Virus record (IMG/VR): IMGVR_UViG_3300021254_000020
Coordinates: 128,001 to 192,000 of that record
DNA length: 64,000 nucleotides
From: a virus
Taxonomy: Duplodnaviria > Caudoviricetes
Direction: 5' to 3' (one strand)
The notes under the pieces are model-generated. The model had not been told where the DNA came from. It ran no database searches and saw only the letters and a list, made by a program, of their open reading frames with translations. Position numbers and translations under genes: made by a program. This document shows positions 1 to 64,000 of this stretch, piece by piece; position 1 is the first letter of the stretch; the number at the start of each line of letters is the position of its first letter.

Positions 1-134
1 TTTCAGCCATTTGTTCCATCAACTCATCCCGATTCTGAAGAGCTGTAGTTAGCTTGTTAGCCGGAGCTCCTTTTGGGACTGGTTTGATATCGACTGGAAT
101 ATGAGACTTAGTTGATATTTTTGACTCTTTCTTT

Positions 135-338
135 TTAGTAGATGTAGCTTTGGGTTTTGGTTTGGTATCCTTCGTCTTCTTCGTAGTCGATTTCTTTGCT
201 GTTGCCATGATAGTTACCTCCTAATGATTTGAATTTGTACTCATACCCATCATCTATATCATACTCTTCATGATCACGAGTAATATAGAATCTGGGATAC
301 ATAGTAGCATAATGAAGTTGACTTGCTGTAATACACAT
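135..338 (-). CDS. hypothetical acidic protein (67 aa)
   Basis: ORF with GAGGT RBS upstream. Confidence 0.6.
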   Translation of the reverse strand: MCITASQLHYATMYPRFYITRDHEEYDIDDGYEYKFKSLGGNYHGNSKEIDYEEDEGYQTKTQSYIY

Positions 339-349
339 ATTGCTTACCT

Positions 350-427
350 CTACTCTCTGTCTGCCAAGACATAAGCAATCACACTGCCTACAGCTAGTAC
401 AACCACGATAATCGTCCCGACATCCAT
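350..427 (-). CDS. 25-aa single-TM peptide (not in ORF track)
   Basis: GGGGG RBS then MDVGTIIVVVLAVGSVIAYVLADRE*. Confidence 0.5.
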   Translation of the reverse strand: MDVGTIIVVVLAVGSVIAYVLADRE

Positions 428-445
428 ATTTATTTCCCCCTTACA

Positions 446-3145
446 CTATCTGGCTCTAGTAAAATCGGCAATAATATTAGCGCCAGAATTTAGTAGTGCT
501 TTATATTGCTCGATATTCTGAAGCCGTGTTATTATCAAGTCACAATTAGAGAGATCTAACTCTACGTTATGAGAGATAATAACTGCCTGATCAAAGTTCA
601 GGATTTGCATAATAGTGTAAACTAAACTAAAGAACCTCAATCTATTGTCATTGTCGAGATTATTATCTACCTCGTCTAATCTGATTATATTGAATTTCTC
701 AGATGCATTATGCAATAAGACGAAGCTAATAATCATGGATAATTGTCCTAGCTGAGAGGCACTCATCATACTTATATCTGGACGTATGCTACCAGTCTCA
801 CTATCATAGAAGCTGATCAAGAAATCGTCTGCAGTGATCTCGAACTTCTCTAAAGAGAATCGTCCACCAAACATCATTGCCGATAACTGATTAACCATAC
901 TGAGAATCTGATTCATAGTATAATCCATAATCTCAGCTTGAATACCATTGATCCCTACAGATTGTTTTACCATTTCGATTTTGTCGTATAATTGATTATA
1001 GTTATTATAATCTTTTCTATATTGCTCGAATAAAACCATTTGATACTTAGCTTGTTCTATCTGTTTTTGTAAGTCTGGTATAGATATCATAGACACATCA
1101 TTGTATTCTATATTAACGGAATTGAGATCTTCTTCATATTTCTTGTATAGCTCTACATTGTTCAACATAGAATCTATATCTTGAGAGATTTTCTTTATCT
1201 CTTCGGAAAACGTCTCATATTCGCGTTTAATAGCCTTTGCTGTGTTCAGATACTCGACCCTTTGTTTCACGCTTAAAATGGAATTTTGGGTATCTCTAAA
1301 TAAGGCGAGTGCGCTTTGTTTAGAACCCACTAACTCGTTCAATCTAGCACTTTTGTCTTCTACGGAACGTTGTAGCATCCAACTTTCTTTATTTTGATTT
1401 GTTAGACTAGATATCTTCTCTTTAAGAGTCATTATATCGGCACTAGTACTACTTATTAGATTAACGTAATTAGTATATTCCTTATAAGCAGATACGTTTA
1501 TATCTAACTGCTTTAGTCCTACTATACAATCTACGATATGTTTGGTATCCAATACATTTTCTGTATTTGGAAACTTCTTTAGTAGTTTGCTTAGACTAGA
1601 TATATATTTCACTATATCTCTGACTTGATGAACGCAAGATATTAGCTCATCTTGTTCCTTTAGCATCTTCTTAGCATCATCAAGAGAAGATACTAATTCT
1701 TCTCTCATCCTTCTAGCCTGTTCATACTGATCATCTGTCATCATAGAGTTTCTATCTCTTACTAGACTATTGATGAATGGACAGTCATCTAGATGATTAC
1801 AATCTTTAGGGATTTTAGCATAATCCTCAGTTCTATTTATTAGATCCATTTGTGTAGATATACTACTCTTAACCTCGTCTAGTTTCAGTTCTAGAGATGA
1901 TATTAGTTTAGAGTAGTCATTCACTTTAGGATCACAGTTAATGTACTGGATACTCTTAGATAACAATCCAGGAGTGAATTGGTTTCCTAATACACTAATA
2001 GTATTATTGAATCTCTCTATAGCTCCTACAGCTACAGTATATTCTCCCTCTGTAATATTATTATACTCATGAAATCCTAGCTTCTCAAAGCATTCGATAT
2101 AAAATTTCATCTTCTTCTCAGCTTGTTGTAATCTATTCTGAGTGTCTTCTAATAAACCAGGATCAAATAGGGATTTCAGCTTAATAGTATCAGCTTCTAG
2201 ATCACTTCTTAGATCAGATTCCATTTTAGTAATCTTATCTAACTCTTCTTTATAGTGTTCTAGTTTAGTCTCTAGCTGTATTTCTTCTTTCTCTTTTTCT
2301 TTTAATTCTAACTCATCAAAGTTCTTAGCCTCATCTGGAATATCATCTATTTTATTTTGCATATCTCTTCTCTTATTCAAGAGATCAGTATATATCTTTA
2401 TAGGACTACCATCCTTATCTAAGAGATTCATATTAGCTTTAATCTCTGATTGCTTAGCTAATAACTCATCTCTCTTTCTTTCTAGTATCTTTAGTTCATG
2501 ACCATTCTTATCTAGATTAGCTTTGATTACTTCTATATTTCCTAATTGAGATAATTTAGCATTTAATGCTGTTATCATAGATCTTAGAGTACTATGTTTA
2601 GCGGCTAGGGTTTTATACATTTTTGCATATGGAGCTATAGCACTAACTATAAGAGCCATAAACCGTTTCCTTTCTCCTGGCTTCATAGCCCCAATACCTT
2701 TACTATTGGCTGATATAGCTGATAGTGCCATATAATCATCATTGATATCTAATAGGTCGCAGATGATATCTTTACCACTAGTCATATTACCATTTGGGTT
2801 TAATTCTATTACATTCCCATCTGGATATATTCTTTGGATAAAGCATTTACTACCTTTGCTTCTAGTTGTTCTTCCCTTATATCCATTATAGGTTATAGCT
2901 AATATGGTACCATCATTGAGATCAAACTCAATAGTCTTAATGATATCAGTGTCCTCCATGAATACATTTGGATTTGAAAAGAATGGATGCAATTCGTTTA
3001 TTATGCTTGATTTACCACTACCATTCTCAGATCTGATTACTACTATACGATTCTTACACTTAGTAAAATCGATATTGATCTCAGATCTATTCATTGCATT
3101 CATGATATTAGCATATCCTCTTAGATATAACCGTCGTAATCTCAT
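446..3145 (-). CDS. sbcC: SbcC/Rad50-like SMC ATPase
   Basis: Walker A SENGSGKS, long coiled coil with central C-x5-CP hook-like motif, signature MSASQ, Walker B IIRLDEVD, H-loop ISHN. Confidence 0.9.
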   Translation of the reverse strand: MRLRRLYLRGYANIMNAMNRSEINIDFTKCKNRIVVIRSENGSGKSSIINELHPFFSNPNVFMEDTDIIKTIEFDLNDGTILAITYNGYKGRTTRSKGSKCFIQRIYPDGNVIELNPNGNMTSGKDIICDLLDINDDYMALSAISANSKGIGAMKPGERKRFMALIVSAIAPYAKMYKTLAAKHSTLRSMITALNAKLSQLGNIEVIKANLDKNGHELKILERKRDELLAKQSEIKANMNLLDKDGSPIKIYTDLLNKRRDMQNKIDDIPDEAKNFDELELKEKEKEEIQLETKLEHYKEELDKITKMESDLRSDLEADTIKLKSLFDPGLLEDTQNRLQQAEKKMKFYIECFEKLGFHEYNNITEGEYTVAVGAIERFNNTISVLGNQFTPGLLSKSIQYINCDPKVNDYSKLISSLELKLDEVKSSISTQMDLINRTEDYAKIPKDCNHLDDCPFINSLVRDRNSMMTDDQYEQARRMREELVSSLDDAKKMLKEQDELISCVHQVRDIVKYISSLSKLLKKFPNTENVLDTKHIVDCIVGLKQLDINVSAYKEYTNYVNLISSTSADIMTLKEKISSLTNQNKESWMLQRSVEDKSARLNELVGSKQSALALFRDTQNSILSVKQRVEYLNTAKAIKREYETFSEEIKKISQDIDSMLNNVELYKKYEEDLNSVNIEYNDVSMISIPDLQKQIEQAKYQMVLFEQYRKDYNNYNQLYDKIEMVKQSVGINGIQAEIMDYTMNQILSMVNQLSAMMFGGRFSLEKFEITADDFLISFYDSETGSIRPDISMMSASQLGQLSMIISFVLLHNASEKFNIIRLDEVDNNLDNDNRLRFFSLVYTIMQILNFDQAVIISHNVELDLSNCDLIITRLQNIEQYKALLNSGANIIADFTRAR

Positions 3146-3288
3146 TTAATCACCTCTCAGGATAATTTATGATAGGATATTTCTTACATAACTCTAGGTC
3201 AGTTCTTTCTGAATAAGATATTACAGTTTTATTAGTTGAAAGTATACCTGTATCATCAATTAAAATTATGGATACAGTTCCTAATTTT

Positions 3289-3597
3289 TTAGCTTTCGCT
3301 TTCATTCTTTTTCGGGTATTCATAACTAGCTTCGACTCCTTTTAACCAAAGACCTTCTACCTCTTTTATAATACTGCCATTAGGCTCTGTTATCTGTACT
3401 CTAATTTTAAATTTTCTTCTCTTCTTCTTTGATTTAAAATATGATTTACGGTTTATAATAGGGCATCTAATACTAAGTAAACTATTTCTCAACCAATTAG
3501 TATAATTTTGTGTTTCAGAATTAGTTGCAAATCTGTAGGCAAAATAGTGCTGTCTTTGTTTTATTAATTTATTTACTAATCTTGATCTTGTATTCAT
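3289..3597 (-). CDS. hypothetical basic protein
   Basis: 102-aa ORF on coding strand. Confidence 0.55.
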   Translation of the reverse strand: MNTRSRLVNKLIKQRQHYFAYRFATNSETQNYTNWLRNSLLSIRCPIINRKSYFKSKKKRRKFKIRVQITEPNGSIIKEVEGLWLKGVEASYEYPKKNESES

Positions 3598-3604
3598 ATA
3601 TCAT

Positions 3605-3778
3605 CTACATCCATTTCTTTCTTAAAAATCTATGTGGTTCTCGTTTTTGATGAACTCTTATATTTTTGCATCTAGATATGTTCATGATTTGGATTTTAGG
3701 ATCATCATAAATAGTGTCTTGACTTTGATGATATATTTTATGATATGCGTTAAATATATTTTTCAATCTATTATTCAT
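3605..3778 (-). CDS. 57-aa hypothetical protein (not in ORF track)
   Basis: GGAAGTG RBS, MNNRLKNIFNAYHK...RKKWM*, downstream of early-type promoter. Confidence 0.5.
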   Translation of the reverse strand: MNNRLKNIFNAYHKIYHQSQDTIYDDPKIQIMNISRCKNIRVHQKREPHRFLRKKWM

Positions 3779-3858
3779 AATATCACTTCCTTTATAGTGC
3801 TGTTTTTGAGTATATCAAATATGAGGGAGAGTAGGATTTAACCTACTCTCCTCACTAT

Positions 3859-3868
3859 TATAGTATAT
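3859..3868 (-). promoter_or_regulatory. early-type phage promoter motif ATATAYTATA (1 of 13 copies)
   Basis: copies at 3859,12768,18959,23720,32356,35129,35725,36887,45835,54343,56021,58737,59890; all intergenic, same strand, upstream of genes. Confidence 0.75.
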
Positions 3869-3871
3869 GAT

Positions 3872-4171
3872 TCAAAATCTAATTTCGTATACCAAGGCTC
3901 CTAGACAGTCAGCAGCAAAATCTCCACTATCCCATCTATCATCCACTACCAATTCTTTAGTAGCACCAATGGCTGCTACTGTAAGAAATCTCTCAAAGGC
4001 ACTCATCTTAGTATGTCTAGCTAACTGATCATTGATCAGGTATGACACAGCAAAATGAGCAGCCTTATCAGCCCCAATATTATCTTGAATATTATGAATT
4101 ACGTTTGCGTTACACTGGGTAGGAATAATAAGGGTAACTGCAAACAACATAGCAAGAAACCACTTCTTCAT
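3872..4171 (-). CDS. small exported/membrane protein, YfiM/VanZ-like
   Basis: signal peptide; DKAAHF...KE...D..AD..G pattern. Confidence 0.6.
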   Translation of the reverse strand: MKKWFLAMLFAVTLIIPTQCNANVIHNIQDNIGADKAAHFAVSYLINDQLARHTKMSAFERFLTVAAIGATKELVVDDRWDSGDFAADCLGALVYEIRF

Positions 4172-4195
4172 AATTCTCCCCCGCTTTAAATTCTC

Positions 4196-4567
4196 TTATT
4201 CGTCCCAAGTTACGGTGAAACCAATAGCAGTATCGCCTTCCATAACTTCTCTTACTACATATCCCAAAACAAATAAGTTGTTAATAACTGCTCCTCTTAG
4301 TTTAGGTTTAAAATCCATGGAAGCAGATGCGTATAATACGCTCAGTGAGTATTTGCCTTTAATGGCTTGGGCTTTGATTAGATTAAGAACTCTAGCAGTC
4401 AATATATTGATATTCTCTTCATCAGTATAAGTGTCTGCCTTTGCCGATAGTTCTTTCATCTTAGTAGCAGTGAAGTCATCAAAATCAACTACTACCTCTT
4501 CTTTGGTATCGTTTTCCGCTCCAGTTCCCTCTTTGGGAACATTGTTTAATTGTTCTTCATCAGCCAT
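4196..4567 (-). CDS. hypothetical protein
   Basis: AGGAG RBS; late-type promoter upstream. Confidence 0.7.
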   Translation of the reverse strand: MADEEQLNNVPKEGTGAENDTKEEVVVDFDDFTATKMKELSAKADTYTDEENINILTARVLNLIKAQAIKGKYSLSVLYASASMDFKPKLRGAVINNLFVLGYVVREVMEGDTAIGFTVTWDE

Positions 4568-4591
4568 AGTATAACTCCTTTCTATATCAAT

Positions 4592-4604
4592 TTACACTGT
4601 TGTC
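4592..4604 (-). promoter_or_regulatory. late-type promoter motif NACA-N6-TA (1 of about 10 copies)
   Basis: minus-strand copies near 4593,5231,7249,7602,20383,23677,28415,34040,41955 and plus-strand copy 54373-54384, each shortly upstream of an RBS; resembles AR9 nvRNAP consensus AACA-N6-TA. Confidence 0.6.
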
Positions 4605-4652
4605 TAAGAAAAATAAAACACGAGGAGCATTACGCCCCTCGTGCCTGTGTTA

Positions 4653-5195
4653 TTACTCAAGAATGGTTTCGAACTTAACACTCTTAGTCATTTCATTAGT
4701 GGTCAACAGAACTACCTTCTTGCTAGTATCAGGAGCTACCGCCTGAGATTCAACAGCAAATATATAATTCGTGCCTTTAGTGATCTGAGTAGCCAGCAGA
4801 GCAAACGGTTTTACATTAGAACCAACGAACCCGGCCAGGCAAACATCATAGGATGCTTTTGCATCAGCCGGAATATCAGTCTTAACGTCGATCTTAACTG
4901 CACCACAGCCTTCAGAGCTTTTTACTACCGGAGTGATTGATACGAGAGAGAATCCGTCATCTTGTTCATTCAGAACGATAATGACTACATTCTTAGTATC
5001 ACGACCAGTAGTCAGCAGTTGTTCAGCGAGAATAGCATGGTTGAGACCATTTACTACCTGATCACCCAGATAAGCAATCGGAGTATATTCTGCCCCAAAG
5101 AATCTGGAGAAGACGTCATAGAAAGCAGTAGCTACTTTTTCAGGCATCTTATCAACAGTAACATTTACATTCCAACCACCAAGTACATTCGACAT
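4653..5195 (-). CDS. two-repeat cystatin-like protein
   Basis: N-terminal GGW; repeats YTPIAYLGDQVVNGLNH and VKPFALLATQITKGTNY (QxVxG-like). Confidence 0.55.
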   Translation of the reverse strand: MSNVLGGWNVNVTVDKMPEKVATAFYDVFSRFFGAEYTPIAYLGDQVVNGLNHAILAEQLLTTGRDTKNVVIIVLNEQDDGFSLVSITPVVKSSEGCGAVKIDVKTDIPADAKASYDVCLAGFVGSNVKPFALLATQITKGTNYIFAVESQAVAPDTSKKVVLLTTNEMTKSVKFETILE

Positions 5196-5291
5196 TAGAA
5201 TTCCTCCTTACAAAAAAGATTGGATACGATTATGACTATGTATTCCTTATAAAAAAGAAAAGAGAGGAGAATAACTCCTCTCAAATCTTAT

Positions 5292-5762
5292 TTATTTCTT
5301 TTCGGATTTCTTTTGCTCTATCAGGATATCTCTAACCTTCATAAGAGCTTTACCAAGAGCGTTGTATCCCTTACCAGTATCTTGACGTACTCCAATCCAG
5401 TCATCCATATGAGTAACCACATGCACCAGATTCTTAGGATAAGTAGCTATCAACCAGTTTGCTAAAACCTGATTCTTGAACTTCAGTAACAATACCTTTT
5501 CTAAGTAGAATTCTTTGTTCTCCTCATAATCCTCATTGTAAGGAAGATTTGCTGCTTTCTGCCTAGCCTTATTAGGACTCAGCCTAGCAATCTTTCTCAT
5601 TATCTTGGGATTAGTACTCTTTAGAGCATAGAATAGAGTAGCAGCGCATGGGTACGTTTCTCCTTCATACTCAATAGCACTTGGGAACTCCAAGGTCAAA
5701 TACTTATAACCAGTCTTTACGAAGTCACGAATCTCTCCATTAGTTTTGCTTACAGTTGACAT
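5292..5762 (-). CDS. NADAR/YbiA-family protein (divergent)
   Basis: IEYEGETYP...K, SPNKAR, KF..NQ.L...L..T, GKGYNALGKALMKVR. Confidence 0.8.
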   Translation of the reverse strand: MSTVSKTNGEIRDFVKTGYKYLTLEFPSAIEYEGETYPCAATLFYALKSTNPKIMRKIARLSPNKARQKAANLPYNEDYEENKEFYLEKVLLLKFKNQVLANWLIATYPKNLVHVVTHMDDWIGVRQDTGKGYNALGKALMKVRDILIEQKKSEKK

Positions 5763-6641
5763 TTACTTTTTCTCTCCAATCTTCTTAATCTGTATTAAAG
5801 TAATAGCTGGATCTCTATACTCACTAGCATTCAATATCTCCATAATCTTCAGAATATTCTCTATCTCTCCAGGATTGTTTACAAAGAACTGATCGTCTAG
5901 TGCCCAGTTCTCATAATCCATTAATTGATAGAGCATAGGTTTAACTTCCTTCTTTATTCTCTCCTTAACGTTAATTACACAGTAGCTACCCAGCCTCTTG
6001 TCTAAGAGACAGCTGTAATAGTTATAGGCTACCAGTATACTGCTTATGCCATATACAGACATAGTATCATATGGATAACACGTACTAAATGCAGTATAAT
6101 TCTGAGTAACTGTATTGATCATATCCATGAGATCTTCATATACGCTTTCCTGAATCCATGACCAATACTGCTCTCTATAGGTAGGAGTCTTTTTCTCTAT
6201 ACTACCATCTGGCTCAAATATACTACTCATGTGTTTAAAGGATTGTTCTATAGTATCCTCTAGCACAATGAAAGTACCATACTTATAGAACTGATCTGGG
6301 ATATGAATAATGCACTTACCCATATCCTTAACCACATGCTCTTCTAGAATAGTACTTTCTCCATTATGCAATGATAAATTACCAATGTTAACTCCTCTAA
6401 CCATATAGAAGCAGAATCTATTAGGATCATTCTCTTTATCTCCATATGCGTCTGTAGAGATAATCCTCATGAACCATCCTTCTCTGAAGAATACGTTATC
6501 AGGATACAGACTCTCTAAGATCGTTCTAACCTTTTCTGGTTCGTCCTTCCCCATCCATCTAGTAATAGTGTCGGCATGAATGATATAATCTCTTACGAAT
6601 GCACCCATCCTAAATGGATTAGGACCAAGATTCTTTGTCAT
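5763..6641 (-). CDS. hypothetical protein
   Basis: 292-aa ORF in operon. Confidence 0.75.
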   Translation of the reverse strand: MTKNLGPNPFRMGAFVRDYIIHADTITRWMGKDEPEKVRTILESLYPDNVFFREGWFMRIISTDAYGDKENDPNRFCFYMVRGVNIGNLSLHNGESTILEEHVVKDMGKCIIHIPDQFYKYGTFIVLEDTIEQSFKHMSSIFEPDGSIEKKTPTYREQYWSWIQESVYEDLMDMINTVTQNYTAFSTCYPYDTMSVYGISSILVAYNYYSCLLDKRLGSYCVINVKERIKKEVKPMLYQLMDYENWALDDQFFVNNPGEIENILKIMEILNASEYRDPAITLIQIKKIGEKK

Positions 6642-6645
6642 TTAA

Positions 6646-6951
6646 TTATCCCCTTTCATCTACATAACCTATCAGGTTCATACCCTTTTTATTTATTCTC
6701 TCCTGATCTTCTGCTAACTTGTAGTATTCAGGAGTTGTGATACCATAAATAGAGCTAGTCAATCTAACCTTATTATTACAAGTTGGGCATACTCCAGTAA
6801 TATCTTTATCTTCTCCTATAATCCTTTCTAGAGTTCTTCCGCCAGCCGATGGTAATCCTAATTGATATACGCTAGTCAAGTACAGTAACCGAGAACCACA
6901 TTTTGGGCACAAGCCAAAGTCTCTAGTCACTACTTCTTTCATCTTTTTCAC
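6646..6951 (-). CDS. zinc-ribbon protein
   Basis: CPKC...CPTC. Confidence 0.7.
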   Translation of the reverse strand: MKKMKEVVTRDFGLCPKCGSRLLYLTSVYQLGLPSAGGRTLERIIGEDKDITGVCPTCNNKVRLTSSIYGITTPEYYKLAEDQERINKKGMNLIGYVDERG

Positions 6952-7225
6952 CTTCCTCCGGTTCTGTTATTAATACGCTCTCAAAATATTTAGTATGTGC
7001 TTTTAGAGACTCGAATGGATTATCATATTCTTTATTCTCCATTTCTAAAATCTCTTGTCTTGTTTTCTCAAGAACTTCTTTATCAATTCCATATGTATCA
7101 TGGATCTCATCAATCATCTGCTTATCAGAATGGCTTTGTATTATCATTTGCAGTATTGTAACAGCAGCTATTCTTGCTAGAGTATCTTTATCTAATTCAA
7201 TCAATTTCTTTTTTAGTGGATGCAT
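6923..7225 (-). CDS. hypothetical protein, paralog of 57959-58225
   Basis: MHPLKKKLIELDKDTLARI vs MHPLKRELSKLSKDELVRL. Confidence 0.7.
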   Translation of the reverse strand: MHPLKKKLIELDKDTLARIAAVTILQMIIQSHSDKQMIDEIHDTYGIDKEVLEKTRQEILEMENKEYDNPFESLKAHTKYFESVLITEPEEGEKDERSSD

Positions 7226-7280
7226 TACGATTCCTCCCGTATTATAGTTATGACTGTGTTACCATGATCTTAATAAATTA

Positions 7281-7310
7281 AAGAGAGATAGCTATTATGC
7301 TATCTCTCTC
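7281..7310. terminator. intrinsic terminator hairpin (representative of more than 20)
   Basis: GAGAGAGATAGC-loop-GCTATCTCTCTC; similar hairpins near 3825,4620,5262,8950,11704,16045,18927,21258,22597,23757,25316,28441,29228,34067,36441,37036,39230,42043,51309,56053,58240,59922, mostly with a T-run on the minus strand. Confidence 0.75.
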
Positions 7311-7315
7311 ATCTT

Positions 7316-7573
7316 TTATAATAAATGTCGCGTGTAATGGACTTTCCGAATATCCCCTTCTCGTACTATAACCGAATCTGGATATGCTATCTTACTCTTA
7401 TCTCTAATGATACTAGTATAAGCTTTAGCAATACCACCTTCGGTTACAACAGTCCCTAGCTTGAAGTCATTACTACTCATTGTTTTAGTGACGCTCTTTA
7501 ATTGGGTCGCTTCAGTCTTACTGTATATCCAATATCTCTTAAATATGCTATTAACGTCTGCCATAATAATCAC
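7316..7573 (-). CDS. hypothetical protein
   Basis: GGGGTG RBS; late-type promoter. Confidence 0.65.
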   Translation of the reverse strand: MIIMADVNSIFKRYWIYSKTEATQLKSVTKTMSSNDFKLGTVVTEGGIAKAYTSIIRDKSKIAYPDSVIVREGDIRKVHYTRHLL

Positions 7574-7615
7574 CCCTTAAAAAAAGTTGTATTCAAACTT
7601 TTACACTTATGTGGG

Positions 7616-8035
7616 TTATATCAATTCTCCCAGATGCTGAGTGGATCCAAACAAGGATTCAATTATCTTAAATATCTTTCCTCTACGTGGACTTCTAACG
7701 ATAACATTAATCTTGACTCTATTCGTCATAATTAAGGTTATGACTCGTTGTAAGAAATGAGGATCCATAGCTTCAATGTACTTCTCCTCTTTTTCATTAA
7801 TCATAATATAGCCACGATCATCTTGTTTCAGTATCCACATCTTGTCTCCTGGTAGGAATGAAAAATAGTTATATTGATACTCTTTGCTAGTTATGAATGA
7901 TTTCCCTGGTCCTCTATCACAGTAACCAACATTAGTTCCATTAGATTTATAAGTCAAAATGAATATATCACCATATCTAACCCCATGTTCCCTTAATACT
8001 TTTTTTAATGGTCTAGCATTTATTGCTGCGTACAT
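7616..8035 (-). CDS. hypothetical protein, tandem paralog of 8040-8519
   Basis: GVRYGDIFILTYKSNG vs GIRYGEPFMVTHSNG; both end LG..I. Confidence 0.7.
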   Translation of the reverse strand: MYAAINARPLKKVLREHGVRYGDIFILTYKSNGTNVGYCDRGPGKSFITSKEYQYNYFSFLPGDKMWILKQDDRGYIMINEKEEKYIEAMDPHFLQRVITLIMTNRVKINVIVRSPRRGKIFKIIESLFGSTQHLGELI

Positions 8036-8039
8036 AATC

Positions 8040-8519
8040 TCACACCTTTATCTGTTTTCCTAATTTATCTTTACTGAAGATAGATAAACTGAGTAGCCTT
8101 ACTAAGAAATTACTTCTATATCCAGTAGTGATAGGAACTACTTTTAGAGTACCACTTAATATACAATCTCTAATCTTATTCAGAAACTGATCTACTCGTT
8201 CTCTATCAGCAGGGGTGGAAATCCATGCTGGAGATCTAGTGATATGGATGCAATTTTCGTATTTAGATCCATCTGGATTGTATAGTTGTAACGTATCGTT
8301 GTACTCATTAGGAAGTTTAGATCCATAAAAACAGAATAGATCTATCATATACTCTGGATGGCAATTACGCATTCTAGAATAGGAATGGGATATGTATCTA
8401 CCATCACCATTAGAGTGCGTGACCATAAATGGTTCTCCATACCTTATTCCTAGATTGTGCAAGTATCTACCTAACTTCCTATTGTTGTCTTCAATCAATG
8501 TTACCATCCTCCTAATCAA
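8040..8519 (-). CDS. hypothetical protein, tandem paralog of 7616-8035
   Basis: see partner. Confidence 0.7.
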   Translation of the reverse strand: MIRRMVTLIEDNNRKLGRYLHNLGIRYGEPFMVTHSNGDGRYISHSYSRMRNCHPEYMIDLFCFYGSKLPNEYNDTLQLYNPDGSKYENCIHITRSPAWISTPADRERVDQFLNKIRDCILSGTLKVVPITTGYRSNFLVRLLSLSIFSKDKLGKQIKV

Positions 8520-8528
8520 ATTGTGTAT

Positions 8529-8711
8529 TTAGTTTAATAAACTCATTAAGTGATCATATTGAGTTCCAGATAGTCTATTGTTATCATATGCTTCTTGGAT
8601 CTTATACTGAAGATCTTCTTCAGTTATACTCACGTTTTCACCATCCACTACATCTGCTACCAGTCTCAATAATTTATGATAGTCGCAAGGTTCAAAATAA
8701 TTGTCATACAT
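8529..8711 (-). CDS. small hypothetical protein
   Basis: 60 aa; C-terminus EAYDNNRLSGTQY resembles neighbour EAYANDIITKEQC. Confidence 0.6.
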   Translation of the reverse strand: MYDNYFEPCDYHKLLRLVADVVDGENVSITEEDLQYKIQEAYDNNRLSGTQYDHLMSLLN

Positions 8712-8719
8712 AATAACAC

Positions 8720-8917
8720 CTACTTTCCCTCTAATACATCAAATATATTAGTACATTGCTCTTTAGTAATTATATCATTAGCATAAGCCTCATATGCTTT
8801 AGCTTCTAAATTAAATCTCCGATTCTTGACCTTACTATCATTTTCATCTAATTCGCTTATCTTTTTAGCTCTTCTCAAGTATTGATTATAAATGATATTA
8901 GGTCTAGTTTTTGCCAC
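8720..8917 (-). CDS. small hypothetical protein
   Basis: 65 aa, GTG start with RBS. Confidence 0.6.
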   Translation of the reverse strand: MAKTRPNIIYNQYLRRAKKISELDENDSKVKNRRFNLEAKAYEAYANDIITKEQCTNIFDVLEGK

Positions 8918-8982
8918 TTCTTATCGCCCCATTTTAGAAAATAAAATAAGGGAGAGGGAATTATATCCCCTCCCCACCATAA

Positions 8983-10707
8983 TTATCTATTTGCTGTTAA
9001 TAACAGCCTCTTTCTATCTTCGTCACTAATCTTAAAGTCGTTAATGGCCATCTCAGGAACATTGCTATCTTCGAGAACAGGATTCACCCGTTCTACTATC
9101 TGTTTCAGCTTAGATCCTTTATTGTATTCATTAACGCTGTTAGCTAATCTATCTCTCCATCCAGAAGGTTCATGATAATTAGGATCTACATATCCACCAT
9201 GAGACAAGCTAATGAATGGTACTAATACCGAGCTTGTACCTGGATTGGAAGGAGATGATGTGTTCAAGCAAGATACCCCCAAGCTAGTAGGATGTAAATA
9301 ACGGTAGATTACAGGCATGGCTGCGTTACCATTATTCTCGCTTATAGCACTAGGACCATTCTTGCTATATCGTATAGCATTAAAACTATCACAATCAGTT
9401 ACAGTATCATTGAAAACTACTATGGATTCTTTCCCCAATTCAGTTAAGAGGTAATCAAATGGGATTATGATTCTCTTCTTGATACTAATAGTATTTACCC
9501 GATCACCCATATCTCCAAGAGTACACATGGCTTTAAAGAGTTTAGGAGCAATCAAGAATGCAGCATATTCCCCAACTCTGAATCTCTTCTGATAAATATC
9601 CAGATTAGATTTCAGAATCAATGCATTATATTCATACATACACCATCTAAGTACTTGATATACATCTTGCATATCATTGTAATCCATTCTAGATATATCT
9701 TTAGTAATCAGATCATATACCATCTCGAAAGAGCTTAGAACACTAATAGCCTTACTTCTAGGAGTTGCCAAACTATAATGTCTACCTAGTGCTTCCAACC
9801 AAGTATCATTGCTATTTATCCCCTCGTAAGTCATAAACTTACGAGTAGACTCATTAAGAATAGTATTTACTACGTGCTGTAATACATAGTTGCTATTAAA
9901 CAACTGTCTAGGAACAGCAACGTAGTAATGGGTTGCATCACTTAATTTAGCAGGCTGGAAGATATAATGATCTTCTGGAAATGGAGGAAGTGTCGGATGA
10001 ATCCAAATCTGTCCTCCTAATCCAAGGAACTGAAGACCTCTAGCCAAACCCATCTTTGCAAAGATATATTCACAAGCTGGAAGACTCTTGCTAAAAGTAT
10101 CACAGTCAAAGTGAACACACTCTACATCCTCATTGGTGATAGTATGTAGAGTATAGATATTTCTATAGATCTTTATAGGCTGGAAGTTGGTCTTAAATAC
10201 TACCATAGGATTCTTGGCATTGCTAGTTTGGTTGTTATATGTAGATGCATCAACCATCTGAAACATCATTTGGCGTTCATTCCCATTAAGATTTACATAC
10301 TGCCCATTAACAACTCTAGGAACTGCTAATACAGTTTCTACAATCTCATGTGTATCATATGCCTCTAAGTACATCTCGATGATCAGTATCTTCACATCAG
10401 ACTCTTTGAGATCTATGAAGTTGAATCTGTTCTCAGTATTACCTCTAAGTTTGACACTCTTCTTGATAGCAGCCTCTTGGTATTTAGAGAGAATAGCTCT
10501 TACCGAATCATAATCCTCTATGACCGTAAAGTTACGAATATGAATAGTAAAGTAACTATCCAAACCCATAGTTTTCTGAATAGAGAGATACAACAACTTG
10601 ATATTCTCTATTATCTCATTCTCATCCCTCTTAAACAGTTCAGGATTGATCTGCAATACATGTTTCGGGTTAGAATTAAACTTTTGGATAAATTGTCCTT
10701 GATTCAA
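8983..10707 (-). CDS. phage multisubunit RNA polymerase beta subunit, N-terminal part (non-virion type)
   Basis: VPR...YVNLNG..R.MFQ motif; C-terminal YRYLHPTSLGVSCLNTSSPSNPG equivalent to beta RxxHxSxxGxxCxxxT. Confidence 0.85.
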   Translation of the reverse strand: MNQGQFIQKFNSNPKHVLQINPELFKRDENEIIENIKLLYLSIQKTMGLDSYFTIHIRNFTVIEDYDSVRAILSKYQEAAIKKSVKLRGNTENRFNFIDLKESDVKILIIEMYLEAYDTHEIVETVLAVPRVVNGQYVNLNGNERQMMFQMVDASTYNNQTSNAKNPMVVFKTNFQPIKIYRNIYTLHTITNEDVECVHFDCDTFSKSLPACEYIFAKMGLARGLQFLGLGGQIWIHPTLPPFPEDHYIFQPAKLSDATHYYVAVPRQLFNSNYVLQHVVNTILNESTRKFMTYEGINSNDTWLEALGRHYSLATPRSKAISVLSSFEMVYDLITKDISRMDYNDMQDVYQVLRWCMYEYNALILKSNLDIYQKRFRVGEYAAFLIAPKLFKAMCTLGDMGDRVNTISIKKRIIIPFDYLLTELGKESIVVFNDTVTDCDSFNAIRYSKNGPSAISENNGNAAMPVIYRYLHPTSLGVSCLNTSSPSNPGTSSVLVPFISLSHGGYVDPNYHEPSGWRDRLANSVNEYNKGSKLKQIVERVNPVLEDSNVPEMAINDFKISDEDRKRLLLTANR

Positions 10708-10719
10708 TTTGCTTCCCCC

Positions 10720-11382
10720 TTAAATAATAGTAGCTCTCAGTTCTTCTCCTATGGGATTGGCACAACCTGGTTTATCTCTCATAATGAGTTCTACTTCGAT
10801 ATCACTAGCTTCTGCGATGGCTTTCATCTTACCAAAAGTAATACTATCAGCAGTAGTGAGAATGCGCATATTGTTAGAATAGTCAGAACCATGACGATGG
10901 CGATAACTACTCATATCAATATTCTTTTGGTTTAATGCTTTCTTCAACAAAGCAAACTCTGGAGTATCATCAGGTTTAATCATGAACTGAGTTACGTTAT
11001 CTTTGCATATCAATACAGTTCTTTCTGCTGCTTCTAATTGGGCAGTCTTTTGAATCATGCCAACTACACCATTAGTATTCTTATTCAGATCAATGATATG
11101 GCTTGAAGAATGTGCCTGTTTATCTTCTGCAGTTTCAGGCTTGGTAAACTTCAATGCTCCGCCATAATCTCTCACACCAATAAGAGTAGAGTTTCTTACA
11201 CCAGCATTTATAATAGGATATACATATCCGTTCTTTTCGATAGCAGTATCACTAGCCATGGCTTGCATGGCCTCTGGATTGATACCAGTACGTCTAATAT
11301 ATTCGTCTACTGTAACAACGTCATACATAGATCTTCCTATGGACATTTTACGCATGGATAATCTCCTTTCTAACATGAGCAA
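10720..11382 (-). CDS. hypothetical protein, possible C-terminal HTH
   Basis: 220-aa ORF co-transcribed with RNAP beta-N. Confidence 0.7.
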   Translation of the reverse strand: MLMLERRLSMRKMSIGRSMYDVVTVDEYIRRTGINPEAMQAMASDTAIEKNGYVYPIINAGVRNSTLIGVRDYGGALKFTKPETAEDKQAHSSSHIIDLNKNTNGVVGMIQKTAQLEAAERTVLICKDNVTQFMIKPDDTPEFALLKKALNQKNIDMSSYRHRHGSDYSNNMRILTTADSITFGKMKAIAEASDIEVELIMRDKPGCANPIGEELRATII

Positions 11383-11653
11383 TAGTATCTTCTGCTTTTT
11401 TCATAGAATCCAAGATTACAATCTGACTATTATAAATAGCCTGTTGTATAATAGCATCAGCAAGAGAACCGTCTTCAGGATCTACAATCAACACCTTGCA
11501 GAGTGCGGCTTTATGTAGCATGCTTGTCTTGTGGACCTCCGGATCCTTCATATTGTTCGTATTAGAGACCTTCAATACTTGGTATCCATCCTTCATCAAC
11601 CCAGACGCAATATCAGTATAATTTTCTTTATCACTTACTACCCCAACTACCAT
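11348..11653 (-). CDS. hypothetical protein
   Basis: GAGGG RBS. Confidence 0.65.
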   Translation of the reverse strand: MVVGVVSDKENYTDIASGLMKDGYQVLKVSNTNNMKDPEVHKTSMLHKAALCKVLIVDPEDGSLADAIIQQAIYNSQIVILDSMKKAEDTIAHVRKEIIHA

Positions 11654-11752
11654 ATTATAATTCCCTCTCTCACTAAAAATAAATATATATTCATAGACCT
11701 CAATCCCGAGCCCTCTTTCTAGGACTCGGGACGAGTGTCTACGCTATACTGC

Positions 11753-12415
11753 TTATGCGGCTGCAGTTACGTTAGTATCACCAACAACACCGATTACATC
11801 ATCTTGCTTGATGATCTGCTTCAGGAGTGCACCAGGAGTTACACCGATATATACCTTGTCACCTGCCAGTTCGCTACGGAATGCAACGAGATCACCAATA
11901 GCCATTTCCGGATCAATCGTAGCATTGAGACGCATATAATCAGCCAGGCAATCGAATACGATGCACAGAACCTGAGTGCTAGTACCTTCAGTAATCTGGT
12001 CTTTGGTTTCGCCCTGTTTGAAACGCCATACAAGACCACCAACCTGATAGGAAACCTGATCGAAGATAGATTCGGCTTCCTTATTCTCAGCGAAGTTATA
12101 TACTTCGTAAGTGTTCTTATCGATATCTGCCTCGTCAAACGTGCAGGAGAGAGCCCAGCTACCTTCATCTGCGCCTTCTTCAGATTGAGCCATGAACTGT
12201 ACTACCATTGCAAAATGGAACCCACCATTATAATCACGGAGTTCCAGAGCCACCGGTTTATCCTTGCTCTTATGGATTGCCAAGAACTTAGCGGATGCCT
12301 GGAAGTAGAAGCGCAATGCATCTACAGTCAGTTCGTCTGACCAACCGAACTGATAACCTTCAGTGATGCGTTTCAGAGTCTCATTGAGAAGGGTCGTGCT
12401 AGAAATGTCTTTCAT
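11753..12415 (-). CDS. acidic hypothetical protein, likely highly expressed
   Basis: start reassigned to ATG 12415 with AGGAGGT RBS; codon usage skewed to TTC/CTG/GGT. Confidence 0.75.
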   Translation of the reverse strand: MKDISSTTLLNETLKRITEGYQFGWSDELTVDALRFYFQASAKFLAIHKSKDKPVALELRDYNGGFHFAMVVQFMAQSEEGADEGSWALSCTFDEADIDKNTYEVYNFAENKEAESIFDQVSYQVGGLVWRFKQGETKDQITEGTSTQVLCIVFDCLADYMRLNATIDPEMAIGDLVAFRSELAGDKVYIGVTPGALLKQIIKQDDVIGVVGDTNVTAAA

Positions 12416-12454
12416 AAAAAAATACCTCCTAATAAATAAAACATTTAAAAATTT

Positions 12455-12757
12455 GATCACTCCACCCGACCAGGATGGAGATGATCATAACACACAATAG
12501 TACTGGGACTGAGGATCTTAGCGATAATCATAAATATATCTAAAAACGTAAATGACGCAGTCTGGTTAAGGGGAACCATTATTGTTACCATTTACTTCGA
12601 GTCCTCCATCATTGTTATCTTCAGAGCGAATGCGAATCCTCTTAGATCAATGAATGAGAGAATAGTAGCTACAAAATCAATTTGGGAATACACCAATCAT
12701 AGATTTATTTTGTTTATTATTTTATACATGAACCTCGCCAAGTCCTACTATTACCCA
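12455..12757 (-). ncRNA. candidate ~300-nt structured RNA
   Basis: early promoter 12768-77; 5'/3' closing stem 12733-52 with 12496-514; terminator-like hairpin 12455-86. Confidence 0.5.
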
Positions 12758-12873
12758 CTACCATCTCTATAGTATATGCTTGATATTTTTATTACCAAAC
12801 ATCCACTAACTTAAAATACTCTTAATATAGGCTTATCTACAACTAGTTGGATTTTAATCTTCTACCGTAGTGT

Positions 12874-15264
12874 CTAGTTATTTTTAGATTTTAATATAAG
12901 CTCTTGAGCCATATCTCTAGTCAATACCATAGGAGTCAATCCAGCACATGACTGTAGATTTTCCCAGGTTACATGTAATGGAGCAGTATTATATGCTTTA
13001 GCATATGCTTGTCCTAAGAACTTGAATGCTTTGGCTACCTTAGTACTCATGTATCCTACATTGGGAACAATAAGAGCATAACAGTCTTTAGTGAATCCAG
13101 CTTTTACATCAGCGTCATAATCCCCTAACTGATTAAACTGATCAGCCAATACTTTATCATGGACACCACTAAATACTATCTTCTTTTTAGGTTGTTTACG
13201 TGGATCATACGGTTCTGTTCTAGTCCACATAAAGTTGTTAAATATGAATCTCAGTTCATCTATCAATAATGGACGTTCTTTCACTATAGTCTCCACTGTA
13301 GTTTCACCTATACCATCTATAGCAGCTAAATGACGGAAAGTCTCATTTGGTTCATTTAGAACTCGTTCAATTGGGAACTGTTCTAGAATAGCCTTCCAAG
13401 TCTTTGCTGCTATATTGGTAAATCCTATAGCCCCTATTAGCCTATAGTCTGGTAAACCAATATTTTTGAGGAAATCTAAGACTCCTCGAAGATTATATGC
13501 ATTCCCTTTGCCTATTCTTCTTTCCATCTCACACCTATCATACGAATATAGCTGAGATAACTTAGTGACCTCAAGAGTCTTAATAGTTTCATAAGAGAAT
13601 CCTTTGGCATTTAGTTTCTTCAATGTATTAGACAATCTACCATAAGCTCTCTCAGGACACCAGAAGTTAGTACAGAATACACTACTACCAGAATCGGATA
13701 CATATAGAGGACCTCCACAGCTAGGACAAGTAGTTGGGAACTGTTCCAACTCTCCTAGCTCTTTTGGTTGTAGATGATCTGGAGCTCTTCTTATATAAAC
13801 TATAACGTCGTTATTCAGAGTCAGAGTGACTTTATCTCCTTTATGGAGTCCTAGAGTCTTAAATCTCTCATAGGAATGAGCTGTAGTCTTATCATGAATT
13901 GCTCCAAAGAACTCTACTGGTAAGAAGTGTGCCATTGGGACTATAACTCCATCTTGTCCTACACTATAGGTATAGTGAGTGAAGGTACTATATCTCATTA
14001 GAGGAGGGAACTTAATAGCTATGCTATATCTAGGAACAGCCCCTCTCTTACCAAGATACTGACGGATATTTGGATTCAGTATCTCTACTACGATGCCATC
14101 ATACATGAACTCTTGATAGTCTCTTAATGCTTGTGCTTCTTCACTGAACTTGTGTACCAAATAAAGTGCAGTATTGAAGTCAGCTTTGATTACGCTATAA
14201 CGGAAGTCTATTCCCTTAGTATAGTACTGATTCATAAACATGATTTCAGTAAGTCTATCTACATTAAGACTAGTCTCTAATGGTATTGGAGTAAGATAAT
14301 CTCTATACATTCTAGCATCTAGACTACTAGTCAACCCAATAACTGCATTACGAGCATTGACGTAATTCTTACCAAATCTCTCTTTCAACAGTCTTAGATT
14401 CTCTTTAGTAACTATATACTCATTCTTAATACCAATAGGATTACCTTTAGCTAATCCTCTTGCTCTAGCAAATGTCATTCCTCCTAGTATTGGAGTCATA
14501 TCAGATGCCTCATTATTATCTGTATCCCCTCTAGTGCAAGAAGATATGATAGTATCACCATCTACAGTATTCTCAATAGATACACCATCATATTTAAACG
14601 ATACTACTAGTTCTATATTGTTAGGATCTAGTATTCCCTCTTGGCAATACTTTGCTAAAAAGTCTCTCTCAAATATGAGTACTGATGGATCTTGGAAAGC
14701 TGCATTGTTTATAGCATCAGCATTGGTAACATATTTACACTTATCTAGAGTACCACATAGATCCCATTGATGAGCAGTAGTGCGTGCTTTCTTAGCCACT
14801 ACTGTATCATCATGATTATAGATGAAATCTTCAGCCATCGGCATAGTCATATTGCTAGTCATTGGTTTAAAGAACACCATCTTATCATAATCCGGAACTC
14901 TATCTACTATCTTTAGTAATCCCTCTTGAGTCCTACCATTATCTATAGGACTACTAGCTTCAGTAGCTCCCTTGAAATCTATAGGAGGGGCTCCTATAGG
15001 AGTAGGTATCCCTAGATTCTTACAGATTACTATTAATCTATCATAGATATCATCTGGGATGATCGGATTACCACCTATATTATTATAGACTATATTTGCT
15101 ATCCTTATAATAGCTTGAACAGTCAATTGGTTAGTAATTAGCAGATCCTGATCGCTGATAAGTTTAGTAGCAATCTCAGTTATCTTAACCCTTTCAGAAT
15201 CTTGAATAGTTGGATCTCCACCCATTAATCTACTAAGAATAGTATTTAAATATATAAGGTCCAT
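12874..15264 (-). CDS. ligA: NAD-dependent DNA ligase
   Basis: KYDG adenylation motif, TRGD, NARN, DGIV, IAIKFP, CPSC...C....C zinc finger, HhH GIG, degenerate BRCT. Confidence 0.93.
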   Translation of the reverse strand: MDLIYLNTILSRLMGGDPTIQDSERVKITEIATKLISDQDLLITNQLTVQAIIRIANIVYNNIGGNPIIPDDIYDRLIVICKNLGIPTPIGAPPIDFKGATEASSPIDNGRTQEGLLKIVDRVPDYDKMVFFKPMTSNMTMPMAEDFIYNHDDTVVAKKARTTAHQWDLCGTLDKCKYVTNADAINNAAFQDPSVLIFERDFLAKYCQEGILDPNNIELVVSFKYDGVSIENTVDGDTIISSCTRGDTDNNEASDMTPILGGMTFARARGLAKGNPIGIKNEYIVTKENLRLLKERFGKNYVNARNAVIGLTSSLDARMYRDYLTPIPLETSLNVDRLTEIMFMNQYYTKGIDFRYSVIKADFNTALYLVHKFSEEAQALRDYQEFMYDGIVVEILNPNIRQYLGKRGAVPRYSIAIKFPPLMRYSTFTHYTYSVGQDGVIVPMAHFLPVEFFGAIHDKTTAHSYERFKTLGLHKGDKVTLTLNNDVIVYIRRAPDHLQPKELGELEQFPTTCPSCGGPLYVSDSGSSVFCTNFWCPERAYGRLSNTLKKLNAKGFSYETIKTLEVTKLSQLYSYDRCEMERRIGKGNAYNLRGVLDFLKNIGLPDYRLIGAIGFTNIAAKTWKAILEQFPIERVLNEPNETFRHLAAIDGIGETTVETIVKERPLLIDELRFIFNNFMWTRTEPYDPRKQPKKKIVFSGVHDKVLADQFNQLGDYDADVKAGFTKDCYALIVPNVGYMSTKVAKAFKFLGQAYAKAYNTAPLHVTWENLQSCAGLTPMVLTRDMAQELILKSKNN

Positions 15265-15279
15265 AATCTCACCTCCACA

Positions 15280-15645
15280 CTAATATGTTTCTTTAATAAA
15301 TTGGGTAATGGTATTTACAGCTTCCTTATATGATTCTAGATCTAGTACACTTATTGGATCCATTAGACTAACAGCTACGATATGTCTCAAAGTATCTGGG
15401 TCTGGTATTAGTACTGCTATTATTAACAATACTGGTCCAGGAAAGAGACATATTACGGCTAAACCATGCTTACTAAGGTCTTCTATATCCTTCCTAGTAC
15501 ATTCCATTATAAAGAAAAATACAACAATTGATATTAGTCCTCCAATACCGCCTATGATCATCTTCACATACATCATCCTATTTATAATGAAATAGAATAA
15601 TGCTGAATGAGTATGTATCAGATCTATGTACTGCATCCCTTCCAT
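15280..15645 (-). CDS. two-TM membrane protein, tandem paralog of 15657-16034
   Basis: FYFIINRM / VYFVANRL, two hydrophobic helices, IP/LP after TM2. Confidence 0.7.
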   Translation of the reverse strand: MEGMQYIDLIHTHSALFYFIINRMMYVKMIIGGIGGLISIVVFFFIMECTRKDIEDLSKHGLAVICLFPGPVLLIIAVLIPDPDTLRHIVAVSLMDPISVLDLESYKEAVNTITQFIKETY

Positions 15646-15656
15646 AAACTCACCTC

Positions 15657-16034
15657 CTAATAATTTTTATTGATAATTTTGGTTAGAACTTCATGATCCC
15701 AATTAAATTGATCTACATTCCCATCATAATCAACAGGATTGATAATAGTATTTACTAAATATTTAGTTGCGGTTTCTGTACTAGGTAGAACTATAGATAT
15801 TATTATCATGAATAGAGCAATACCAATTAATACCGGTCTAAGTGGTAGATCTAATACATAATATACTCTATCATTTAAATCTTCATTCATGCCCAAGATT
15901 ACCAACGATATGAATAGAAGAGTAACTCCAGAGAAACCAATCGCTACTTCTACTGCAGTTAGTCTATTAGCAACGAAATACACAATGGTTGGATAGGTCT
16001 GCAGTGCATCTAACATAAACTCACCTCCAATCAA
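15657..16034 (-). CDS. two-TM membrane protein
   Basis: see partner; likely start ATG 16016 with GGAGG. Confidence 0.7.
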   Translation of the reverse strand: MIGGEFMLDALQTYPTIVYFVANRLTAVEVAIGFSGVTLLFISLVILGMNEDLNDRVYYVLDLPLRPVLIGIALFMIIISIVLPSTETATKYLVNTIINPVDYDGNVDQFNWDHEVLTKIINKNY

Positions 16035-16075
16035 ATAAAATAAATAGGGTAGGTAATTGTACCTACCCTATCTTC

Positions 16076-18511
16076 TTAGTGACGCTCTATCTTTGCTACG
16101 TATTTGGGATCCACCCCAATGGATTTGAGTTTAGCAATATACTCTTCTCTAGCCTGATTATACTCCTTGATACCAATATCTCTGTGTACAATCTGCTTGA
16201 GCTTAGTACTATTACCTTCTCTCTCCAGTTCTATAGTATGTTGTTGAACTCTATATTTCTCAACAGCATCAAGCTGTTCTTGAGTAATAGGTCCACCTTT
16301 ATATTGCAATTCTTCTGGAAGTTTAAATGCAATCTTCTTATGAACTACAGGAACTCTTTGTGCTACTATTCTTAAGCAAGGTTGATATCTAAACTTCTTA
16401 ACCTTATGGAAGTTGAGACGTTCTCCCAATACTTTCAAGAATGCCTGAACGATATCAGCTGACTGAGACACACAATCCTCATTCAGTCTAACATCGAATG
16501 CAAATGGATCTCCAGTCAACAGTTGTTCATTCAGACGTCTAGCCTCTGGAGAACTACTGTTCAGATTGAATTCTTCTATAAAGATTTCAGCCCCTACGTG
16601 AGAAGATATAGTAGAAGACTCCATTTCACCATAGACTCGTACTGGTGTACTAGCATATCTAGCATTGTGAGTCTTAGCCATTCTACTCTTGGAGTTCTCA
16701 TTACGTATATTAGTAGATGCCAATGATACAGCAGAGAACTTCTCTTCTGCCAGCTGCTTAAGACGGAAGATATACTTATAACCAATTACTACTGGTCTTC
16801 TAGTATATACCATTCTAGCCTTACCACTAGAGTCAATCATAGGAACCGCTACATGACAATACTTCTCTAAGAAGGGGAATTCATTATATATCATCCTCAG
16901 TTTATCAATGCCCATATTAGAACTGATAGGAGCCATTGATACCATAATATATCCGTCATGGAGTATCTCTTCGATAAAGAGATCTCTATTGAATTGATTA
17001 TCATCATCTACAGGATTGAGTCTAGCTCTATCATCCATAGGATCTGGCTTACCATAAGTAAACCTATAATGCATAGCCAACTCATCTGCTTGTTCAGGAT
17101 TTAATAACCAGATATACTTATGAATTAGTTGGAAAGCTACGTCGTAATCCTTTACATTAGTCTTAATGTATTCCAACAATTTCCAACCGATGGAAGTTAT
17201 GCTGGTCTCGAATAACTGACCATCATTGAGTCGGTTGATACAAGTACACATTGAATACAATACATCCACTGGATGCCAACGACCATCTTTGAGATAATGA
17301 GGCATCATACTATCTGGACGAACCTTAGAGATAACACCTTTACCACCATATCTATCAGTGATCTTATCTCCTCGTACCAGTGGTTTATTGTGTTGTATTA
17401 TGATTTCCATAGAGATATTACTGAATACTTTGTCTTGGATATATTGAGTACCTTGAGAAATCATAACCATATTATGGAAGAGCTTTTGAAGTTCATACGA
17501 GACATTGATCTCTTTTCTAGTACCATCCTCATTATATAAGAATGGACTGACCTTTTTGACAAACTCCTTAGCACATCTCATAGATTCATCATAGTATTTC
17601 TTTACCTGCTGATAATACATATTATCTTGTAATTTATCAGGATTATTGCAATACACGTTGATATCTATGACTTTACCATCATCACAAAGGAACTTCTTAT
17701 CATTCATCATAGGTTCTTTTAAACGGTCCCATGACTGAGAGAAGAGTGCTTCTTCATCTTTCATCTCTCTTCTTAATGCACAGATAATAGAATTCTCTAC
17801 TCTCTCACCAATATCTGGGAAGGTTTTGTATTCCTTATCTTTACCGTATCTATTGAGAAGAATGTCATTATCATTTATCTTGATCTCTATTTTAGAAATC
17901 AATGGAGAAGAGAATCTCTTAGCAGCTGATTCTGAAATAACGATTGGGTCTTCCTTTACATCCTCACATGCAATATACATGGTAGTCATATTCAGACCTT
18001 CTGCTCTATTCAGATTCTCGTCATAAGAAATGGTCTGTTTAATAACAGTACCTTTTCTAACCACATCGTTCAACAGTAAGCTATCTAAGTAATCATTATT
18101 AAACAGATAACCAAAGAACTCAGTAATGTGATGATATGGGGTACGTTCAATCACACTAATGAGATTGTGTTCTCTATTGTATAGTATCAACCAATAGTGA
18201 TCATTGGGTTTGAATGAAAACTTACTGATCTTGGCCAATACAGTATAATCACAATCAGCAGTCAAGAAGTTAGAGCTAGCGTAACCCAACTGGTTCTCAT
18301 ATCCAGTAGATATGATCGGAGCTTCAGGTTCTAGAATCTGGATAGCTTGTTCCATCTGAATACCCTGCATGATCTTTCTAGATCCTGAATTTGTATTACA
18401 AAATGGCTGTTTTAAGCTACGTCCTAAAATACGCTCCAGTTTACCACCCAACCGTTGATTAACTTTCTCGATTTCGTTTATAAGATTTAAACTTCCGGTA
18501 CTTCCTTTCAA
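16076..18511 (-). CDS. phage RNA polymerase beta subunit, C-terminal part (non-virion type)
   Basis: NSGSRKIMQGIQMEQA, EDPIVISES, GDKITDRYGGKGVIS, RLNDGQLFE, YIFRLKQLAEEK, YGEMES. Confidence 0.92.
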   Translation of the reverse strand: MKGSTGSLNLINEIEKVNQRLGGKLERILGRSLKQPFCNTNSGSRKIMQGIQMEQAIQILEPEAPIISTGYENQLGYASSNFLTADCDYTVLAKISKFSFKPNDHYWLILYNREHNLISVIERTPYHHITEFFGYLFNNDYLDSLLLNDVVRKGTVIKQTISYDENLNRAEGLNMTTMYIACEDVKEDPIVISESAAKRFSSPLISKIEIKINDNDILLNRYGKDKEYKTFPDIGERVENSIICALRREMKDEEALFSQSWDRLKEPMMNDKKFLCDDGKVIDINVYCNNPDKLQDNMYYQQVKKYYDESMRCAKEFVKKVSPFLYNEDGTRKEINVSYELQKLFHNMVMISQGTQYIQDKVFSNISMEIIIQHNKPLVRGDKITDRYGGKGVISKVRPDSMMPHYLKDGRWHPVDVLYSMCTCINRLNDGQLFETSITSIGWKLLEYIKTNVKDYDVAFQLIHKYIWLLNPEQADELAMHYRFTYGKPDPMDDRARLNPVDDDNQFNRDLFIEEILHDGYIMVSMAPISSNMGIDKLRMIYNEFPFLEKYCHVAVPMIDSSGKARMVYTRRPVVIGYKYIFRLKQLAEEKFSAVSLASTNIRNENSKSRMAKTHNARYASTPVRVYGEMESSTISSHVGAEIFIEEFNLNSSSPEARRLNEQLLTGDPFAFDVRLNEDCVSQSADIVQAFLKVLGERLNFHKVKKFRYQPCLRIVAQRVPVVHKKIAFKLPEELQYKGGPITQEQLDAVEKYRVQQHTIELEREGNSTKLKQIVHRDIGIKEYNQAREEYIAKLKSIGVDPKYVAKIERH

Positions 18512-18897
18512 AGATTTTCTCTCCCCTCTTTATAGATATAATTATATTCAGGAATTAATAACTTAAGTACGTCTAAAATAGCTCCTTGTATAGTTTCAGT
18601 CACTTCGAAACCATGAAGGAAAACTTCTACTTCTTTGGAAATACCTTCCATACCTTTAATCAAACTTGCCATCTTTACCACGCTTGGATAGATATCATCA
18701 CTAAGACTAATCTCTTTATCTACAATAAATACTGCATACGTATCAATCACAGGATAGAGATCAACACTACCAATGCATGGGGATCCTTTGGTGATATTTT
18801 TAATATCTTCTCTCTCGATATCACTAATATTCAAATCCTGTTTATCAAACCACTCTTTTGAGCAAAAGCTCATTCTCAAAACCATTTCTTCTTCCAT
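18508..18897 (-). CDS. hypothetical protein
   Basis: GAGG RBS; overlaps start of RNAP gene. Confidence 0.7.
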   Translation of the reverse strand: MEEEMVLRMSFCSKEWFDKQDLNISDIEREDIKNITKGSPCIGSVDLYPVIDTYAVFIVDKEISLSDDIYPSVVKMASLIKGMEGISKEVEVFLHGFEVTETIQGAILDVLKLLIPEYNYIYKEGRENL

Positions 18898-18987
18898 TTC
18901 TATTCCTCTCCTTAAATAGTATAGACTGGAGGGAGCAGTCCTTTTCTCCCTCCATATCTATAGTATGTGCTTCAGCATATTATGGGG

Positions 18988-20373
18988 TTAATAGAACCCC
19001 TCCAAAATATCGTCGAAGTGCATATTTGCAGATTCAGTTCTATCTATCTCCATTGGAATCTGTCTCAGGATCGGTAACATATGTTGTTTAAAGGCGTTTC
19101 TAAACTCGATATCATTATTTATCTTATCCTTGAATGTACCCATAGAGAACTTGAATACTCTTTCAGGATCGAAGGATACACTTGCTCCACCACCATATAA
19201 GAGTTTAGCACCTCTTAGGAACTCCAGCATAGAGAGCCAAGGATCAAACCCATTAATGAAGTCATAAACCATATTAATAGGTCTCTTAATACCCGAAGAG
19301 CGAGACTTAACTAAGGATACCTTAACAATACTACCCTCTACATGATATAGATCATCCATCTTCAGCTTAGATGCATTATCCATACGATAGATATTGTTGG
19401 CTAAGAGTGTAGCCTTCTTACCCTTAGGAATACGCTCACCTTGTTTCAACCAAGGAACATCCGGAGCCTTGGGGAACATAGTCATCTGTACATCGCTACT
19501 AAAGTGATTAATACCGAATACAATGATATTAGCAGCCTTCAATAACTGTAAGATAGCCTGCATCATCTGACTCATTACTGCTGCTGTATGAGCACCATAT
19601 GACTTACCTTGCAATTGATCTTCATCTACCATCTCTTCAGGCATCAATGCTGCAATGGAGTCAATGAGATATAAGGTAGGAAACATCTTTATGATGGGTT
19701 TACCATCCAGATCTTTCCTCCCTGAATCATAGATATAATCCTGAGGACGTTCCTTTGTCTTGATATCGCTAAGAGTCTTAATACGCTGATAGATATTCTC
19801 TATAGTAATACCAGAATTACGAATGATATATCTATCATCAAAATCATTCTTGCTGAACTTACTGAGATATCTACGACGTACTTCAGTCATACCCGATTCT
19901 ATGTCATCTACCATGATAGATGCTTTCGGATATGGACGAGCGATATTAGCAATGATCTGATTTGCAAGAGTAGATTTACCGACACTAGTATTTGCTACCA
20001 AGCATACATATGATCCATCGGTAATGCCAAGATTGTAGTAGTCTTCCAATTCTCCAGTCTTAGTATTGAGCTGTTGAGCAATATAGCCGTTCAAGTAATC
20101 GAGAGTAGGAAATCCAGTAGGATATAAGATATCGGGTACTGCTTCACTACTCATGGCTAATCCCATCTTGGCTACCTTAGACCTAAATACCTCGGTTAAT
20201 AAGCTAGATGGGCTACCACCTACAATATCATTTGCTGAATCAATAGCCTTTTTGGCAAAGAAAGGCATTTTTCTGTTGTACTCCTCCACCAATGAAATTG
20301 GTGTCCATTCTTGGAATACAGGAAATTGTGGGTGGTTGGGTTCTCTGTAATTCAATATAATCTCTCCTCTCAA
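18988..20373 (-). CDS. uvsX: RecA/UvsX-like recombinase
   Basis: PTGFPTLDYLNG, Walker A ANTSVGKST, DIE, Walker B LIDSIAAL, INH; exact start uncertain. Confidence 0.88.
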   Translation of the reverse strand: MRGEIILNYREPNHPQFPVFQEWTPISLVEEYNRKMPFFAKKAIDSANDIVGGSPSSLLTEVFRSKVAKMGLAMSSEAVPDILYPTGFPTLDYLNGYIAQQLNTKTGELEDYYNLGITDGSYVCLVANTSVGKSTLANQIIANIARPYPKASIMVDDIESGMTEVRRRYLSKFSKNDFDDRYIIRNSGITIENIYQRIKTLSDIKTKERPQDYIYDSGRKDLDGKPIIKMFPTLYLIDSIAALMPEEMVDEDQLQGKSYGAHTAAVMSQMMQAILQLLKAANIIVFGINHFSSDVQMTMFPKAPDVPWLKQGERIPKGKKATLLANNIYRMDNASKLKMDDLYHVEGSIVKVSLVKSRSSGIKRPINMVYDFINGFDPWLSMLEFLRGAKLLYGGGASVSFDPERVFKFSMGTFKDKINNDIEFRNAFKQHMLPILRQIPMEIDRTESANMHFDDILEGFY

Positions 20374-20410
20374 AATATGATGTATATGAGTGTCAACGTG
20401 GTTCTAATTT

Positions 20411-21229
20411 TTAAGGTAAGTGGATTCTTTTTTCCTTAGCTAGCCTATTAACCACGCTTGCAATATTAGGGAATATATTAGGCTGTATATTACTGAATGA
20501 GATACGAACCTCATCTATATCTATCTTCTTTTCTGCTATCTCATATAAATAATAGGCTTCTAGTATACTGGATAGATCTTCAGGTTTTAGACTCTCCAAT
20601 ATACTTAATATAGCACTATTCATTCTATTAGCTATAGTAATATGAGACTCTCCAATCCAATCAGCATCATTATTCTTATCATATACGAAAGAATCCTTAG
20701 CTGTATAGATGAATAGCATATATACATCCTCTATACTACTACAACTAGCACAATAGATATCAGTGATTCTTTTAGTAGTCATTAGGTCTTTACTAGTACA
20801 CAAGATTACGAAATTCATTCTAGATATGCAATCCTTCTTGGAGAATGAACTCTTTCTTGCTACTGCTAAGAATGCACTCATTGTTCTATCTAGTCCACAA
20901 TCAATAAAGGCTTGTACCATCTTTCTATTGGCTACGATTCCTAGATTAATCAATATAACCTTTAGTGTATCATTAGCCTCATTGATCTCCTTATAAATCA
21001 TAGCATTACAATAAACTCTTTCCTCATAAGTTAATTGTACGGCTAGTATTACTTGACTCAATAAAGATAGAAATCTAGCAGACTTCTTAAACACATTGAA
21101 ACAAGGATCGTCATTGATATTAGATAGGAATTCTTTATACTGACTAGCTAGAATGAGATATGCCTCCTCTTCTGGTAGGGTCAGTACTGGTTTTAGTTTC
21201 TTTGCGATTTGCTCTGGACCTGTAGGCAT
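20411..21229 (-). CDS. hypothetical protein
   Basis: 272 aa, GGAGG RBS. Confidence 0.75.
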   Translation of the reverse strand: MPTGPEQIAKKLKPVLTLPEEEAYLILASQYKEFLSNINDDPCFNVFKKSARFLSLLSQVILAVQLTYEERVYCNAMIYKEINEANDTLKVILINLGIVANRKMVQAFIDCGLDRTMSAFLAVARKSSFSKKDCISRMNFVILCTSKDLMTTKRITDIYCASCSSIEDVYMLFIYTAKDSFVYDKNNDADWIGESHITIANRMNSAILSILESLKPEDLSSILEAYYLYEIAEKKIDIDEVRISFSNIQPNIFPNIASVVNRLAKEKRIHLP

Positions 21230-21314
21230 AAAATCGCCTCCTTAAAAAAGAAAAAATAGGGAGTCTTAAAGACTCCCCTTATTTGTGTAGATAGGATTGC
21301 TCCTACCTACATTT

Positions 21315-22523
21315 TCACAACTCGTCTCTTACTTTGGGGTAACCTACGGTAATGACTTTCTTTTCAGTTTCGAATTGAGAGAAAAAGCTCTTCTTGTTCT
21401 TCTGTACTTTAGCCTTGTCCTTACTTTGGTTGGTACCAATAGGACCAGTGCCAAATCCGAGATTGGTATCCATGTTGCTAACCATATTGAAGAAGTTATC
21501 TTTTGCCAAGTCAGTCTTTTTCATAGCTCTTTCGAACTTATGATATACTTCCTTTATCTCATCAATAGGTAACTTCATACCGCTAGCAATTACGGCTACA
21601 CTATCAGTACCATCCCCATCCTGCTTATGACGGAAGATCTCAGTAGGGAATCCATATTTCTTGATGAGTTGATCATACCCTTCATCAATCAATCCCTGAA
21701 TACGATTAGAAGCAGATACAATAACCCCTAATCTCTTAGCAGATGGTTCAGTTGGAAGGGATACGGACTTATCAATCATAGCCTGAATAGAATCATTGAA
21801 CTGTTCAGGTTCGCTGATCTTTTCCAGTTCTATAGATTCTACAGTCATGTATCCAGGAGCTGTATTGAGCTTGTAGAGGTCCATATTATCTACATTGGAA
21901 TCAGACGGATTCAAATCCTTACCAATCAGAATACGAACTCTTTGGCTGAATACCTTATTGGCATATTCTTCAGCAGCTCTACGGTTATTATCTACCATAG
22001 GGAGACAGCTCTTATTGCTGATGGATTGAATCACCATGTTTTCATCGAGATCTTTGAACCATTCAACAGTATTTTTTAATCCACGAGCATCATCCTCAAA
22101 TCCAGTAAATGATACCATGTTTACAGGAATACCATTAGGGAGTTCATCGTTCTTAGTAATGGCCTGGATGTATTTACCCAGAATAACAGATGCGCCAGAA
22201 CCGGTGCCGCCTTCTGAGCTGGTTACAATATGAATTATCTTTTCATCACCATCAATGAGAGCATCAATCGGATTCTCATCAACACTCTGCAGATATTCGA
22301 TCATCATCTTCTTAGCAAGATCACGATCTTTCCCGCAACCGCCAGTACCTCCTATAATCAAAATATTATCTCGATCAAAATCTTCTGGAAGATCTCTATC
22401 GGTGGAATTGATCAAGAGACATTCGGTGATATCAGCTACCCCGTCTTTGATTAGTTGGATTATAGCTTTATTACCTGCTGCTCCAACCCCAATGTACTTG
22501 CACTTCAAACTCAAATTAAACAC
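21315..22523 (-). CDS. tubulin/FtsZ-family GTPase (PhuZ/TubZ-like)
   Basis: IGVGAAGNK, INST..D, GGCGKD, signature EGGTGSG, T7-like NVDNMD. Confidence 0.9.
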   Translation of the reverse strand: MFNLSLKCKYIGVGAAGNKAIIQLIKDGVADITECLLINSTDRDLPEDFDRDNILIIGGTGGCGKDRDLAKKMMIEYLQSVDENPIDALIDGDEKIIHIVTSSEGGTGSGASVILGKYIQAITKNDELPNGIPVNMVSFTGFEDDARGLKNTVEWFKDLDENMVIQSISNKSCLPMVDNNRRAAEEYANKVFSQRVRILIGKDLNPSDSNVDNMDLYKLNTAPGYMTVESIELEKISEPEQFNDSIQAMIDKSVSLPTEPSAKRLGVIVSASNRIQGLIDEGYDQLIKKYGFPTEIFRHKQDGDGTDSVAVIASGMKLPIDEIKEVYHKFERAMKKTDLAKDNFFNMVSNMDTNLGFGTGPIGTNQSKDKAKVQKNKKSFFSQFETEKKVITVGYPKVRDEL

Positions 22524-22630
22524 AACCTTTCTTATATGATACTATATTTGACGCATATAAACCATGCGGCTTATATCAAACTTAAATAAAAAGTAAGAGG
22601 AGGTTCATTTAGTAACCTCCTCTACTTATA

Positions 22631-23383
22631 TTATAGAGCTTCAATAGCACTATTTGCTACACTAACAATGTCCGAGCTCCAATCAGGATCGCTGGCATAT
22701 CCTGCTTCCTGCATAGATGCAAGGGTAGTATACCCATTAGAGTAGTAATGTTTCTTAATCCACATGGCCCCGGCCATAATACCTTCATCTACACTAGAAC
22801 CCATTACATCGGCTTTGCCTGGATCACTATCCACAGCATTAATACCGAAATAATTATGTCTGGTTCTAGCTAAATAAGAAGTCCCATATCCACTTTCTAC
22901 TGACGCATGAGCGTATATATAGATTGGATTGAGACCAGTTGCTTCAGCAGCTTTTATGAACGCGGAACCATGACCAGAGAATCCTGTTTTTCCAATGGTT
23001 GATTCATAATAATCAATTATCCTATTCATATCCTCTACTGAGATCGAAGAGTTGGCGCCGATATCTGTATACTCAGAGTATCCAGACATCTTTAATTGTA
23101 ATACATTATGTTTTTGGATTCTTTTCTTGTGCGTTATATTCATCGCACTATTGAGTTTATTTGACTGATTTTCTTGTTCATCTCTAATTTGTTTGAGCAT
23201 CGCCAGTACTTCTTTTGAAGCTTCGCGGGATTCCTTTAACTCAACCTGTACCTCATTATACTGGTTAGTCAGGTCGTTAACCTTATATAGCAAAAATCCA
23301 TTTACTACAATAAGGCCTCCAATTAAAACCTGCATCCAACGAACCCTCTTCATTAAGTTCTGCTTAGTCTCTAAATTCATCAA
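22631..23383 (-). CDS. membrane-anchored GH73 glucosaminidase (peptidoglycan hydrolase)
   Basis: N-terminal TM plus coiled coil; AHASVESGYG, NYFGI, YASDPDW. Confidence 0.88.
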   Translation of the reverse strand: MMNLETKQNLMKRVRWMQVLIGGLIVVNGFLLYKVNDLTNQYNEVQVELKESREASKEVLAMLKQIRDEQENQSNKLNSAMNITHKKRIQKHNVLQLKMSGYSEYTDIGANSSISVEDMNRIIDYYESTIGKTGFSGHGSAFIKAAEATGLNPIYIYAHASVESGYGTSYLARTRHNYFGINAVDSDPGKADVMGSSVDEGIMAGAMWIKKHYYSNGYTTLASMQEAGYASDPDWSSDIVSVANSAIEAL

Positions 23384-23492
23384 ATCATCCTTTCAGGTAG
23401 TTGTTCTCCAGACCAGTCTACTTACCTAATAACCTGTCATTCAGACCAGCTGGCGTGGCAAACACCCAGCATGTTACTGCTGGGTGAGGAAC

Positions 23493-23651
23493 TTACTTGC
23501 GATCTGCTTTCTGATTCTGCTGCTGCATCTCTTCGAGCTTACGTCGCAACGCTTCTCGTTCCTGTTCATTATTGGCATGTGTTACTCCGAGGCCTAAATC
23601 TCCTACTTCAGTTAAGGCCACCATCTCGCCTTCATTATCAGCTTTATACAT
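23493..23651 (-). CDS. 52-aa protein (not in ORF track)
   Basis: late promoter, AAGGAGGTG RBS, MYKADNEGEMVAL...QKADRK*, own terminator 23459-86. Confidence 0.7.
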   Translation of the reverse strand: MYKADNEGEMVALTEVGDLGLGVTHANNEQEREALRRKLEEMQQQNQKADRK

Positions 23652-23933
23652 AATATATTCACCTCCTTATCGTAATTATTAAGCTGTTAAAAGGTTCATT
23701 AATATCCACACACCATATCTATAGTATATAGTTGAGAGTTAGTTTATAAAAAATAAAGATGGACAATTTGTCCATCTTTATTACCTAATTATCTATAACT
23801 AAACATAATGGAGTCACTAGGGATTCCCAACATATTCCTTAGCTCTTCAATACTATACTTATCTTCCTCAGACACATCTTCTTCCTCTTCGACAACTGCC
23901 TTCTCTACGTTCTCTTCCATTATACTCTCCTTA

Positions 23934-24710
23934 TTATCTTTCTTCTGGTAACTGAACAGATTGATCAGACTCTAGCTCATCAGTATCATAATCAAATGGC
24001 TCTAGTTCATCTTCTACCTTCTTTTTAAGCTCTTCAGTATTCACCTCTTCTGGTTGTTTTGGGGTAACTTTGAATCCATTTGCTTGCTGTTTGGGTTGTT
24101 CTTCTTCATGGTGATGATGTTCCTCAGTATGAGTTTCATCATTAACCAGATCAGCCATTGGCCCTACAGCAGCCATGATATAAATCTGGATATAATTCTT
24201 AATAATCTTATCTTCCATCTCTACAAGATTACCAGGGAGATATGCAGTAATATCTGCTCTTTGAAGCATATCATTCTGAGGGCTAATACTATACACAGAT
24301 ACTTTGGTCATACCATACATCTCGCATAGATAATCGATTTTCAATAGCTTGGTATGTACCATATTCACGCCAGTCTCATTATCTACTACATAGAAACGTA
24401 TAGTAGCACTGCTGTTAGTCGGATGCATCACCTCCTGTAGATATACAGCTCCAGGAACTATCGTCTCATCCTTAAACTTTACTACATTCTCACTCCCTCT
24501 CGGAGTATTCTGAATCCAGTAATCTGTACCCAGTACTCCATTGTTCTCGATGTTATTCATAACATCATTTGCTTCAGCAACTGTTTTAAACCAAGCTACC
24601 TGCAGCTCCCCAGTAATATTGTTTTTAATTGTCATTTTCACTGGGGTAATAATTTCTGGTTCTAAGAATCTCATTTTAAATACCTTCCTTTCAAAAAACG
24701 ATCCTAACAA
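23934..24710 (-). CDS. hypothetical protein with His/Glu-rich linker
   Basis: HTEEHHHHEEE; likely start MRFLEP with GGAAGG RBS. Confidence 0.7.
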   Translation of the reverse strand: MLGSFFERKVFKMRFLEPEIITPVKMTIKNNITGELQVAWFKTVAEANDVMNNIENNGVLGTDYWIQNTPRGSENVVKFKDETIVPGAVYLQEVMHPTNSSATIRFYVVDNETGVNMVHTKLLKIDYLCEMYGMTKVSVYSISPQNDMLQRADITAYLPGNLVEMEDKIIKNYIQIYIMAAVGPMADLVNDETHTEEHHHHEEEQPKQQANGFKVTPKQPEEVNTEELKKKVEDELEPFDYDTDELESDQSVQLPEER

Positions 24711-24747
24711 CTGTCGCGATAGATGATTAATTAATCATCTATCACTA

Positions 24748-25299
24748 CTATAATATGTGGTTGATTATCGTTTTATCTCTCGTTTCTTTATTAACCATTC
24801 TAAGGTATATCTCAGGGTCTATTATTGTTCTACATCTACTATCATCATCGAGATCAATAATACAATCGAATATCGTATTTCTGTGGTTCCTCTTAGCAGT
24901 TCTAAGCATATATGGTAATTCATTCTCATCCATATTCCATTTCTTAATAAGAACATTTCCAAAGAATAAATAAGAGAATAATCTATCTATCCTTTCTTCT
25001 CTATTTGCACACTTGTTAACGTATGATGATAATAATGGTACTATTAGAACGATCTTATTTCCTATAGACAAATGCATTATTTTATCTTCAGTAGACCAGA
25101 GGTAGTTCTTCTTATAAAAGGTATCACTATTCTTTTCATATCTAAATAATATTTCATCTATACTAGATAATCTATTGTATTTATTAGCCTCATATAAAAA
25201 GTTCTTGGCCATTTTCCAAATAATACTACTATTTTCGCACCTTAAGATATTCTTTAAATCATTCTCTATTAATCTGGTATCCATATTATATCCCTCCAT
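24748..25299 (-). CDS. hypothetical protein
   Basis: 183 aa, GGAGGG RBS before second Met. Confidence 0.7.
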   Translation of the reverse strand: MEGYNMDTRLIENDLKNILRCENSSIIWKMAKNFLYEANKYNRLSSIDEILFRYEKNSDTFYKKNYLWSTEDKIMHLSIGNKIVLIVPLLSSYVNKCANREERIDRLFSYLFFGNVLIKKWNMDENELPYMLRTAKRNHRNTIFDCIIDLDDDSRCRTIIDPEIYLRMVNKETRDKTIINHIL

Positions 25300-25384
25300 T
25301 TACACACTAAAACACCACTAGAGGATTATCCTCTAGTGGCATTGATCCTCTTATTAGATACGTCTTCGATATTGTAGAATCCTA

Positions 25385-26170
25385 CTACTGGCGCTTTACG
25401 CCACTCTGACCGGCTGATTTTTTGGCTAAAGTACGTGGCAACATACCAGCAACGTTCACCAGGTTAGAATTAAGATGAGCACCTAATAGATATGCAGAGA
25501 TAAGATTACGAGCAATAGAATCTGCATTATCAGTAGGAACATCTTTCTGACTAACCATTCCTGATGCTGATATCTGATTGTAAAACTTTTGTTTTGCGCT
25601 CATTGCATCACCGCGATAAGTAATTAGCTCATGCATTGATTTATCTAGTCCTAATACAGCCATTGATTCTAATTCACGGTCTGAGCTGTTTGAGTTCTTA
25701 TCTACGTCTATTAGCAAACCAGTTCTATAATCTCGTTTACTAATATTAGTACTATATCCGGACTTTTTTTGTGCAAACTGCTTAAGCCTTTTCAATGGTA
25801 GATACACTACTAGGACTGGATTGGTAGATACTGCTTCACCATTCTTATTCTTATATAAGAATGGCATACTTACTCTTTCTATTATAGGTACTCCTAAGAA
25901 CGTTAAGAAGTCAGCGATATCTTCCATTTTAGGGTCTACTTCAAATACTTTAGTTTGGAACTTAAGAGGAAAATCTTGTTTAAAGAACTCTAGAAACTGA
26001 GCATCACTCATAGCTGCAAATTTCTTCTTATAATATTCGGTATTTTGACCAGTCTTGTCTAGTACCTTAAATGCTTTATATATTTTCTCTTCACATTTCT
26101 TTCTAGCTGCTTTAAGAGCAGGACCAGAAAGTGCTGCTTCTTGAACTACTTCTTCACTCATAAGAACCAA
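25385..26170 (-). CDS. probable RNA polymerase beta C-terminal-like fragment (virion type)
   Basis: YLPLKRLKQ...K...TG...DRELESMAVLG....ELITYRGD aligns by eye to beta YxLKLxH...GEMExxxLxxxG....ExLTxxSD. Confidence 0.5.
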   Translation of the reverse strand: MVLMSEEVVQEAALSGPALKAARKKCEEKIYKAFKVLDKTGQNTEYYKKKFAAMSDAQFLEFFKQDFPLKFQTKVFEVDPKMEDIADFLTFLGVPIIERVSMPFLYKNKNGEAVSTNPVLVVYLPLKRLKQFAQKKSGYSTNISKRDYRTGLLIDVDKNSNSSDRELESMAVLGLDKSMHELITYRGDAMSAKQKFYNQISASGMVSQKDVPTDNADSIARNLISAYLLGAHLNSNLVNVAGMLPRTLAKKSAGQSGVKRQ

Positions 26171-27201
26171 CCTTTCTTATGCTGATACTTTTTAATTTTT
26201 TCATTAAGCTTAGCAGGATGACTTACTTTATCAGCTTCTTCATTACCTTTTCTCTCCCAATACTCATTTGGCTGATTGCGGAGATGTGCTTTAAACATTC
26301 TAGTTCCTATATTATCTCCTTCTTTAGAATCAAAGCTATCCTTTACATGTTGTTTTAGATTAGCCAATTGCTTCTCCAAATCAGCTTTGGCTTCAGGAGT
26401 CATAGGCGTATCTTTTAGGTCTTGCTCCATTTGTGATATTAGTGCATTTATTCTACTCAGTAAATGAGGATGTACAAAATCACTACCGCTATTCTTACGT
26501 ATTTGATTTAATCCATAAAAGAAGTTTAGGATAGGAATGTCTTTTAGTTTCTTATCAAAACTACTTTCTCTATCCATATTCATTTTAGTAAGAGCAGTAG
26601 CTAATTCAGTACCATAGCCATACATGACGCATAGTTGATCAGCGAACTTCTCATTAGCCCTCTCATCATAAGATCTAGTGACTACATAGAAGAATTGATG
26701 GCCAATTTCATGTAAGAGAACTGCTACTAGTTCTTGTACAGATATATTCGGCATAGCAAAGCAACCATATGTTATTACTACTGTAAATACAACTGGGCAT
26801 TTCTTAGTAATGAATCTAAATCCATTATTAGTTACTTTTACTACACTATCCATATCTTCTTTTCTCAGTATCTTATCCTCTAATGGGAACATATTACCAT
26901 TATCATCTATTACATGAGTAATAGTACGAGCATTGATAAACAGTTCTGGAGATATGGTTAAGATAGATTCCTTAAACCCAAATAGTGAGGTCAATTGTTC
27001 TGCTATCTTTTTGAATATAGGGTCTCTCAATATCTGTTTGTATTTACTCATATTGAGATTGCCTACTGTACTATACTTAGTCTTTACTTCAGTAAAGAGA
27101 TCCTCTATTCTAGTGAGCTGTATTGGTTTCCCGAAATACATCTCATTTAGTGGTATCATATCCATAGTGTAATATCCTCCTTTATGCATTCGGATTTGCA
27201 C
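26158..27201 (-). CDS. zincin metallopeptidase (M48-like)
   Basis: AVLLHEIGH, EKFAD, YGYG..LATAL.K, HP. Confidence 0.8.
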   Translation of the reverse strand: MQIRMHKGGYYTMDMIPLNEMYFGKPIQLTRIEDLFTEVKTKYSTVGNLNMSKYKQILRDPIFKKIAEQLTSLFGFKESILTISPELFINARTITHVIDDNGNMFPLEDKILRKEDMDSVVKVTNNGFRFITKKCPVVFTVVITYGCFAMPNISVQELVAVLLHEIGHQFFYVVTRSYDERANEKFADQLCVMYGYGTELATALTKMNMDRESSFDKKLKDIPILNFFYGLNQIRKNSGSDFVHPHLLSRINALISQMEQDLKDTPMTPEAKADLEKQLANLKQHVKDSFDSKEGDNIGTRMFKAHLRNQPNEYWERKGNEEADKVSHPAKLNEKIKKYQHKKGWFL

Positions 27202-28390
27202 GTATTACGTTAATAGCCATATACATATTAAAGGCATATAAATAACTCTGTTTAGTAGCTACCCTATGCTTTCTTTTTCTAAACCCTACAGAGTAATCAT
27301 CTAATAGATCCTCTATAATCCCTTTCATTCTGTTAATCATAGGATCTTTAGAATTGGGTTTAGGCTTAGTAACGTACTTAATGAATTTAGTACTATTAAT
27401 AGTTTTGATCTCTTCGTTCACTAAGAAGGAAGATATAACCAGTTCTAAGTATTCTCGTATCTTAGGCATATTATTGCTATCTTCAAAGATAGATTCCATA
27501 ATTCCTCTAATCTCATCAGGTTTGATATTACTATCAGCACATGCTTTGCAAAGTGTATAATCTACATGAGAAGTGGTTAATCTAGTCATTGTATTCTCAA
27601 TGCACTGTTGCATCTTGAACGAGTCATTAGTAGTTAGGTGATAGTCTCCTCCACCACTTTCACTGTCAGTGATATTATCAGAGTCGTAAGATATATAACT
27701 CTTCTGCTCATATGCTTCATAGTACAGAGATGCAATGTTTTTCATAAACGATTTAATTCGATTATGCAACTGCTGTATTACGTATACTATATCTTCGTCA
27801 TCAAAGTCAGTAATCTGTTTCTTATAAGCAGTGATCCATGTATTATTAATGCTCTTAACTGCACCTATTACACTACCTTTAGATTTTATATCAAACTTAT
27901 TAGATAGCTTATGATTAATTACATATTCCATTATATGACGATACTTAGATGGTGCTACTGTTTTGAAGAAACCATAATGGATAGAAGGATAATACTTACC
28001 AGAAAAGGATTGGTATATCATAGCCAAGTCTAGTTCCTTCTCTTTCTTCTTTAGGAAGAAATATCGTACTATACATAATACCACTATAGTAGTAGGATCC
28101 TTTGCTTGACTAGGATTAAATGCACTAATACCATAATAGTATGCTCCTTTAAGAGCATTCCTAACCTCATTTTGGCTTATATTAAGAGCAGAAAATAAAT
28201 CATCACGATCGTTATCTGTATAATAGATTCTATCACATGGTGCTATATCAAATAAGCTACTAGATCTCTTCTCAATGAATCTACTAATCATACCTCTCCA
28301 TTGATTTAATCTAGTAGAGAGAGCGCTCTCTACTAGAGGATATATTTTATCTAAAGTAGCTTCAGTGCCAAAGTTACTACGTTTAGGCAT
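27182..28390 (-). CDS. hypothetical protein, probably late/virion
   Basis: start reassigned to ATG 28390 (GGAGGT RBS); late promoter 28415-26. Confidence 0.7.
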   Translation of the reverse strand: MPKRSNFGTEATLDKIYPLVESALSTRLNQWRGMISRFIEKRSSSLFDIAPCDRIYYTDNDRDDLFSALNISQNEVRNALKGAYYYGISAFNPSQAKDPTTIVVLCIVRYFFLKKKEKELDLAMIYQSFSGKYYPSIHYGFFKTVAPSKYRHIMEYVINHKLSNKFDIKSKGSVIGAVKSINNTWITAYKKQITDFDDEDIVYVIQQLHNRIKSFMKNIASLYYEAYEQKSYISYDSDNITDSESGGGDYHLTTNDSFKMQQCIENTMTRLTTSHVDYTLCKACADSNIKPDEIRGIMESIFEDSNNMPKIREYLELVISSFLVNEEIKTINSTKFIKYVTKPKPNSKDPMINRMKGIIEDLLDDYSVGFRKRKHRVATKQSYLYAFNMYMAINVIRANPNA

Positions 28391-28465
28391 CTCATTACCT
28401 CCCTTATAAAATCTTACGCTTATGTCACGCAAGATAAAAAAGGAAGGCTAGATGCCTTCCTTTTC

Positions 28466-28654
28466 TCAGAGGTTATACAGTCTCAATTTAGTCTCAATAG
28501 AATCCAAATCCTTCTCTGACTTAGCTTTTGTAGCTTTCTTAGATAAGGACTTGAGGATTCCTATTCTTTGTTTCAATATCTGTGATTGGAAATCCATAGC
28601 GTTAATCATACGATTTCTACGTTCAATAAACTCTTCTTGCTCTATATCTGTCAT
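28466..28654 (-). CDS. small coiled-coil protein
   Basis: GGAGG RBS; KAKSEKDLDSI resembles SAKNLDEIREL of 28977-29201. Confidence 0.6.
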   Translation of the reverse strand: MTDIEQEEFIERRNRMINAMDFQSQILKQRIGILKSLSKKATKAKSEKDLDSIETKLRLYNL

Positions 28655-28666
28655 AGTTCCTCCTAC

Positions 28667-28972
28667 TTATATTACAGGCCAACTAATATAGAATGATACA
28701 TCTACAATATTAGTACCTTCATCTTCGGTCATTGTCTGGAACCTAGCTCCATAACCAGCCTTCTTCAACTCATTAAGTATATTAGATGCATTATATTTAC
28801 TCATCTTCATCTCTGGGGTAGTTACGCTTATTCCCTTACCTCCTATCTTAGTCACATAAACTAGATAATTTATTAAGCTAATAGCATCAGCTATAGGGAC
28901 TACCTTTAACCCACATTTGATATTAGCAGATTGGAGCATAGGAACTCTAATAATCTTTTCCATTAGACTCAC
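28667..28972 (-). CDS. hypothetical protein
   Basis: C-terminal L...GY.....ISW similar to 4196-4567. Confidence 0.65.
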   Translation of the reverse strand: MSLMEKIIRVPMLQSANIKCGLKVVPIADAISLINYLVYVTKIGGKGISVTTPEMKMSKYNASNILNELKKAGYGARFQTMTEDEGTNIVDVSFYISWPVI

Positions 28973-28976
28973 CTTC

Positions 28977-29201
28977 TTAAAATTTAGTATTTTCTATCTC
29001 TTTGCATTTCTTTGATAGTTCTCTAATCTCGTCTAAATTCTTTGCTGATTTGATTTGAGGTTCCAATTCCTTCATCATTTTAATACGATGCCTATACTTT
29101 ATTAACCCATATTTCACTTCATCTAATAGACACTCTTTAGCATCATTCAGGTTTATAACCTCTCTTTTCAATGGAATCATAGATTTTATTTTATAGCTCA
29201 T
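28977..29201 (-). CDS. small hypothetical protein
   Basis: GGAGG RBS. Confidence 0.6.
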   Translation of the reverse strand: MSYKIKSMIPLKREVINLNDAKECLLDEVKYGLIKYRHRIKMMKELEPQIKSAKNLDEIRELSKKCKEIENTKF

Positions 29202-29257
29202 TTATCCTCCTGTGATAAAAGATAGAAGGGAATGGAAGATTCCATTCCCATCATACC

Positions 29258-31627
29258 TTAGTATACTATCATGACCTTATTTACGTCAGCAAACATTTTC
29301 TTACCAGTATCAACAGTAGATCCTATCTTGAATCCACTAACTGGGAATTCTTTCTGACTTCTTCCTTCTCTTACTACCAATTTAGCATCAGGAGTACAAG
29401 TCCAGATTGTATGGATAGTATCTCCTTTAGTTAACTTGATAACAGATATACCAGCTCTTCCTCTATTAACTCTACCAATATGGTCTAATGGTAATCTATT
29501 AACATAACCATTCTTGGTTACTACTACCATATCAGTCATCTTAGGTAAGATGAAATTCATACCACTAATAATAGTGGAAGCAGTAGATACTCTATTACCT
29601 TTGGTAGCTCTTCTCAGATAAGGAACTTCTTTTGGATTCAAACGGATAACTTTGTTGGATGTATACAACATGATATCCATTTTGCTTGGTCCAAATAATA
29701 CAGAGTTAACATGATCTCCTTCATCTACTCTTGCATATATAATGCCAGAGGTTGGGGCATTGATCACATCATCTATATCTATCTTCTTAATATAACCTTG
29801 ATTAGTTACTGTGAAGATGAAGTTCTTACTCTTACCCTTAGAAGTATCTGCTAAGTTCTTAAGAGTAGTTTCTCTAGCAGCCCCAATGATATTAGTAGTA
29901 CAATATTTATTCAATACTCGTACATCAGTACCATCACTGCTAGGTTCAGATAACGGTATTTTATGAACTGGTACTTTGAATGCTTTTCCTAGAGCACTGA
30001 AGAGAACAATATCTTCAGCATTATCTGCTACTAAGACTAGATTCACTTTACCCATCTGAGATGGTGGAACCATATCATTCACATTCATTTTCTTAATATA
30101 GTTATTAGTCATAATAACCATTTTAAACATACCAGGAGCTATACCCTTAATCTGATTCGGAGATACTAAGACACATTTCTTGGAATCATTATACTTAGCC
30201 TTGATATCCAGCATCTCTTTAATAATAACCTCGTCAATCTGCTTGGGATCTAACAGAATCTTCATAATCTGTTTAATCTCTTCATTATAGGCTTTCATCC
30301 TTTCCTGACACTGTTTCAGATATCCAGCAGATAATTCAGGCAAGGTTACTCTACTCATGAAACGTGCTTGTACTGGAGACATATTGAATTTCTTCATGAA
30401 GAATTCTATAATCTCCGATTTATCATGTGACTTAGATTTTCTGATTAGCTTAATTAATTGATCAATCTTACCAGACGTCAATAGCATGATATATAATTCA
30501 GTTTCATGAATCTTGGTCTTAAGAGTCTGTAGTTTGGCATTGAGCTTACGGAAGATACTCATTCTTCTAAAGTCAATAAACCCTAACAGATATTCTCTAT
30601 AGCCCATAGTAGCCAAGTTATTATTCTTGATAACGATCAAGTTAACCTGTCTAGTCTGACGTATATTAGTATTAGTATAGAGGAACTCTCTAACGAAGTT
30701 GGGATCAGTACCCTTCTTGAGCACAATAATCTCTTCAAAGTTGTATAGTCTAGGAATCCTCTTATCTACACCAGATCTAGATATTACGTCGACTATAAAT
30801 GGCATTTTACCATTCTTAGCCAGTTCCTTAATACGTTCATCAATCTTATAATAGAAGGTGAAGTCTGGAAGTGATCTTACAATAAGACACGGTTTCCCAT
30901 CATATTCTCCTATATCTATTATACCTTGAGCTACATAAGTACCATAGCCGGTTTCGTTTATCTTATTCCAATCAGTATCCATGATTTCACATGGCATACA
31001 TTCATCAGGAATGAGAGTAAACTTGGCTTTAGGATTACGCATCAGTTTAATGGTAACATCAATTACATCTCCTAGATTATGACTAGGAATAGTAGTTTTG
31101 ATACCAACACCAATACCCATCTGACCTAGGATTAGTAGTACTGGAATTTTAGCAGGTAAGTATACTGGTTCCATGCACTTATTATCATAGTTACTCATCC
31201 AGTCAGTAGCACGTTTATCCTCTTTGATATCATTGATGAAAACATCCATAGCGAATTGGGATATTTTACATTCATTATATCGAGGCTGTGCAGCATATGG
31301 ATCAACCTTAGTACCCCATGAACCACTACCCTCCATGGTAGGATATTTTGTACTAAAGTCATTTATCATATTTCTTATAGCTGAGTTTACACCAGCATCA
31401 CCATGTGGGTTATACTTACGCATAACCTGACCAACTATGTTAGCAGTCTTGATAAACCCTTGGCCACCAAAGTCATTAGCAGCACACCATAGGATCTTTC
31501 TTATTACTGGTTTGCACCCATCTATAAAATCTGGAATAGCTCTGTCTCTAGCTACATAGATAGCATAAGCTTGGCTATCATCTCTTGCTTGGACAGCAAG
31601 ATTAACATCAACTAGTTTCTCTGCCAT
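29258..31627 (-). CDS. gyrA: type IIA topoisomerase subunit A (GyrA/ParC-like) with C-terminal pinwheel domain
   Basis: RAIPDFIDGCKPVIRKIL, YNPHGD, AAQPRY catalytic Tyr, TIPSHNL, repeated VT.xGY.KR blades. Confidence 0.92.
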   Translation of the reverse strand: MAEKLVDVNLAVQARDDSQAYAIYVARDRAIPDFIDGCKPVIRKILWCAANDFGGQGFIKTANIVGQVMRKYNPHGDAGVNSAIRNMINDFSTKYPTMEGSGSWGTKVDPYAAQPRYNECKISQFAMDVFINDIKEDKRATDWMSNYDNKCMEPVYLPAKIPVLLILGQMGIGVGIKTTIPSHNLGDVIDVTIKLMRNPKAKFTLIPDECMPCEIMDTDWNKINETGYGTYVAQGIIDIGEYDGKPCLIVRSLPDFTFYYKIDERIKELAKNGKMPFIVDVISRSGVDKRIPRLYNFEEIIVLKKGTDPNFVREFLYTNTNIRQTRQVNLIVIKNNNLATMGYREYLLGFIDFRRMSIFRKLNAKLQTLKTKIHETELYIMLLTSGKIDQLIKLIRKSKSHDKSEIIEFFMKKFNMSPVQARFMSRVTLPELSAGYLKQCQERMKAYNEEIKQIMKILLDPKQIDEVIIKEMLDIKAKYNDSKKCVLVSPNQIKGIAPGMFKMVIMTNNYIKKMNVNDMVPPSQMGKVNLVLVADNAEDIVLFSALGKAFKVPVHKIPLSEPSSDGTDVRVLNKYCTTNIIGAARETTLKNLADTSKGKSKNFIFTVTNQGYIKKIDIDDVINAPTSGIIYARVDEGDHVNSVLFGPSKMDIMLYTSNKVIRLNPKEVPYLRRATKGNRVSTASTIISGMNFILPKMTDMVVVTKNGYVNRLPLDHIGRVNRGRAGISVIKLTKGDTIHTIWTCTPDAKLVVREGRSQKEFPVSGFKIGSTVDTGKKMFADVNKVMIVY

Positions 31628-31968
31628 TATTCTCCTCCAACGATTTCTTCTACCTGTACTTTATATTGCTGAAAGAGTTCTTCGTCTTTAGCTGCTTTAT
31701 TTAGTCTGCCTAAGAGATATGCTTTTGCTTTTTTAATAAATTCTTCATCCATACGAAAGATGGAAAATTCTAAATAAACGTCTCCAGCAATATCCTTAAC
31801 AATGTGCTCAACACGTTTATCTTCCATCTCTGGTTTAATTCTAGTATATACTTTGTTTCCAAGAATCTCCAAAGAGATCGTATGCTCCATAGAAGAATCC
31901 TCTTTGTTCATAACCAGCTTAGCTACAGGTGTAATCATAATATTTAATCCTCCCAAAATGAATAACAA
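31627..31968 (-). CDS. hypothetical protein
   Basis: GGAGG RBS before internal Met; coupled to gyrA. Confidence 0.65.
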   Translation of the reverse strand: MLFILGGLNIMITPVAKLVMNKEDSSMEHTISLEILGNKVYTRIKPEMEDKRVEHIVKDIAGDVYLEFSIFRMDEEFIKKAKAYLLGRLNKAAKDEELFQQYKVQVEEIVGGE

Positions 31969-32345
31969 GATATTTGTGCATCTTTATCTTTAAAGATCCC
32001 ATTCTGAAATTTCGGATATAGGGTCTCATAGAGATGTGATTGTACTATCTCTATCTCTTCTATATTATTTAAATTCAACCCTCTAATTTGAATTAGATCA
32101 TTAGCCTCTTCTATTGTTCCTAATAACACTTTGCTTGTAGTCTTTGGTTCAATGTAGAGACGCTTAGTATCTTGGTCTATCATGATATGATAAGTGTCTC
32201 TTAGCAAGTGAGCCTTTGGATACTTCTTCATACTAATACGCATTAACGCTAAATCTTCTTTAGGTGGTGGTGAAGTCTCAATCTTTTCTTTCTTCTTCCC
32301 AAACAACCAGTCGAAGATCTTTCTTAGAAAATTCATAAATATCAC
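31944..32345 (-). CDS. hypothetical protein
   Basis: early promoter 32356-65 directly upstream. Confidence 0.65.
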   Translation of the reverse strand: MIFMNFLRKIFDWLFGKKKEKIETSPPPKEDLALMRISMKKYPKAHLLRDTYHIMIDQDTKRLYIEPKTTSKVLLGTIEEANDLIQIRGLNLNNIEEIEIVQSHLYETLYPKFQNGIFKDKDAQISCYSFWED

Positions 32346-32398
32346 TCTCCACCTATATAGTATATAACTTAACGTTTACTTACTAGTATGAGTAGTTT

Positions 32399-33823
32399 TT
32401 AAAGATTAGGTAGCTTGGTCCCTAAATCAATATCTGGCCCTAGATGGTTATCATTTGGGCGGAGCCGAGCATATTTAAACATCTTGATGTTTCCTAGAGC
32501 ATTATGCATAAACTCCTTATCAATGTATACCACGAAATGAATCTCTGTAGAGGTCAAAGGTTCAGTAAAGGTTAACTTCATATTCTCCCAATCAATAGCT
32601 ACTTGGATATAATCTACCCAGTTAAATGCCATTATATTAATGAATCTAGATGGAGATATGGCATTGGCTTTAGTGGCATCTATAACTTCTCTTAATTCGT
32701 TGATGAATATTGGATCTATATCTATAGTTACTGGCTGTTTATTATTGAATGCTTCCATCTCTTCTTTAGTAGATAATTCATACTTAGACCTAAATTCCCA
32801 AGGCCATCCATGCTCATCTACTGCAGGAATATTGGCTAAAGTAGTGATACCGAACAAGAACGATTTAGTATCCAATACAGTATAGGATTCCAAATGCTCC
32901 CTCTGTATTAGAGAGTAGTATGCAAAGAACTTGAGATATGGGAAGAACACCTCACAAGTGAAATTTACTCCAAAATCATTATATATCATATTTCTCTGCT
33001 GACCTTGTTGTTTCTGTATTCTAGAGGTTCTGATATGAATCCTACACCTAGGGATTCTCAAGAAGAATTCCATATTACCAGTAGCTTCATTGAACTTATA
33101 CATCAATGCTAGTTTACTTCTCATATTGAAGTAATGTAGCATATCATTAACCTCATACATACCGTCTTCATTACATAGACCTGCATCACAAGCTACTTGG
33201 CCGATAAGCTCATGAGGTATAGGATAATCTATATCTATATAGTTCTTTTGACTACCTCCTCCTCTAAATGCCATATCACATAGAGCAAATACGTCATCTT
33301 GAACTGATTTGGTAGATACATGGATATTGAATCCGAACTCCATTCTAACTTCTCCAAAGGCTAGAGATATATAAGTATTATGTTCTCGATCAATAAAAAA
33401 AGCATCTCTATAATTACATCTATTATTGTATAAGGTTAGACCTAGATTATATAGGTCTATATTGCTACGATTGTATTCAGTGTCCTCATCTACTGTAATA
33501 TGAGCAGATGGTTTATTCGTCTTAATCAGTTCTCTCATAGTATATCTCTGAGTCTGATCATGAATGTGAGATAAATCTAAGTATTTATGCTTAAAGAAGT
33601 TCTTTGGGAATCTCTTATAGAACCAGTTATTCATGTATTGTATAGCAAGACTATATGACTGATATAGCTGGGCTACTATGAGATTGGTTTTGAGCTTATG
33701 GTTCTGCGTTTTCTTTACTTCTATCGGTAGTCCCTTGGTTACTCCAAATCTCTCGAGAACTTCTCGATTAGATAATACCTTTACGTATCTTCCTGGCTGA
33801 TGATTTTCCATTTGCATCTTCAC
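32399..33823 (-). CDS. hypothetical protein, probable virion structural
   Basis: 474 aa in late-promoter operon. Confidence 0.6.
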   Translation of the reverse strand: MKMQMENHQPGRYVKVLSNREVLERFGVTKGLPIEVKKTQNHKLKTNLIVAQLYQSYSLAIQYMNNWFYKRFPKNFFKHKYLDLSHIHDQTQRYTMRELIKTNKPSAHITVDEDTEYNRSNIDLYNLGLTLYNNRCNYRDAFFIDREHNTYISLAFGEVRMEFGFNIHVSTKSVQDDVFALCDMAFRGGGSQKNYIDIDYPIPHELIGQVACDAGLCNEDGMYEVNDMLHYFNMRSKLALMYKFNEATGNMEFFLRIPRCRIHIRTSRIQKQQGQQRNMIYNDFGVNFTCEVFFPYLKFFAYYSLIQREHLESYTVLDTKSFLFGITTLANIPAVDEHGWPWEFRSKYELSTKEEMEAFNNKQPVTIDIDPIFINELREVIDATKANAISPSRFINIMAFNWVDYIQVAIDWENMKLTFTEPLTSTEIHFVVYIDKEFMHNALGNIKMFKYARLRPNDNHLGPDIDLGTKLPNL

Positions 33824-34019
33824 ACCTTTCTATACAAGACCGAAGATCTTTATTCTGTTTTTCTAGCTTATCTATTCTATCTTTCATCTCTTTTGTAACT
33901 AATATAAAATGTTCATACTCAGTTTTCAGATGGTTATAACTACCAATCAACCCATTAACTCTCTTATTTAGAAGATCTATAGTTTGAGCATAGTTAACAA
34001 GACTAGGATCATTTACCAT
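33768..34019 (-). CDS. coiled-coil protein
   Basis: start ATG 34019 with GGAGG RBS; late promoter 34040-51. Confidence 0.65.
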   Translation of the reverse strand: MVNDPSLVNYAQTIDLLNKRVNGLIGSYNHLKTEYEHFILVTKEMKDRIDKLEKQNKDLRSCIERCEDANGKSSARKIRKGII

Positions 34020-34103
34020 ATTAATATCCTCCTTTATCTTACAAGAATGTGGTAGAAAGCAAAAAAGAATACCCATCCAATACAGGATGGGTATTTCATT
34101 ATT

Positions 34104-34436
34104 TTAACGCTTCATCTCTTCGGCAATATCGATTGTCTTTTCCATACCATCAGCCTTTGCTAAACTGTAGATACGGTTTCCCTTTACGTTGTAGTACCAA
34201 TTCTTATACTGAGGGATATACTCAAAAGTATAGAAATCTACAGCTACAGAAGAGCCATTAATAAGTGTATGGATTTCTGCAGTAAACCATTCATCTCCTC
34301 TCCACTTAATAGTGGAATCATCTACTGCCCATTCCATGGATTCAGTAGATTTTACTTCTCTCAGTGCTGCTTCACTACTACTTACCATAGAGATGAATGC
34401 AACCAACATAGCTACGACTAACACTACTTTTTTCAT
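34104..34436 (-). CDS. small exported protein, paralog of 34754-35125
   Basis: signal peptide ending SEA; W.VDDSTI vs WLDDQNI. Confidence 0.7.
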   Translation of the reverse strand: MKKVVLVVAMLVAFISMVSSSEAALREVKSTESMEWAVDDSTIKWRGDEWFTAEIHTLINGSSVAVDFYTFEYIPQYKNWYYNVKGNRIYSLAKADGMEKTIDIAEEMKR

Positions 34437-34750
34437 TTTTCTTCTTTCTCCTTTTCAGCTTTTCTTTTCTCTTCTATTAATTCTTCTAAGATAGAAAATA
34501 CCTTATCTAGCTCACAGATTGCAATTATCATATGATCTGAGATATGAGCTTGCCTAATAACTGTTTCAATGCTATCATCCTTAATGAGATCTTTTTCAGA
34601 AACATCGAAACTACTAGTGAGGATATTGATATTTTTACTAATAGATCCAAAAGCATCTTTGATTAATTCTAAAAGATGCTCTCTTGATTTAGCATCTCCT
34701 AATTTCTTCTTATTGATGTATTCCTCTAAGTTAAGAATCTTGTTATCCAT
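34433..34750 (-). CDS. hypothetical protein
   Basis: translationally coupled ORF. Confidence 0.65.
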   Translation of the reverse strand: MDNKILNLEEYINKKKLGDAKSREHLLELIKDAFGSISKNINILTSSFDVSEKDLIKDDSIETVIRQAHISDHMIIAICELDKVFSILEELIEEKRKAEKEKEEK

Positions 34751-34753
34751 TTT

Positions 34754-35125
34754 TTACTCCTTTAAATAACCGTATTTTATTAACCAATCGACGGCATAGG
34801 ATTGCCACCAATCAAGATAATCATAGATGGGTTTTGGTGTATCTTGTCTATTCATAGATACAAACCAATCATCATGTGCCTTATAGAAGATAACAGGGTC
34901 AGGATAGGTAACATATTCATTTGCCTTCATATCCTCCATTATTATCTTTACAGCAGCCCAATTCTTCTCATTATTAGTAACTATATTTTGATCATCTAAC
35001 CAAAAGGCATAGTTTGTATCAGAATATAGATACCAGTGAGTTGCTTCTGCTCTAGGGATGAATAAACCGAGGGTAACTAGGAAAACCAAAAGTATCTTTT
35101 TCATTTTTCTTATACCTCCATTCAC
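34754..35125 (-). CDS. small exported protein
   Basis: signal peptide ending AEA; early promoter 35129-38. Confidence 0.7.
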   Translation of the reverse strand: MNGGIRKMKKILLVFLVTLGLFIPRAEATHWYLYSDTNYAFWLDDQNIVTNNEKNWAAVKIIMEDMKANEYVTYPDPVIFYKAHDDWFVSMNRQDTPKPIYDYLDWWQSYAVDWLIKYGYLKE

Positions 35126-35158
35126 CTATATAATATATAGTCGAGAGGTTTATAGATA

Positions 35159-35704
35159 CTAATCGCATCGAGCTTCTATAAATAATTTAATATCCTTCTT
35201 TAATGTATTGGTTATTCTACCTACTGAAGATATCCAATCTGTATTGAACCATACTGTAGACTCACAGTCAATAGCATTAAGAGATAATGATACGTCCCAT
35301 GTTAGTTTATCATCAAAATTAAAACTGTGACCTAATGCAGCTGCATGTCTACTAAAGTGGATACCATCATATCCATTATTCGCCATAGCCTGATAATTGA
35401 TCTGTGGTTTAAGGAATGCATTTTCGGCTTCTGGTAATTTGATTAACTCATCTGACAGATAATCATCGATATCTTTAATATCATATACATTGGCGCTTGG
35501 CTTAGGAATTATCAAATATAGCTCGTCCTGTATCCAATCAGGCATGTTATAGTAACACCATTCTATCCATCCTATATCTGACGGATTGTCTTTGAATGTA
35601 CTAGTCCATAAGGCATGTTGAGGTTTATTAACTCCATTAGGTAATAGATTAAACCAACACTTATCAATAGAGAACCCATTGATCATTACACATTGTTTAT
35701 ACAT
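35159..35704 (-). CDS. hypothetical protein, possible ADP-ribosyltransferase fold
   Basis: KP..ALWTST, GYDGI, DCES. Confidence 0.45.
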   Translation of the reverse strand: MYKQCVMINGFSIDKCWFNLLPNGVNKPQHALWTSTFKDNPSDIGWIEWCYYNMPDWIQDELYLIIPKPSANVYDIKDIDDYLSDELIKLPEAENAFLKPQINYQAMANNGYDGIHFSRHAAALGHSFNFDDKLTWDVSLSLNAIDCESTVWFNTDWISSVGRITNTLKKDIKLFIEARCD

Positions 35705-35859
35705 ATTAATTCCTCCTTCACTAATATAGTATATATTACAAAAAAATATTAGTCGATAGCCAGGGAAGGATTATTAATAACCCTCCCCGTACTATCTTAA
35801 AGAGAGATGATGATATTGATTCAACCTCACCATCTCTCTGTTGCTACCAGCTTTGTAAC

Positions 35860-35970
35860 TTAGTGTTTGGTATCGGATACGTACCCGATTAACAACCATC
35901 CTAAATAGAATGCTCCTAATACCCCAAAGCCAACCATGATTTCTTCAAATGAACCACCACTAGTATACAT
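35860..35970 (-). CDS. 36-aa single-TM peptide (not in ORF track)
   Basis: GAGGAGG RBS; MYTSGGSFEEIMVGFGVLGAFYLGWLLIGYVSDTKH*. Confidence 0.6.
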   Translation of the reverse strand: MYTSGGSFEEIMVGFGVLGAFYLGWLLIGYVSDTKH

Positions 35971-36061
35971 AAGTCATTCCTCCTCTATAAGCATAAGTAA
36001 CAGATTAAAGAATATTTCTATCAGTCTGCAGATGAAATCAATCATGTTGAACACCCCCAGA

Positions 36062-36421
36062 TCAGAAATGAATATGGATATGAATTTCCTGCTTGTTTTC
36101 TTCGATAGGAACATCGATATCGTATTTTTTGAAGAATCTGCAGATTTCCTTTGCACTGTCCTCACTGAGACGGTATGGGATCATTCTTGCAATGTTCTTT
36201 CCTTCGATCTCCATCATCGTTTTGTTGATCATTACCTTAGAATATAGATTGTAGTTGCGATATAATATCACACTCCTGTCGTTGTATACTTTCTCATACT
36301 TCTTTTTGAGAAGTGAGAATGCTACCTCGAATTTCTTAGCCAGGTCTTCCTTTTTCTGAGTTTCCATTGCCATCTTACCAGCCACTTCCATAATGGAACC
36401 AAAGATATCTAATGCTGCCAT
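36062..36421 (-). CDS. hypothetical protein
   Basis: GGAAGG RBS. Confidence 0.65.
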   Translation of the reverse strand: MAALDIFGSIMEVAGKMAMETQKKEDLAKKFEVAFSLLKKKYEKVYNDRSVILYRNYNLYSKVMINKTMMEIEGKNIARMIPYRLSEDSAKEICRFFKKYDIDVPIEENKQEIHIHIHF

Positions 36422-36476
36422 GATAATCCTTCCTTTCTAAATGGGGCTAGCAATTATACTAGCCCCTACACACATA

Positions 36477-36797
36477 TTAACGAGCTGCAGTTTTCTTCAT
36501 AGCTTCAACACATCCATCTACGGATGCTTTTACTACTGGAGTTACGAATGCTTCTAAGAACAGGCTGGCCATTGGGTTTTCTTTTTCCCATTTGGCTAAT
36601 TCAGCTTTTCTCTTAGCTTCTGCGATTTTGGCCTTTCTTTTAGCTATTCTTTCTGCCTTTAATCTTGCTTCTCTTTCAGCTTCTTCTGCCTTTTTAGCTT
36701 TAGCAGAAAGATATTTGATAAGAGCAACGAATGGGAGAAAGATAGCTGCCAGTGCTGCCAGCATAACGATGATTTTGATAACGAGAGTGGTGAACAT
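36477..36797 (-). CDS. TM plus coiled-coil protein
   Basis: N-terminal hydrophobic helix, Ala/Lys/Glu-rich helix. Confidence 0.7.
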   Translation of the reverse strand: MFTTLVIKIIVMLAALAAIFLPFVALIKYLSAKAKKAEEAEREARLKAERIAKRKAKIAEAKRKAELAKWEKENPMASLFLEAFVTPVVKASVDGCVEAMKKTAAR

Positions 36798-36803
36798 GGT
36801 TAA

Positions 36804-36904
36804 TACCCCTTTCTTTAGGTAATATAATAGAGGATCATAGCTATTTTACATATGTATCTATATACATATAACCTCTTATTCACCTCGATAATATACAATT
36901 GAAA
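36804..36904 (-). repeat. 101-bp promoter-leader-RBS cassette, copy 1
   Basis: 99/101 identical to 59807-59907. Confidence 0.95.
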
Positions 36905-37035
36905 TTATGTATTTTTACGAAACACAGTCATTTACCATTCAGACAAAAAACGGTTAGAGGGGCATACAAGCCCCTCTTATCAAATATCACCATAATAATA
37001 TATTAATATTATTTTGAAAAATTGCAAAATATTAA

Positions 37036-37641
37036 GGAGTAGGTCATAATGACCTACTCCCTATGAGTATGATTTTATGGGTAAACCTTGTGTATATATA
37101 AAAGAGTTATGGATTGCGTTAGCTACCTTATACCGGTTATCCTCTGCTTCAAACTAGAATAGCAGTAACCCTCTTCGAGTAGCACGGAATTGTAATAAGG
37201 ATTTGGTTTATCAATTTGGCGGGTTATCAGATTGGGCTCGTTAAAAATACTACCAGGTATAAAAATAGTTTTATCAGGTTATCAGTTTAGGTACGTATAT
37301 CAATTTAACGAGTTATCAGTTTAGCCCATTTAAGCATCTTTGTATTTATGTGCTTAATTTGATTGAGGAAATCAATGTGACTCATTGTCCCCATATGAAC
37401 GCTCAGAGGGATTCGAACCCTCGTGATCTTTGCGATCGGAAGATTTTCGGTCTTCTGTGTTTAACCACTCCACCACAAGCGTTAACCATTCTGGTTATGT
37501 ATGAACAGCTTAAAAAGCTGGTGCAATCCTATTAGTCTTTTCTATTACCAAGAGGTAAGAGCATGTGGCCATAAGACATCTCGATTGCATTAGGAAAAGG
37601 CCCTAATTTGATTGAGGTTAATTCAGCCTCGTAATCCATAA
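37036..37641 (-). ncRNA. candidate long structured RNA with AAAYUGAUAA repeats and embedded tRNA
   Basis: no credible ORF; about 6 motif copies 37207-37324; 9-bp inverted repeat 37237-45/37304-12; terminator 37036-60. Confidence 0.55.
37398..37482 (-). tRNA. atypical class II (long variable arm) tRNA, anticodon GAA
   Basis: acceptor ACGCTTG/TGAGCGT, D arm GTG-GAGTGGTTAAA-CAC, anticodon arm GAAGA-CCGAAAA-TCTTC, variable arm GATC-GCAAA-GATC, T arm GAGGG-TTCGAAT-CCCTC; no encoded CCA. Confidence 0.85.
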
Positions 37642-37646
37642 TTACT

Positions 37647-37925
37647 CTAATATATCATTATAGCGTTTCTCAGATACGTATTGGATTTCATCTCTTCGTC
37701 TAGTCTCATTCGCATTGCCTCGATAGCATCATATGCAGTATGTGCACTTATCCATGTGTTTAACATGCTCTGCAATGACTCTGAGAGAATACGTTCCAAT
37801 TCACCAGCAAGTATAGAATCTTTCAGTTTAGGAACGATTTCAACATATAGAGTATGATTTGCTTCATTTATATCTACATAGATATAGTGAAACTCTTCTC
37901 TGTATCTGAATCTGATGCTATTCAT
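37647..37925 (-). CDS. hypothetical protein
   Basis: 92 aa, directly after 243-aa gene. Confidence 0.65.
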   Translation of the reverse strand: MNSIRFRYREEFHYIYVDINEANHTLYVEIVPKLKDSILAGELERILSESLQSMLNTWISAHTAYDAIEAMRMRLDEEMKSNTYLRNAIMIY

Positions 37926-37927
37926 GA

Positions 37928-38659
37928 TTAATAATCAATCTCTACTTTAGTAGAAGCATTAGCTTCACTAATAATAGAGTCGATCCGAACAATGTAATCG
38001 TTGATTGCATTGTAGTATTTCTGAATAGCGTTGTTGTTGACAAAATCATGAGGATCGATACGAATGATCTCTACAAGAGCTTCTTCTTTAGCACGTTCCT
38101 CATTATATTTATCTTGGCTCCAAGACTGTTTGCTGTCAGAGGGGAACTTACGTTCCATCTGATCTGCAACTTCTCTCTTAGCCCGATTCTCGTATTCAGC
38201 TCTCTCTTTCAAATCAGCAGTAAGAGTATTGAGAAGAGCATTAGCGAGACTCTTGAGCGGGTAATCCGTGTTATCGTAGCCAGTTTTGTTGGCGCGACCT
38301 TTATAGTTGTTCTTACGATTAATAGCCTCAGCGATAGTGATTTCTTCTTCTCCTACCTCTTTACCATTAATCAGATCACGGAAGTTAGGTTCACAAGGAA
38401 CTGTAACCAATGTGTTGTGATTGGCATGAGTATGTGCCTTCTTGAGAGCACTCAGTCGAGCCATCAGATCAGTGAATTGCTGGAACTGTTCTTTCTGATG
38501 ATTGGTCTGTTCTTCTAGAGAACGAGGACCAACATACTGGCTGTTTTTCAGGCACCAGGTTACAAATCGAAAATCATTTGATTTAATCAGATTAATGATT
38601 TGTACCTTTACTGATTTTTCCTCTGCCAGAACCTGAGTAAGTGTTAGTTCTTCGTGCAT
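37928..38659 (-). CDS. coiled-coil protein resembling DIP1984/septicolysin-like family
   Basis: TLTQVLAE.K, AN..T.V, TIAEAINRK, IDP, ID..ISEANASTKVEIDY. Confidence 0.6.
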   Translation of the reverse strand: MHEELTLTQVLAEEKSVKVQIINLIKSNDFRFVTWCLKNSQYVGPRSLEEQTNHQKEQFQQFTDLMARLSALKKAHTHANHNTLVTVPCEPNFRDLINGKEVGEEEITIAEAINRKNNYKGRANKTGYDNTDYPLKSLANALLNTLTADLKERAEYENRAKREVADQMERKFPSDSKQSWSQDKYNEERAKEEALVEIIRIDPHDFVNNNAIQKYYNAINDYIVRIDSIISEANASTKVEIDY

Positions 38660-38713
38660 GATTCTACCTCCATTACTTATCAGTTTAGTGTATATTAAAA
38701 TCTAATTTAGCCG

Positions 38714-39166
38714 TTAATTGGTAGACATAATTGATTTCTTAATCAATTCGACTAAACTAGCCTTAATATCATCAAATGTACTGTCTTTGTCAGTCAGCTC
38801 ATAAGTGATATCAAACATGTAGTAGGATTTAATCGTACTATCTTGATTTACCTCTACTAAAGGAGTCTTTATATCATCATCAACTACTTCAGTGTCATAT
38901 ATAGAGATAATTGCTTCAGTGGGATCCTCTTCTTTAACATTATAATCACCGACAAATCTAACCTTTTTACCAGTCATCTTTTCTGTAAATTTCTTCCCAC
39001 TACCGGAAGGATTTACATTTCTCTTGCAAACTGTATAGGAATGACCATCTAAGAGAGCCTTGTAGTTAGCGAAAGCTTCAGCATCTTTTAAAGACTCGAA
39101 GATAGCGTTAGGTACAATCTCCCAATAATCTTTATCTCCTACATATACTTCATATATTTCTGTCAT
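38714..39166 (-). CDS. hypothetical protein
   Basis: GGAGG RBS. Confidence 0.7.
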   Translation of the reverse strand: MTEIYEVYVGDKDYWEIVPNAIFESLKDAEAFANYKALLDGHSYTVCKRNVNPSGSGKKFTEKMTGKKVRFVGDYNVKEEDPTEAIISIYDTEVVDDDIKTPLVEVNQDSTIKSYYMFDITYELTDKDSTFDDIKASLVELIKKSIMSTN

Positions 39167-39274
39167 GATACATATCCTCCATCCATTATATATTAGTATA
39201 CTTGGTTTTATTTTTTAATAAATCAATCACCCCTAGTCATTAAGACTAGGGGCAACTGTTTATTTTAGGATAGA

Positions 39275-41542
39275 TTACTCACATTTGCTCCAACCACAAT
39301 TACTGCAAGTCACACACTTTCCTTCAGGAATAAGTGTTTTCTTCCCGCACTCGGGACATACACGTTTAATCGTATCTTCCTCTTCCATATGAGCCTCCCC
39401 AATGTCTTGCTTCTTCATTACCAATTCAATAGCATCAGCAATAGCATTAGAGCAGGAGAGTGATACATCAAGTTCACCATTCCTACGAAGAAGCTGACAA
39501 GCAGGACATTGATTATTTCTCAGCTCATCTAGTACTCTAGTCAGTTTAACACCACTACGGAGTGATAAGGAGATCATACGAGTAATAGTGTTGATATTAG
39601 CCTGGCAACCACCGCTCGCATTAGTGAACACCTCAAAGATGTTCCCATCTTCCGTTTTATTAACTGTAACATACATAGATCTAGCACAGCTAGTACGTAC
39701 TCTCACTGTAGCACCTTCTACGTACTTAGTATTCCTACGACTAGGGGCATCGATACTATCATATGCAGGAACATATCCTTTAGGTACAGCTACCAGAGGC
39801 TCAGAGGTATCCTCATCATCCTTCTTCTTTTCTACACCAAGGATATTACCACGTTCGCATCCATCGACGAATACAGTGATACCTTTAAGCCCTTGTTTCC
39901 ATGCTTCCATATAGATCTCATAGATTTGTTCTTTAGTAGCATCATGGGGAAGATTAACAGTAGAACTGATCGCATTATCTACATACTCCTGAACTATGGC
40001 TTGTAGACGTACGCGATCCAAGTAAGGTACTTCATGAGACTCTATCAGGAACGGGAATCTCTTCTTAGCTTCTTCTACGCTAATACCTTCACAGTGATGG
40101 AATTTAAGAAGATCCTCTACACCACGAGCATATACCAAGAAGGTCTTTCCACTATCCTCCATGGAATGAGATGTACGTTCATAGGCGATCTTAAACATAG
40201 GTTCAATACCACCAGTATACTTACCAGCAAACAAGCTGATAGTACCAGTAGGAGCGATAGACAGAAGAGAACCATTACGAATACCATACTTCTTTATATC
40301 CCCATGCAGTTCAGGATAGGCTTGTATTTGAATAGACTTAAGAGTCTTATCAGCATCGAACTTCTTGAATGGTCCTTTAAGTTTAGCTAACTCAATACTA
40401 GTAATAAGAGCCTGCTTCATGAACTCATCCATTACGTCACTCATTAAGTGACGAGACTCTTCAGAACCATACTTGATTCCTAATGCTACGAAAGCATCAG
40501 CCATACCAAATATACCTAAACCAATGGAACGCCAATCATCAATAACCTGTTTGTTGAGTTCCAATGGTTGCATGTCTCTGCCGTAGTCTAATACTTCATC
40601 CAACATGCGTACTGCATAATGAACAGTATATTTCAAACGATCATAGTTGATATGAGCATGATCAGTAAACTTATCGTCTACCATTTCATAGAGATTAACC
40701 GAACCAAGATTACAAGAATTTCCTCTAGTACCAAAGTATTCGGCACATGGGTTTGATATATCTATTGTGTATTCAGGATATCCGCTCAGTAAATGAAAAC
40801 TACGCACACGCTCTATAAAAATAAGGCCAGGGTCCCCAAAACGGCGAGAGCACTCGCAGAATTCTTCGAAGAATTCTCTTGCATTGATTACGTTAGAGAT
40901 CTTTCCTGTCTCAGGAGAGTCAAAATGTAACTCAAAATCTCTATTTTCTTCTACCGCCTTCATAAATTTGTCAGTGAACTTGATACTGATATTCATAAAA
41001 GAGAGTTTCTCATTATTCTGCTTTACTCTGAGGTACTCATAGATATCTGGATGTTCGCAAGATAACCCGACCATAATAGCCGCCCTACGCCCGTTCTGTC
41101 CAATAACCTGACCTACTGTATCGAAGACATTAAGAAATGATACTGCTCCGCTGCTCTTTAGTGCTGAATTATTTACTCTTGCTCCTTTAGGACGAAGTGT
41201 ATCTATAGAAATACCAACACCTCCACCATAGGAGAAGATACGTGCCATATCCCTAGCAGTGTCAAATATAGATTCTATATTATCTTTGGGGATATTACCA
41301 AGAACATAGCAGTTGCTTGTACTTAGTTTACGTTTCCCCTTGTAGCCCGCCCCAAATAGAGTTCTACCTCCAGGTAAGAACCATGCCTTATCTAGTAGAG
41401 TATATGCATCATCCTTGATTTCATCACTAAAGATGCTTGCCAGTCTGGGAATGAACTCTTCTGGTTTCTCTCCTTCATGTAGATATTTACGAGTCATGAT
41501 TCCCATAGAGATTTCATTGTCATACCATTTCTTTTCACTCAT
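39275..41542 (-). CDS. nrdJ: class II (adenosylcobalamin-dependent) ribonucleotide reductase
   Basis: FLPGGR, SNCYV, GGGVG, RRAA, NPCAE, SCNLGS, IAPTGTIS, AISSTVN, C-terminal TSC/CxxC domain and zinc ribbon; no NrdB nearby. Confidence 0.92.
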   Translation of the reverse strand: MSEKKWYDNEISMGIMTRKYLHEGEKPEEFIPRLASIFSDEIKDDAYTLLDKAWFLPGGRTLFGAGYKGKRKLSTSNCYVLGNIPKDNIESIFDTARDMARIFSYGGGVGISIDTLRPKGARVNNSALKSSGAVSFLNVFDTVGQVIGQNGRRAAIMVGLSCEHPDIYEYLRVKQNNEKLSFMNISIKFTDKFMKAVEENRDFELHFDSPETGKISNVINAREFFEEFCECSRRFGDPGLIFIERVRSFHLLSGYPEYTIDISNPCAEYFGTRGNSCNLGSVNLYEMVDDKFTDHAHINYDRLKYTVHYAVRMLDEVLDYGRDMQPLELNKQVIDDWRSIGLGIFGMADAFVALGIKYGSEESRHLMSDVMDEFMKQALITSIELAKLKGPFKKFDADKTLKSIQIQAYPELHGDIKKYGIRNGSLLSIAPTGTISLFAGKYTGGIEPMFKIAYERTSHSMEDSGKTFLVYARGVEDLLKFHHCEGISVEEAKKRFPFLIESHEVPYLDRVRLQAIVQEYVDNAISSTVNLPHDATKEQIYEIYMEAWKQGLKGITVFVDGCERGNILGVEKKKDDEDTSEPLVAVPKGYVPAYDSIDAPSRRNTKYVEGATVRVRTSCARSMYVTVNKTEDGNIFEVFTNASGGCQANINTITRMISLSLRSGVKLTRVLDELRNNQCPACQLLRRNGELDVSLSCSNAIADAIELVMKKQDIGEAHMEEEDTIKRVCPECGKKTLIPEGKCVTCSNCGWSKCE

Positions 41543-41582
41543 CTTAAAACCACCTTTACTATAAAAAATATTTATCAGGTGC

Positions 41583-41930
41583 TCATACAGTAGTTTCAGT
41601 TACTAATTTATTTATCTTATCCCATAGAGTGGGATTGTTTTCTTTAGTTACAACGGTATTAGATCCATTAGTTAGGTCAACTTCAGTTACCCTATAGCCA
41701 TGATAGAAATGTTCTTCAAAAGAACTATTGTAGGTCACGTAGAAGATATCCTCTTCATTTGAATCTTTATTCATCCACTTATCCTTTATAGTAGGATCAG
41801 TGATATGCATCATAATCAGATCTAATAGATGATCCTCAGATGTAGCATTGTGGCAGAAAATACCAGGGAGGAAGCATGATGAATCTTCCTCTTTATAAGA
41901 GTATTTGGTTATAGTATATATCTTATCCAC
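41583..41930 (-). CDS. hypothetical protein
   Basis: GGAGG RBS, GTG start. Confidence 0.65.
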   Translation of the reverse strand: MDKIYTITKYSYKEEDSSCFLPGIFCHNATSEDHLLDLIMMHITDPTIKDKWMNKDSNEEDIFYVTYNSSFEEHFYHGYRVTEVDLTNGSNTVVTKENNPTLWDKINKLVTETTV

Positions 41931-42001
41931 TTCAAAACCTCCTATATAGTGTATTAATCATCTGTTAGTGAGAAAGTATAGTTTTACTACCGCTTTATTA
42001 G

Positions 42002-42029
42002 CCTAATTGTAGGTTATGAGCCTAAAATA
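42002..42029 (+). repeat. free-standing copy of the intron-end motif
   Basis: CCTAATTGtAGGttatGAGCCTAAAATA matches 46668-46698(-) and 48226-48259(-). Confidence 0.8.
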
Positions 42030-42071
42030 AATAAAAAATAAAGCCGACCAGATATACCGGTCGGCCATACT

Positions 42072-42815
42072 TTATTTTCTCAAGGAGCGATAACGAGGTC
42101 TAAACTTACTATCTGACTCTGCATCTTCTTCAGTTATAGCAACTGTAGCGGTATGTTCAATAGTATCACCACTGCTGGTACTTGGTTTATTTTCACACTC
42201 AGCAGATTCGAGCTTATCCTGTTCCGAGAATGTATCGATCGGAGTTCCATCTGGCCCAACCATAGTGCGAGTTTCCATATCAAGTGGGAAATGCGGAGGC
42301 TCTGCATCACACTTCGGAATATCATTGCTATCAATCGGTGTAATCGGTGTAGAATATCTAACAGGAGTATGTTTAGGCTTCTGCTCCTCTTTATGACAGT
42401 CACAGTGATCATTACCACAGTTACATTTCTTCTTGGGGACAGTAGAGAATGCTGATGGGAAAAAGGAATGAGTCAGTGCATAGCTTAGCCTGTATATATA
42501 CTCTGAGAACTGAGCTTCGCTTACTAAATCTTTTATACGAACTTTTCGATATGCTATAGAACTAATATGTATTTTCTCAAAGATAGAGACTTTATATACA
42601 CTATGGTCTGACCCTACTATGTAAGCTACTGCATCTGTCTCTCTCTTATAGTAATCTGTAGGAACTAAGAACAAGTCTTTTTTATCAGTAATAGCCGATT
42701 TGACTAATGCGGCAAAACGTTGAGTGATATCAACCAATCCATCAAATTCCATAATAACAGGAGCTGATTCTTTGGTTGTATCAATCCTCTGGATACTGAT
42801 AATAATATCAAGCAT
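42072..42815 (-). CDS. hypothetical protein with Cys/His cluster and disordered tail
   Basis: CNCGNDHCDCH. Confidence 0.7.
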   Translation of the reverse strand: MLDIIISIQRIDTTKESAPVIMEFDGLVDITQRFAALVKSAITDKKDLFLVPTDYYKRETDAVAYIVGSDHSVYKVSIFEKIHISSIAYRKVRIKDLVSEAQFSEYIYRLSYALTHSFFPSAFSTVPKKKCNCGNDHCDCHKEEQKPKHTPVRYSTPITPIDSNDIPKCDAEPPHFPLDMETRTMVGPDGTPIDTFSEQDKLESAECENKPSTSSGDTIEHTATVAITEEDAESDSKFRPRYRSLRK

Positions 42816-42839
42816 ACTATCTACCCCACATTCTCTAAG

Positions 42840-43055
42840 TTATGAGTTAACTACTTTCTTTTTCTTGTTATACTCCACTTTAGGAACACTTTTATTATAT
42901 TCTCGTCTCACCCATGCAGGAACTCTCTGTCCGTTATAGGTATCTTTACGACTCTCTACTCCGAAAGTGAATGCTTTAAATTCCATTAATCTTATCTTTC
43001 CTTTCTCATTATATAATAGGAGTTCTTTCCATTGTCGGTATTCGTTCCATACCAA
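42840..43055 (-). CDS. small basic protein
   Basis: fills operon gap; start uncertain. Confidence 0.5.
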   Translation of the reverse strand: MVWNEYRQWKELLLYNEKGKIRLMEFKAFTFGVESRKDTYNGQRVPAWVRREYNKSVPKVEYNKKKKVVNS

Positions 43056-43404
43056 CTATCATATTATCTAGTATCAATCTTAGAATATTCTCATTCTTTT
43101 TGATATCTATCGTTAGGGGAGATATTCTATTGCTCATACCCATCGTTATTAGATATAAAGCATGAGACCTATCTTCTAGATTGATATAATAATAGGTCTT
43201 GTTAGGATTATCTTTATCTTCTATAGCCCTATTAATAGAAGCTATGAGAAGAATAAGATGATGCTTTAGATTAAATACCATATTACTCGTGAGAGAACAT
43301 CTCACTTCCTTAGTATCTTCATCTAAAACAGTTATTGTTTTTAAACATTCGTCTTTAGTTATATCTAAGTATTTTTCAATCTGGTAATTCCAGTTGGGGA
43401 TCAT
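43009..43404 (-). CDS. hypothetical protein
   Basis: ATGA overlap with upstream gene. Confidence 0.65.
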   Translation of the reverse strand: MIPNWNYQIEKYLDITKDECLKTITVLDEDTKEVRCSLTSNMVFNLKHHLILLIASINRAIEDKDNPNKTYYYINLEDRSHALYLITMGMSNRISPLTIDIKKNENILRLILDNMIVGMERIPTMERTPII

Positions 43405-43925
43405 GACACTTTCTCCATTAACACTTGGTACGCATGAACTTCATTCTTTATTGCTAACTTTACCACATCTAGATATGTCTCTAGACCATCAACGTATTCA
43501 CTAACTTCAGACTTGAGACCATCTAGTCTAGTCATTACATTAGCATTGTGAGGATGCTTCGTATACACATCAGCATACGTCTCCATAATCTTTTTCTTCA
43601 GTTCTATATAGGAATTCAGAAGAATAGAGTATCTATCTGCTATCTTCATCAATACATTACGGAATTCTTTATCCATAATAGATTTGTATAGCAGTAGTTC
43701 ATCTAGCTGAGTACCGATCCTCTCTGTACGTGATATTACATTTTTGATAGAAATATTGAGCCATAATCTACTATGATCACCGAATATAGGATCCACTTTA
43801 GTTCCTAATTTTCTTAGATAATAATCATGCTTCTTGTTATAAATAACGGATAGCTCTTCTATCCTAGCAGTTAGTTCATTATTTCTATCTTGTGCCAGTT
43901 TGATAATAGCCTCGTTAGGTACCAT
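43401..43925 (-). CDS. helical hypothetical protein
   Basis: 174 aa with RBS. Confidence 0.7.
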   Translation of the reverse strand: MVPNEAIIKLAQDRNNELTARIEELSVIYNKKHDYYLRKLGTKVDPIFGDHSRLWLNISIKNVISRTERIGTQLDELLLYKSIMDKEFRNVLMKIADRYSILLNSYIELKKKIMETYADVYTKHPHNANVMTRLDGLKSEVSEYVDGLETYLDVVKLAIKNEVHAYQVLMEKVS

Positions 43926-43941
43926 CTATATCCCTTCTTCT

Positions 43942-44235
43942 TTATTCTTGGCCACTATATTTGCCGAATCTACCAATAATAGGATCTCGATATATTCCAT
44001 TCACTTCGTTAGGAATATCATCAAATACTGCTATATACTTATAGGGTGTTCCTATATCATTCTTATCATTATCCTTATCATCATACGATGCCAGATAAGC
44101 GAATGCCACTCTAGGAGCCACTTCCTCTAAATGTACTATAGTAGTATAAGTCATATCACTGGTAAGTTCATCTAAAAAACAGAACTCATCTCCAATGTGT
44201 AGTTGTAACACATCATCAAATGGCCGGTGTATCAT
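43942..44235 (-). CDS. hypothetical protein
   Basis: AGGAG RBS. Confidence 0.65.
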   Translation of the reverse strand: MIHRPFDDVLQLHIGDEFCFLDELTSDMTYTTIVHLEEVAPRVAFAYLASYDDKDNDKNDIGTPYKYIAVFDDIPNEVNGIYRDPIIGRFGKYSGQE

Positions 44236-44250
44236 TGGTCACTATCTCCT

Positions 44251-44586
44251 TTATATTCGTATCCTGTCCTGACAATGGACATTGTTTAAGAAGTAATACA
44301 TTGATATCTTATGGTCTCTAGAATGAGAGAATACTTCTTTACGTTTTCTAAATCCCAATAGATTATTAATGAACTCATCTACATAGTTCATTATATCAAG
44401 CAATGGTTTTCTAATGTAAAATACTAACTTTAATCTAGATTTAGATAATCTCAGATTAATCGTTAATCTTCTACTATTACCATTGTCAATCAAAGCATTC
44501 ATGATAGTATCTCTAAGATATAGAGCATTAGCTCTTGTCAGATACTCATCTTCTACTTTGATATTTACTTCTTTCATAGATATCAC
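44251..44586 (-). CDS. hypothetical protein
   Basis: coupled ORF. Confidence 0.65.
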   Translation of the reverse strand: MISMKEVNIKVEDEYLTRANALYLRDTIMNALIDNGNSRRLTINLRLSKSRLKLVFYIRKPLLDIMNYVDEFINNLLGFRKRKEVFSHSRDHKISMYYFLNNVHCQDRIRI

Positions 44587-45104
44587 CTCAATGCGTGATT
44601 TCTCTCATTATAGTTTGGCATATATTTCTTGATCCCAGACTCAGATGTGATAAATTGTTTCGCCAATACTCTAATAGTAGCACTAATACAATCTAACGAT
44701 CTATCATCTTTCTGATCAAAATAGATTAACTTCGGTTTCTTTAGCCTCGCATCTACTACTCCCAGATAATGAGTAAACTCACTATCGAATATATCCAAAG
44801 CTATAATACTATCAGTAATGAAGTGTGGGTTTATTACACTAGGCTCAATACCCCTACTCTTCTTTACTAAAGCATAGAAGTCAAAAGTCATTAGGAACTG
44901 CTTCGCTAATGCCTTTTTCATCTTACGTACATTCGAGCTCAATATCTTGCAAAGCATTTCTTCCCCAAGATGCTCTACATCTGATGGAGACATAGATTGT
45001 TCGATAACTAAGTCTCCTAGGGTTGCTTTTCTGAAGTAGCAACCATTGTCTTTATTGTACTCGAACTTGTAGAAAGATAATAACTTCTTTTTATTTTCAG
45101 TCAT
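44583..45104 (-). CDS. hypothetical protein
   Basis: AAGGGG RBS. Confidence 0.7.
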   Translation of the reverse strand: MTENKKKLLSFYKFEYNKDNGCYFRKATLGDLVIEQSMSPSDVEHLGEEMLCKILSSNVRKMKKALAKQFLMTFDFYALVKKSRGIEPSVINPHFITDSIIALDIFDSEFTHYLGVVDARLKKPKLIYFDQKDDRSLDCISATIRVLAKQFITSESGIKKYMPNYNERNHALR

Positions 45105-45121
45105 GATGCATAACCCCTTAA

Positions 45122-45637
45122 TTATACCTCAATCTCTATCAATCCCCTGTTACTAATAGACGGTTTTTCGCTAGCACTTAATAGATGAATGTAAGTAATA
45201 CCATCTACCTTTCTAAATTCCCCAGTGTAGATGATATTCTTAGGATATCCATTACGGCAATCTACCGTCATCAAGTCGATAGTCTTATTGTTTGGATTGT
45301 AGTCGTATGATACTACATTACCAATATTAACCACTCTAAACCGATTAGCACCATAATTAGTTCTTTTAATAAGTTTACCAGTATTGATGCAAGACTCTAT
45401 GATATTCTTCATAGCGATAGAATCATCATTCTCTTTCTTCTTGATATATCTATCAATATTTGGTTTAGGAATCTTATCATAAATAGACGTCTCTTCTAAA
45501 GACATAGTGTCTTTATTAATCTTTCTCTTATAGCCCTTCCCGTCAGTCATATGTCTGAACCGAAGGTCAATACCGTCTATTTTGGTAATGGGAGTAACTT
45601 TACACATATTGAAAATCCTTTCTCTAATTATACACAC
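45122..45637 (-). CDS. hypothetical protein
   Basis: 171 aa; start uncertain. Confidence 0.65.
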   Translation of the reverse strand: MCIIRERIFNMCKVTPITKIDGIDLRFRHMTDGKGYKRKINKDTMSLEETSIYDKIPKPNIDRYIKKKENDDSIAMKNIIESCINTGKLIKRTNYGANRFRVVNIGNVVSYDYNPNNKTIDLMTVDCRNGYPKNIIYTGEFRKVDGITYIHLLSASEKPSISNRGLIEIEV

Positions 45638-45878
45638 ACAATCCTTTTAATATTGGTCTTCTTATTCTCTCTTCCTCTTATTTGGCTTAGAATAGAAAAC
45701 CCAATGAAATATTATACTTAGTATAATCACGCATAAAATGGAACTTACAATATTTCCTATTAGTATCAAGTCATCAAGCGCTATTGTTATTACCTCCTTC
45801 TATATAGAATATGTGGCTATCCCCATACCATTATTATAGTATATAATAAAGTATAAGTTTAGCCACATATCCACACTA

Positions 45879-46114
45879 TTATCCTACATTCTTATACTTA
45901 GCCTTCAAAGCTTTAATTCTGCCTATCTGATTCTGATTATAACGACGTCTACCCATATGAATAAAGGATTCCAGATTAATTACCGTATCCTTAAACACAT
46001 TTACGTCATTATTAAACAGACCGTCATTACGAGAGATACAGAATGCATTTCTCGGAGAGTAGACAGCCTCACATGCATTATCAAAGGCCTTATTGAGAAG
46101 CAACTTAATATTTA
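45879..46114 (-). CDS. RNA polymerase beta' N-terminal subunit, exon 3
   Basis: C|TA AAT ATT AAG continues (L)NIKLLLNKAF...YSPRNAFCISRNDG after group II 3' end. Confidence 0.85.
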
Positions 46115-46654
46115 ATATGAATAGGTAGAGACCATGATATTATCTCATCTCTTTCCCCTCATTCGAACGCAGCAAGCGACTTTCATCGCACTACGCTTTC
46201 CATCGAGTATTATCCCGACTAGAGACCATTCCTCCATTCCCGTTACAGGAACTTCTTAGGTTCGATCTCCGCTTTTCAGCATAGGTTAAGATGCTTATCT
46301 CCATATGGTTTCGTCATCAATCTAAATCGACCTATACCTTTCTTTCGTTCAGATAGACCTATCATTACATACATATCCTTAGGTGCCTACTTTATCTATA
46401 TATACCTAGATAGTACCTGTAATACTATATGGGTGTTCTCAACTGCCACCTTACTAACCCACAATACATATAGATTTTAATAGTAGATTCGTGTCCCTCA
46501 CCATAGATATCTTATTGACTCCCGGTTTGTTCAACCGACTTTACCGAGCTACTAACCCTGATCTTTACAATCAACGCTAGTCGGAGATTAGAGGAGATAC
46601 TTCTAGGCGTTACCCTATCATTTTATCTCTCGGTCTACCCACACAAAATCGCAC
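46115..46654 (-). mobile_element. ORF-less group II intron (IIB-like), 540 nt
   Basis: 5' GTGCG; EBS1 GGCAGT (46447-42) pairs exon ATTGCC; domain V AGCGTAGTGCGAT-GAAA-GTCGCTTGCTGCGTT; domain VI with bulged A 46122, 8 nt from terminal AT; removal restores frame. Confidence 0.92.
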
Positions 46655-46670
46655 GGCAATCTCCATCATA
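46655..46670 (-). CDS. RNA polymerase beta' 16-nt micro-exon (YDGDC)
   Basis: TAT GAT GGA GAT TGC C supplies the missing part of the ADYDGD catalytic motif. Confidence 0.88.
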
Positions 46671-46716
46671 TTTTAGGCTCACGCGCCGCAATTAGGAATT
46701 TAATGCGACACGATTT

Positions 46717-47830
46717 ATGAACGTACATTACTAAGACTACAGTATTATTATAAACACATCATAATCTAAGGTTGTTATTACCCTTTTCGGTAAACCCTCT
46801 ATATAATTCAGGATAGTTCTTGGTTATATTTTTAAAGGTTCTTCCAGTTCTTATAAAGCTCAAACTAGTTATGAACTTCTTATCATATGGAACTCCAAGA
46901 GCATTGGCTATCTGCATAGAATCCCTTCCAGCTACCATCATCTGGCATATTCTATCAACCGTAGAACCATCCCAAGTGTATCCCGATATATCATAATCCT
47001 TAGATATAGATTTCCATCGTTTTCCTGTTCTAATATCAGAAACCAGAGCAGCAAAATTCATATTATATGGAACTCCAACAATCTTAGCTATATCTGGTGA
47101 TTCCATACCTTGAGTAAGACATTGACAAATCGTATGAATCATCTTATATTTTTCAGCATTTTTGTTTACTGATACTATATGATAATTCTTTGCAATATCT
47201 TTCCAAGCAGTACCATTTCTGATATTGCTAATTAGAACTATCCATCGTCTATCATAAGGTACACCAAATTTTTCTGCTACTTGTTTAGAACTAATATTTG
47301 GATCCTCTAGCATTTGACAAATAGCATGCTTCATCTCTAATGGGAAATTAAAGATATGATCTCTATTTACATCATCGCTCAAAGAATACAACACATTATT
47401 CTGATAATCGGTCCACATAAGATTATCGAGTTTATTATGATATTTTACCTCATCTTTATGATGAACTAACTGACCATAATATGGATCCGATGTATCAGTA
47501 AGAAAAGTAATGGCTACCATTCTATGAACAAGCATCATAGCATCTTCTAATCTGCATCTAAGATATCCTTCCGGTAAAGATACTGGGTATATTTTCATCT
47601 GAGTAACCCTATCATATACGTTTCCGTAATTACTAACCAGATATCTCGGATTTAGTGGGAATATCCTAAATTCCTCATTAAGATAATATCCTAAAGTAAG
47701 AGCTCCATTAGAATAATCACTGGCTTTGTATTTATCTTGATTTTCTGCACCTGGTATAAATTCTTCCATTATATCACCTCCTTTACTATATGATTATAAA
47801 TTAACTGTAGTCTTAGTAATGTACGTTCAT
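46717..47830. repeat. 27-bp perfect inverted repeat looping out the HNH ORF
   Basis: ATGAACGTACATTACTAAGACTACAGT 46717-43 and reverse complement 47804-30. Confidence 0.95.
46759..47769 (-). CDS. intron-encoded HNH homing endonuclease with three C-terminal HTH-like repeats
   Basis: YLVSNYG (NUMOD4-like), VHRMVA.TF, VHHKDE...N..DNL.W; 3x ICQ...IA...GVPY......S.IR.G..W/F. Confidence 0.9.
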   Translation of the reverse strand: MEEFIPGAENQDKYKASDYSNGALTLGYYLNEEFRIFPLNPRYLVSNYGNVYDRVTQMKIYPVSLPEGYLRCRLEDAMMLVHRMVAITFLTDTSDPYYGQLVHHKDEVKYHNKLDNLMWTDYQNNVLYSLSDDVNRDHIFNFPLEMKHAICQMLEDPNISSKQVAEKFGVPYDRRWIVLISNIRNGTAWKDIAKNYHIVSVNKNAEKYKMIHTICQCLTQGMESPDIAKIVGVPYNMNFAALVSDIRTGKRWKSISKDYDISGYTWDGSTVDRICQMMVAGRDSMQIANALGVPYDKKFITSLSFIRTGRTFKNITKNYPELYRGFTEKGNNNLRL

Positions 47831-48259
47831 CAACAATTATCTAACCTTTCGGCTACCATAGACTATATCAGTCCCCCAGCATTACCTGGTAGGGTGCTAG
47901 CACTTCGCTACTAGGATCGTCAATCCGTTCGCTACAGGGAGCTGATCCCCTTAGTCGTTGAACCCCTTTCGAGGATGCTGATTGCCGATTTACTTCTATG
48001 CCCTTAGCACAGTCTATCTCTCCCTAGAAGTTGGGTATTCTACAATAGATCTGCTTTTATTTCAGCTTAGGCTATCTTTAGGATTTGTTTCTACTTTCGT
48101 AGCATGCCTACTATATAGACGATGCACCTAAAGCTTTACGATGTTCCAGCAGTTCACTAGCTCTCACTCACATATTACTATATGAGCGGACCATGATTTA
48201 GAAATTGTCTAAATCGCCCTTTTTTGTAATTTAGGCTCGCGCCTTAACAAAATTAGGGG

Positions 48260-49597
48260 GTCAGCCGCAAGTCCACTGAGGACGAATTGATCCAATGAGA
48301 GAACCGCACTGTCTGTATTGACTCCGACTACCCTCTTCCATACTATGGATTCGTAATGGATAGTAGGATTGCGGTTAATCAATACATGGATCTTATCCAT
48401 CTTAATCAGGTTGTTGAGGATATCTAGTACCCTCTGATCAAGCTGCAGTGTAGCATAATACCATTTCTTATATGCCTCAGCATATGTAATATTATAGCTA
48501 CTCTGTATGATATTGATCAATACCTGTTCTAAGAGCAATACGAGACCAGTATAGGGTAACATAACTTCGTCAGACCTCAGTTTACTATCCGGCACAATGA
48601 TAGACCGTTCAGAGAAAGCAGTACGTCCAGATATAGTAGAACGCATTATACCTCTCTTATCTGCTAATATGCGGATAATCTCATCAGAGAGTTCACTTAG
48701 CTTAACCTGCATATCCCAGAGAATCTGATTCTGTAGTTTGGGATTTCTATAGATAGAGAGAGTATCATTATTGAGTTGAGCTCCTAATGATGCTAAGATA
48801 TTAAAGGTAGCATTGGTTTTCTCGAAAGTAAACCGCTTACCTTCTACCTTAGCAATACGAAGCTGGGTGGTATAGATAGGGATAGAATGAGAGAATACAC
48901 AATCTCTATGCTGCATAATGAGATCGTATACATCCTTCTTATTTTTTCTTTTCTTTAAGAAGTATGCCAGTATCTCATCAAACTTCTCATAAAAACCCAT
49001 CATACCAAGGCTCTCATATTTAGAGTCTAATTTACTCTTCTTCTTATATCTACGAGCATTCTTTCTCTTAAAGATTTTTCTATCATATGAACTCATGGGT
49101 TTACCATCAGCATCGAGTTCGATAGCTGGTTCTAATATAGACTCCAAGTTATCTTTTCCGATGATGGAGATGAGTTCTACATAGATAGCAGGATTGATTA
49201 TATGATATTGATCCTTTAAATGGATATATCCAAAGTAGGTGAAATCATCACCTACTAATTTAGCGGGAGTTCCACAATAAGGACAGTAGAAGTTAGGATG
49301 GTCCATCACAGAATTAAATGCTCCTTGCAGATAGCCACAAGCACATTTGTATCTGTGAGAGAATGCTGCTTCATCTCCAAGCTGTCTACCAAACTTAGTA
49401 GAGAAGATAGATGTGTCACTCTTCAAGGATTTTTGAAGAGGTTGCTTTGAATCGATAATGAATGCTTGCCCAACACTCATATCTTTCTCAAACTCATTAT
49501 CAAGATTGAGTATAGACAGTTTAACGAAATAATCATATTCATTATCTCTAGGATAATGAATATTGAGTTTCACGTCTTTCAGGCTATTCTCATCCAT
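48260..49597 (-). CDS. RNA polymerase beta' N-terminal subunit (non-virion type), exon 1
   Basis: CACG...CPYC zinc site, FGYIHL, KRGIMR...GR..FSERSII, INRNPTIH, ends GLAAD; spliced product 529 aa. Confidence 0.92.
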
Positions 49598-49599
49598 AA

Positions 49600-49857
49600 T
49601 TAATCCTCTCTAATAACCCAGTCATTAGCCAACATATCAGCTTGAGAAGCCAACCAACCAAGCTGTACTCCTCTAGTGCCTACGAAAGCTATAGCCTGAT
49701 TACCGATATCCTTATGATCAGCATTGATAATCTCACCACGAGCATTCATGTAAGAGATATTAGTGGCGAGTTCAATGTACTGATCTTTGCCATTCCATCC
49801 CATACGGGATACTCTCTTTCCTTCCTTCATTGCATTGATAGCTTCACCAAAATTCAT
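49600..49857 (-). CDS. Tad2-like (DUF2829) anti-defence nucleotide-sponge protein
   Basis: MNFGEAI.AMKEGKRVSR.GWNGK...WLASQADMLANDW. Confidence 0.85.
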   Translation of the reverse strand: MNFGEAINAMKEGKRVSRMGWNGKDQYIELATNISYMNARGEIINADHKDIGNQAIAFVGTRGVQLGWLASQADMLANDWVIRED

Positions 49858-50231
49858 TTTTCATCCTCCTCTAATTTACTTAACTCTTCTTTAAGATAAT
49901 ACTTACGATTAGACCAACATACGTGATTAATTAGATCAACCAATCCACTACGTGCCATGTCTTTATTATAACGGTAAACACAATTTATGAGATTTCCTAA
50001 AGTACACCGCACATCAGCTTTGTTAGTATAATCTATTTCGCTAGCACCCGATAAGTCATTGTCTATAGGGAACTTAACGAACATATCCAAATGATTAGCC
50101 ATTAATTCTATAAATGAATATGCTATCGCATAATCACTATCTCTAGGTATATCAGTACTAGCATAGATATTATCGTAAGCATCTAGATCCTTAAATAATA
50201 CCTGTCTTATGTCTTCAACAGTACCCTTCAC
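49854..50231 (-). CDS. hypothetical protein
   Basis: coupled to Tad2-like gene. Confidence 0.65.
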   Translation of the reverse strand: MKGTVEDIRQVLFKDLDAYDNIYASTDIPRDSDYAIAYSFIELMANHLDMFVKFPIDNDLSGASEIDYTNKADVRCTLGNLINCVYRYNKDMARSGLVDLINHVCWSNRKYYLKEELSKLEEDEK

Positions 50232-50249
50232 AATATTCTCCTCTCTTAA

Positions 50250-50525
50250 TTATAATTCTGAGTCTTTGACTGTATAATTCTCCCACTTCTTATACACGTC
50301 AACATAAGTCTGTTTGCGATCACCATCATGAGTAATCTCATAATACATACCATCGCTCACTTCAGTAGACACTAATGCTTTCCAGTTCTGAAGAGTTTTG
50401 CAGAACCAGACTATGAATACATTATCTTTTGTGATAATGAAATCATCAGTCACATCTCTATGAGCATTGAAGTAGTCTACTACTATCTGCTTAGCAGTAT
50501 TTATCATCTCATCATTCCTAGTCAT
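50250..50525 (-). CDS. DUF6275-like phage protein
   Basis: VFIVWFCKTLQNWKALVST...DGMYYEITHDGD...YVDVYKKWEN. Confidence 0.75.
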   Translation of the reverse strand: MTRNDEMINTAKQIVVDYFNAHRDVTDDFIITKDNVFIVWFCKTLQNWKALVSTEVSDGMYYEITHDGDRKQTYVDVYKKWENYTVKDSEL

Positions 50526-50545
50526 AGGACCTTCACCCCCTTTCG

Positions 50546-51226
50546 TTAGTCATGCATTACGTTATCGGACCAGCAATATCCGTATAACTCTTGCACCTTA
50601 TCTTCTTCCTCATAATATGTCTGATCGTATACCTTTTCTCCTCTCTCATAGACAGTATGTCCTACGAAGTTAGGCATCTCATCAGCATACTTATGATCTA
50701 TTCTCATATTGGGATTATCTTTCGCTAGCTTCTCCATTACTGGAGTGGGATCAGACCATGCTGTATTGAAAGCAATGGTATTATCATCTACTTTATACTG
50801 AGTATACGCGTCCCATTTAGTACCCCAGTTAGAGATTCTCCAATCATACCAATTTGGGAATCCATATTTCTTTTCATTCTCAAAAGATTGTTTAGCCTTT
50901 TCGAGATCAACTGTTCCATCATCAATGAGTTTTTGGGCTGCTTCCTCATGAGTTAATTTATTTTCGTTATCGTCAGCCCATGTATGAATACATTGATAAT
51001 CATCATCCTTTAAAGTTTCTCCTTTCTTCATCATTCGGTATATGTCTCTAGATAATAGTGTTCTACTACCACTAACAATATTCAATTCTTCCGGCATGGG
51101 GATAATCTTATTAAAGGAGATATATTGATTCTCCTTTTCTCCATGGATCTCTTGTAGTAATTCACTTACAGTCTTCCCCTCATCAAGCTGTTCAAACTTG
51201 ACAACGTTTCTTACATGATTTGGCAT
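50546..51226 (-). CDS. DUF1281/YubB-like ferredoxin-fold protein
   Basis: MPNH.RN, FNKIIPMP, WYDWR..NWGTKWDA, FNTAWS.P.P, YADE. Confidence 0.8.
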   Translation of the reverse strand: MPNHVRNVVKFEQLDEGKTVSELLQEIHGEKENQYISFNKIIPMPEELNIVSGSRTLLSRDIYRMMKKGETLKDDDYQCIHTWADDNENKLTHEEAAQKLIDDGTVDLEKAKQSFENEKKYGFPNWYDWRISNWGTKWDAYTQYKVDDNTIAFNTAWSDPTPVMEKLAKDNPNMRIDHKYADEMPNFVGHTVYERGEKVYDQTYYEEEDKVQELYGYCWSDNVMHD

Positions 51227-51355
51227 ATTTTTGTCCTCCTCTTCTAGTTACATATGAAGTTATTGAAAAAATAAAAAATGATGCTTACAGGCTTGAATTA
51301 GGAATCTATGGAGAACCCCATTAAAGAGGTTCTCCATTACACCCATCAATTCCCA

Positions 51356-51796
51356 TTAATTATTCTTGATACTAGTTGCTATAGCTCTTTCTAGATTATT
51401 TATTTTAGCATCTAGATTATTTGCAGCATCTTCTACTTTCTGACGTCTAACAGACAATGTCTCTTGGAGATTGCACAATGCCTCCTTGAGATATTTAAGT
51501 ACTATAAGTACTACCTTACCTTTAATATCAACAGGACGTAGACTATTATCAGAGAATACATCCTTTATCATCTTATTCAGATCTTCACGATCACCGTTAG
51601 AGAGATCGAATAGGTTTGATATAGATAAACTAATACTAGCAGTAGTCATATCTCTATATATTTCCATTAGTGATTTGGTATTATCACACTTTGGTACGTC
51701 TAATGCTCTAATTGTGCTAAGAGCATCATCATAGATATCCAGCTGAGTACCTACGATATTAACGATATCATCCTGATCAAGATATTCAATTCTCAT
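51356..51796 (-). CDS. acidic helical protein, paralog array member
   Basis: see finding 51356-53820. Confidence 0.7.
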   Translation of the reverse strand: MRIEYLDQDDIVNIVGTQLDIYDDALSTIRALDVPKCDNTKSLMEIYRDMTTASISLSISNLFDLSNGDREDLNKMIKDVFSDNSLRPVDIKGKVVLIVLKYLKEALCNLQETLSVRRQKVEDAANNLDAKINNLERAIATSIKNN

Positions 51797-51815
51797 CTCT
51801 TATACTCCTTCTATA

Positions 51816-52235
51816 TTAGTGGTTCATGCATTGCTGGCCAATCATGATAGCCTTCTTCTCTCGAACAGCCTTAACCCTTTCATCCAGAGCTTCAGATTCC
51901 ATATTAAGCAAATCAATATACAGATTCTGAATGAATCTGATAAGATCATCTATACCGATCTTCCCAGAGGTGAAGTCAGAGACTTTGACATCAAGATCTT
52001 CTCTCATCTCAGAATATTCTCTCTTAGAATTCGTATTTATTCCTAAGATGAGTGTTACCTGATTACAAATATTATCATGAGTCAAACCGAGCAGCATTTC
52101 CTTTATTGCAGGTTTGATATCATCTTTGAACCCGTCATCACTCATTAGCTCATCATCTAGTCTCTGCTTAAGACTGAATACAGTCTGTTTTACAAGTCCT
52201 ATCAACGCATACATATCGATATTTTCTACGTTCAT
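51816..52235 (-). CDS. acidic helical protein, paralog array member
   Basis: DFTSGKIGIDDLI. Confidence 0.7.
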   Translation of the reverse strand: MNVENIDMYALIGLVKQTVFSLKQRLDDELMSDDGFKDDIKPAIKEMLLGLTHDNICNQVTLILGINTNSKREYSEMREDLDVKVSDFTSGKIGIDDLIRFIQNLYIDLLNMESEALDERVKAVREKKAIMIGQQCMNH

Positions 52236-52238
52236 TAC

Positions 52239-52598
52239 TTATTCCTCCTTTAATTTATCAATCACTTCTTGCATGTGTTTGATTCTATATTCATAGTATT
52301 TCTTGACTTCTATGATATCATTGATATAAATCGATTTTATTTTCTTTAATCCCTCATCCACTGAGATCTTCTCAGTCAGTATATCAGCTGAGAGTCTACT
52401 ATATGTACTGCAATCATCTATAGTAAACACCAGATCACTAATAGCACTTGGGCAACTTGCTATAAACTCAAGAGCTTCTTCTGATTTGGGATCTAACTTC
52501 TTATATTCTTCTATACCCTTTATCAACTCTTCTCTACTCTTTGCTAAGATCCCTTCTATATCATAATCTTCTATGTTTCTCTCTTCTTCATCACACAT
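52239..52598 (-). CDS. acidic helical protein, paralog array member
   Basis: IEDYDIEGIL, DILTEKISVDEGL. Confidence 0.7.
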   Translation of the reverse strand: MCDEEERNIEDYDIEGILAKSREELIKGIEEYKKLDPKSEEALEFIASCPSAISDLVFTIDDCSTYSRLSADILTEKISVDEGLKKIKSIYINDIIEVKKYYEYRIKHMQEVIDKLKEE

Positions 52599-52612
52599 AC
52601 TTGCCTTCCTCC

Positions 52613-52999
52613 TTAATCATTCCTTGCTTTGCTGCAAAAATCTCCTCCAGGATCATTGTTGTCGTACTCAAACGTATATATTTTCAGATGAACATTCATC
52701 TCCGGAAATTTTAATACAAAGGCCTTATGAAGATTATATACAAACTCTAATGTGGATACTCCACCTTTCTCTTTAATACTGAACTGGAATATCCCAGAGT
52801 AATATAATCTTTCATTAGCGGTTTTCATACCTCTATAGGTACTTATTCCCAATCTTTTCATAAGAGCTTTAAAGTTTACTTTTCCATTACAACATCCAGT
52901 ATCTTTATCTTCTGGTATTATTAATGGATATATTTTTGCATCTATTTCCTCGTCCTCATCAGGGATGAACTCGATCTCTACGTCATATTCCTTATACAT
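52613..52999 (-). CDS. hypothetical protein
   Basis: GGAGGAG RBS. Confidence 0.65.
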   Translation of the reverse strand: MYKEYDVEIEFIPDEDEEIDAKIYPLIIPEDKDTGCCNGKVNFKALMKRLGISTYRGMKTANERLYYSGIFQFSIKEKGGVSTLEFVYNLHKAFVLKFPEMNVHLKIYTFEYDNNDPGGDFCSKARND

Positions 53000-53435
53000 A
53001 CTTCTCCTCCCTCTTACTTATCAGAGTATTTAGCATACGTTCAATTTTCGACTTTGAGTCCTCAAGTCGATCTGTACGATTCTTAAGAGGTTTTATTGAT
53101 GCATCAATCCCATTCATGAGATTGCGCATAATCTCTTCCATACACGAATCTAAGTCATCTACACTCCCCGATACATAATCTTCAATTAACCGAAATATTT
53201 CGATCCCAGTATTACTGTAAGGAAAAGAATCAAAGAGATTCTCCAAAGGATCAGTAACTTTTCTAACAATATCCAGAAGATCAGTTTCTGCTACATCTGG
53301 ATCTGTTTGTACCATTTTTTGATACTCTTTTCTTTGTTCAACCATTCCTATCCTAATATTCTTTAAGATCTCTTTATAGTCGAAATCTTCTGGATTATAT
53401 TTGTCTTTTATTATTGACATACTCTTCCTCCTCAA
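52992..53435 (-). CDS. acidic helical protein, paralog array member
   Basis: PEDFDYKEIL, DYVSGSVDDLD. Confidence 0.7.
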   Translation of the reverse strand: MRRKSMSIIKDKYNPEDFDYKEILKNIRIGMVEQRKEYQKMVQTDPDVAETDLLDIVRKVTDPLENLFDSFPYSNTGIEIFRLIEDYVSGSVDDLDSCMEEIMRNLMNGIDASIKPLKNRTDRLEDSKSKIERMLNTLISKREEKYV

Positions 53436-53820
53436 TCAACCTATCAAAGATATTAGTCAACTCTATAGACTTATTCATAGTCTTAACGAATATATCGTCA
53501 GTCTCTTTGTATTTATCCATCTCATCTTTATAAGCAGCTAAGACGACTCTATACTTTACTAAGAGAATCAGATCCACTATATCGATATAACCTGAAGTAT
53601 ATCTAGAAAAGTAATTATCATATCTCTCCTTATACTTACGAGGAATCTTGAAAAAGAACGTTGCTAATGGGGGTATTTGCTCATCAAAATAACCAACTTT
53701 TTTGATCTCATCCATTAGCTCTTCATTTGTAGAGCCATCTACATACATTTTGAGTATCTTTGCTACTTTGACGAATCGATCTCTAAAAAACTCCTCGACA
53801 GGAATCTCATATAAATACAT
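53395..53820 (-). CDS. acidic helical protein, paralog array member
   Basis: RYTSGYIDIVDLI. Confidence 0.7.
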   Translation of the reverse strand: MYLYEIPVEEFFRDRFVKVAKILKMYVDGSTNEELMDEIKKVGYFDEQIPPLATFFFKIPRKYKERYDNYFSRYTSGYIDIVDLILLVKYRVVLAAYKDEMDKYKETDDIFVKTMNKSIELTNIFDRLIEEEEYVNNKRQI

Positions 53821-53837
53821 ACTTTCCTCCTCCTATA

Positions 53838-54317
53838 TTATTTCTCTACATACACTGGTTCTGGAGTTCCCTCAGCGAATAGACTATCTACCCAATCATG
53901 CATATATACATCATCTACATCCCCAAAGGCATATAACACGAATCTTCTATTGATATCTAGAATCATCTCATATGACTTTGTCGGTCTCTCCAATTCGCTC
54001 AGCTCATCAAACACATTGGCAGGAAATTCGCTCTCATTTATATATTGAGCAAAATCATCAAACAATAATACTATTGGAGTTAGCATACTAGAGTCAAAAT
54101 GATCTACTAGCCAATGCATCTGATAGTTTATTGTTTCATTAGTACTTATATCCTCTCCTTCCTCTAATAATATCTGAATCTTATTCAAATACTCGTTCAT
54201 ATCATCCATCATCTCTGGATACACTTCCAGAGCACAGATTACTATTGGTTTACAAGGTTCATTTGGGTTAAAGATCTGAATTGTACTCTTTCCCCATCTA
54301 GTAGTATTACTCAACAT
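53838..54317 (-). CDS. acidic hypothetical protein
   Basis: early promoter 54343-52. Confidence 0.7.
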   Translation of the reverse strand: MLSNTTRWGKSTIQIFNPNEPCKPIVICALEVYPEMMDDMNEYLNKIQILLEEGEDISTNETINYQMHWLVDHFDSSMLTPIVLLFDDFAQYINESEFPANVFDELSELERPTKSYEMILDINRRFVLYAFGDVDDVYMHDWVDSLFAEGTPEPVYVEK

Positions 54318-54407
54318 ATATAAACAACTCCCCTACCACTTCTATAGTATATAACTGAAAGCTAATACGAGCGACATCGACATAAATTGAAAAAGGAGGA
54401 ATCAATA

Positions 54408-55679
54408 ATGGCTAAAACTGCTGTAGAAAAATACGCCGCGCAAAAGAGATACTCTAAGCGTATAACTAATAAAGAGGATCTAGATTTTCTATTTAATGCA
54501 TCTATAGATGAATGTAATAGACTATCTTTTATTATGGAATGCTTCGGTGATTTCAATGGTAAACGTAGGTTCCAACCATATGATATAATTACTGTCCCTC
54601 CAGGAGTATACGGTAAACCAGATAAAAAGAATAAGAATAGCTTCACTACTACAGTAGGACTATTCGTATTTAATAGAGCATTTATAGAAAAGGATCTGAT
54701 AGATATATGTGGCTATGTATCAGAACCAGTTACCAAAAAGTTATTCGGTAAATTAAATAAGAAGATATCTTATGCTCTTATGGAAGATGATATTGAACTA
54801 GATGCTCTCAAACGGTTTATTCTATTAACTCAGAAGTTCCAAGCATATGTAGATATCCTATCTCCTACCTTTACCCCAGCTATGCTAACCATGAGTAGCA
54901 AACTCCAACCTCTTAAAGATGAATTATGGAAGAAATATGAAAAGGAGATAGCAGCTGGCGATACTAAGATAGCTTCTATTATAGATAAGGAGTTAATTAA
55001 GAAGTCTAAAGAGTTGCTTGCTGAAGACCCCTCGACCGACATGATAAATAGCGGGGCCAAGCCTAACTGGGACAATAACTACCGTCATCTGTGGGCCAGT
55101 ATTGGTGCATCTCGTAATTCCGACCCCAATTTAGGCGAATTCTCTATATTAAAGGGCAACTATATGGATGGTGTGTCTAGAGAAGAATATGCTAAGTTCG
55201 CTGACTCCATGGTAGGCGGACCTTATGCTCGTGCTAAGAAGACAGAAGTAGGGGGAGCTTGGGAGAAGATGATCGTACGTGCATTCCAGCACTGTGTCAT
55301 AGATACCTCGGTAGAAGATTGTGGAACAAAGCGTACACTTCCTGTTACCTTTAGTGATAAGAATATAGACGATTGGATGTATTCTTACTATGTAGAGGGT
55401 AGTAAATTAATAGAGATAAATAGTAAGAATAAAGATAGCCTAATAGGAAAAACAAAACAAGTTAGATGGACAGGATTCTGTGAACATACTAAAGGATTCT
55501 GTAAAACATGCTCTGGCAATCTGTTTACTAAATTAGGAATAGTTAATGTAGGGGTCAGTTCATATTGTATAGCGAGCAAAATTAAGCTATTATCAATGAA
55601 GGCGTTTCACGATAGTAGTGTTAAAACTACCACGATGAAGGATTATGGTTATGCTAAGATATTTGGAGGAGCTAAGTAA
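54408..55679 (+). CDS. RNA polymerase beta' middle/C-terminal subunit (probably virion type)
   Basis: TTVGLFVFN, MINSGAK, bridge-helix KKTEVGG...K, EDCGT, C...C..C.G, SMKAFH trigger loop; ATG 54408 with AGGAGG; late promoter 54373-84. Confidence 0.88.
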   Translation: MAKTAVEKYAAQKRYSKRITNKEDLDFLFNASIDECNRLSFIMECFGDFNGKRRFQPYDIITVPPGVYGKPDKKNKNSFTTTVGLFVFNRAFIEKDLIDICGYVSEPVTKKLFGKLNKKISYALMEDDIELDALKRFILLTQKFQAYVDILSPTFTPAMLTMSSKLQPLKDELWKKYEKEIAAGDTKIASIIDKELIKKSKELLAEDPSTDMINSGAKPNWDNNYRHLWASIGASRNSDPNLGEFSILKGNYMDGVSREEYAKFADSMVGGPYARAKKTEVGGAWEKMIVRAFQHCVIDTSVEDCGTKRTLPVTFSDKNIDDWMYSYYVEGSKLIEINSKNKDSLIGKTKQVRWTGFCEHTKGFCKTCSGNLFTKLGIVNVGVSSYCIASKIKLLSMKAFHDSSVKTTTMKDYGYAKIFGGAK

Positions 55680-55758
55680 AATTGCTTTCCATATATACAT
55701 GAATATAAAAAATAAATGAGGTAGAATAATCCCAAAGGCAATAGCATTTTATGTTATA

Positions 55759-55974
55759 TTAAACAAGCAATTGTTGCAGATCTGAAATTTCATTTCTTCT
55801 CTTCAACAAAAGTCTATTTATTTGTACGGGATGGCTCACAATCCAGTATTCTGGAAAGAACATAGACTTTGTCAACTTGTGTTTGACGTCCTGTGACTTC
55901 TCGAACAGTTGATTAAATTCCGACGTCTTTTCTTGAATTAATTTCTTTATTTGATCTTTGTTCATCTCTTTCAC
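55759..55974 (-). CDS. 71-aa protein enclosed by long inverted repeat
   Basis: GGGAGG RBS; early promoter 56021-30. Confidence 0.6.
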   Translation of the reverse strand: MKEMNKDQIKKLIQEKTSEFNQLFEKSQDVKHKLTKSMFFPEYWIVSHPVQINRLLLKRRNEISDLQQLLV

Positions 55975-56088
55975 CTCCCTTCATATTAGAATTATATGAA
56001 GGGATATTCTACCTCATTTCTATAATATATCATCAAAAAAAGAAAAGATAGACGGGTAGACCTATTGTGGTCTACCCTATTCTCTGTA

Positions 56089-56757
56089 TCAATCTTCTAA
56101 TATTAACTCAGTTGTAGTCTTACCTATTCTTCCATGTGAATTTCTTTTCAAATAAATATAGTCATATCTTTTGTATTCTCTATAGAAGTCTTCTATCGGT
56201 TTATTTGGATTGGAAAACTGTACCTCTCTTGCATCTTCTTCTATAATTTGATTTTCTGACCCATATAGATACATCATTTTGATATTAGTATACTTATTCC
56301 CCTTGGTACAAATATCTACTTTCATTAAATATAATTGTTGTAGTACATGCCTCCATTCATGTCTTATTACTCCTTGAACTTGTTCTTCAAACGATACATC
56401 ATTTAAAACGGATTCATTAATAAGACCAACTCTAAAAAATCCGATTCTGATTATTAGATCCAAGAGAGTATTATGGAAATATTTATTATATACTTTATTA
56501 TCGGTAGGATCTTTCATATCAGAATATCTACCTGGTGTTGAAGTTGTAGTAACTCCTCCACAAAAGATGTTATAATTAGATTCTCTATTAGACGTAACAG
56601 GATACCATAATATTTTAGGAGGTAAGACTAAGAAATCACTCTTAGTATCCTTGGTCCACTCTGGTAATACACACCATTCATTGTAATAGTCTAATATGAT
56701 AGAGTCTATATGTTCCTCGCTATATTTAGATAAATCAATCAATATATTCACCTCCAA
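56089..56757 (-). CDS. zincin-motif protein
   Basis: VIRHEWRHVLQ, EEDA. Confidence 0.65.
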   Translation of the reverse strand: MEVNILIDLSKYSEEHIDSIILDYYNEWCVLPEWTKDTKSDFLVLPPKILWYPVTSNRESNYNIFCGGVTTTSTPGRYSDMKDPTDNKVYNKYFHNTLLDLIIRIGFFRVGLINESVLNDVSFEEQVQGVIRHEWRHVLQQLYLMKVDICTKGNKYTNIKMMYLYGSENQIIEEDAREVQFSNPNKPIEDFYREYKRYDYIYLKRNSHGRIGKTTTELILED

Positions 56758-56792
56758 AAAATATAGGGATGGAATTAACCACCCCTATTATA

Positions 56793-57260
56793 TTAAGCTT
56801 CGGCTTCCTTTTTTCTATCGTCTAACATCTCACGGATAGACTTTTCTAATTCCTTTACGCTTATATCTTCACGTATTTCGTTTTTAAACTTTTCTCCCAT
56901 TTTATCCATATCAAGACCTCCAGAGAGTAATTCAAATACTGCTGCTGTTTGGTTTGCTAATACTTTGGGAGCAGAGATATATATGAATGGGGAGATAAAA
57001 ATCACAAAAGAGAGATACTTAATGTAATAATATACTACCTTAAGAAAGGATTTAAGTGATTTAAATGATGCTGCAAGTCCTTTCTTATTGTATTTATTAT
57101 ACAAATATGGGCCCATGTCTAATGTAGCAGTTGTTAAAGCCACCAATGTGAAGCTCACTAAAGAATAATTAAGCAGTATTGCTTTAGTCCTATGACCATC
57201 TCCTACAAGTGTTATAATTTTTTCGATATATCTCATGTTAATACTAATAGAATCTCTCAT
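56793..57260 (-). CDS. two-TM membrane protein
   Basis: two hydrophobic segments. Confidence 0.65.
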   Translation of the reverse strand: MRDSISINMRYIEKIITLVGDGHRTKAILLNYSLVSFTLVALTTATLDMGPYLYNKYNKKGLAASFKSLKSFLKVVYYYIKYLSFVIFISPFIYISAPKVLANQTAAVFELLSGGLDMDKMGEKFKNEIREDISVKELEKSIREMLDDRKKEAEA

Positions 57261-57607
57261 TATACTTCTTCAATAGCCTCCTCTAAACCATGGATACGTC
57301 TAACCCTATCTTCATTGAATTCTACATCTACTACTTCTCCTAACAAACCATTATGCAAAAGCTGGATTCTCTTTTCAGTGAGTCTCTTCCAATCTTTAAG
57401 ATGCTTGGCAAGCTCAGTAATATCATAGAAGAAGATATCTCCATTTTCCAATTCAATATCTACACTAATCTGATTAGAACCAGCACAGATGAATGAACCA
57501 TTAGATCCAGCAACCGCATGATCAGGAATAGCCATGTATTTGATTCCTTGTTCTAACCTACCATTCTCACCATGATCTACCTCTACTGCTATTATTGTAC
57601 CTTTCAT
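57260..57607 (-). CDS. hypothetical protein, tandem paralog of 57604-57954
   Basis: MKGTI...L.QG...GSNGSF...DV/IT...HGL. Confidence 0.75.
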   Translation of the reverse strand: MKGTIIAVEVDHGENGRLEQGIKYMAIPDHAVAGSNGSFICAGSNQISVDIELENGDIFFYDITELAKHLKDWKRLTEKRIQLLHNGLLGEVVDVEFNEDRVRRIHGLEEAIEEV

Positions 57608-57954
57608 AAGTTCTTTAATACCTCCTTGAGTCCATGAACCTTTCTCTTATGTTCAGACTGTTCTACATCTACAGATGCACCGATAAGAGCTTTCTTAAGT
57701 TTCTCTTTTCTTTGAGGTGAAAATCTACTCCAGCCCATGATCTTCTTTACCTTTTTAGCAACGTCTTCATACACTCCTACGCCGCTTTTATCAATAATGA
57801 TCTTGAGTCTCATCTCAGTATGTTCACCATCATTGGTCATAAATGAACCATTACTACCAAGAGCAATTCCTTTAGGCCGACTACCATTCTTATGCCCCTG
57901 AGACAATCCAAATTCCGCATTGATGAAATATACATCAGTAATAGTACCTTTCAT
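57604..57954 (-). CDS. hypothetical protein, tandem paralog of 57260-57607
   Basis: see partner. Confidence 0.75.
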   Translation of the reverse strand: MKGTITDVYFINAEFGLSQGHKNGSRPKGIALGSNGSFMTNDGEHTEMRLKIIIDKSGVGVYEDVAKKVKKIMGWSRFSPQRKEKLKKALIGASVDVEQSEHKRKVHGLKEVLKNL

Positions 57955-57958
57955 GATA

Positions 57959-58225
57959 TCATTCCTCTTCTACTACCTTCTTTACATATTCAGAGTATTT
58001 CTTTTTAAACTCATCTTCATTAGGACTGTCAATAGCGATCTTATAAGCCTCAGATTTGGCTAAGAGAAGACATTTCTTATCAAACTTACCAGGTATTCCA
58101 CTCATTGCCAAAATATCTTTTTCATCGAGACCAATAATGAATGGAAGCATTATTACCGTACTGAGTCTTACTAGCTCATCTTTGCTTAATTTACTCAATT
58201 CCCTTTTAAGTGGATGCATATTCAT
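57959..58225 (-). CDS. hypothetical protein, paralog of 6923-7225
   Basis: MHPLK N-terminus. Confidence 0.7.
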   Translation of the reverse strand: MNMHPLKRELSKLSKDELVRLSTVIMLPFIIGLDEKDILAMSGIPGKFDKKCLLLAKSEAYKIAIDSPNEDEFKKKYSEYVKKVVEEE

Positions 58226-58277
58226 TCCTCCATTTAAAAAGGAATGGGACTATATCCCATTCCCATATTTACCCTAA

Positions 58278-58673
58278 TTAAATATTATTCACAAACTCTT
58301 CAACTTCTTCGTCATTCATAGTACGAAGTTTCCATCCATCTGGATGCTCATGGTCAAGTACAGTTGTACCAGAGTCATACACAAACATAACATCAAAACT
58401 GATGCGGTTAGGAATGAAACACCTATTCTTTGGGTGCTGAGTGACTGGCAGCGGGCCATATACGAATATGAGTTCGTTTTCTTCAAGTGGATCGAACCCA
58501 TCATATTCTTCTTCTGTCAGCTCAATCATATCAACCGTTTCTGAATTGATACCTTTGTTTTCTTCCAGGTAGTCTAAAATGCTATTCTGAATCTCGTCAT
58601 GCAGGAAATCATCCATTTCATGTTCGGGATCGTAATTTTTAGCTACCCAAAATACTTTAGTTTCTTTAGCCAT
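58278..58673 (-). CDS. very acidic hypothetical protein
   Basis: early promoter 58737-46; D/E rich. Confidence 0.7.
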   Translation of the reverse strand: MAKETKVFWVAKNYDPEHEMDDFLHDEIQNSILDYLEENKGINSETVDMIELTEEEYDGFDPLEENELIFVYGPLPVTQHPKNRCFIPNRISFDVMFVYDSGTTVLDHEHPDGWKLRTMNDEEVEEFVNNI

Positions 58674-58766
58674 ACTATATACTTCCTTTCGGTTGAGGAC
58701 ATTTACTCACCCCTATGGTGATACCTCATACACCTATATAGTATATAGTTGACAGATCATTTAGTA

Positions 58767-59075
58767 TTAATTATCATCAATCGCATGCTTGAACTCATCA
58801 TATGCAAGATCATCAAGTATTTTCTTGATTTCATGATGATAGACTACTGTACAATAACCATCACGCTCATCGTTCTTATCATTGATCATATCTATCACTT
58901 TCATATACACTTTTCCAATATCAAGTAATTTATAAACATTAGATTCGAACTTATCACAGATTCTAAGTTTACCATTAGAGAATGCGAATCCAACTCTATT
59001 TTCTGTGATATCAATTCCCTCTAATTCAACTCTTGGTACTAGGGCATTCTCACTGTTAGCATATGCGAATTTCAT
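58767..59075 (-). CDS. hypothetical protein
   Basis: AAGGAG RBS. Confidence 0.65.
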   Translation of the reverse strand: MKFAYANSENALVPRVELEGIDITENRVGFAFSNGKLRICDKFESNVYKLLDIGKVYMKVIDMINDKNDERDGYCTVVYHHEIKKILDDLAYDEFKHAIDDN

Positions 59076-59121
59076 ATTCGATCATCTCCTTTAATTAGAT
59101 GATAACAAGGATATATATTTT

Positions 59122-59262
59122 AAATGATGGGTAGACATAATAATAGGTGGAAGACGATGCGTAATCTTGCCAGCGTGTCTGTTGTTTCTCCTATTTCAAT
59201 TTTCATTTCTTAACCCCATCTATTTAAGAGGTAGAGCGTCGCTGCTCTACCTCCTCTCTTTT
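59122..59262 (+). ncRNA. candidate small rod-shaped RNA
   Basis: nested stems with G.U pairs on + strand, promoter-like 59113-22, terminator 59228-53. Confidence 0.45.
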
Positions 59263-59322
59263 CAAAAAAAAAATACAAGCCCCTCAAAGAGAGACTTGTA
59301 TATAGTAGTGATACCTAGGATA

Positions 59323-59490
59323 TTAGAATTCGATTTCTACGATGCGAAGCTGTACCTTATCTCCATATTTAGGACGGTATACTTCTTCAATGTCTTCCTC
59401 TGCCCAATCACGCTCGTCTAACTCGTAGCGAGCGAATGGAACACGATTACCATATTGGTCCTCGATAGCGAGCATGCGTCTCTTAGTCAT
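59323..59490 (-). CDS. 55-aa protein (not in ORF track)
   Basis: AAGGAGG RBS; MTKRRMLAIEDQYGNRVPF...RIVEIEF*. Confidence 0.7.
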   Translation of the reverse strand: MTKRRMLAIEDQYGNRVPFARYELDERDWAEEDIEEVYRPKYGDKVQLRIVEIEF

Positions 59491-59503
59491 TTTGGTTTCC
59501 TCC

Positions 59504-59800
59504 TTATGCTTTGTACACTACGTTGCAAACTGCATCATCCCATACAGGAATATATGCCTTAATGGAACCATCTTTGCTTTCGCAGCAGAGTCCATTTTTA
59601 TCCTTAAAGATGGTATTAAATTGCTGGTTATATTCCTTTTCCAAGTATTCAGCGATGCGATAGATCTGATCCTTCACCCCACCCTCAATAGAATGGCAAT
59701 TGTAGTAGCCATGCATCAGATTCTGTACACCTTTACGGATAACCTTGAAATCAAATTCTACATTAACAAATTCGGATTTTTCATTGATGTAAGTCGACAT
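59504..59800 (-). CDS. hypothetical protein
   Basis: follows cassette copy 2. Confidence 0.7.
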   Translation of the reverse strand: MSTYINEKSEFVNVEFDFKVIRKGVQNLMHGYYNCHSIEGGVKDQIYRIAEYLEKEYNQQFNTIFKDKNGLCCESKDGSIKAYIPVWDDAVCNVVYKA

Positions 59801-59806
59801 AATAAT

Positions 59807-59907
59807 TACCCCTTTCTATAGGTAATATGATAGAGGATCATAGCTATTTTACATATGTATCTATATACATATAACCTCTTATTCACCTCGATAATATACA
59901 ATTGAAA
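59807..59907 (-). repeat. 101-bp promoter-leader-RBS cassette, copy 2
   Basis: 99/101 identical to 36804-36904. Confidence 0.95.
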
Positions 59908-59955
59908 ATAGACACTTTAACGGGAGTAGGCTTATTATAGCCTACTCCCTTTATA

Positions 59956-60801
59956 TTAGAAATATAAATCGTATTTAATTGTCCAAGAAGCTCCTTGTTC
60001 TGATAGTTCTCTATCAGGGAAATTGAGTCTAGTCAATGGGCGAACGTCCTGATAGTATGTGTATCCATCAACCTCACTGGCCCAACCAATCAAAAGAGAT
60101 ATAGTATTGAATACAGCATCATTGATACCACTAGTATTATCAAACCAATCTCTTCCATCTTCTTCATCTACTGTAGCAGTGAGACCTACCTTAACTCTGG
60201 CCCCAAGAGTAGTATGGTCATCATATACACTAGAAGTCCAAGGAGTACCATCATCATATACCTTACTAACAATGGGATCACTATCGAACTTCTTAAAGTA
60301 GTATCCGATATATCCTCTATCATTATAGGTCTTTCTACCATTATAGATGCCTCTTAATGTATCATCAAGATCGTCACCAATTGGCTGATAGCGGAAAGGA
60401 ATAATATCGTTATTAGGAGATATCCATAACTTATTAGATACCTCGTTCTTGATTCTACTACCACGATTACACCCAGACGTACCCATACAGAATCCGAATA
60501 CTGTATATTTCAATCCAAGATCCTCGTCAGAATGTGACTGGGTATTATCAAGATCCATCTGGCTGTTATAAGTAGGTGTAATGAACTTATCTCCTTCTGC
60601 TCTAAATAAATGAAGAGCTATAAACTCACTAGCAGATAGCATAGCTTTATTGAAATCCTCATGTACTATCTTGCCATTCCGTCTATCAATAATCCGTACA
60701 TGGCCTATGGGAGTAAAGTGCTCCCCTTCAGAAATGACTACCTCGTTATTTATCTTTAGTAGTTCACTAAAGGATATCTTATCAGTAAACTTACTGTACA
60801 T
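59956..60801 (-). CDS. probable baseplate/tail structural protein
   Basis: GHVRI.D..G......N, F.MGTSG, C-terminal TRLNF......W.IKY.LYF; start ATG 60801 with AGGAGGAG. Confidence 0.6.
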   Translation of the reverse strand: MYSKFTDKISFSELLKINNEVVISEGEHFTPIGHVRIIDRRNGKIVHEDFNKAMLSASEFIALHLFRAEGDKFITPTYNSQMDLDNTQSHSDEDLGLKYTVFGFCMGTSGCNRGSRIKNEVSNKLWISPNNDIIPFRYQPIGDDLDDTLRGIYNGRKTYNDRGYIGYYFKKFDSDPIVSKVYDDGTPWTSSVYDDHTTLGARVKVGLTATVDEEDGRDWFDNTSGINDAVFNTISLLIGWASEVDGYTYYQDVRPLTRLNFPDRELSEQGASWTIKYDLYF

Positions 60802-63800
60802 CAATAATCTCCTCCTTACCATCAGCATGATGAGTGGTAATTTGACAATCCTCTTTTAACCATCTATTCCCTTGAGAATTCTCTTCTTCGAATTCAGATA
60901 CTTTAGAGGTACAATTAGTATGGACTACCTCTTCTATCTCTATATAGTCTTTGACTTTATTGACTTCCTTAAATGAAGCCTGGTCATAGAAATTGATAAA
61001 ACCATCTTCATTCATGGTTCTATTGCCACTCCCTCCTATGTTGACCTGTTCTCCTCTTTCGTTAAAGATAATCTTATAACTCTTAAAGAACTCAATTATC
61101 TTAACCATGTATTTCAAGATAGCATCAGTGCTGTAACCTGCAAATCCTGAGAATATACTAGATTCTAATTCTCCACTAATATATTCTTCTAGTACATAGC
61201 AAATATCATCTACAGCAGTAGTGATAGCATCTATACGAGTTTCTCTATCAGAGATAGAACGAATCTGAACTAATCTAGAATAGAGTATATCGTCTTTCTC
61301 TTTTAAGAAATCCGTATAGGTTTTAGGAATAGTACCATCATTGAGTCTATAGTATTCTAGATTAAAGTTCCAAGTCATCAGATACTTGTAAATATATTCC
61401 CAGATTAGATATTCCCTGAAATCATTAGATTTCACTATTCTATTTCTAATGTAGTAATATACATCTAGATTATTCTTTAATATAGCCACAAACTCAGATA
61501 GATCTGTAATCTGCTCTGTCGGTACTATAAAGTTCCAGATCTTAAAATACTCTGGATCAAAATGACGTTCTTTAATGAACTCCCTTATCTTGTCTAAATC
61601 GGCTCTGAAATTAAATCCAGATGCAATGATAGGAACTGTAGGTTCCTCTATCTCTACGTCGTCCATATCATTATATGTATACGTGAGACATGTCATGAAA
61701 AGAATGAGATGAGCTACATTAAAAGAATGCACACTACTAAGAGTAGGGATATTTACATTCAAATTTGATTCTAAGAATACATCGTCAAATAGAGCAGCAT
61801 AGAAGTATGCTAATTGAGCACTATATTCGGTGATTTGTATATTCTTTGATACTCCATAATACTTTGTTCTAGAGTAGTTGAAATCAGATTTGTATATCTC
61901 TTTCTTAATAGTATCATAATGGTTCTCTTTATAGTTTAATCCAGCCCACCATCCATCATTATGAACCTGAATATCATAATCTTTCCACCTAGTATTATCT
62001 AATAGGTAATGAGCAGAATAATAATCATGTACTGGTATTTTGCAGAACTTCAGATTAGTGGTATACTCGTAATCTTCTCTATTCTCTTTCCATACATATG
62101 GATATCTCAATAGGTATATGAAATGGAAGGTGAGAGAATCACCAAAGTACCCTTCTTCTAATAGTTCTGGAGGATAACTACTAAAGGTAGTATCTATGAG
62201 ATCTATATTCTTATCTGGGAATAATTGTCTATCTCCATACTCTATGAAGTACGGCCAATTATTTGTAACGTAATTATCAAATGGGAACTTGACCTCATAT
62301 GCCCTCTTACGATCAGATATATCTAGCTTTCTAGTTGTATGAATCAAATTAAAGCTATTTCCATTCTCCACATACCAGTTGGTGTAGATATATAGAATAG
62401 TAATAGTACCATGCTTAGGACTATCAGCAGTATCATCTAATAATCGTAAAGAGAAGTTATCTACTATCTCATACCTAGACTTATCAAGAACAGTACCACC
62501 ATAGATAACTATAAAGTCATGACCAGTCTCCATGTAAGGGAAGAATGGATACATTAGAGGAATTAACTGATCTGCTCCTGCTCCAGTATCTGGAGATTGC
62601 TGAATCGCTACATTAGTTCTATACTCTACATCTCCATTGTACAAGAAGGTTACATTTAGAATATCTCCTATCTTAATATCTCGAGATGTGGTAGTAAGTG
62701 TAACAGTCGCATTAACCTCATTATCATCCCAATCAATCCTATACTCTCCAGGAATTAGAGGATTATTATTAATATCCAAGATAACCGCATTCTTCTTATC
62801 AACATAATTCTTTACAGGAGCTGTGAACTTAAATGTTCTTTGATGATTCTCTGTAGCAGTATCCTCAGTATAATCCATAGATAGACAATAATTATCAGGA
62901 AGAGTTCTATCAGCATTATGATATGCTAATACTACTTTGACAGTATCTGTCTTCTTAATAGCCAATCCAGTGTCCAATATGATTATACTATTATTAGTAC
63001 AGGTATAGGATTCTGGAGGTAACCAAGTATTGAATACATTGAGATATACCTTATAATCACTTCCAACATAATTACTTACTGGGAAGGTGAATGGAAACTC
63101 AATTTGATAGTTCTGAGTCGGTTTGAAGGTATAGATATCGTAGATAATATCCAAGTCTCTAGCACGAGTATTGAGAGAGTAAATGAAGTTAAAGGTTATA
63201 CTCCTGCCTTTACGTACTGTTGTACCATCAATGAACTTGAGATTAGCAGTCCCATCATCATTATAAGTTACTGTATATCTTAATGGATCAATGAATAAGG
63301 TTCCTATATTAACAAAGAAACCATTCCCACTCTTAACGTAGTACTCAAATGGTTCAGGAATTTTAAACTCATCTGCATCATCACTAGGAGACGTAATTAC
63401 TTTTTTATCAAAAGCAGTTCTCATATAATCCGAATGTAGTAAGATTAGAGTAACGTTCCTATGATTTAATTCTACTTCTGGATCTATGATTACTTTGTCT
63501 TCAACTCTATGATATAAGCACTTGGGTAAGAATATACTACCAACTAATACTAGCATATCATCAGTAGATTTGAAGAACTCAGCAGGAACATCTGAATCTA
63601 ATGATAGATCAATAGTATTGTCTGGATAGTAACTGGTGGTATAGGTATACATATTAATGGCATGGAATGTATCTCCATTAAACACATCATTCCTACTATC
63701 ACGATCATAATAGAAATCATACCTAATCTTAGTTCCAGAATCTATGATAGATTTCTTGAATCGAATTATATCATACCCAAGCCTTCTATAATCTACTCCC

Positions 63801-64000
63801 TCAGTAAGTATCCGATTATCTACAGATACTATAGTGATATTGCCTTTCTGAGTATAGTAATGGAATGGATAAGGAATGTATCTATCAACATAGTCATCCC
63901 CAAATACTGGATCATTATCTCCAATTTCTTCCGTATAGTCATCTTCTAATTCCTTATTAAATTCTTGAGCAGATAGAATATTACCAGTAGTATCAAATTC
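60791..64000 (-). CDS. large repeat-containing virion structural protein (5' end beyond window)
   Basis: frame stays open to 64000; about 90-aa repeats F..P.P...Y...G....V......P..Y...F.Y. Confidence 0.75.
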   Translation of the reverse strand, partial: EFDTTGNILSAQEFNKELEDDYTEEIGDNDPVFGDDYVDRYIPYPFHYYTQKGNITIVSVDNRILTEGVDYRRLGYDIIRFKKSIIDSGTKIRYDFYYDRDSRNDVFNGDTFHAINMYTYTTSYYPDNTIDLSLDSDVPAEFFKSTDDMLVLVGSIFLPKCLYHRVEDKVIIDPEVELNHRNVTLILLHSDYMRTAFDKKVITSPSDDADEFKIPEPFEYYVKSGNGFFVNIGTLFIDPLRYTVTYNDDGTANLKFIDGTTVRKGRSITFNFIYSLNTRARDLDIIYDIYTFKPTQNYQIEFPFTFPVSNYVGSDYKVYLNVFNTWLPPESYTCTNNSIIILDTGLAIKKTDTVKVVLAYHNADRTLPDNYCLSMDYTEDTATENHQRTFKFTAPVKNYVDKKNAVILDINNNPLIPGEYRIDWDDNEVNATVTLTTTSRDIKIGDILNVTFLYNGDVEYRTNVAIQQSPDTGAGADQLIPLMYPFFPYMETGHDFIVIYGGTVLDKSRYEIVDNFSLRLLDDTADSPKHGTITILYIYTNWYVENGNSFNLIHTTRKLDISDRKRAYEVKFPFDNYVTNNWPYFIEYGDRQLFPDKNIDLIDTTFSSYPPELLEEGYFGDSLTFHFIYLLRYPYVWKENREDYEYTTNLKFCKIPVHDYYSAHYLLDNTRWKDYDIQVHNDGWWAGLNYKENHYDTIKKEIYKSDFNYSRTKYYGVSKNIQITEYSAQLAYFYAALFDDVFLESNLNVNIPTLSSVHSFNVAHLILFMTCLTYTYNDMDDVEIEEPTVPIIASGFNFRADLDKIREFIKERHFDPEYFKIWNFIVPTEQITDLSEFVAILKNNLDVYYYIRNRIVKSNDFREYLIWEYIYKYLMTWNFNLEYYRLNDGTIPKTYTDFLKEKDDILYSRLVQIRSISDRETRIDAITTAVDDICYVLEEYISGELESSIFSGFAGYSTDAILKYMVKIIEFFKSYKIIFNERGEQVNIGGSGNRTMNEDGFINFYDQASFKEVNKVKDYIEIEEVVHTNCTSKVSEFEEENSQGNRWLKEDCQITTHHADGKEEIIDVQ

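Follow-up and report, generated by a model that had tools for sequence, protein, structure and literature searches.

A DIP1984-fold protein gene and a downstream covarying RNA with tRNA mimics: a candidate autoregulated ribonucleoprotein locus of a large rumen phage

In a large rumen phage, the gene of a 243-aa helical protein is followed by a conserved, covarying RNA which carries a periodic array of short units and mimics of tRNAs. The locus might encode a two-part, autoregulated phage ribonucleoprotein displaying tRNA decoys against host anticodon nucleases, a reading of the sequence that we put forward tentatively. The stretch of DNA analysed (64,000 nucleotides, hereafter the window) covers positions 128,001 to 192,000 of the virus record IMGVR_UViG_3300021254_000020, which is 266,420 bases long with 36% G+C. 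The records with an identical protein and the RNA runs originated from animal gut, one of them being labelled sheep gut. The features of the locus are collected in Table 1.

Table 1. Features of the protein–RNA locus (window coordinates)
Feature	Position	Strand	Basis or remark
Gene of the 243-aa helical protein, DIP1984 (3KDQ) fold, PHROG 1491	37928-38659	-	profile and structure searches
Leader copy of the repeat	38677-38688	-	putative autoregulatory site
GGAGG (RBS) of the 243-aa gene	38671-38667	-	
92-aa ORF, no family, between gene and RNA	37647-37925	-	
Structured non-coding RNA, 535 nt	37107-37641	-	fold z -4.9 for 36940-37650
Extended -10-like element directly before the RNA	37649-37657	-	read from the sequence
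Closing helix, 5' strand	37625-37641	-	37641-37630 pairs with 37118-37107; 37628-37625 pairs with 37124-37121
5' strands of two probable pseudoknots	37594-37602	-	covariation
5' domain helices	37522-37589	-	37589-37583/37528-37522 and 37577-37573/37539-37535
Free anticodon-stem-loop look-alike	37506-37520	-	middle triplet UUU
tRNA-like domain	37398-37482	-	Rfam 49.9 bits; ARAGORN; cloverleaf with D and T loops
Array of ten 8-nt units, two blocks	37203-37323	-	putative protein binding track
3' core	37107-37204	-	AAAUC landmark, helix 37200-37195/37131-37126, purine core, hairpin 37165-37144, closing-helix 3' strand
Terminator-like hairpin	37033-37063	-	longest RNA contig ends at 37069

The locus lies near genes for gyrase and ribonucleotide reductase. 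On the minus strand, the module is followed by the gene of a 470-aa conserved protein without a Pfam family (32399-33823) and by the gyrase A gene (29258-31627); this order recurs in three related loci (L001, L002, L007), and ribonucleotide reductase precedes the module. The initial annotation, made from the letters of the window, had described a non-coding, terminator-ended region of about 600 nt after the gene. The terminator-like hairpin was found, but the RNA delimited by its closing helix has 535 nt, and in the strain group of the window the 92-aa ORF intervenes between it and the gene. This ORF is confined to that group and is not part of the module, because relatives with a 97% or 77% identical protein lack it. 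Its stop overlaps the -10-like element of the RNA. In L042-L046 this element has the consensus hexamer. It may be the RNA's own promoter, with a start near 37642; scanning for sigma-70 promoters gave none where the RNA begins. Further downstream, at 36956-37000 (minus strand), a -10-like element, a G+C hairpin and a U run precede the next gene; a similar arrangement recurs in L001, L002, L004 and L007 and could represent a promoter or attenuator module of the phages. Elsewhere in the window, Rfam recognized group II intron domains (46115-46200 and 46511-46646, minus strand), adjoined by a 336-aa ORF (46759-47769) with the look of an HNH/helix-turn-helix homing endonuclease.

The 243-aa protein has 30 close relatives, and the profile search extended the set to 1,101 cluster representatives. 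It matched the PHROG 1491 profile (E 4e-17), and the gene was found in more than 700 sequenced phage records, T5-like phages included. The scan of viral contigs with the single protein returned nothing, and the prokaryote genome contigs scanned contained no close relative. Neither Pfam nor NCBIfam gave a family match for the protein, nor a DIP1984/DUF6847 match for it or 26 relatives, and the PDB sequence search gave none for the protein itself. The structure model is helical (pLDDT 85.9), and its best match in both structure searches was DIP1984 (3KDQ), the resemblance proposed earlier: Foldseek gave a probability of 1.00 (E 0.003), and VIA-align gave Z 11.3 with 150 of 152 residues aligned (runner-up 7.3), a modest score for a helical protein at a superposition rmsd of 7.6 and 16-17% identity. 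Uncharacterised phage proteins were matched as well. As modelled, the protein is a remote relative of DIP1984 and not a member of its family by HMM. It is acidic overall (pI 5.6), a point against the ribonucleoprotein proposed below. A prediction of a four-copy complex scored 0.23 against a mark of 0.42 and carries no weight either way. The initial annotation had also likened the protein to septicolysin. This likeness was dropped, as the protein is small and helical and no cholesterol-dependent cytolysin domain was matched in Pfam or NCBIfam. The 'tail fiber' label of PHROG 1491 was likewise rejected: the model is helical, the neighbours are nucleotide-metabolism genes or tRNAs, and nothing supports a fibre or a tail module.

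Downstream of the gene lies a conserved RNA with a covarying structure. Wherever a homologous locus extends far enough, a gene-free stretch closed by a long-range helix follows the stop, as expected of the downstream RNA that the initial annotation had anticipated in homologs, and the layout of gene and RNA is the same in 19 close and 15 distant loci. On a MAFFT alignment of 16 loci, 97.6% of the cells of the closing helix were paired, and 10 of its 15 pairs had changed on both sides. On the same alignment the whole RNA structure beat 500 shuffles and all slid controls, which leave relatedness in; the inner helices were just 62-83% paired on the plain MAFFT alignment. With local registers, four helices paired better between strands of one locus than with strands taken from other loci (p 5e-5). 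The RNA is probably doubly knotted, judging from covariation. The 5' pseudoknot (37602-37599 with the loop 37570-37567) kept four of four pairs in eight loci, with double changes, and the long-range one (37600-37594 with the conserved purine core 37176-37170) is weaker (permutation p 0.034); two bases are claimed by both in the strain of the window. An alternative pairing, in which the 3' end of the purine core joins the bases that precede the closing helix, was set aside on visual inspection, as the extension of the closing helix covaries better. The 5' domain is conserved in the nearer subgroup only. One repeat copy had been described as bulged from a helix, and this helix is predicted here (most pairs p 0.6-0.99) but is not conserved: nine of nine pairs form in L042 only, seven in L006 and at most six elsewhere, about the level of slid partners. 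Rfam found nothing on the RNA but the internal tRNA, with no match to Y RNA, GOLLD or ROOL. A scan of viral contigs with a 16-base RNA core gave 31 matches, 29 of them by chance.

The repeat that had drawn attention to the locus is a 12-mer, present exactly at 38677-38688, 37313-37324 and 37279-37290, all on the minus strand; the three reported positions were confirmed. Exact copies in the 266-kb genome number three, against 0.14 expected. Near-copies reported around 37207, 37223 and 37271 correspond to two-mismatch variants at 37208-37219, 37224-37235 and 37271-37282, and a further unit starts at 37307. Across the window, matches with two mismatches are at chance level (19 versus 15.3), and the signal is in the exact copies and their clustering, not in the two-mismatch count. 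The 12-nt copies are real, but the true unit is 8 nt long and belongs to a periodic array with unit starts at 37323, 37315, 37307, 37289, 37281 and 37273 in one block and 37234, 37226, 37218 and 37210 in the other. The units are A/U-rich 8-mers without GGA. The best lag was 8 in 16 of the 19 close loci (which are not all independent), 9 in two and 10 in one, and 7 in 13 of the 15 distant loci, phage G and T5-like phages being among these. The closing helix, the array, the AAAUC landmark and the helix that follows this landmark (five of five pairs in 13 of 14 distant loci) are common to the two groups, whose RNAs are therefore one plan with two pitches, 7 and 8 nt. The module of phage Jenst is flanked by skipping-rope and BsrG RNAs (L087:2125-2202, 2660-2934), and a drum RNA follows the module in phage D-1873 (L088:2910-3017).

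The third exact copy lies in the leader of the 243-aa gene, 5 nt before the GGAGG. In likeness to the array, this leader ranked first among the 232 leaders of the genome. The second, that of a 123-aa ORF (4568-4600, minus strand), has an A/T-rich stretch of 12 bases in common with the array, maybe by chance. Over the family, 17 of 26 loci had an own leader that outscored its neighbours (6.8 expected), and the own leader fitted the array of its own locus better than those of other loci (p 0.0002 in each group), a matching to which shared ancestry and base composition contribute. The leader unit passed the shuffle test in 13 of 29 loci and is weak or absent in about half. Such a pattern would be expected of a protein that recognizes the unit and restrains its own translation. 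The autoregulated RNA–protein module predicted in the initial annotation thus gained from a leader copy that is specific and tracks its own array.

The same arrangement, a single unit by the RBS and ten along the RNA, could arise if the protein were a translational regulator of phage genes, titrated by the RNA as by the sponge considered in the initial annotation, with the tRNA parts setting only processing or stability of the RNA. We consider this unlikely. A possible target was seen outside the window, where a cluster of similar units (genome 6411-6470, minus strand) follows the stop of a 68-aa ORF without a family. By a simple count this cluster is the densest in the genome (five units in 60 nt, mean 0.23), and the region of the ORF (genome 6360-6725, minus strand; L041:2860-3225) has a closed fold (z -4.6) with the RBS paired and a unit in a loop. 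The motif used there was, however, chosen after the cluster had been seen, and an 8-mer scan did not place the cluster near the top, though a scan with a shorter core did. The message of the 68-aa ORF may be a target of the 243-aa protein or a type I toxin-style message. Against a sponge, the sole standout among the 232 leaders is that of the gene itself, and titration needs no pseudoknotted core, strict period or exact, fast-changing anticodon loops.

Such loops belong to the tRNA-mimic cargo of the RNA, which is the best clue to its function; the initial annotation had missed both the tRNA-like element and the free anticodon hairpin. The tRNA-like domain has a long variable arm, C33 instead of U33 and no encoded CCA, and it presents the anticodon GAA (Phe) on a long-arm body of the Ser/Leu type. 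In strains with an identical protein its triplet is GAA or UUA (UGA in the next relatives), and that of the free hairpin is UUU, GCU or GUU. Twelve RNA sites vary among these strains, six of them within the 14 anticodon-loop bases of the 535 (nominal p 3e-7, which overstates the enrichment because the loop changes are linked and maybe stem from few recombination events), and the stems of the anticodon hairpins stay fixed. In the close loci, the variable cargo sits between the 5' domain and the array as whole tRNA shapes and free hairpins with 7-base loops; whole tRNA shapes occur in 11 of the 19 loci and none is whole in eight. U33 is often missing from the embedded tRNAs, and loops of 5 or 10 bases occur, which argues against decoding.

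Family-wide, hairpins outside the tRNA shapes were compared, by exact match, with 33 real tRNA anticodon loops from the fetched loci. Ten matched in the sense orientation and none in the antisense one (0.24 expected): three Met, two each of Lys, Tyr and Ser, and one Asn. One free hairpin differs from a real Tyr arm in one base of 17. The free loop of the window's strain has U32 and is not among the 33 real loops; an alternative, longer stem with a 3-base loop can also be drawn. Many distant RNAs have no anticodon-type hairpin, and in T5-like phages the RNA carries such a hairpin, its triplet being CUU (Lys). A looser consensus had been tried and was replaced by the exact match, as it is nearly palindromic and gave 11 hits in each orientation. 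As separate observations, a more distant relative (L037:3178-3626) has a tRNA shape seemingly with its halves in swapped order and a free Ser anticodon hairpin, and a 14-nt exact direct repeat (37604-37617 and 37355-37368) flanks the 5' domain and the tRNA in the window, none being seen in L042 or L044.

Metatranscriptome contigs from four studies lay on the RNA (37111-37621; 37069-37627; 37218-37511; 37092-37397 together with 37479-37636); these give neither strand nor level nor the ends of an RNA, and their depth cannot rank genes. In several studies the contig ends were close to the predicted RNA ends. Most of the flanking DNA and the 92-aa ORF were without contigs in the RNA runs, where holes prove nothing. 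In one run the hole fell exactly over the tRNA-like domain, and two RNA contigs continue through this domain and both flanks. Position 37460, A22 of the tRNA-like domain, was read as G in the RNA contigs of two studies and as A in one, and as A in 12 of 12 DNA records covering it. The methylation m1A22 by TrmK gives such misreads and requires a folded tRNA with a purine at position 13 (PMC9801127), both of which the domain has. The reading of A22 as G fits this modification and would argue for RNA; a strain variant could also account for it.

A modified A22 would suit a different role, in which the tRNA parts supply tRNAs, as on a GOLLD-like carrier, or engage ribosomes, synthetases, T-boxes or modifying enzymes. 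The whole tRNA shapes of the 11 close loci speak for such a role, as does the finding that GOLLD RNAs can embed a tRNA (PMC12990946), and the UUA anticodon of some strains would read ochre stops. The domains with UUA and U33 on a long-arm body (L047, L053, L042, L043 and L016) would do so if released and charged; another (L026) has the opal anticodon UCA. Such a role is nevertheless improbable, somewhat more so than the sponge: besides the missing U33, the odd loops and the CCA not encoded in the window, the anticodon changes while the Ser/Leu-type body does not, whole tRNAs are lacking in eight close loci, and the contigs spanning the domain with both flanks count against it.

The repeats could also be DNA sites (iterons or operators) or chance, in a decayed tRNA spacer. 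The AT-rich genome, the two-mismatch matches at chance level and the DNA that can be present in RNA libraries would allow this, yet we judge it very improbable. The long-range helices show compensatory changes, the tRNA loops are strand-specific, the 8-nt period is unrelated to the DNA helix, and RNA contigs end at the predicted ends. The initial annotation had set transcription against DNA iterons, and the covariation and the contigs in RNA libraries decide that the repeats are not iterons.

For the decoy-bearing particle, the following mechanism is proposed. Several copies of the protein would bind the array, one unit each, coating or holding the RNA, which we consider probable. Spare protein would bind the unit beside its own RBS and block translation, matching protein to RNA; this step seems rather likely. 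More tentatively, the particle could be a stable carrier that shows swappable anticodon loops and tRNA-shaped domains to host anticodon nucleases. The displayed loops and domains would act as decoy substrates or inhibitors, host tRNAs would survive infection, and the loops would change quickly because hosts differ in which tRNAs their nucleases cut. A decoy in an arms race fits because the frame and the protein track are conserved and the anticodon cargo is exact and fast-changing. The tRNAs targeted by PrrC and Retron-Eco7 (PMC11555353) and by PARIS (10.1101/2024.01.02.573894) are those for Lys and Tyr.

Extended to the whole family, the proposal becomes more doubtful: a widespread class of viral ribonucleoproteins in which an oligomer of the DIP1984 fold coats a track of 7- or 8-nt pitch depending on the clade, governs its own synthesis by a single unit at the RBS and carries reprogrammable decoys that beat tRNA-cutting immunity. 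If true, this would be an RNA-based anti-defence retargeted by editing three bases, a first function for DIP1984-like proteins, and an RNA–protein particle with its own repeat code and a decoy-RNA counter to anticodon nucleases. Should the decoy part fail, the RNA would still hold, as would its link with the protein. The gene has so far sat under a wrong 'tail fiber' label, and the RNA is uncatalogued save for an orphan 5' fragment in one relative. No description of the protein–RNA pair was found in the literature searched, which leaves most subscription papers outside, nor one under DIP1984, DUF6847, 3KDQ or anticodon decoys.

DIP1984 of Corynebacterium diphtheriae (3KDQ, DUF6847-type) has the same fold in 152 residues against 243 here, and in the literature searched no RNA partner was described for it. 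The PHROG 1491 proteins of T5-like phages, Bacillus phage G, Bc431v3 and Jenst are homologous to the 243-aa protein, and their RNAs follow the same plan, in which a closing helix, an array, the AAAUC landmark and a 3' helix recur. These RNAs have 280-390 nt and 7-nt units, whereas those of the window's clade are 420-595 nt long, use 8-nt units and additionally have a purine core and tRNA shapes embedded in them. The orphan motif RAGATH-27 (RF03100) matches the first 84 nt of the distant L089 RNA with 77.2 bits (cut-off 76.1); its model of 86 positions has no match to the window RNA up to E 10. In the literature searched (most subscription papers lie outside) we found no paper naming RAGATH-27 and no partner or function described for it.

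Three regulatory or structural systems offer parallels in design. With CsrA/CsrB (RsmA/RsmZ), invoked in the initial annotation, the locus shares the combination of a single site by the RBS with many others in a non-coding RNA, and the leader statistics are compatible with repression by the protein and relief by the RNA. The membership was not upheld: CsrA is a beta-strand dimer of about 60 aa and its sites are GGA hairpin loops, whereas the protein here is a 243-aa helical model without a Pfam match and the sites are contiguous 8-nt units without GGA loops, next to a knotted core and tRNA mimics. In the trp leader RNA, evenly spaced short units bind TRAP, one protein subunit per unit. The similar spacing suggests one subunit per unit here as well; no homology to TRAP was found, and the locus differs in having a separate RNA gene and no known ligand. 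Ro60/Rsr acts with the bacterial Y RNA (YrlA), a closed RNA with a tRNA-like domain encoded beside the protein gene.

A tRNA-like domain inside a closed RNA is present here too. In a Ro60-like role the particle would handle or sense broken tRNAs, together with RNA repair or decay enzymes. The Y RNA plan of oligomeric protein and closed RNA and the position of distant loci in tRNA clusters are compatible with such damage control, which we regard as slightly less probable still than tRNA supply. The adjacent protein has neither the Ro60 (TROVE) Pfam match nor its fold, the RNA does not match Y RNA and adds a repeat array and free anticodon hairpins, and the neighbours are ribonucleotide reductase and gyrase; the close loci that were fetched showed no repair gene.

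GOLLD and ROOL are likewise large phage RNAs tied to tRNAs and form RNA-only multimers (PMC12286853), but they have no fixed protein gene or periodic array, and neither has an Rfam match here. The phage tRNAs that counter PrrC, Retron-Eco7 and PARIS are of the same species, Lys and Tyr, and are also phage-encoded (PMC11555353; 10.1101/2024.01.02.573894). Known escape from PrrC and Retron-Eco7 relies on working tRNAs, which replace the cut pool, and not on decoys (PMC11555353), whereas here a scaffold bears the loops, many of which are unable to decode. Altogether, the locus recalls CsrA/CsrB by its logic, TRAP by its spacing and Ro60/Y RNA by its plan, belongs to neither the CsrA/CsrB nor the Ro60/Y RNA system, and looks like an undescribed protein–RNA particle.

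Follow-up and report, generated by a model that had tools for sequence, protein, structure and literature searches.

A free-standing nested palindrome in a gut jumbo phage genome as an apparent paralogue of both terminal elements of a group I intron

A free-standing 28-nt element, termed site A, was analysed in the window, i.e., the stretch of 64,000 nt comprising bases 128001-192000 of the 266-kb virus record of a gut jumbo phage. Judged by sequence, site A is a true paralogue of both terminal elements (sites B and C) of a group I intron located ~5 kb away and not an intron by-product. The explanation tentatively preferred here is that of a low-copy, REP-like nested palindrome, which may have been copied into tolerant non-coding places and taken up at both intron ends. 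The intron and the three sites are as follows:

42002-42029, + strand: site A, free-standing bipartite nested-palindrome element, recognised from block matches, simulations and orthologues.
46671-48259, − strand: group I intron in the gene of the non-virion RNA polymerase β′ N-terminal subunit, recognised from its R and S core elements and an empty site.
46669-46696, − strand: site B, 3′-terminal intron copy, with exact block matches, identical in L095 and L096.
48227-48257, − strand: site C, copy 3 nt inside the 5′ end of the group I intron, with a 12-nt spacer, found by a match to the bipartite pattern.

By its RNA polymerase gene, the phage was placed among AR9/PBS1, phiR1-37 and the staphylococcal jumbo phages. 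The genome has a GC content of ~35%, and the − strand carries almost all genes. Megablast of a 7-kb region against GenBank phages returned no match, and scanning the virus-contig collection with three neighbouring proteins and a two-sequence profile yielded no relatives; the loci of relatives used for comparison were obtained solely from protein look-ups in metagenome assemblies and from one metagenome match. Intron-end repeats of this kind were not found to be described in the literature searched.

The 28 bases at 42002-42029 (+) matched the earlier quotation, and the 8-nt and 12-nt blocks that the initial annotation had reported as shared with the right intron end were found exactly and at equal spacing. 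With both blocks set apart by the same 8-nt gap, A and B are identical at 22 of 28 positions. The 8-mer of site A occurs in four exact copies in the window, one of them at 46689-46696 (−), which is not unusual given 2.4 expected copies; a perfect second copy of the 12-mer is located at 46669-46680 (−), and one deviating by a single base at 48227-48238 (−). Site A is laid out as block 1, a variable spacer of 9 nt constituting the 5′ half of a hairpin, and block 2, and is an imperfect palindrome in the range of 20-40 nt situated in extragenic DNA. A, B and C share CCTAATT as block 1 and, as block 2, GAGCCTAAA followed by either A or T plus TA; the spacer between the blocks varies from 9 to 12 nt in length and also in content.

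The single blocks are unremarkable, while their combination is not. A bipartite pattern defined from B and C alone (block 1, 6-14 nt, block 2) was found at exactly three sites on both strands of the 266-kb genome, compared to ~0.002 sites expected from a base composition calculation. Simulated genomes served as the control for this genome-wide motif search, a type of search that had been proposed initially; no site occurred in any of 60 first-order Markov genomes. A best match of 22/28 to the intron-end 28-mer was reached in one out of 150 simulated genomes. Allowing up to two mismatches, the pattern returned six sites versus 2.4 expected; weaker members are, therefore, not callable by statistics alone.

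The inner hairpin of site A comprises 6 bp including one G·T pair. Folding of the + strand at site A gave −10.4 kcal/mol (z = −1.85), and that of the − strand a z of −0.2. The hairpin, described initially as kept, is present in seven of the eight members of the family, where it takes either of two registers, and one orthologue (L100) has lost it; in the 3′ intron copy (B), the hairpin competes with a stronger 7-bp stem, P9.2. The outer 8-bp stem that had been noted at 41992-99/42037-44 does exist, but it is incidental: it consists of the T-tract of a terminator paired with an A-rich run and decays in relatives, in which it is not retained. Site A is also antisense to its neighbours, as stated before, but the strand is weak as an argument because several members of the family are nearly palindromes and are matched on either strand.

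The looser copies suggested at 37602-30 and 51288-302 had to be discarded, given that at least four mismatches are needed to match them, which is chance level. In addition, 37602-30 is not regarded as a family copy since it is one arm of a 14-nt direct repeat flanking a tRNA-like gene; this exact repeat (CCTCAATCAAATTA, at 37604-37617 and 37355-37368 (−)) brackets the tRNA-like gene at 37397-37482. A family profile was built from eight copies, and two weaker members were matched by it:

L007:7965-7992: weaker member D, just after a terminator.
L013:4608-4636 (genome 215608-215636), − strand: weaker member E, directly after a terminator and between convergent genes.

The copy number in the 266-kb genome is, hence, three exact plus two weaker copies. 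Member E closely resembles the L100 orthologue of A (22/28). Member D begins a ~380-nt ORF-free stretch (L007:7640-8010, −; genome 46640-47010) downstream of a primase-like gene; this stretch has its own terminator at its end and folds modestly better than shuffled sequences (z = −1.85), and neither copy D nor the stretch had a match in Rfam.

Site A is surrounded by the following features:

42072-42815, − strand: 247-aa gene upstream of A, non-homologous to the L088 gene at the equivalent position.
42042-42066, − strand: intrinsic terminator of the upstream gene, with a 10-bp stem containing seven G-C pairs and a T-run.
41955-41966, − strand: AACA-N6-TA word, putative promoter of the operon of the small gene and the ribonucleotide reductase (RNR) gene, conforming with the AR9 late promoter consensus.
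41583-41930, − strand: 115-aa gene downstream of A (the small gene), without a Pfam family, orthologous in element-carrying relatives.
39275-41542, − strand: RNR gene (PF02867) after the small gene, 66-72% identical to the L088 gene.

On the gene strand, A thus follows a terminator and precedes the likely promoter of the small-gene/RNR operon. The T-tract of the terminator runs into the 3′ block of site A, and the terminator stem is kept in L088 with changes on both of its sides. The AACA-N6-TA word, which corresponds to the consensus of the late promoters of AR9 used by the non-virion RNA polymerase (PMC7598289), lies 36 nt ahead of the start codon and is the best-conserved block of the spacer. 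Since the word is only 2-fold enriched upstream of gene starts, its assignment as a promoter is kept putative. The small protein is 35% identical to its L088 counterpart (E 2e-23), while the upstream gene is unrelated in L088, which places site A at a mosaic boundary of conserved and variable DNA. The RNR gene in the window is without an intein; inteins are present in RNR genes of relatives at L088:14844-17174 and L094:19693-21614 (Pfam Intein_splicing; LAGLIDADG in one of them).

A group I catalytic core (P3-P8, R/S elements) was absent around site A. An exact R element (≤1 mismatch allowed) with a matching S element was found only at 47.8-48.0 kb of the window, and another exact S match at 58.2 kb was without an R partner. 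No Rfam family was detected near site A.

The claim that the motif is an independent unit and not intron sequence alone was upheld by the comparison of relatives. In the near-identical strains L083 and L084, which are without the group I intron so that the catalytic codons lead straight into a group II intron, site A is identical base for base. The more distant L088/L089 (β′ ~68% identical, RNR 66-72%, small protein 35%) also are without the group I intron and carry a diverged copy of A in the syntenic order terminator, element, AACA-N6-TA word, small gene and RNR gene. Further syntenic copies of A were found in L100/L101 and L099, the small proteins of which are 74% and 65% identical, respectively. 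The group I intron is also present in L095 and L096, where B and C are unchanged; L096 yielded no copy of A, and the L095 contig ends before the A locus. The search of relatives for empty sites, as proposed initially, was successful in part: an exact empty site of the group I intron was obtained from L083, but none for site A.

Between this phage and L100, ~28% of the positions have changed in the element plus the adjoining 20 nt, compared to ~6% in the terminator and promoter/leader. This faster drift of the element relative to its flanks, together with the broken hairpin of the L100 orthologue, implies weak constraint on A, as far as can be judged from four orthologous free copies. The orthologues of A show one to three differences per block, even though the blocks are identical in A, B and C, which counts against a reading as a repeat; the identical blocks in A, B and C fit a sequence-reading factor as well as ancestral retention. 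Identity of the L088 copy is higher with B (23/30) than with A (19/30), indicating that B resembles an older form of the free element. The blocks that this phage has in common with the outgroup L088 are likely the ancestral ones. We conclude that site A, by all appearances, is an old, vertically inherited component of the phage backbone that is under weak constraint and present whether or not the intron is.

The β′ N-terminal subunit gene, which hosts the intron, is in three pieces and includes the following features:

46759-47769, − strand: intron ORF encoding a 336-aa HNH-type homing endonuclease with three helix-turn-helix-like repeats.
46655-46670, − strand: 16-nt micro-exon encoding YDGDC of the catalytic loop, recognised from the AR9 homologue and the intron-less allele.
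46115-46654, − strand: ORF-less group II intron directly after the micro-exon (RF02004, 91 bits; RF00029, 43 bits).

Exon 1 ends at 48260 with LAAD codons, and the joined β′ product reads AADYDGDCLNIK, in agreement with DYDGDVLNII of AR9 and with the uninterrupted allele of the sister strain. The group II intron was present in all close relatives regardless of the presence of the group I intron, and exon 3 then completes the gene. The Rfam group I model did not match the intron at 46671-48259; its guide sequence (48189-48197) pairs with both exon ends. The intron ORF is held in a loop closed by a 22-bp stem and gave only sub-threshold Pfam matches (HTH_7 and GerE), while relatives carry HNH_3. 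Further introns elsewhere in the 266-kb genome were not found with Rfam.

Of the 28 nt of site B, 26 are the 3′-terminal bases of the group I intron and two belong to the micro-exon. In the predicted fold, its block 1 forms the P9.2 loop (7-bp stem), the spacer the 3′ strand of P9.2, and block 2 the single-stranded 3′ tail. Site C is one arm of a branched P1 extension, a hairpin with a GCGA tetraloop; the first 78 nt of the intron fold into this branched P1 with −22.7 kcal/mol (z = −3.1), and the exon end pairs with the guide sequence. B and C, hence, occupy structurally different places of the ribozyme, so that a single RNA role common to both does not account for their similarity.

Near-identical strains differ in whether they carry the group I intron, and its exact ends follow from the empty site (L083:11330-11350). 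The insertion is preceded by C and has A as its last base, so that neither junction shows its customary nucleotide, which is U at the 5′ junction and G at the 3′ terminus of the intron. To our knowledge, a terminal guanosine at the 3′ end of group I introns is a rule held to be nearly universal. Alternative splice junctions restoring the canonical U and G were rejected because each of them, when checked against the empty site, disrupts the reading frame or the catalytic Asp triad. In the related intron of L103 (L103:2200-2760), an A likewise precedes the 3′ exon; in L086 and L097, the introns of which are without a B-like element, this base is G. To within 2-3 nt, the inserted DNA begins and ends where C and B have their outer edges, a finding that speaks against the repeat reading; this coincidence and the A in place of the terminal G hint that B, at least, may have a role. 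The A instead of G ahead of the 3′ exon in both B-bearing introns, which likewise hints at a role for B, amounts effectively to a single evolutionary event.

Related introns differ in their elements. The L103 intron at the same β′ site (β′ 87% identical) has a C-like and a B-like element, the L086 intron at the β′ site has the C-like (5′) element alone, and the L097 intron has no element at either end; the L102 intron is without the 5′ element, and its 3′ end is outside the contig. Homologous introns, hence, have both elements, one or none, and function without the element. Two side observations were made on these loci. The nrdD gene of L086 (18909-19437) is split by a group I intron with a perfect 11-bp hairpin, related to the element, in its 3′ region, and two tandem group I introns occur in the catalytic-loop region at L097:6860-7560, where a 12-nt micro-exon between them encodes FDGD.

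The element was compared with several known systems. REP/BIME sequences are extragenic palindromes of bacteria, present in tens to hundreds of copies and mobilised by RAYT Y1 transposases. Like these, the element is a short, imperfect, non-coding palindrome that occurs beside terminators in several copies and forms a hairpin; unlike these, it has 3-5 copies, two of them inside an intron, and resides in a phage. No match to the RAYT Y1 transposase family (PF01797) was obtained in the 266-kb genome, with control genomes responding. In AT-rich organelle genomes, mobile GC clusters and other small palindromes colonise introns and spacers. The element resembles them in being a GC-cored hairpin in a genome of 35% GC, placed in spacers and peripheral group I loops and patchily distributed among homologous introns, but it differs in that no target-site duplication was seen, copies are far fewer and its flanking blocks show sequence conservation. 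PeSL (promoter-early stem-loop) cassettes are known from T4-type phages and share with the element a stem-loop at the boundary of conserved and variable genes, the gene upstream of A being replaced in L088; unlike PeSLs, the element is without the early-promoter-like word (29 copies) and is not repeated at many gene boundaries.

An IStron is a group I intron fused to an IS605-type element. As in IS200/IS605 elements and IStrons, similar, asymmetric subterminal hairpins are located at both ends around a group I ribozyme, with the same layout in L103, but TnpA/TnpB are absent, the ORF encodes an HNH homing endonuclease, and the insertion is in the usual conserved codon of the catalytic loop. The introns of the AR9/PBS1 RNA polymerase are similar in that an HNH-bearing group I intron is inserted in the same gene at nearly the same codon; in the AR9 record, no matching terminal repeats were seen.

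According to the preferred explanation, site A would be an old solo copy of a short, nested, imperfect palindrome with AT-rich outer arms around a GC-cored hairpin and two conserved blocks. Such hairpin-prone palindromes may have been copied via recombination or template switching into sites tolerating insertion; copies are located in non-coding gaps immediately behind terminators, in the P1 loop of this intron and in its P9.2/3′ tail. Two copies (B and C) would later have been built into the peripheral ribozyme structure of this intron lineage, and site A today probably has little or no sequence-specific function. Against this reading, the three strong and two weak copies are far below classical REP or MITE families, and neither a target-site duplication nor an empty site for A nor a transposase was found. 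Of the roles considered for A in the initial annotation, a mobile mini-element or a protein or recombinase site is compatible with the present data. The remaining proposal, a trans-acting RNA, was graded weak, with no promoter-like or terminator-like signal for a + strand transcript at A; the underlying scan revealed neither a sigma-70-like promoter nor a + strand terminator, signals of phage polymerases being outside its reach. An early-promoter role for the element was not supported, as the over-represented AT-rich word (29 copies) is unrelated and the element has at most five copies. This word (TATATACTATA; ~1 copy expected genome-wide), occurring, for instance, at 45840-45860 (−) of the window, is probably an early promoter core.

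Among the alternatives, it is possible, although unlikely, that the copies are a shared recognition site, where one phage-encoded factor binds the element as duplex DNA, extruded hairpin or RNA. Site A would then be native upstream of the RNR operon, and the intron would have gained two copies to recruit the same factor, for instance, for holding the intron ends together or defining the unusual 3′ splice site. Such a site would agree with the conservation residing in sequence blocks, beyond pairing, next to a variable spacer, with the nested inverted-repeat layout, which suits a dimeric or modular binder, with the missing terminal G in both introns having a B-like element and with the three helix-turn-helix-like repeats of the intron ORF. 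However, orthologous free copies drift faster than their flanks, one of them having lost the hairpin, homologous introns without elements exist, and no candidate binder was found; the presence of A in strains without the intron ORF implies that this protein is not the reason for A. A farther-reaching possibility is a protein- or RNA-recognition module at both intron ends that would define splice sites without a terminal G, the free site A acting as decoy, operator or antisense partner and coupling β′ splicing to the transcription of nucleotide metabolism; this we regard as decidedly improbable. If the elements were necessary for splicing without the terminal guanosine, the finding would matter much more, touching a near-universal group I rule. 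It is improbable, too, that C and B delimit, on the left and on the right, respectively, an IS200/IS605-like or IStron-like unit carrying ribozyme and endonuclease, with A, D and E as solo ends. Subterminal hairpins are indeed found at both ends, at distances of 15 nt (left) and 5 nt (right) from the boundary (9 and 7 nt in L103), and the repeat edges match the boundaries of the inserted DNA that the empty site reveals; but neither a Y1 transposase nor a TnpB-like gene was found in the 266-kb genome, A stays at one locus across diverged phages, and related introns in the same codons without these ends carry HNH genes, which suggests ordinary homing. The known insertion locus of the intron is a single one, the catalytic-loop codon.

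A regulatory role of A as antisense is considered highly improbable. Read-through transcripts of the gene strand would carry the complement of A and pair over 12 + 8 bp with the 3′ splice site of the intron, less well with C, whereby β′ splicing would be tied to RNR read-through. All neighbouring genes are on the strand yielding this complement, and the duplex with the B region was predicted at −43 kcal/mol compared to −17.8 ± 3.5 kcal/mol for shuffled partners, but this energy merely restates the sequence similarity. Moreover, the position of A after a strong terminator and before the likely promoter implies transcription by read-through only, A is unchanged in strains without the target intron, and orthologues of A exist in intron-less phages. 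Chance resemblance in an AT-rich genome is extremely unlikely. While the 8-mer alone is not unusual, exact 12-mer pairs are, arithmetically, common in 64 kb, and 67 relaxed-pattern matches across a collection of 2.9 million virus contigs look like noise, the excess of exact sites and the rarity of a 22/28 match in the simulations contradict chance, as do the location of two of the three sites at both ends of one intron and the greater proximity of the diverged syntenic L088 copy to B than to A. Least credible of all is a tRNA relic, a reading based on the resemblance of the complement of A to the anticodon stem-loop of tRNA-Met, with a 4-5 bp stem and a CUCAUAA-type loop, and on virus contig L078, where a near-identical stretch occurs in a tRNA-like sequence within a tRNA array. 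The L078 match was, however, largely forced by the search pattern; ARAGORN and Rfam (RF00005) revealed no tRNA at A even at E up to 10, acceptor, D and T arms are missing, and the anticodon-like loop is absent from the orthologues, B and C.

If the preferred explanation of a low-copy dispersed palindrome holds true, the element would illustrate, on a small scale, that jumbo phages can harbour dispersed palindromic repeats, and would show a mobile intron building resident repeat copies into its own periphery. Strains that differ in the intron but not in the free copy constitute a ready natural experiment. In that case, the repeat would predate the arrival of the intron in the lineage, and its recognition would aid the annotation of jumbo phages and the dating of intron gain.

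Follow-up and report, generated by a model that had tools for sequence, protein, structure and literature searches.

A 16-nt micro-exon between a group I and a group II intron in the catalytic motif of a jumbo phage non-virion RNA polymerase gene

Background

Among the closest described parallels to the locus reported here are the interrupted RNA polymerase (RNAP) genes of Bacillus phage AR9. AR9 g270, encoding the N-terminal subunit of the non-virion RNAP β′ (nvRNAP β′ N), contains a group I intron with the HNH gene g271, and g145, encoding the virion counterpart (vRNAP β′ N), contains a group II and a group I intron within one gene (PMC12350094, Fig. 5A). An ORF-less group IIB intron in a jumbo phage gene was described in Listeria phage LPJP1, with the reverse transcriptase (RT) encoded in another intron (PMC12350094). 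Two self-splicing introns flank a 34-nt exon in Coxiella (PMC10136302). Clusters of group I introns occur in phage Twort orf142, with a short 23-nt exon, and in polr2a, the RNAP large subunit gene of Bodo saltans virus (PMC10136302 and PMC5871332, for both viruses jointly). A natural terminal A in place of the ωG was published for the hexacoral mitochondrial ND5-717 group I intron (PMC8146996).

In the locus analyzed here, a 16-nt micro-exon separates a group I from a group II intron. The locus shares with AR9 g270 the orthologous gene and a catalytic motif split by a group I intron with an HNH gene, whereas the AR9 intron lies 9 nt further on and has the canonical U and ωG. As in g145, both intron classes are present in one RNAP β′ gene. 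There, however, the group II intron comes first, the intervening exon has about 185 nt and both introns carry endonucleases, in contrast to the 16-nt exon, the ORF-less group II intron and the A-terminated group I intron found here. LPJP1 also has an ORF-less group IIB intron in a jumbo phage gene and differs by the RT in its other intron, while the present genome has no RVT_1 match and a single group II intron. Twort orf142 and polr2a of Bodo saltans virus hold only group I introns, with no group II neighbor. Both Coxiella introns are group I, lie in rRNA and do not surround a coding micro-exon; we know of no terminal palindrome pair in them. The ωG is treated as near-invariant in group I splicing, and the Coxiella L1917 intron is said, with reference to Raghavan et al. 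2007, to end in A. The hexacoral intron resembles ours in its natural ωA and its location in an essential protein gene. It differs in being organellar and not a homing element, and we know of no C(-1) or end motif described for it (PMC8146996).

Results

The split RNAP gene

The window is a 64,000-nt stretch of a 266,420-bp virus record, a jumbo phage that comes from animal gut metagenomes according to the run labels. Its other genes include further RNAP subunits, a ligase, a UvsX-like protein and a weak PhuZ match. A 430-aa gene at window positions 54387-55679 matches an RNAP β family.

Three exons on the minus strand, 49597-48260 (1338 nt), 46670-46655 (16 nt) and 46114-45879 (236 nt), join into 529 aa plus a stop, including LSGLAADYDGDCLNIK. 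The first-pass annotation, made by a model from the sequence alone, had proposed this gene model, and its coordinates and lengths proved exact. Exon 1, recognized by homology as the N-terminal subunit of the non-virion RNAP β′, has 446 codons, the last of which (GAC) encodes the first catalytic Asp. The micro-exon encodes YDGDC plus one base; its nucleotides 1-6 form the P10 strand of intron 1 and nucleotides 11-16 the IBS1 of intron 2. Exon 3, assigned by the in-frame join and homologue alignment, adds the C-terminal 78 aa and the stop. Thus Asp446 closes exon 1, while the other two Mg-binding residues, Asp448 and Asp450, lie on the micro-exon as previously suggested. An in silico join that leaves out the micro-exon runs into a stop at residue 446.

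Alignment of the product with phiR1-37 g274, MarsHill, LPJP1 and BpSp is free of gaps across the catalytic loop (DYDGD), which is the placement that the earlier model had to satisfy. It is 60-65% identical over ~520 aa to intronless metagenomic homologues, and every intact homologue shows the same gapless D-x-D-G-D spacing. Exon 1 matches phiR1-37 g274, AR9 g270 and the MarsHill non-virion β′. The best match of an intronless homologue is AR9 nvRNAP β′ (7S00/7S01 chain d, E 2.5e-31), followed by phiKZ gp55-56.1. Homology thus extends across the double-psi barrel with the DxDGD motif, as in the AR9/phiKZ-type nvRNAP β′ N. The gene is single-copy, and the sole other intact DFDGD of the genome sits in a different gene. 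Many database entries of this RNAP family stop right after 'AD', in agreement with the view that the layout is invisible to ORF callers; gene callers overlook exon 2, and the polymerase is then reported as truncated and catalytically dead. Directly upstream of exon 1, an 85-aa Tad2-like gene at 49600-49857 keeps its position in close relatives.

Junctions fixed by natural alleles

Both junctions are confirmed by relatives that precisely lack one of the two introns. In L053/L054, where exon 1 is 95% identical to that of the window, intron 1 is missing and exon 1 runs directly into the 16 nt, followed by the same group II intron, which confirms the exon 1/exon 2 junction. L059-L061, in turn, have a relative of intron 1 at the intron 1 site but are free of any group II intron, which confirms the exon 2/exon 3 junction. 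Neither junction tolerates a one-base slide. Shifted junctions were rejected since sliding either one breaks the motif; likewise, a 5' site at the upstream U would delete Asp446, and a 3' site after UAUG would delete YD. A nested twintron was rejected because a coding exon separates the introns and each is independently absent in relatives. Translational bypass of the T4 gene 60 type was also rejected, as the take-off codon would be GAC, as against AAA before exon 2, and the first stop comes 16 codons later.

Boundaries, intron classes, guide pairings and the independent presence or absence of each intron in close relatives are all read directly from DNA. From these data we infer that both introns are removed from the mRNA. 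In three metatranscriptome contig sets from the same samples there was one match, a 221-nt contig within the group II intron that spans no exon joint. Codon changes between the window and L053 number 61 synonymous and one non-synonymous. Relative to L059, there are 163 synonymous and 35 non-synonymous changes in exon 1 and 16 and 8, respectively, in exons 2-3. The genes that host A-ending introns are therefore under purifying selection, which argues for working splicing.

Intron 1: a group I ribozyme with an HNH gene

Intron 1 (46671..48259, minus strand, as are all features of both introns) is an IA2-like group I intron of 1589 nt, which follows a C and ends in A; it is delimited by its P1-P10 pairings and its precise absence in L053/L054. 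Helices P3, P4, P6, P7 and P8 with the P/Q/R/S elements are present, and 5-6 of the 6 pairs of P3 are kept by covariation in 11 introns of differing sequence. The ribozyme core, P3-P9 with P7.1/P7.2, occupies 47842..48161. Its P7.1 and P7.2 hairpins, folded between P7 and P3 at ~47950-47910, are those of subgroup IA2. The internal guide sequence (48186..48197) has the 6 nt of P10 ahead of the P1 strand, whose G stands opposite C(-1), and it aligns exon 1 directly against exon 2 (P1 5/6, P10 6/6). It covaries with the 3' exon in L059, L069, L073 and L118. The double use of the 16 nt by both introns, already claimed by the first-pass annotation, is upheld, with P10 being a 6-bp helix of UAUGAU with AUCAUG (AUGAU in the earlier reading) that varies in step with the 3' exon in relatives.

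The assignment to two intron classes is supported by these helices with their covarying P3 and by Rfam matches of intron 2 (see below). The Rfam check suggested earlier succeeded for group II and failed for the window copy of group I: RF00028 matched neither intron 1 of the window nor the canonical intron of L092, while the sister intron of L218 scored 58.9 bits (cut-off 50). Since the canonical L092 is likewise missed, RF00028 appears insensitive for these introns.

The HNH homing endonuclease gene (46759..47769, 336 aa; PHROG 59, E 9.5e-31; Atlas HNH_3 clusters at 0.95) encodes three repeated HTH-like units at the C-terminus of the protein. A perfect 27-bp stem (left arm 47804..47830, right arm 46717-46743) loops it out after P9. 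In L059 the HNH gene is placed in P6 and its product is a distant relative with 25% identity, which points to separate gains of the cargo.

Non-canonical ends of intron 1

The most surprising part of this locus, missing from the first-pass annotation, is the combination of non-canonical group I ends with terminal palindromes. Instead of the U·G wobble, the 5' splice site has a C-G pair in the window as well as in L059, L069, L118 and L218; a C(-1) before a group I intron has a precedent in the Williams 2020 preprint. At the 3' end, the ωG is replaced by A in the window and in L055, L057 and L059-L061. The latter are independent assemblies, of which the L057 contig breaks off after 5 nt of the exon. 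G is the last base of all other introns mapped at this site. The G-binding pair in P7 (G-C; GACUA/UAGUC) is the same as in the ωG sisters. Mutants of the Tetrahymena and Anabaena introns lead one to expect that an ωA with an unchanged G-binding pair impairs the second step.

The A-ending introns share 73-93% core identity among themselves and 60-65% with the sisters. They probably have one origin, with the clade comprising three types only and a weak tree support (0.69). Pattern scans of viral and genome contigs, using the end motif and the P7.1-P7.2 of this clade, returned unrelated matches or none and no further A-ending members. A core-less mini-intron forming the 3' tail was rejected since any remainder would still end in A. 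The A-ending introns of the window, L057 and L059 and the G-ending ones of L069, L118 and L218 make natural matched pairs at one site. This set includes ORF-less introns of ~430-550 nt, so ligation after A with a normal G pocket is directly testable.

Intron 2: an ORF-less group II intron

Intron 2 (46115..46654, 540 nt) is a IIB-like group II intron that is precisely absent in L059-L061. Rfam recognizes domain I with RF02004 at E 2.6e-18, and RF00029 exceeds its gathering score on domains V-VI at 46115-46200. The intron begins with GUGCG and ends with AU, consistent with the 5' GUGYG and 3' AY of group IIB; domain V has the AGC triad, and the A that bulges out of domain VI is located 8 nt from the end. 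IBS1 (AUUGCC) pairs 6/6 with EBS1 (GGCAGU, 46442-46447), and the two covary in 6/6 group II introns at two sites, namely the window and five relatives inserted six bases earlier. No covarying segment for EBS2-IBS2 or EBS3-IBS3 was found in the alignment of group II introns, and intron 2 has no ORF of at least 80 aa. ORF-less group II members are known. Because the genome is devoid of RT, any maturase would have to come from the host.

Some details of these introns depart from the usual pattern. The domain V bulge is UU where AY is usual in the window (46175-46200) and in L058. By exon frame, the group II introns of L073 and L123 end in AG and AA, respectively, and not in AY, and that of L123 starts with GGGCG.

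An intron hotspot in the RNAP family

Across ~100 related loci, the AADFDGD codons are an intron hotspot: several adjacent positions hold group I introns, and +10 and +16 are occupied by group II introns. A group I intron, a 10-nt exon and a group II intron follow each other in four other loci (L069, L073, L118 and L218). There, P10 and IBS1 overlap by 2-3 nt, which implies sequential splicing. In the window, P10 (nt 1-6) and IBS1 (nt 11-16) are separate, so that no strict splicing order is required. Micro-exons of 16 and 10 nt thus provide a natural test of two ribozyme classes sharing one short exon, with their pairings overlapping or not. The first-pass annotation regarded such a layout as unusual. 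This claim is weakened by the four 10-nt-exon loci within the family and by AR9 g145, which has both classes in one gene. A literature search covering few subscription journals found no paper on a phage micro-exon with a group I intron on one side and a group II intron on the other.

Two or three group I cores are found in this gene stretch in L113, L115, L128 and L181, where some exons have only a few bases. By our own reading, this gene of Staphylococcus phage Machias (MW349128; L006:2790-3170) has a 6-nt micro-exon (Ala-Asp) flanked on both sides by ORF-less group I introns. The second of these introns occupies the site of window intron 1 and has canonical ends, and the record annotates the N-terminal piece only. 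Three consecutive opposite-strand neighbor genes of ~410 aa were noted at L069:312-4128, two of them with weak HNH matches, while the 430-aa gene of the window matches an RNAP β family, as mentioned above.

Terminal palindromes

The two ends of intron 1 carry a quasi-palindromic motif, CCTAATT-N-GGC-spacer-GCCTAAA. The 5' copy (48230..48257) lies inside the enlarged P1 loop, and the A-run of the 3' copy (46671..46696) supplies the last intron base. The motif occurs four times in the genome and in none of 20 Markov-3 simulated genomes. Two of the four copies are intergenic, at 42002..42029 on the plus strand of the window and at about 46969-46991 of G000:C1. Beyond this genome, a relative with an intronless gene has a copy, and an intergenic copy was located at L202:1501-1523. 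Free copies occur on either strand, in the intergenic regions of tandem, convergent and divergent gene pairs, and end in the same A-run as the intron 3' copy. The flanks are constant, but the 6-nt spacer flips with the lineage: GCGTGA in some, its reverse complement in others. The 3' copy is found in every A-ending intron and is missing from the ωG sisters L069, L118, L191 and L218. The 5' copy is also present in ωG sisters, is retained across introns with only ~61-73% core identity, and is degenerate in L059 despite the terminal A of that intron. Both copies have the same spacer orientation in the window and in L057.

Discussion

We consider it probable that two independent mobile introns homed into the most conserved codons of the only nvRNAP β′ N gene of this phage and that both are spliced from the mRNA. 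Splicing of intron 1 would begin with a free guanosine in the normal P7 pocket and a cut after C(-1), which is held by the C-G pair in P1. The freed exon would then attack after the terminal A. With the ωG missing, this step would be positioned mainly by the 6-bp P10, and it is probably slower or helped by a protein. Intron 2 is expected to splice as a lariat via EBS1-IBS1 and the bulged A, either unaided or with a host maturase. The HNH gene would drive the homing of intron 1 and may bring intron 2 along by co-conversion. The layout would then be a selfish pile-up rather than a regulatory switch, as argued from the presence and absence of introns in near-identical phages.

The palindromes can be explained at the level of DNA or RNA. 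Fixed flanks, a flipping spacer, free copies with the same A-run and a 3' copy confined to A-ending introns lead us to read the motif, tentatively and with slightly less than even confidence, as a strand-independent site in DNA or a mini mobile element that came to lie at the 3' end, supplying the new terminus and displacing the ωG. Alternatively, the end motifs might aid splicing as RNA, with a dimeric phage or host protein or hairpin pairing bringing the 3' end to the guide and replacing ωG recognition. This would account for the 3' copy in all A-ending introns, for the equal spacer orientation in the window and L057 and for the 5' copy that persists while cores diverge to ~61-73% identity. 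Such a role seems unlikely, however, when the spacer flips between lineages, free copies occur in every gene arrangement on either strand, a degenerate 5' copy accompanies a terminal A in L059 and the ωG sisters have the 5' copy as well. If true, it would represent an undescribed route of 3' splice-site selection for group I introns, in which an essential active-site exon is ligated after A.

Explanations that depart from splicing at the mapped sites, or from a selfish origin, fare worse. Both the window and L059 have a G separated from exon 2 by exactly 9 nt (at -10), and its use as the ωG would keep both the frame and canonical chemistry, adding three residues after Asp446. The two Gs, however, stand at non-homologous positions, the guide pairs with the exon start rather than with the bases that would be inserted, and the Mg site, gapless in every intact homologue, should not survive an insertion; we regard this as extremely improbable. 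Equally improbable is an excision from the DNA itself, with intron 1 being an IStron-like element or one that a recombinase cuts out between two direct-repeat sites. The repeats at both ends do have an arm-spacer-arm shape, loosely like tyrosine-recombinase or integron sites, but their recombination would leave the catalytic motif with an insert of 31-33 nt. The ribozyme core is complete and shows covariation, and the genome gave no match to Phage_integrase, Y1_Tnp or Resolvase. Membership in the IStron, IS200-IS605 or IS607 elements was rejected on the same absence of Y1_Tnp and Resolvase, on the HNH cargo in place of TnpA/TnpB, and on the terminal A, since IStrons end in G (PMC4227781). It is also very unlikely that both introns form a regulatory checkpoint with a fixed splicing order that times the active non-virion RNAP. 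Splicing pairings involve 12 of the 16 micro-exon bases, and skipping of exon 2 yields a truncated 446-aa product, as such a checkpoint would have it; yet among close relatives either intron may occur alone or together with the other, a different group II intron may sit at +10, or introns may be lacking altogether, and P10 and IBS1 do not overlap in the window. A promoter scan showed no excess over shuffles.

Two further features of the window lie outside the split gene. A tRNA with a GAA (Phe) anticodon at 37397-37482 has a long variable arm of the kind seen more typically in tRNAs for Leu, Ser or Tyr. The gene at 39275-41542 encodes a ribonucleotide reductase large subunit with a TSCPD domain.

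Follow-up and report, generated by a model that had tools for sequence, protein, structure and literature searches.

A U.G pair at the 5' splice site and a terminal guanosine (omega-G) are the textbook, near-universal determinants of group I intron splice sites. A C:G pair at the 5' site weakens docking of P1, and a terminal adenosine (omega-A) weakens the second step of splicing. Natural exceptions to these rules have been described. The hexacoral mitochondrial intron ND5-717 is a natural omega-A group I intron that is spliced in vivo (PMC8146996, PMC6545197), and a 23S group I intron of Coxiella burnetii is reported to lack omega-G (Raghavan 2007, cited in PMC3428280). Natural C.G pairs at the 5' splice site have likewise been reported. 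[quoted passage not shown] Each of the two splice-site exceptions is published separately; a literature search of incomplete coverage found no paper describing the two losses in one intron, and none showing that the combination permits splicing.

Here we analyze a group I intron in the RNAP beta' gene of a gut jumbo phage, which has C where U is expected at its start and A where G is expected at its end. It lies in the window, meaning the whole 64,000-nucleotide stretch of DNA under analysis, which was taken from a 266-kb virus record. Like the published introns of jumbo-phage RNAP genes, it has the group I core elements, an HNH reading frame, an insertion point at conserved Asp codons and an adjoining group II intron. 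Unlike them, it combines a C:G 5' pair with omega-A and a hairpin extension at the 3' end, and its type carries a P1 loop of 55-95 nt with two hairpins. Natural loss of omega-G is a feature shared with ND5-717 and the Coxiella intron, but the window intron, a mobile intron of a phage mRNA, lacks U.G as well, and omega-G is retained in close relatives inserted at this site. As in the natural C.G introns, a C is paired to a guide G at the cut, although here that C is combined with omega-A. Protein coding does not force the C, because the codon also allows U: among 27 intron-less alleles sampled, 17 read GAT and 10 read GAC. The resemblance to IStrons is confined to the group I core with added terminal sequence. 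TnpA and TnpB are absent and an HNH gene stands in their place, and subterminal hairpins at a fixed distance from both ends, as in IStrons and IS200/IS605 elements, were not found.

We consider it probable that this insertion is removed by group I splicing in which base pairing defines the splice sites and neither U.G nor omega-G takes part. The initial annotation had listed nested mini-introns, a nuclease/ligase or new ribozyme acting at motifs near the ends, DNA excision of the IS200/IS605 kind, and a dead gene. That list omits the simplest option, namely that group I splicing proceeds with C:G as the 5' pair and with omega-A; the intron has the look of a ribozyme of unusual tolerance, not of a new excision system.

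Junctions of the insertion and state of the host gene

All features lie on the minus strand unless stated otherwise. Exon 1 (48260-49597) encodes the N-terminal part of beta' (PHROG 2987, E 9e-45; tblastn matches to beta' of AR9 and phiR1-37) and ends at the first Asp of the catalytic motif, which homologs of the gene carry as an intact ADFDGD. It is followed by the group I intron (46671-48259; 1589 nt, beginning with C and ending with A), by a 16-nt exon 2 (46655-46670) encoding Y-D-G-D-C, by an ORF-less 540-nt group II intron (46115-46654; GUGCG...AU; Rfam RF02004 at 91 bits and RF00029 at 43 bits) and by an intact, conserved exon 3 (45879-46114) that reads LNIK...KNVG and then a stop. The near-identical strains L001, L002 and L019 are without exactly this insertion and read GAT TAT; all three contain the group II intron, and exon 2 is identical in L001 and L002. 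Exon 2 is continuous with exon 3 in L086, and L086/L087 read FDGDCLNIK uninterrupted. The 9-mer ATCATGGTC in domain VI of the group II intron (46138-46130) equals the group I guide 9-mer; it is present in L001 as well, though that strain has no group I intron, and could be due to chance. Elsewhere in the window are a tRNA-Phe gene (37398-37482) and an uninterrupted ORF of 755 aa (39275-41542) that appears, by eye, to be ribonucleotide reductase-like.

We enumerated every join between positions 48290-48181 and positions 46760-46657. One join alone, C48260 | A46671, restores GLAADYDGDCLNIK, which agrees with the earlier claim that ADYDGD requires a GAC|TAT join with 1589 nt removed. None of the 86 in-frame U|G joins restores the motif, confirming that the canonical U|...G| choices fail. 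The U.G pair that had been assigned at GACU|AUGAU is one base off; the cut falls after C48260, which is paired to guide G48191. This pair is taken as the splice-site pair because, in homologs that combine C with omega-G, the reading frame survives only if the cut follows GAC. The terminal nucleotide is A46671, and it is likewise A in L075, L086, L087 and L003. Both intron ends are thus non-canonical, as had been proposed. The junctions repeat in independent assemblies, with ENA contig L075 showing 99.96% identity over 2600 nt spanning both and JGI contig L076 being identical across the 5' junction, and assembly error is an unlikely source of the insertion. The allele is also present in ENA assembly ERZ12302850, and L086 is found in ERZ919309. 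Three metatranscriptome runs yielded short group II intron fragments only, none of them containing a joint.

With both canonical nucleotides missing, the intron might not be usefully spliced, leaving the allele dead or crippled. We found no second copy of beta' in the genome, where the sole similar motif, GGDFDGD, sits in a different gene that is probably a second polymerase; the single-copy beta' gene is probably essential. It is under purifying selection. Comparison of exon 1 with L001 gives a dS of 0.277 and a dN of 0.004 (dN/dS ~0.02), and on the branch of the window phage all 23 changes in exon 1 and all 3 in exon 3 are synonymous. Most exon differences from L001 (58 of 68) fall in the last 709 nt before the insertion (48260-48970), including 10 within 43 nt, and likely mark a co-conversion or recombination tract. 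Since differences cluster beside the intron, as co-conversion gives, part of the selection signal may predate the insertion, and the intron may be a recent arrival, as a dead allele would allow. However, the exons of this single-copy subunit are intact, several samples as well as the diverged L086/L087 show the same state, the guide shows adaptation to the local codon, and omega-A is kept across cores that are only 76% identical. A dead gene, as entertained in the initial annotation, is therefore disfavored, and we judge it improbable.

Group I core, guide and same-site relatives

By its anatomy, as read from sequence, the insertion is a group I intron that carries a gene for an HNH endonuclease. 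The catalytic core (P2-P9; 47842-48184) contains the P/Q/R/S elements and helices P2, P3, P4, P7, P8 and P9. Across eight homologs P4 and P7 are invariant and paired, the guanosine-site pair G47956:C47861 in P7 is also invariant, and compensatory changes occur in P3, P5a and P9; the earlier description of an intact core stands. The intron scores below threshold with Rfam RF00028, which is weak evidence. After P9, a 46-bp inverted repeat with 85% complementarity is predicted to fold into a long stem (47833-47788 with 46759-46714), and the ORF is looped out of this stem within the P9 region, the whole element covering 46714-47833. The ORF (46759-47769; 336 aa) has an HNH domain and C-terminal HTH-like repeats (phrog_59, E 9.5e-31; weak HTH_7 match), features that identify it as a putative homing endonuclease gene.

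The internal guide sequence (48189-48197) forms 9 of 9 pairs with the exons in P1 and P10: G48191 lies opposite exon C48260, and pairing to the 3' exon is through the 5' part of the guide. The guide also tracks the exon codon, being AUCAUG/UAUGAU in the window, AUCAAA/UUUGAY in L003 and L086, and GUCAAA/UUUGAC in L071, with an A-to-U change opposite the Tyr codon of the window phage. That the guide follows the codon is the best sign of continued selection for pairing between the guide and the exon sequence directly behind the terminal A. P1 (48189-48262) has a long insert, and in the predicted fold (-23.5 kcal/mol, z -3.45) a 4-bp P1 closes a three-way junction with hairpin A (48258-48217; tip GGC-GCGA-GCC, the left end motif) and hairpin B (48215-48195) as its arms. 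Homologs show a similar two-hairpin insert. The frame of exon 1 continues 16 codons into the intron (48209-48259) to a stop in hairpin B, and most homologs also stop within the long P1 loop, such that translation could remodel this loop. The 3' terminal domain (46671-46713), whose layout is the same in L003 and L086, is predicted to comprise the P9.2 hairpin (46713-46679) with the right end motif, an A-rich linker and the omega-A at 46671. A GCC in this domain is predicted to be able to pair with the GGU after P7, giving a P9.0-like pairing. In both omega-A types the modeled P9.2 stem covers an internal CGUG, and it may hide internal Gs that would be usable as cryptic ends.

Host-protein searches and contig look-ups brought together many introns at this same site, a sample of about 10 non-independent lineages. 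U.G is combined with omega-G and a short P1 loop in the L008 group, L064, L074 and L083, and with omega-G and a long two-hairpin P1 loop in L084 and the second intron of L034. C:G with omega-G is found in L020, L071, L080 and L081, where the exon ends in GAC and omega-G lies directly before a UUU codon. L003, with an exon ending in GAU and a sequence that stops 5 nt past its junction, combines U.G with omega-A, and C:G with omega-A occurs in the window, L075 and L086/L087. Omega-A is common to cores of only 75-76% identity, and the intron tree is too poorly resolved to settle a single origin for it. Because relatives show each loss singly or jointly, a tolerant ribozyme is likelier than a new excision system.

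Further searches added little to this series. A covariance model revealed no further intron of this type in the phage's own genome, and its matches in ten related records were all introns of other kinds or ones known before. DNA-pattern scans for the motif or core, run on viral and genome collections, returned nothing or likely chance matches (L077, L088), protein-seeded locus searches with single sequences gave no matches, and blastn searches of named phages with the core yielded short fragments only. Several features of related loci were recorded along the way. In L083 (2454-3120), a 6-nt exon lies between two group I introns within the same catalytic motif, and the related phage record L018 / G010 has eight group I-like matches in two clusters, four of them in the beta' gene. 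At the 3' ends of L020, L080 and L084, a GUCAA/GUCGAA word could base-pair with the start of the next exon, resembling a second P10.

Under group I splicing positioned by base pairing, the mobile intron would leave the mRNA by ordinary two-step transesterification, with pairing setting both splice sites in place of the conserved nucleotides. Free guanosine in the P7 site would first attack after GAC, at C:G rather than U.G. In the second step the guide would pair with UAUGAU of the next exon (P10), the P9.0-like pairing would hold the 3' end, and ligation would occur after A, with internal Gs perhaps masked by P9.2. The end motifs would be peripheral structure, one a hairpin tip in the enlarged P1 loop and the other part of P9.2/P9.0. 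Protein help is possible, and the HNH gene would spread the intron by homing. That the intron splices is something we infer from sequence.

The repeated motif at the intron ends

The initial annotation described related segments at the two junctions, each with its own hairpin. Their similarity is above chance (p ~0.003 in the window and 0.007 in L003; local alignments compared with dinucleotide shuffles), and the 266-kb genome contains the full motif at only two places, both of them intron ends. The left copy is predicted to form the tip of hairpin A in the P1 three-way junction. The right copy, however, is predicted to be split between the P9.2 stem and the P9.0-like pairing, and its GGC..GCC has no hairpin of its own predicted in context. 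Across homologs the motif is a quasi-palindrome that appears in either orientation, such that reverse-complementing the left copy of L020 gives the right copy of the window. A dispersed regulatory repeat was rejected as the identity of the motif because its core words are not enriched genome-wide, and no excess of promoters or terminators was found. The motif presumably resembles CRISPR I-C repeats and REP elements, a likeness that was set aside because the motif flips orientation. An intergenic look-alike of the right end segment lies at 42000-42030 (plus strand), and another is at genome position ~46970.

Among the related introns of this sample the motif lies near nearly all non-canonical junctions, but its position, orientation and presence vary. 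It is present at the 3' end of all three omega-A types and of no omega-G type, and at the 5' end in 7 of 8 C-start types, and it is absent from the canonical long-loop introns of L084 and L034. Its distance from the 5' cut ranges from 9 to 22 nt. Five homologs have one end without it. The 3' end lacks it in four homologs, the 5' copy of L086 is degenerate, and L003 combines a left copy with canonical U.G. The variable distance, the flips and the missing ends indicate that the motif is not a fixed two-ended signal for cleavage or excision. Its association with omega-A ends and C starts may reflect either ancestry or function, and the presence of a similar motif near both ends is left unexplained by the base-pairing model.

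There is some chance, which we regard as modest, that a dedicated end element has replaced both conserved nucleotides, with GGC-N-GCC-YAA being read by a protein, pairing both ends or supporting stepwise terminal removal; this would be an undescribed route of group I splicing. One version keeps group I chemistry and lets the GGC-N4-6-GCC-YAA motif compensate for the lost U.G and omega-G, either as a protein-binding site or through strand-swap pairing of the ends. The distribution of the motif over omega-A, C-start and canonical long-loop introns is as this version would have it. In addition, predicted pairing joins the 3' end and the 5' arm of hairpin A in the window (-11.1 kcal/mol), L086 (-10.8) and L003 (-8.2), a marginal result against shuffles (p 0.03-0.10). 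However, shared ancestry could give the same association, the omega-G member L080 is also predicted to pair end to end, L003 combines its left motif with canonical U.G, and L086 has only a degenerate copy. No motif/core pairing is conserved across the homologs examined, since left-loop/P3 pairing is confined to L020, L071 and L081 and left/P5a pairing is found mainly in L003, and the loop orientation flips between homologs. We hold such compensation to be unlikely. The left-loop complementarity to the 5' strand of P3 in L020, L071 and L081, which spans 8 bp within the first 35 intron nucleotides and is not conserved in the window, could be a folding switch.

Removal in several steps would involve nested mini-introns, a nuclease/ligase, or splicing at an inner G followed by removal of a 38-43-nt remnant. 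L003 and L086 do carry a sequence resembling the L008-type canonical terminus ~40 nt before the exon, and by eye a 9-bp pairing in the window could guide an inner splice to G46709, although no such inner guide was found in L086. Nested mini-introns, as initially suggested, lose ground because recreating GACU causes a +1 frameshift in four omega-G homologs (L020, L071, L080 and L081). The proposal of a nuclease/ligase or new ribozyme acting at the motifs fits poorly with their variable distance from the cut, their flips, the five homologs that lack one end, and the absence of an RtcB gene from the phage genome, although a ligase of the host could take this role. The remnants are also out of frame, and ribosomal bypass of them was rejected for want of a matched landing codon. 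Stepwise removal is, in our estimate, slightly less plausible even than a dead allele.

The least credible alternative is precise DNA excision through hairpin ends in the manner of IS200/IS605 elements, for which we see almost no room. A quasi-palindrome in both orientations is what DNA-level sites can look like, but a Y1 transposase (PF01797) is absent from the genome, the ORF is of the HNH type, and one end is without the motif in five homologs. The RNA-level covariation in core and guide, together with the HNH homing gene, instead points to splicing and homing. Moreover, the empty-site strains are not excision products, because they carry GAT and many other differences.

Implications of an intron without U.G and omega-G

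A natural intron that lacks both U.G and omega-G thus sits in a single-copy, probably essential phage gene. Close relatives cover all four states at one site (L084, L080/L081, L003 and L086) and provide a ready-made series for compensation tests. The finding matters for annotation rules that insist on U|...G| and for the engineering of ribozymes for circular RNA or trans-splicing. For the intron itself, tolerating C would allow homing into GAC alleles, which make up 10 of the 27 intron-less alleles sampled.
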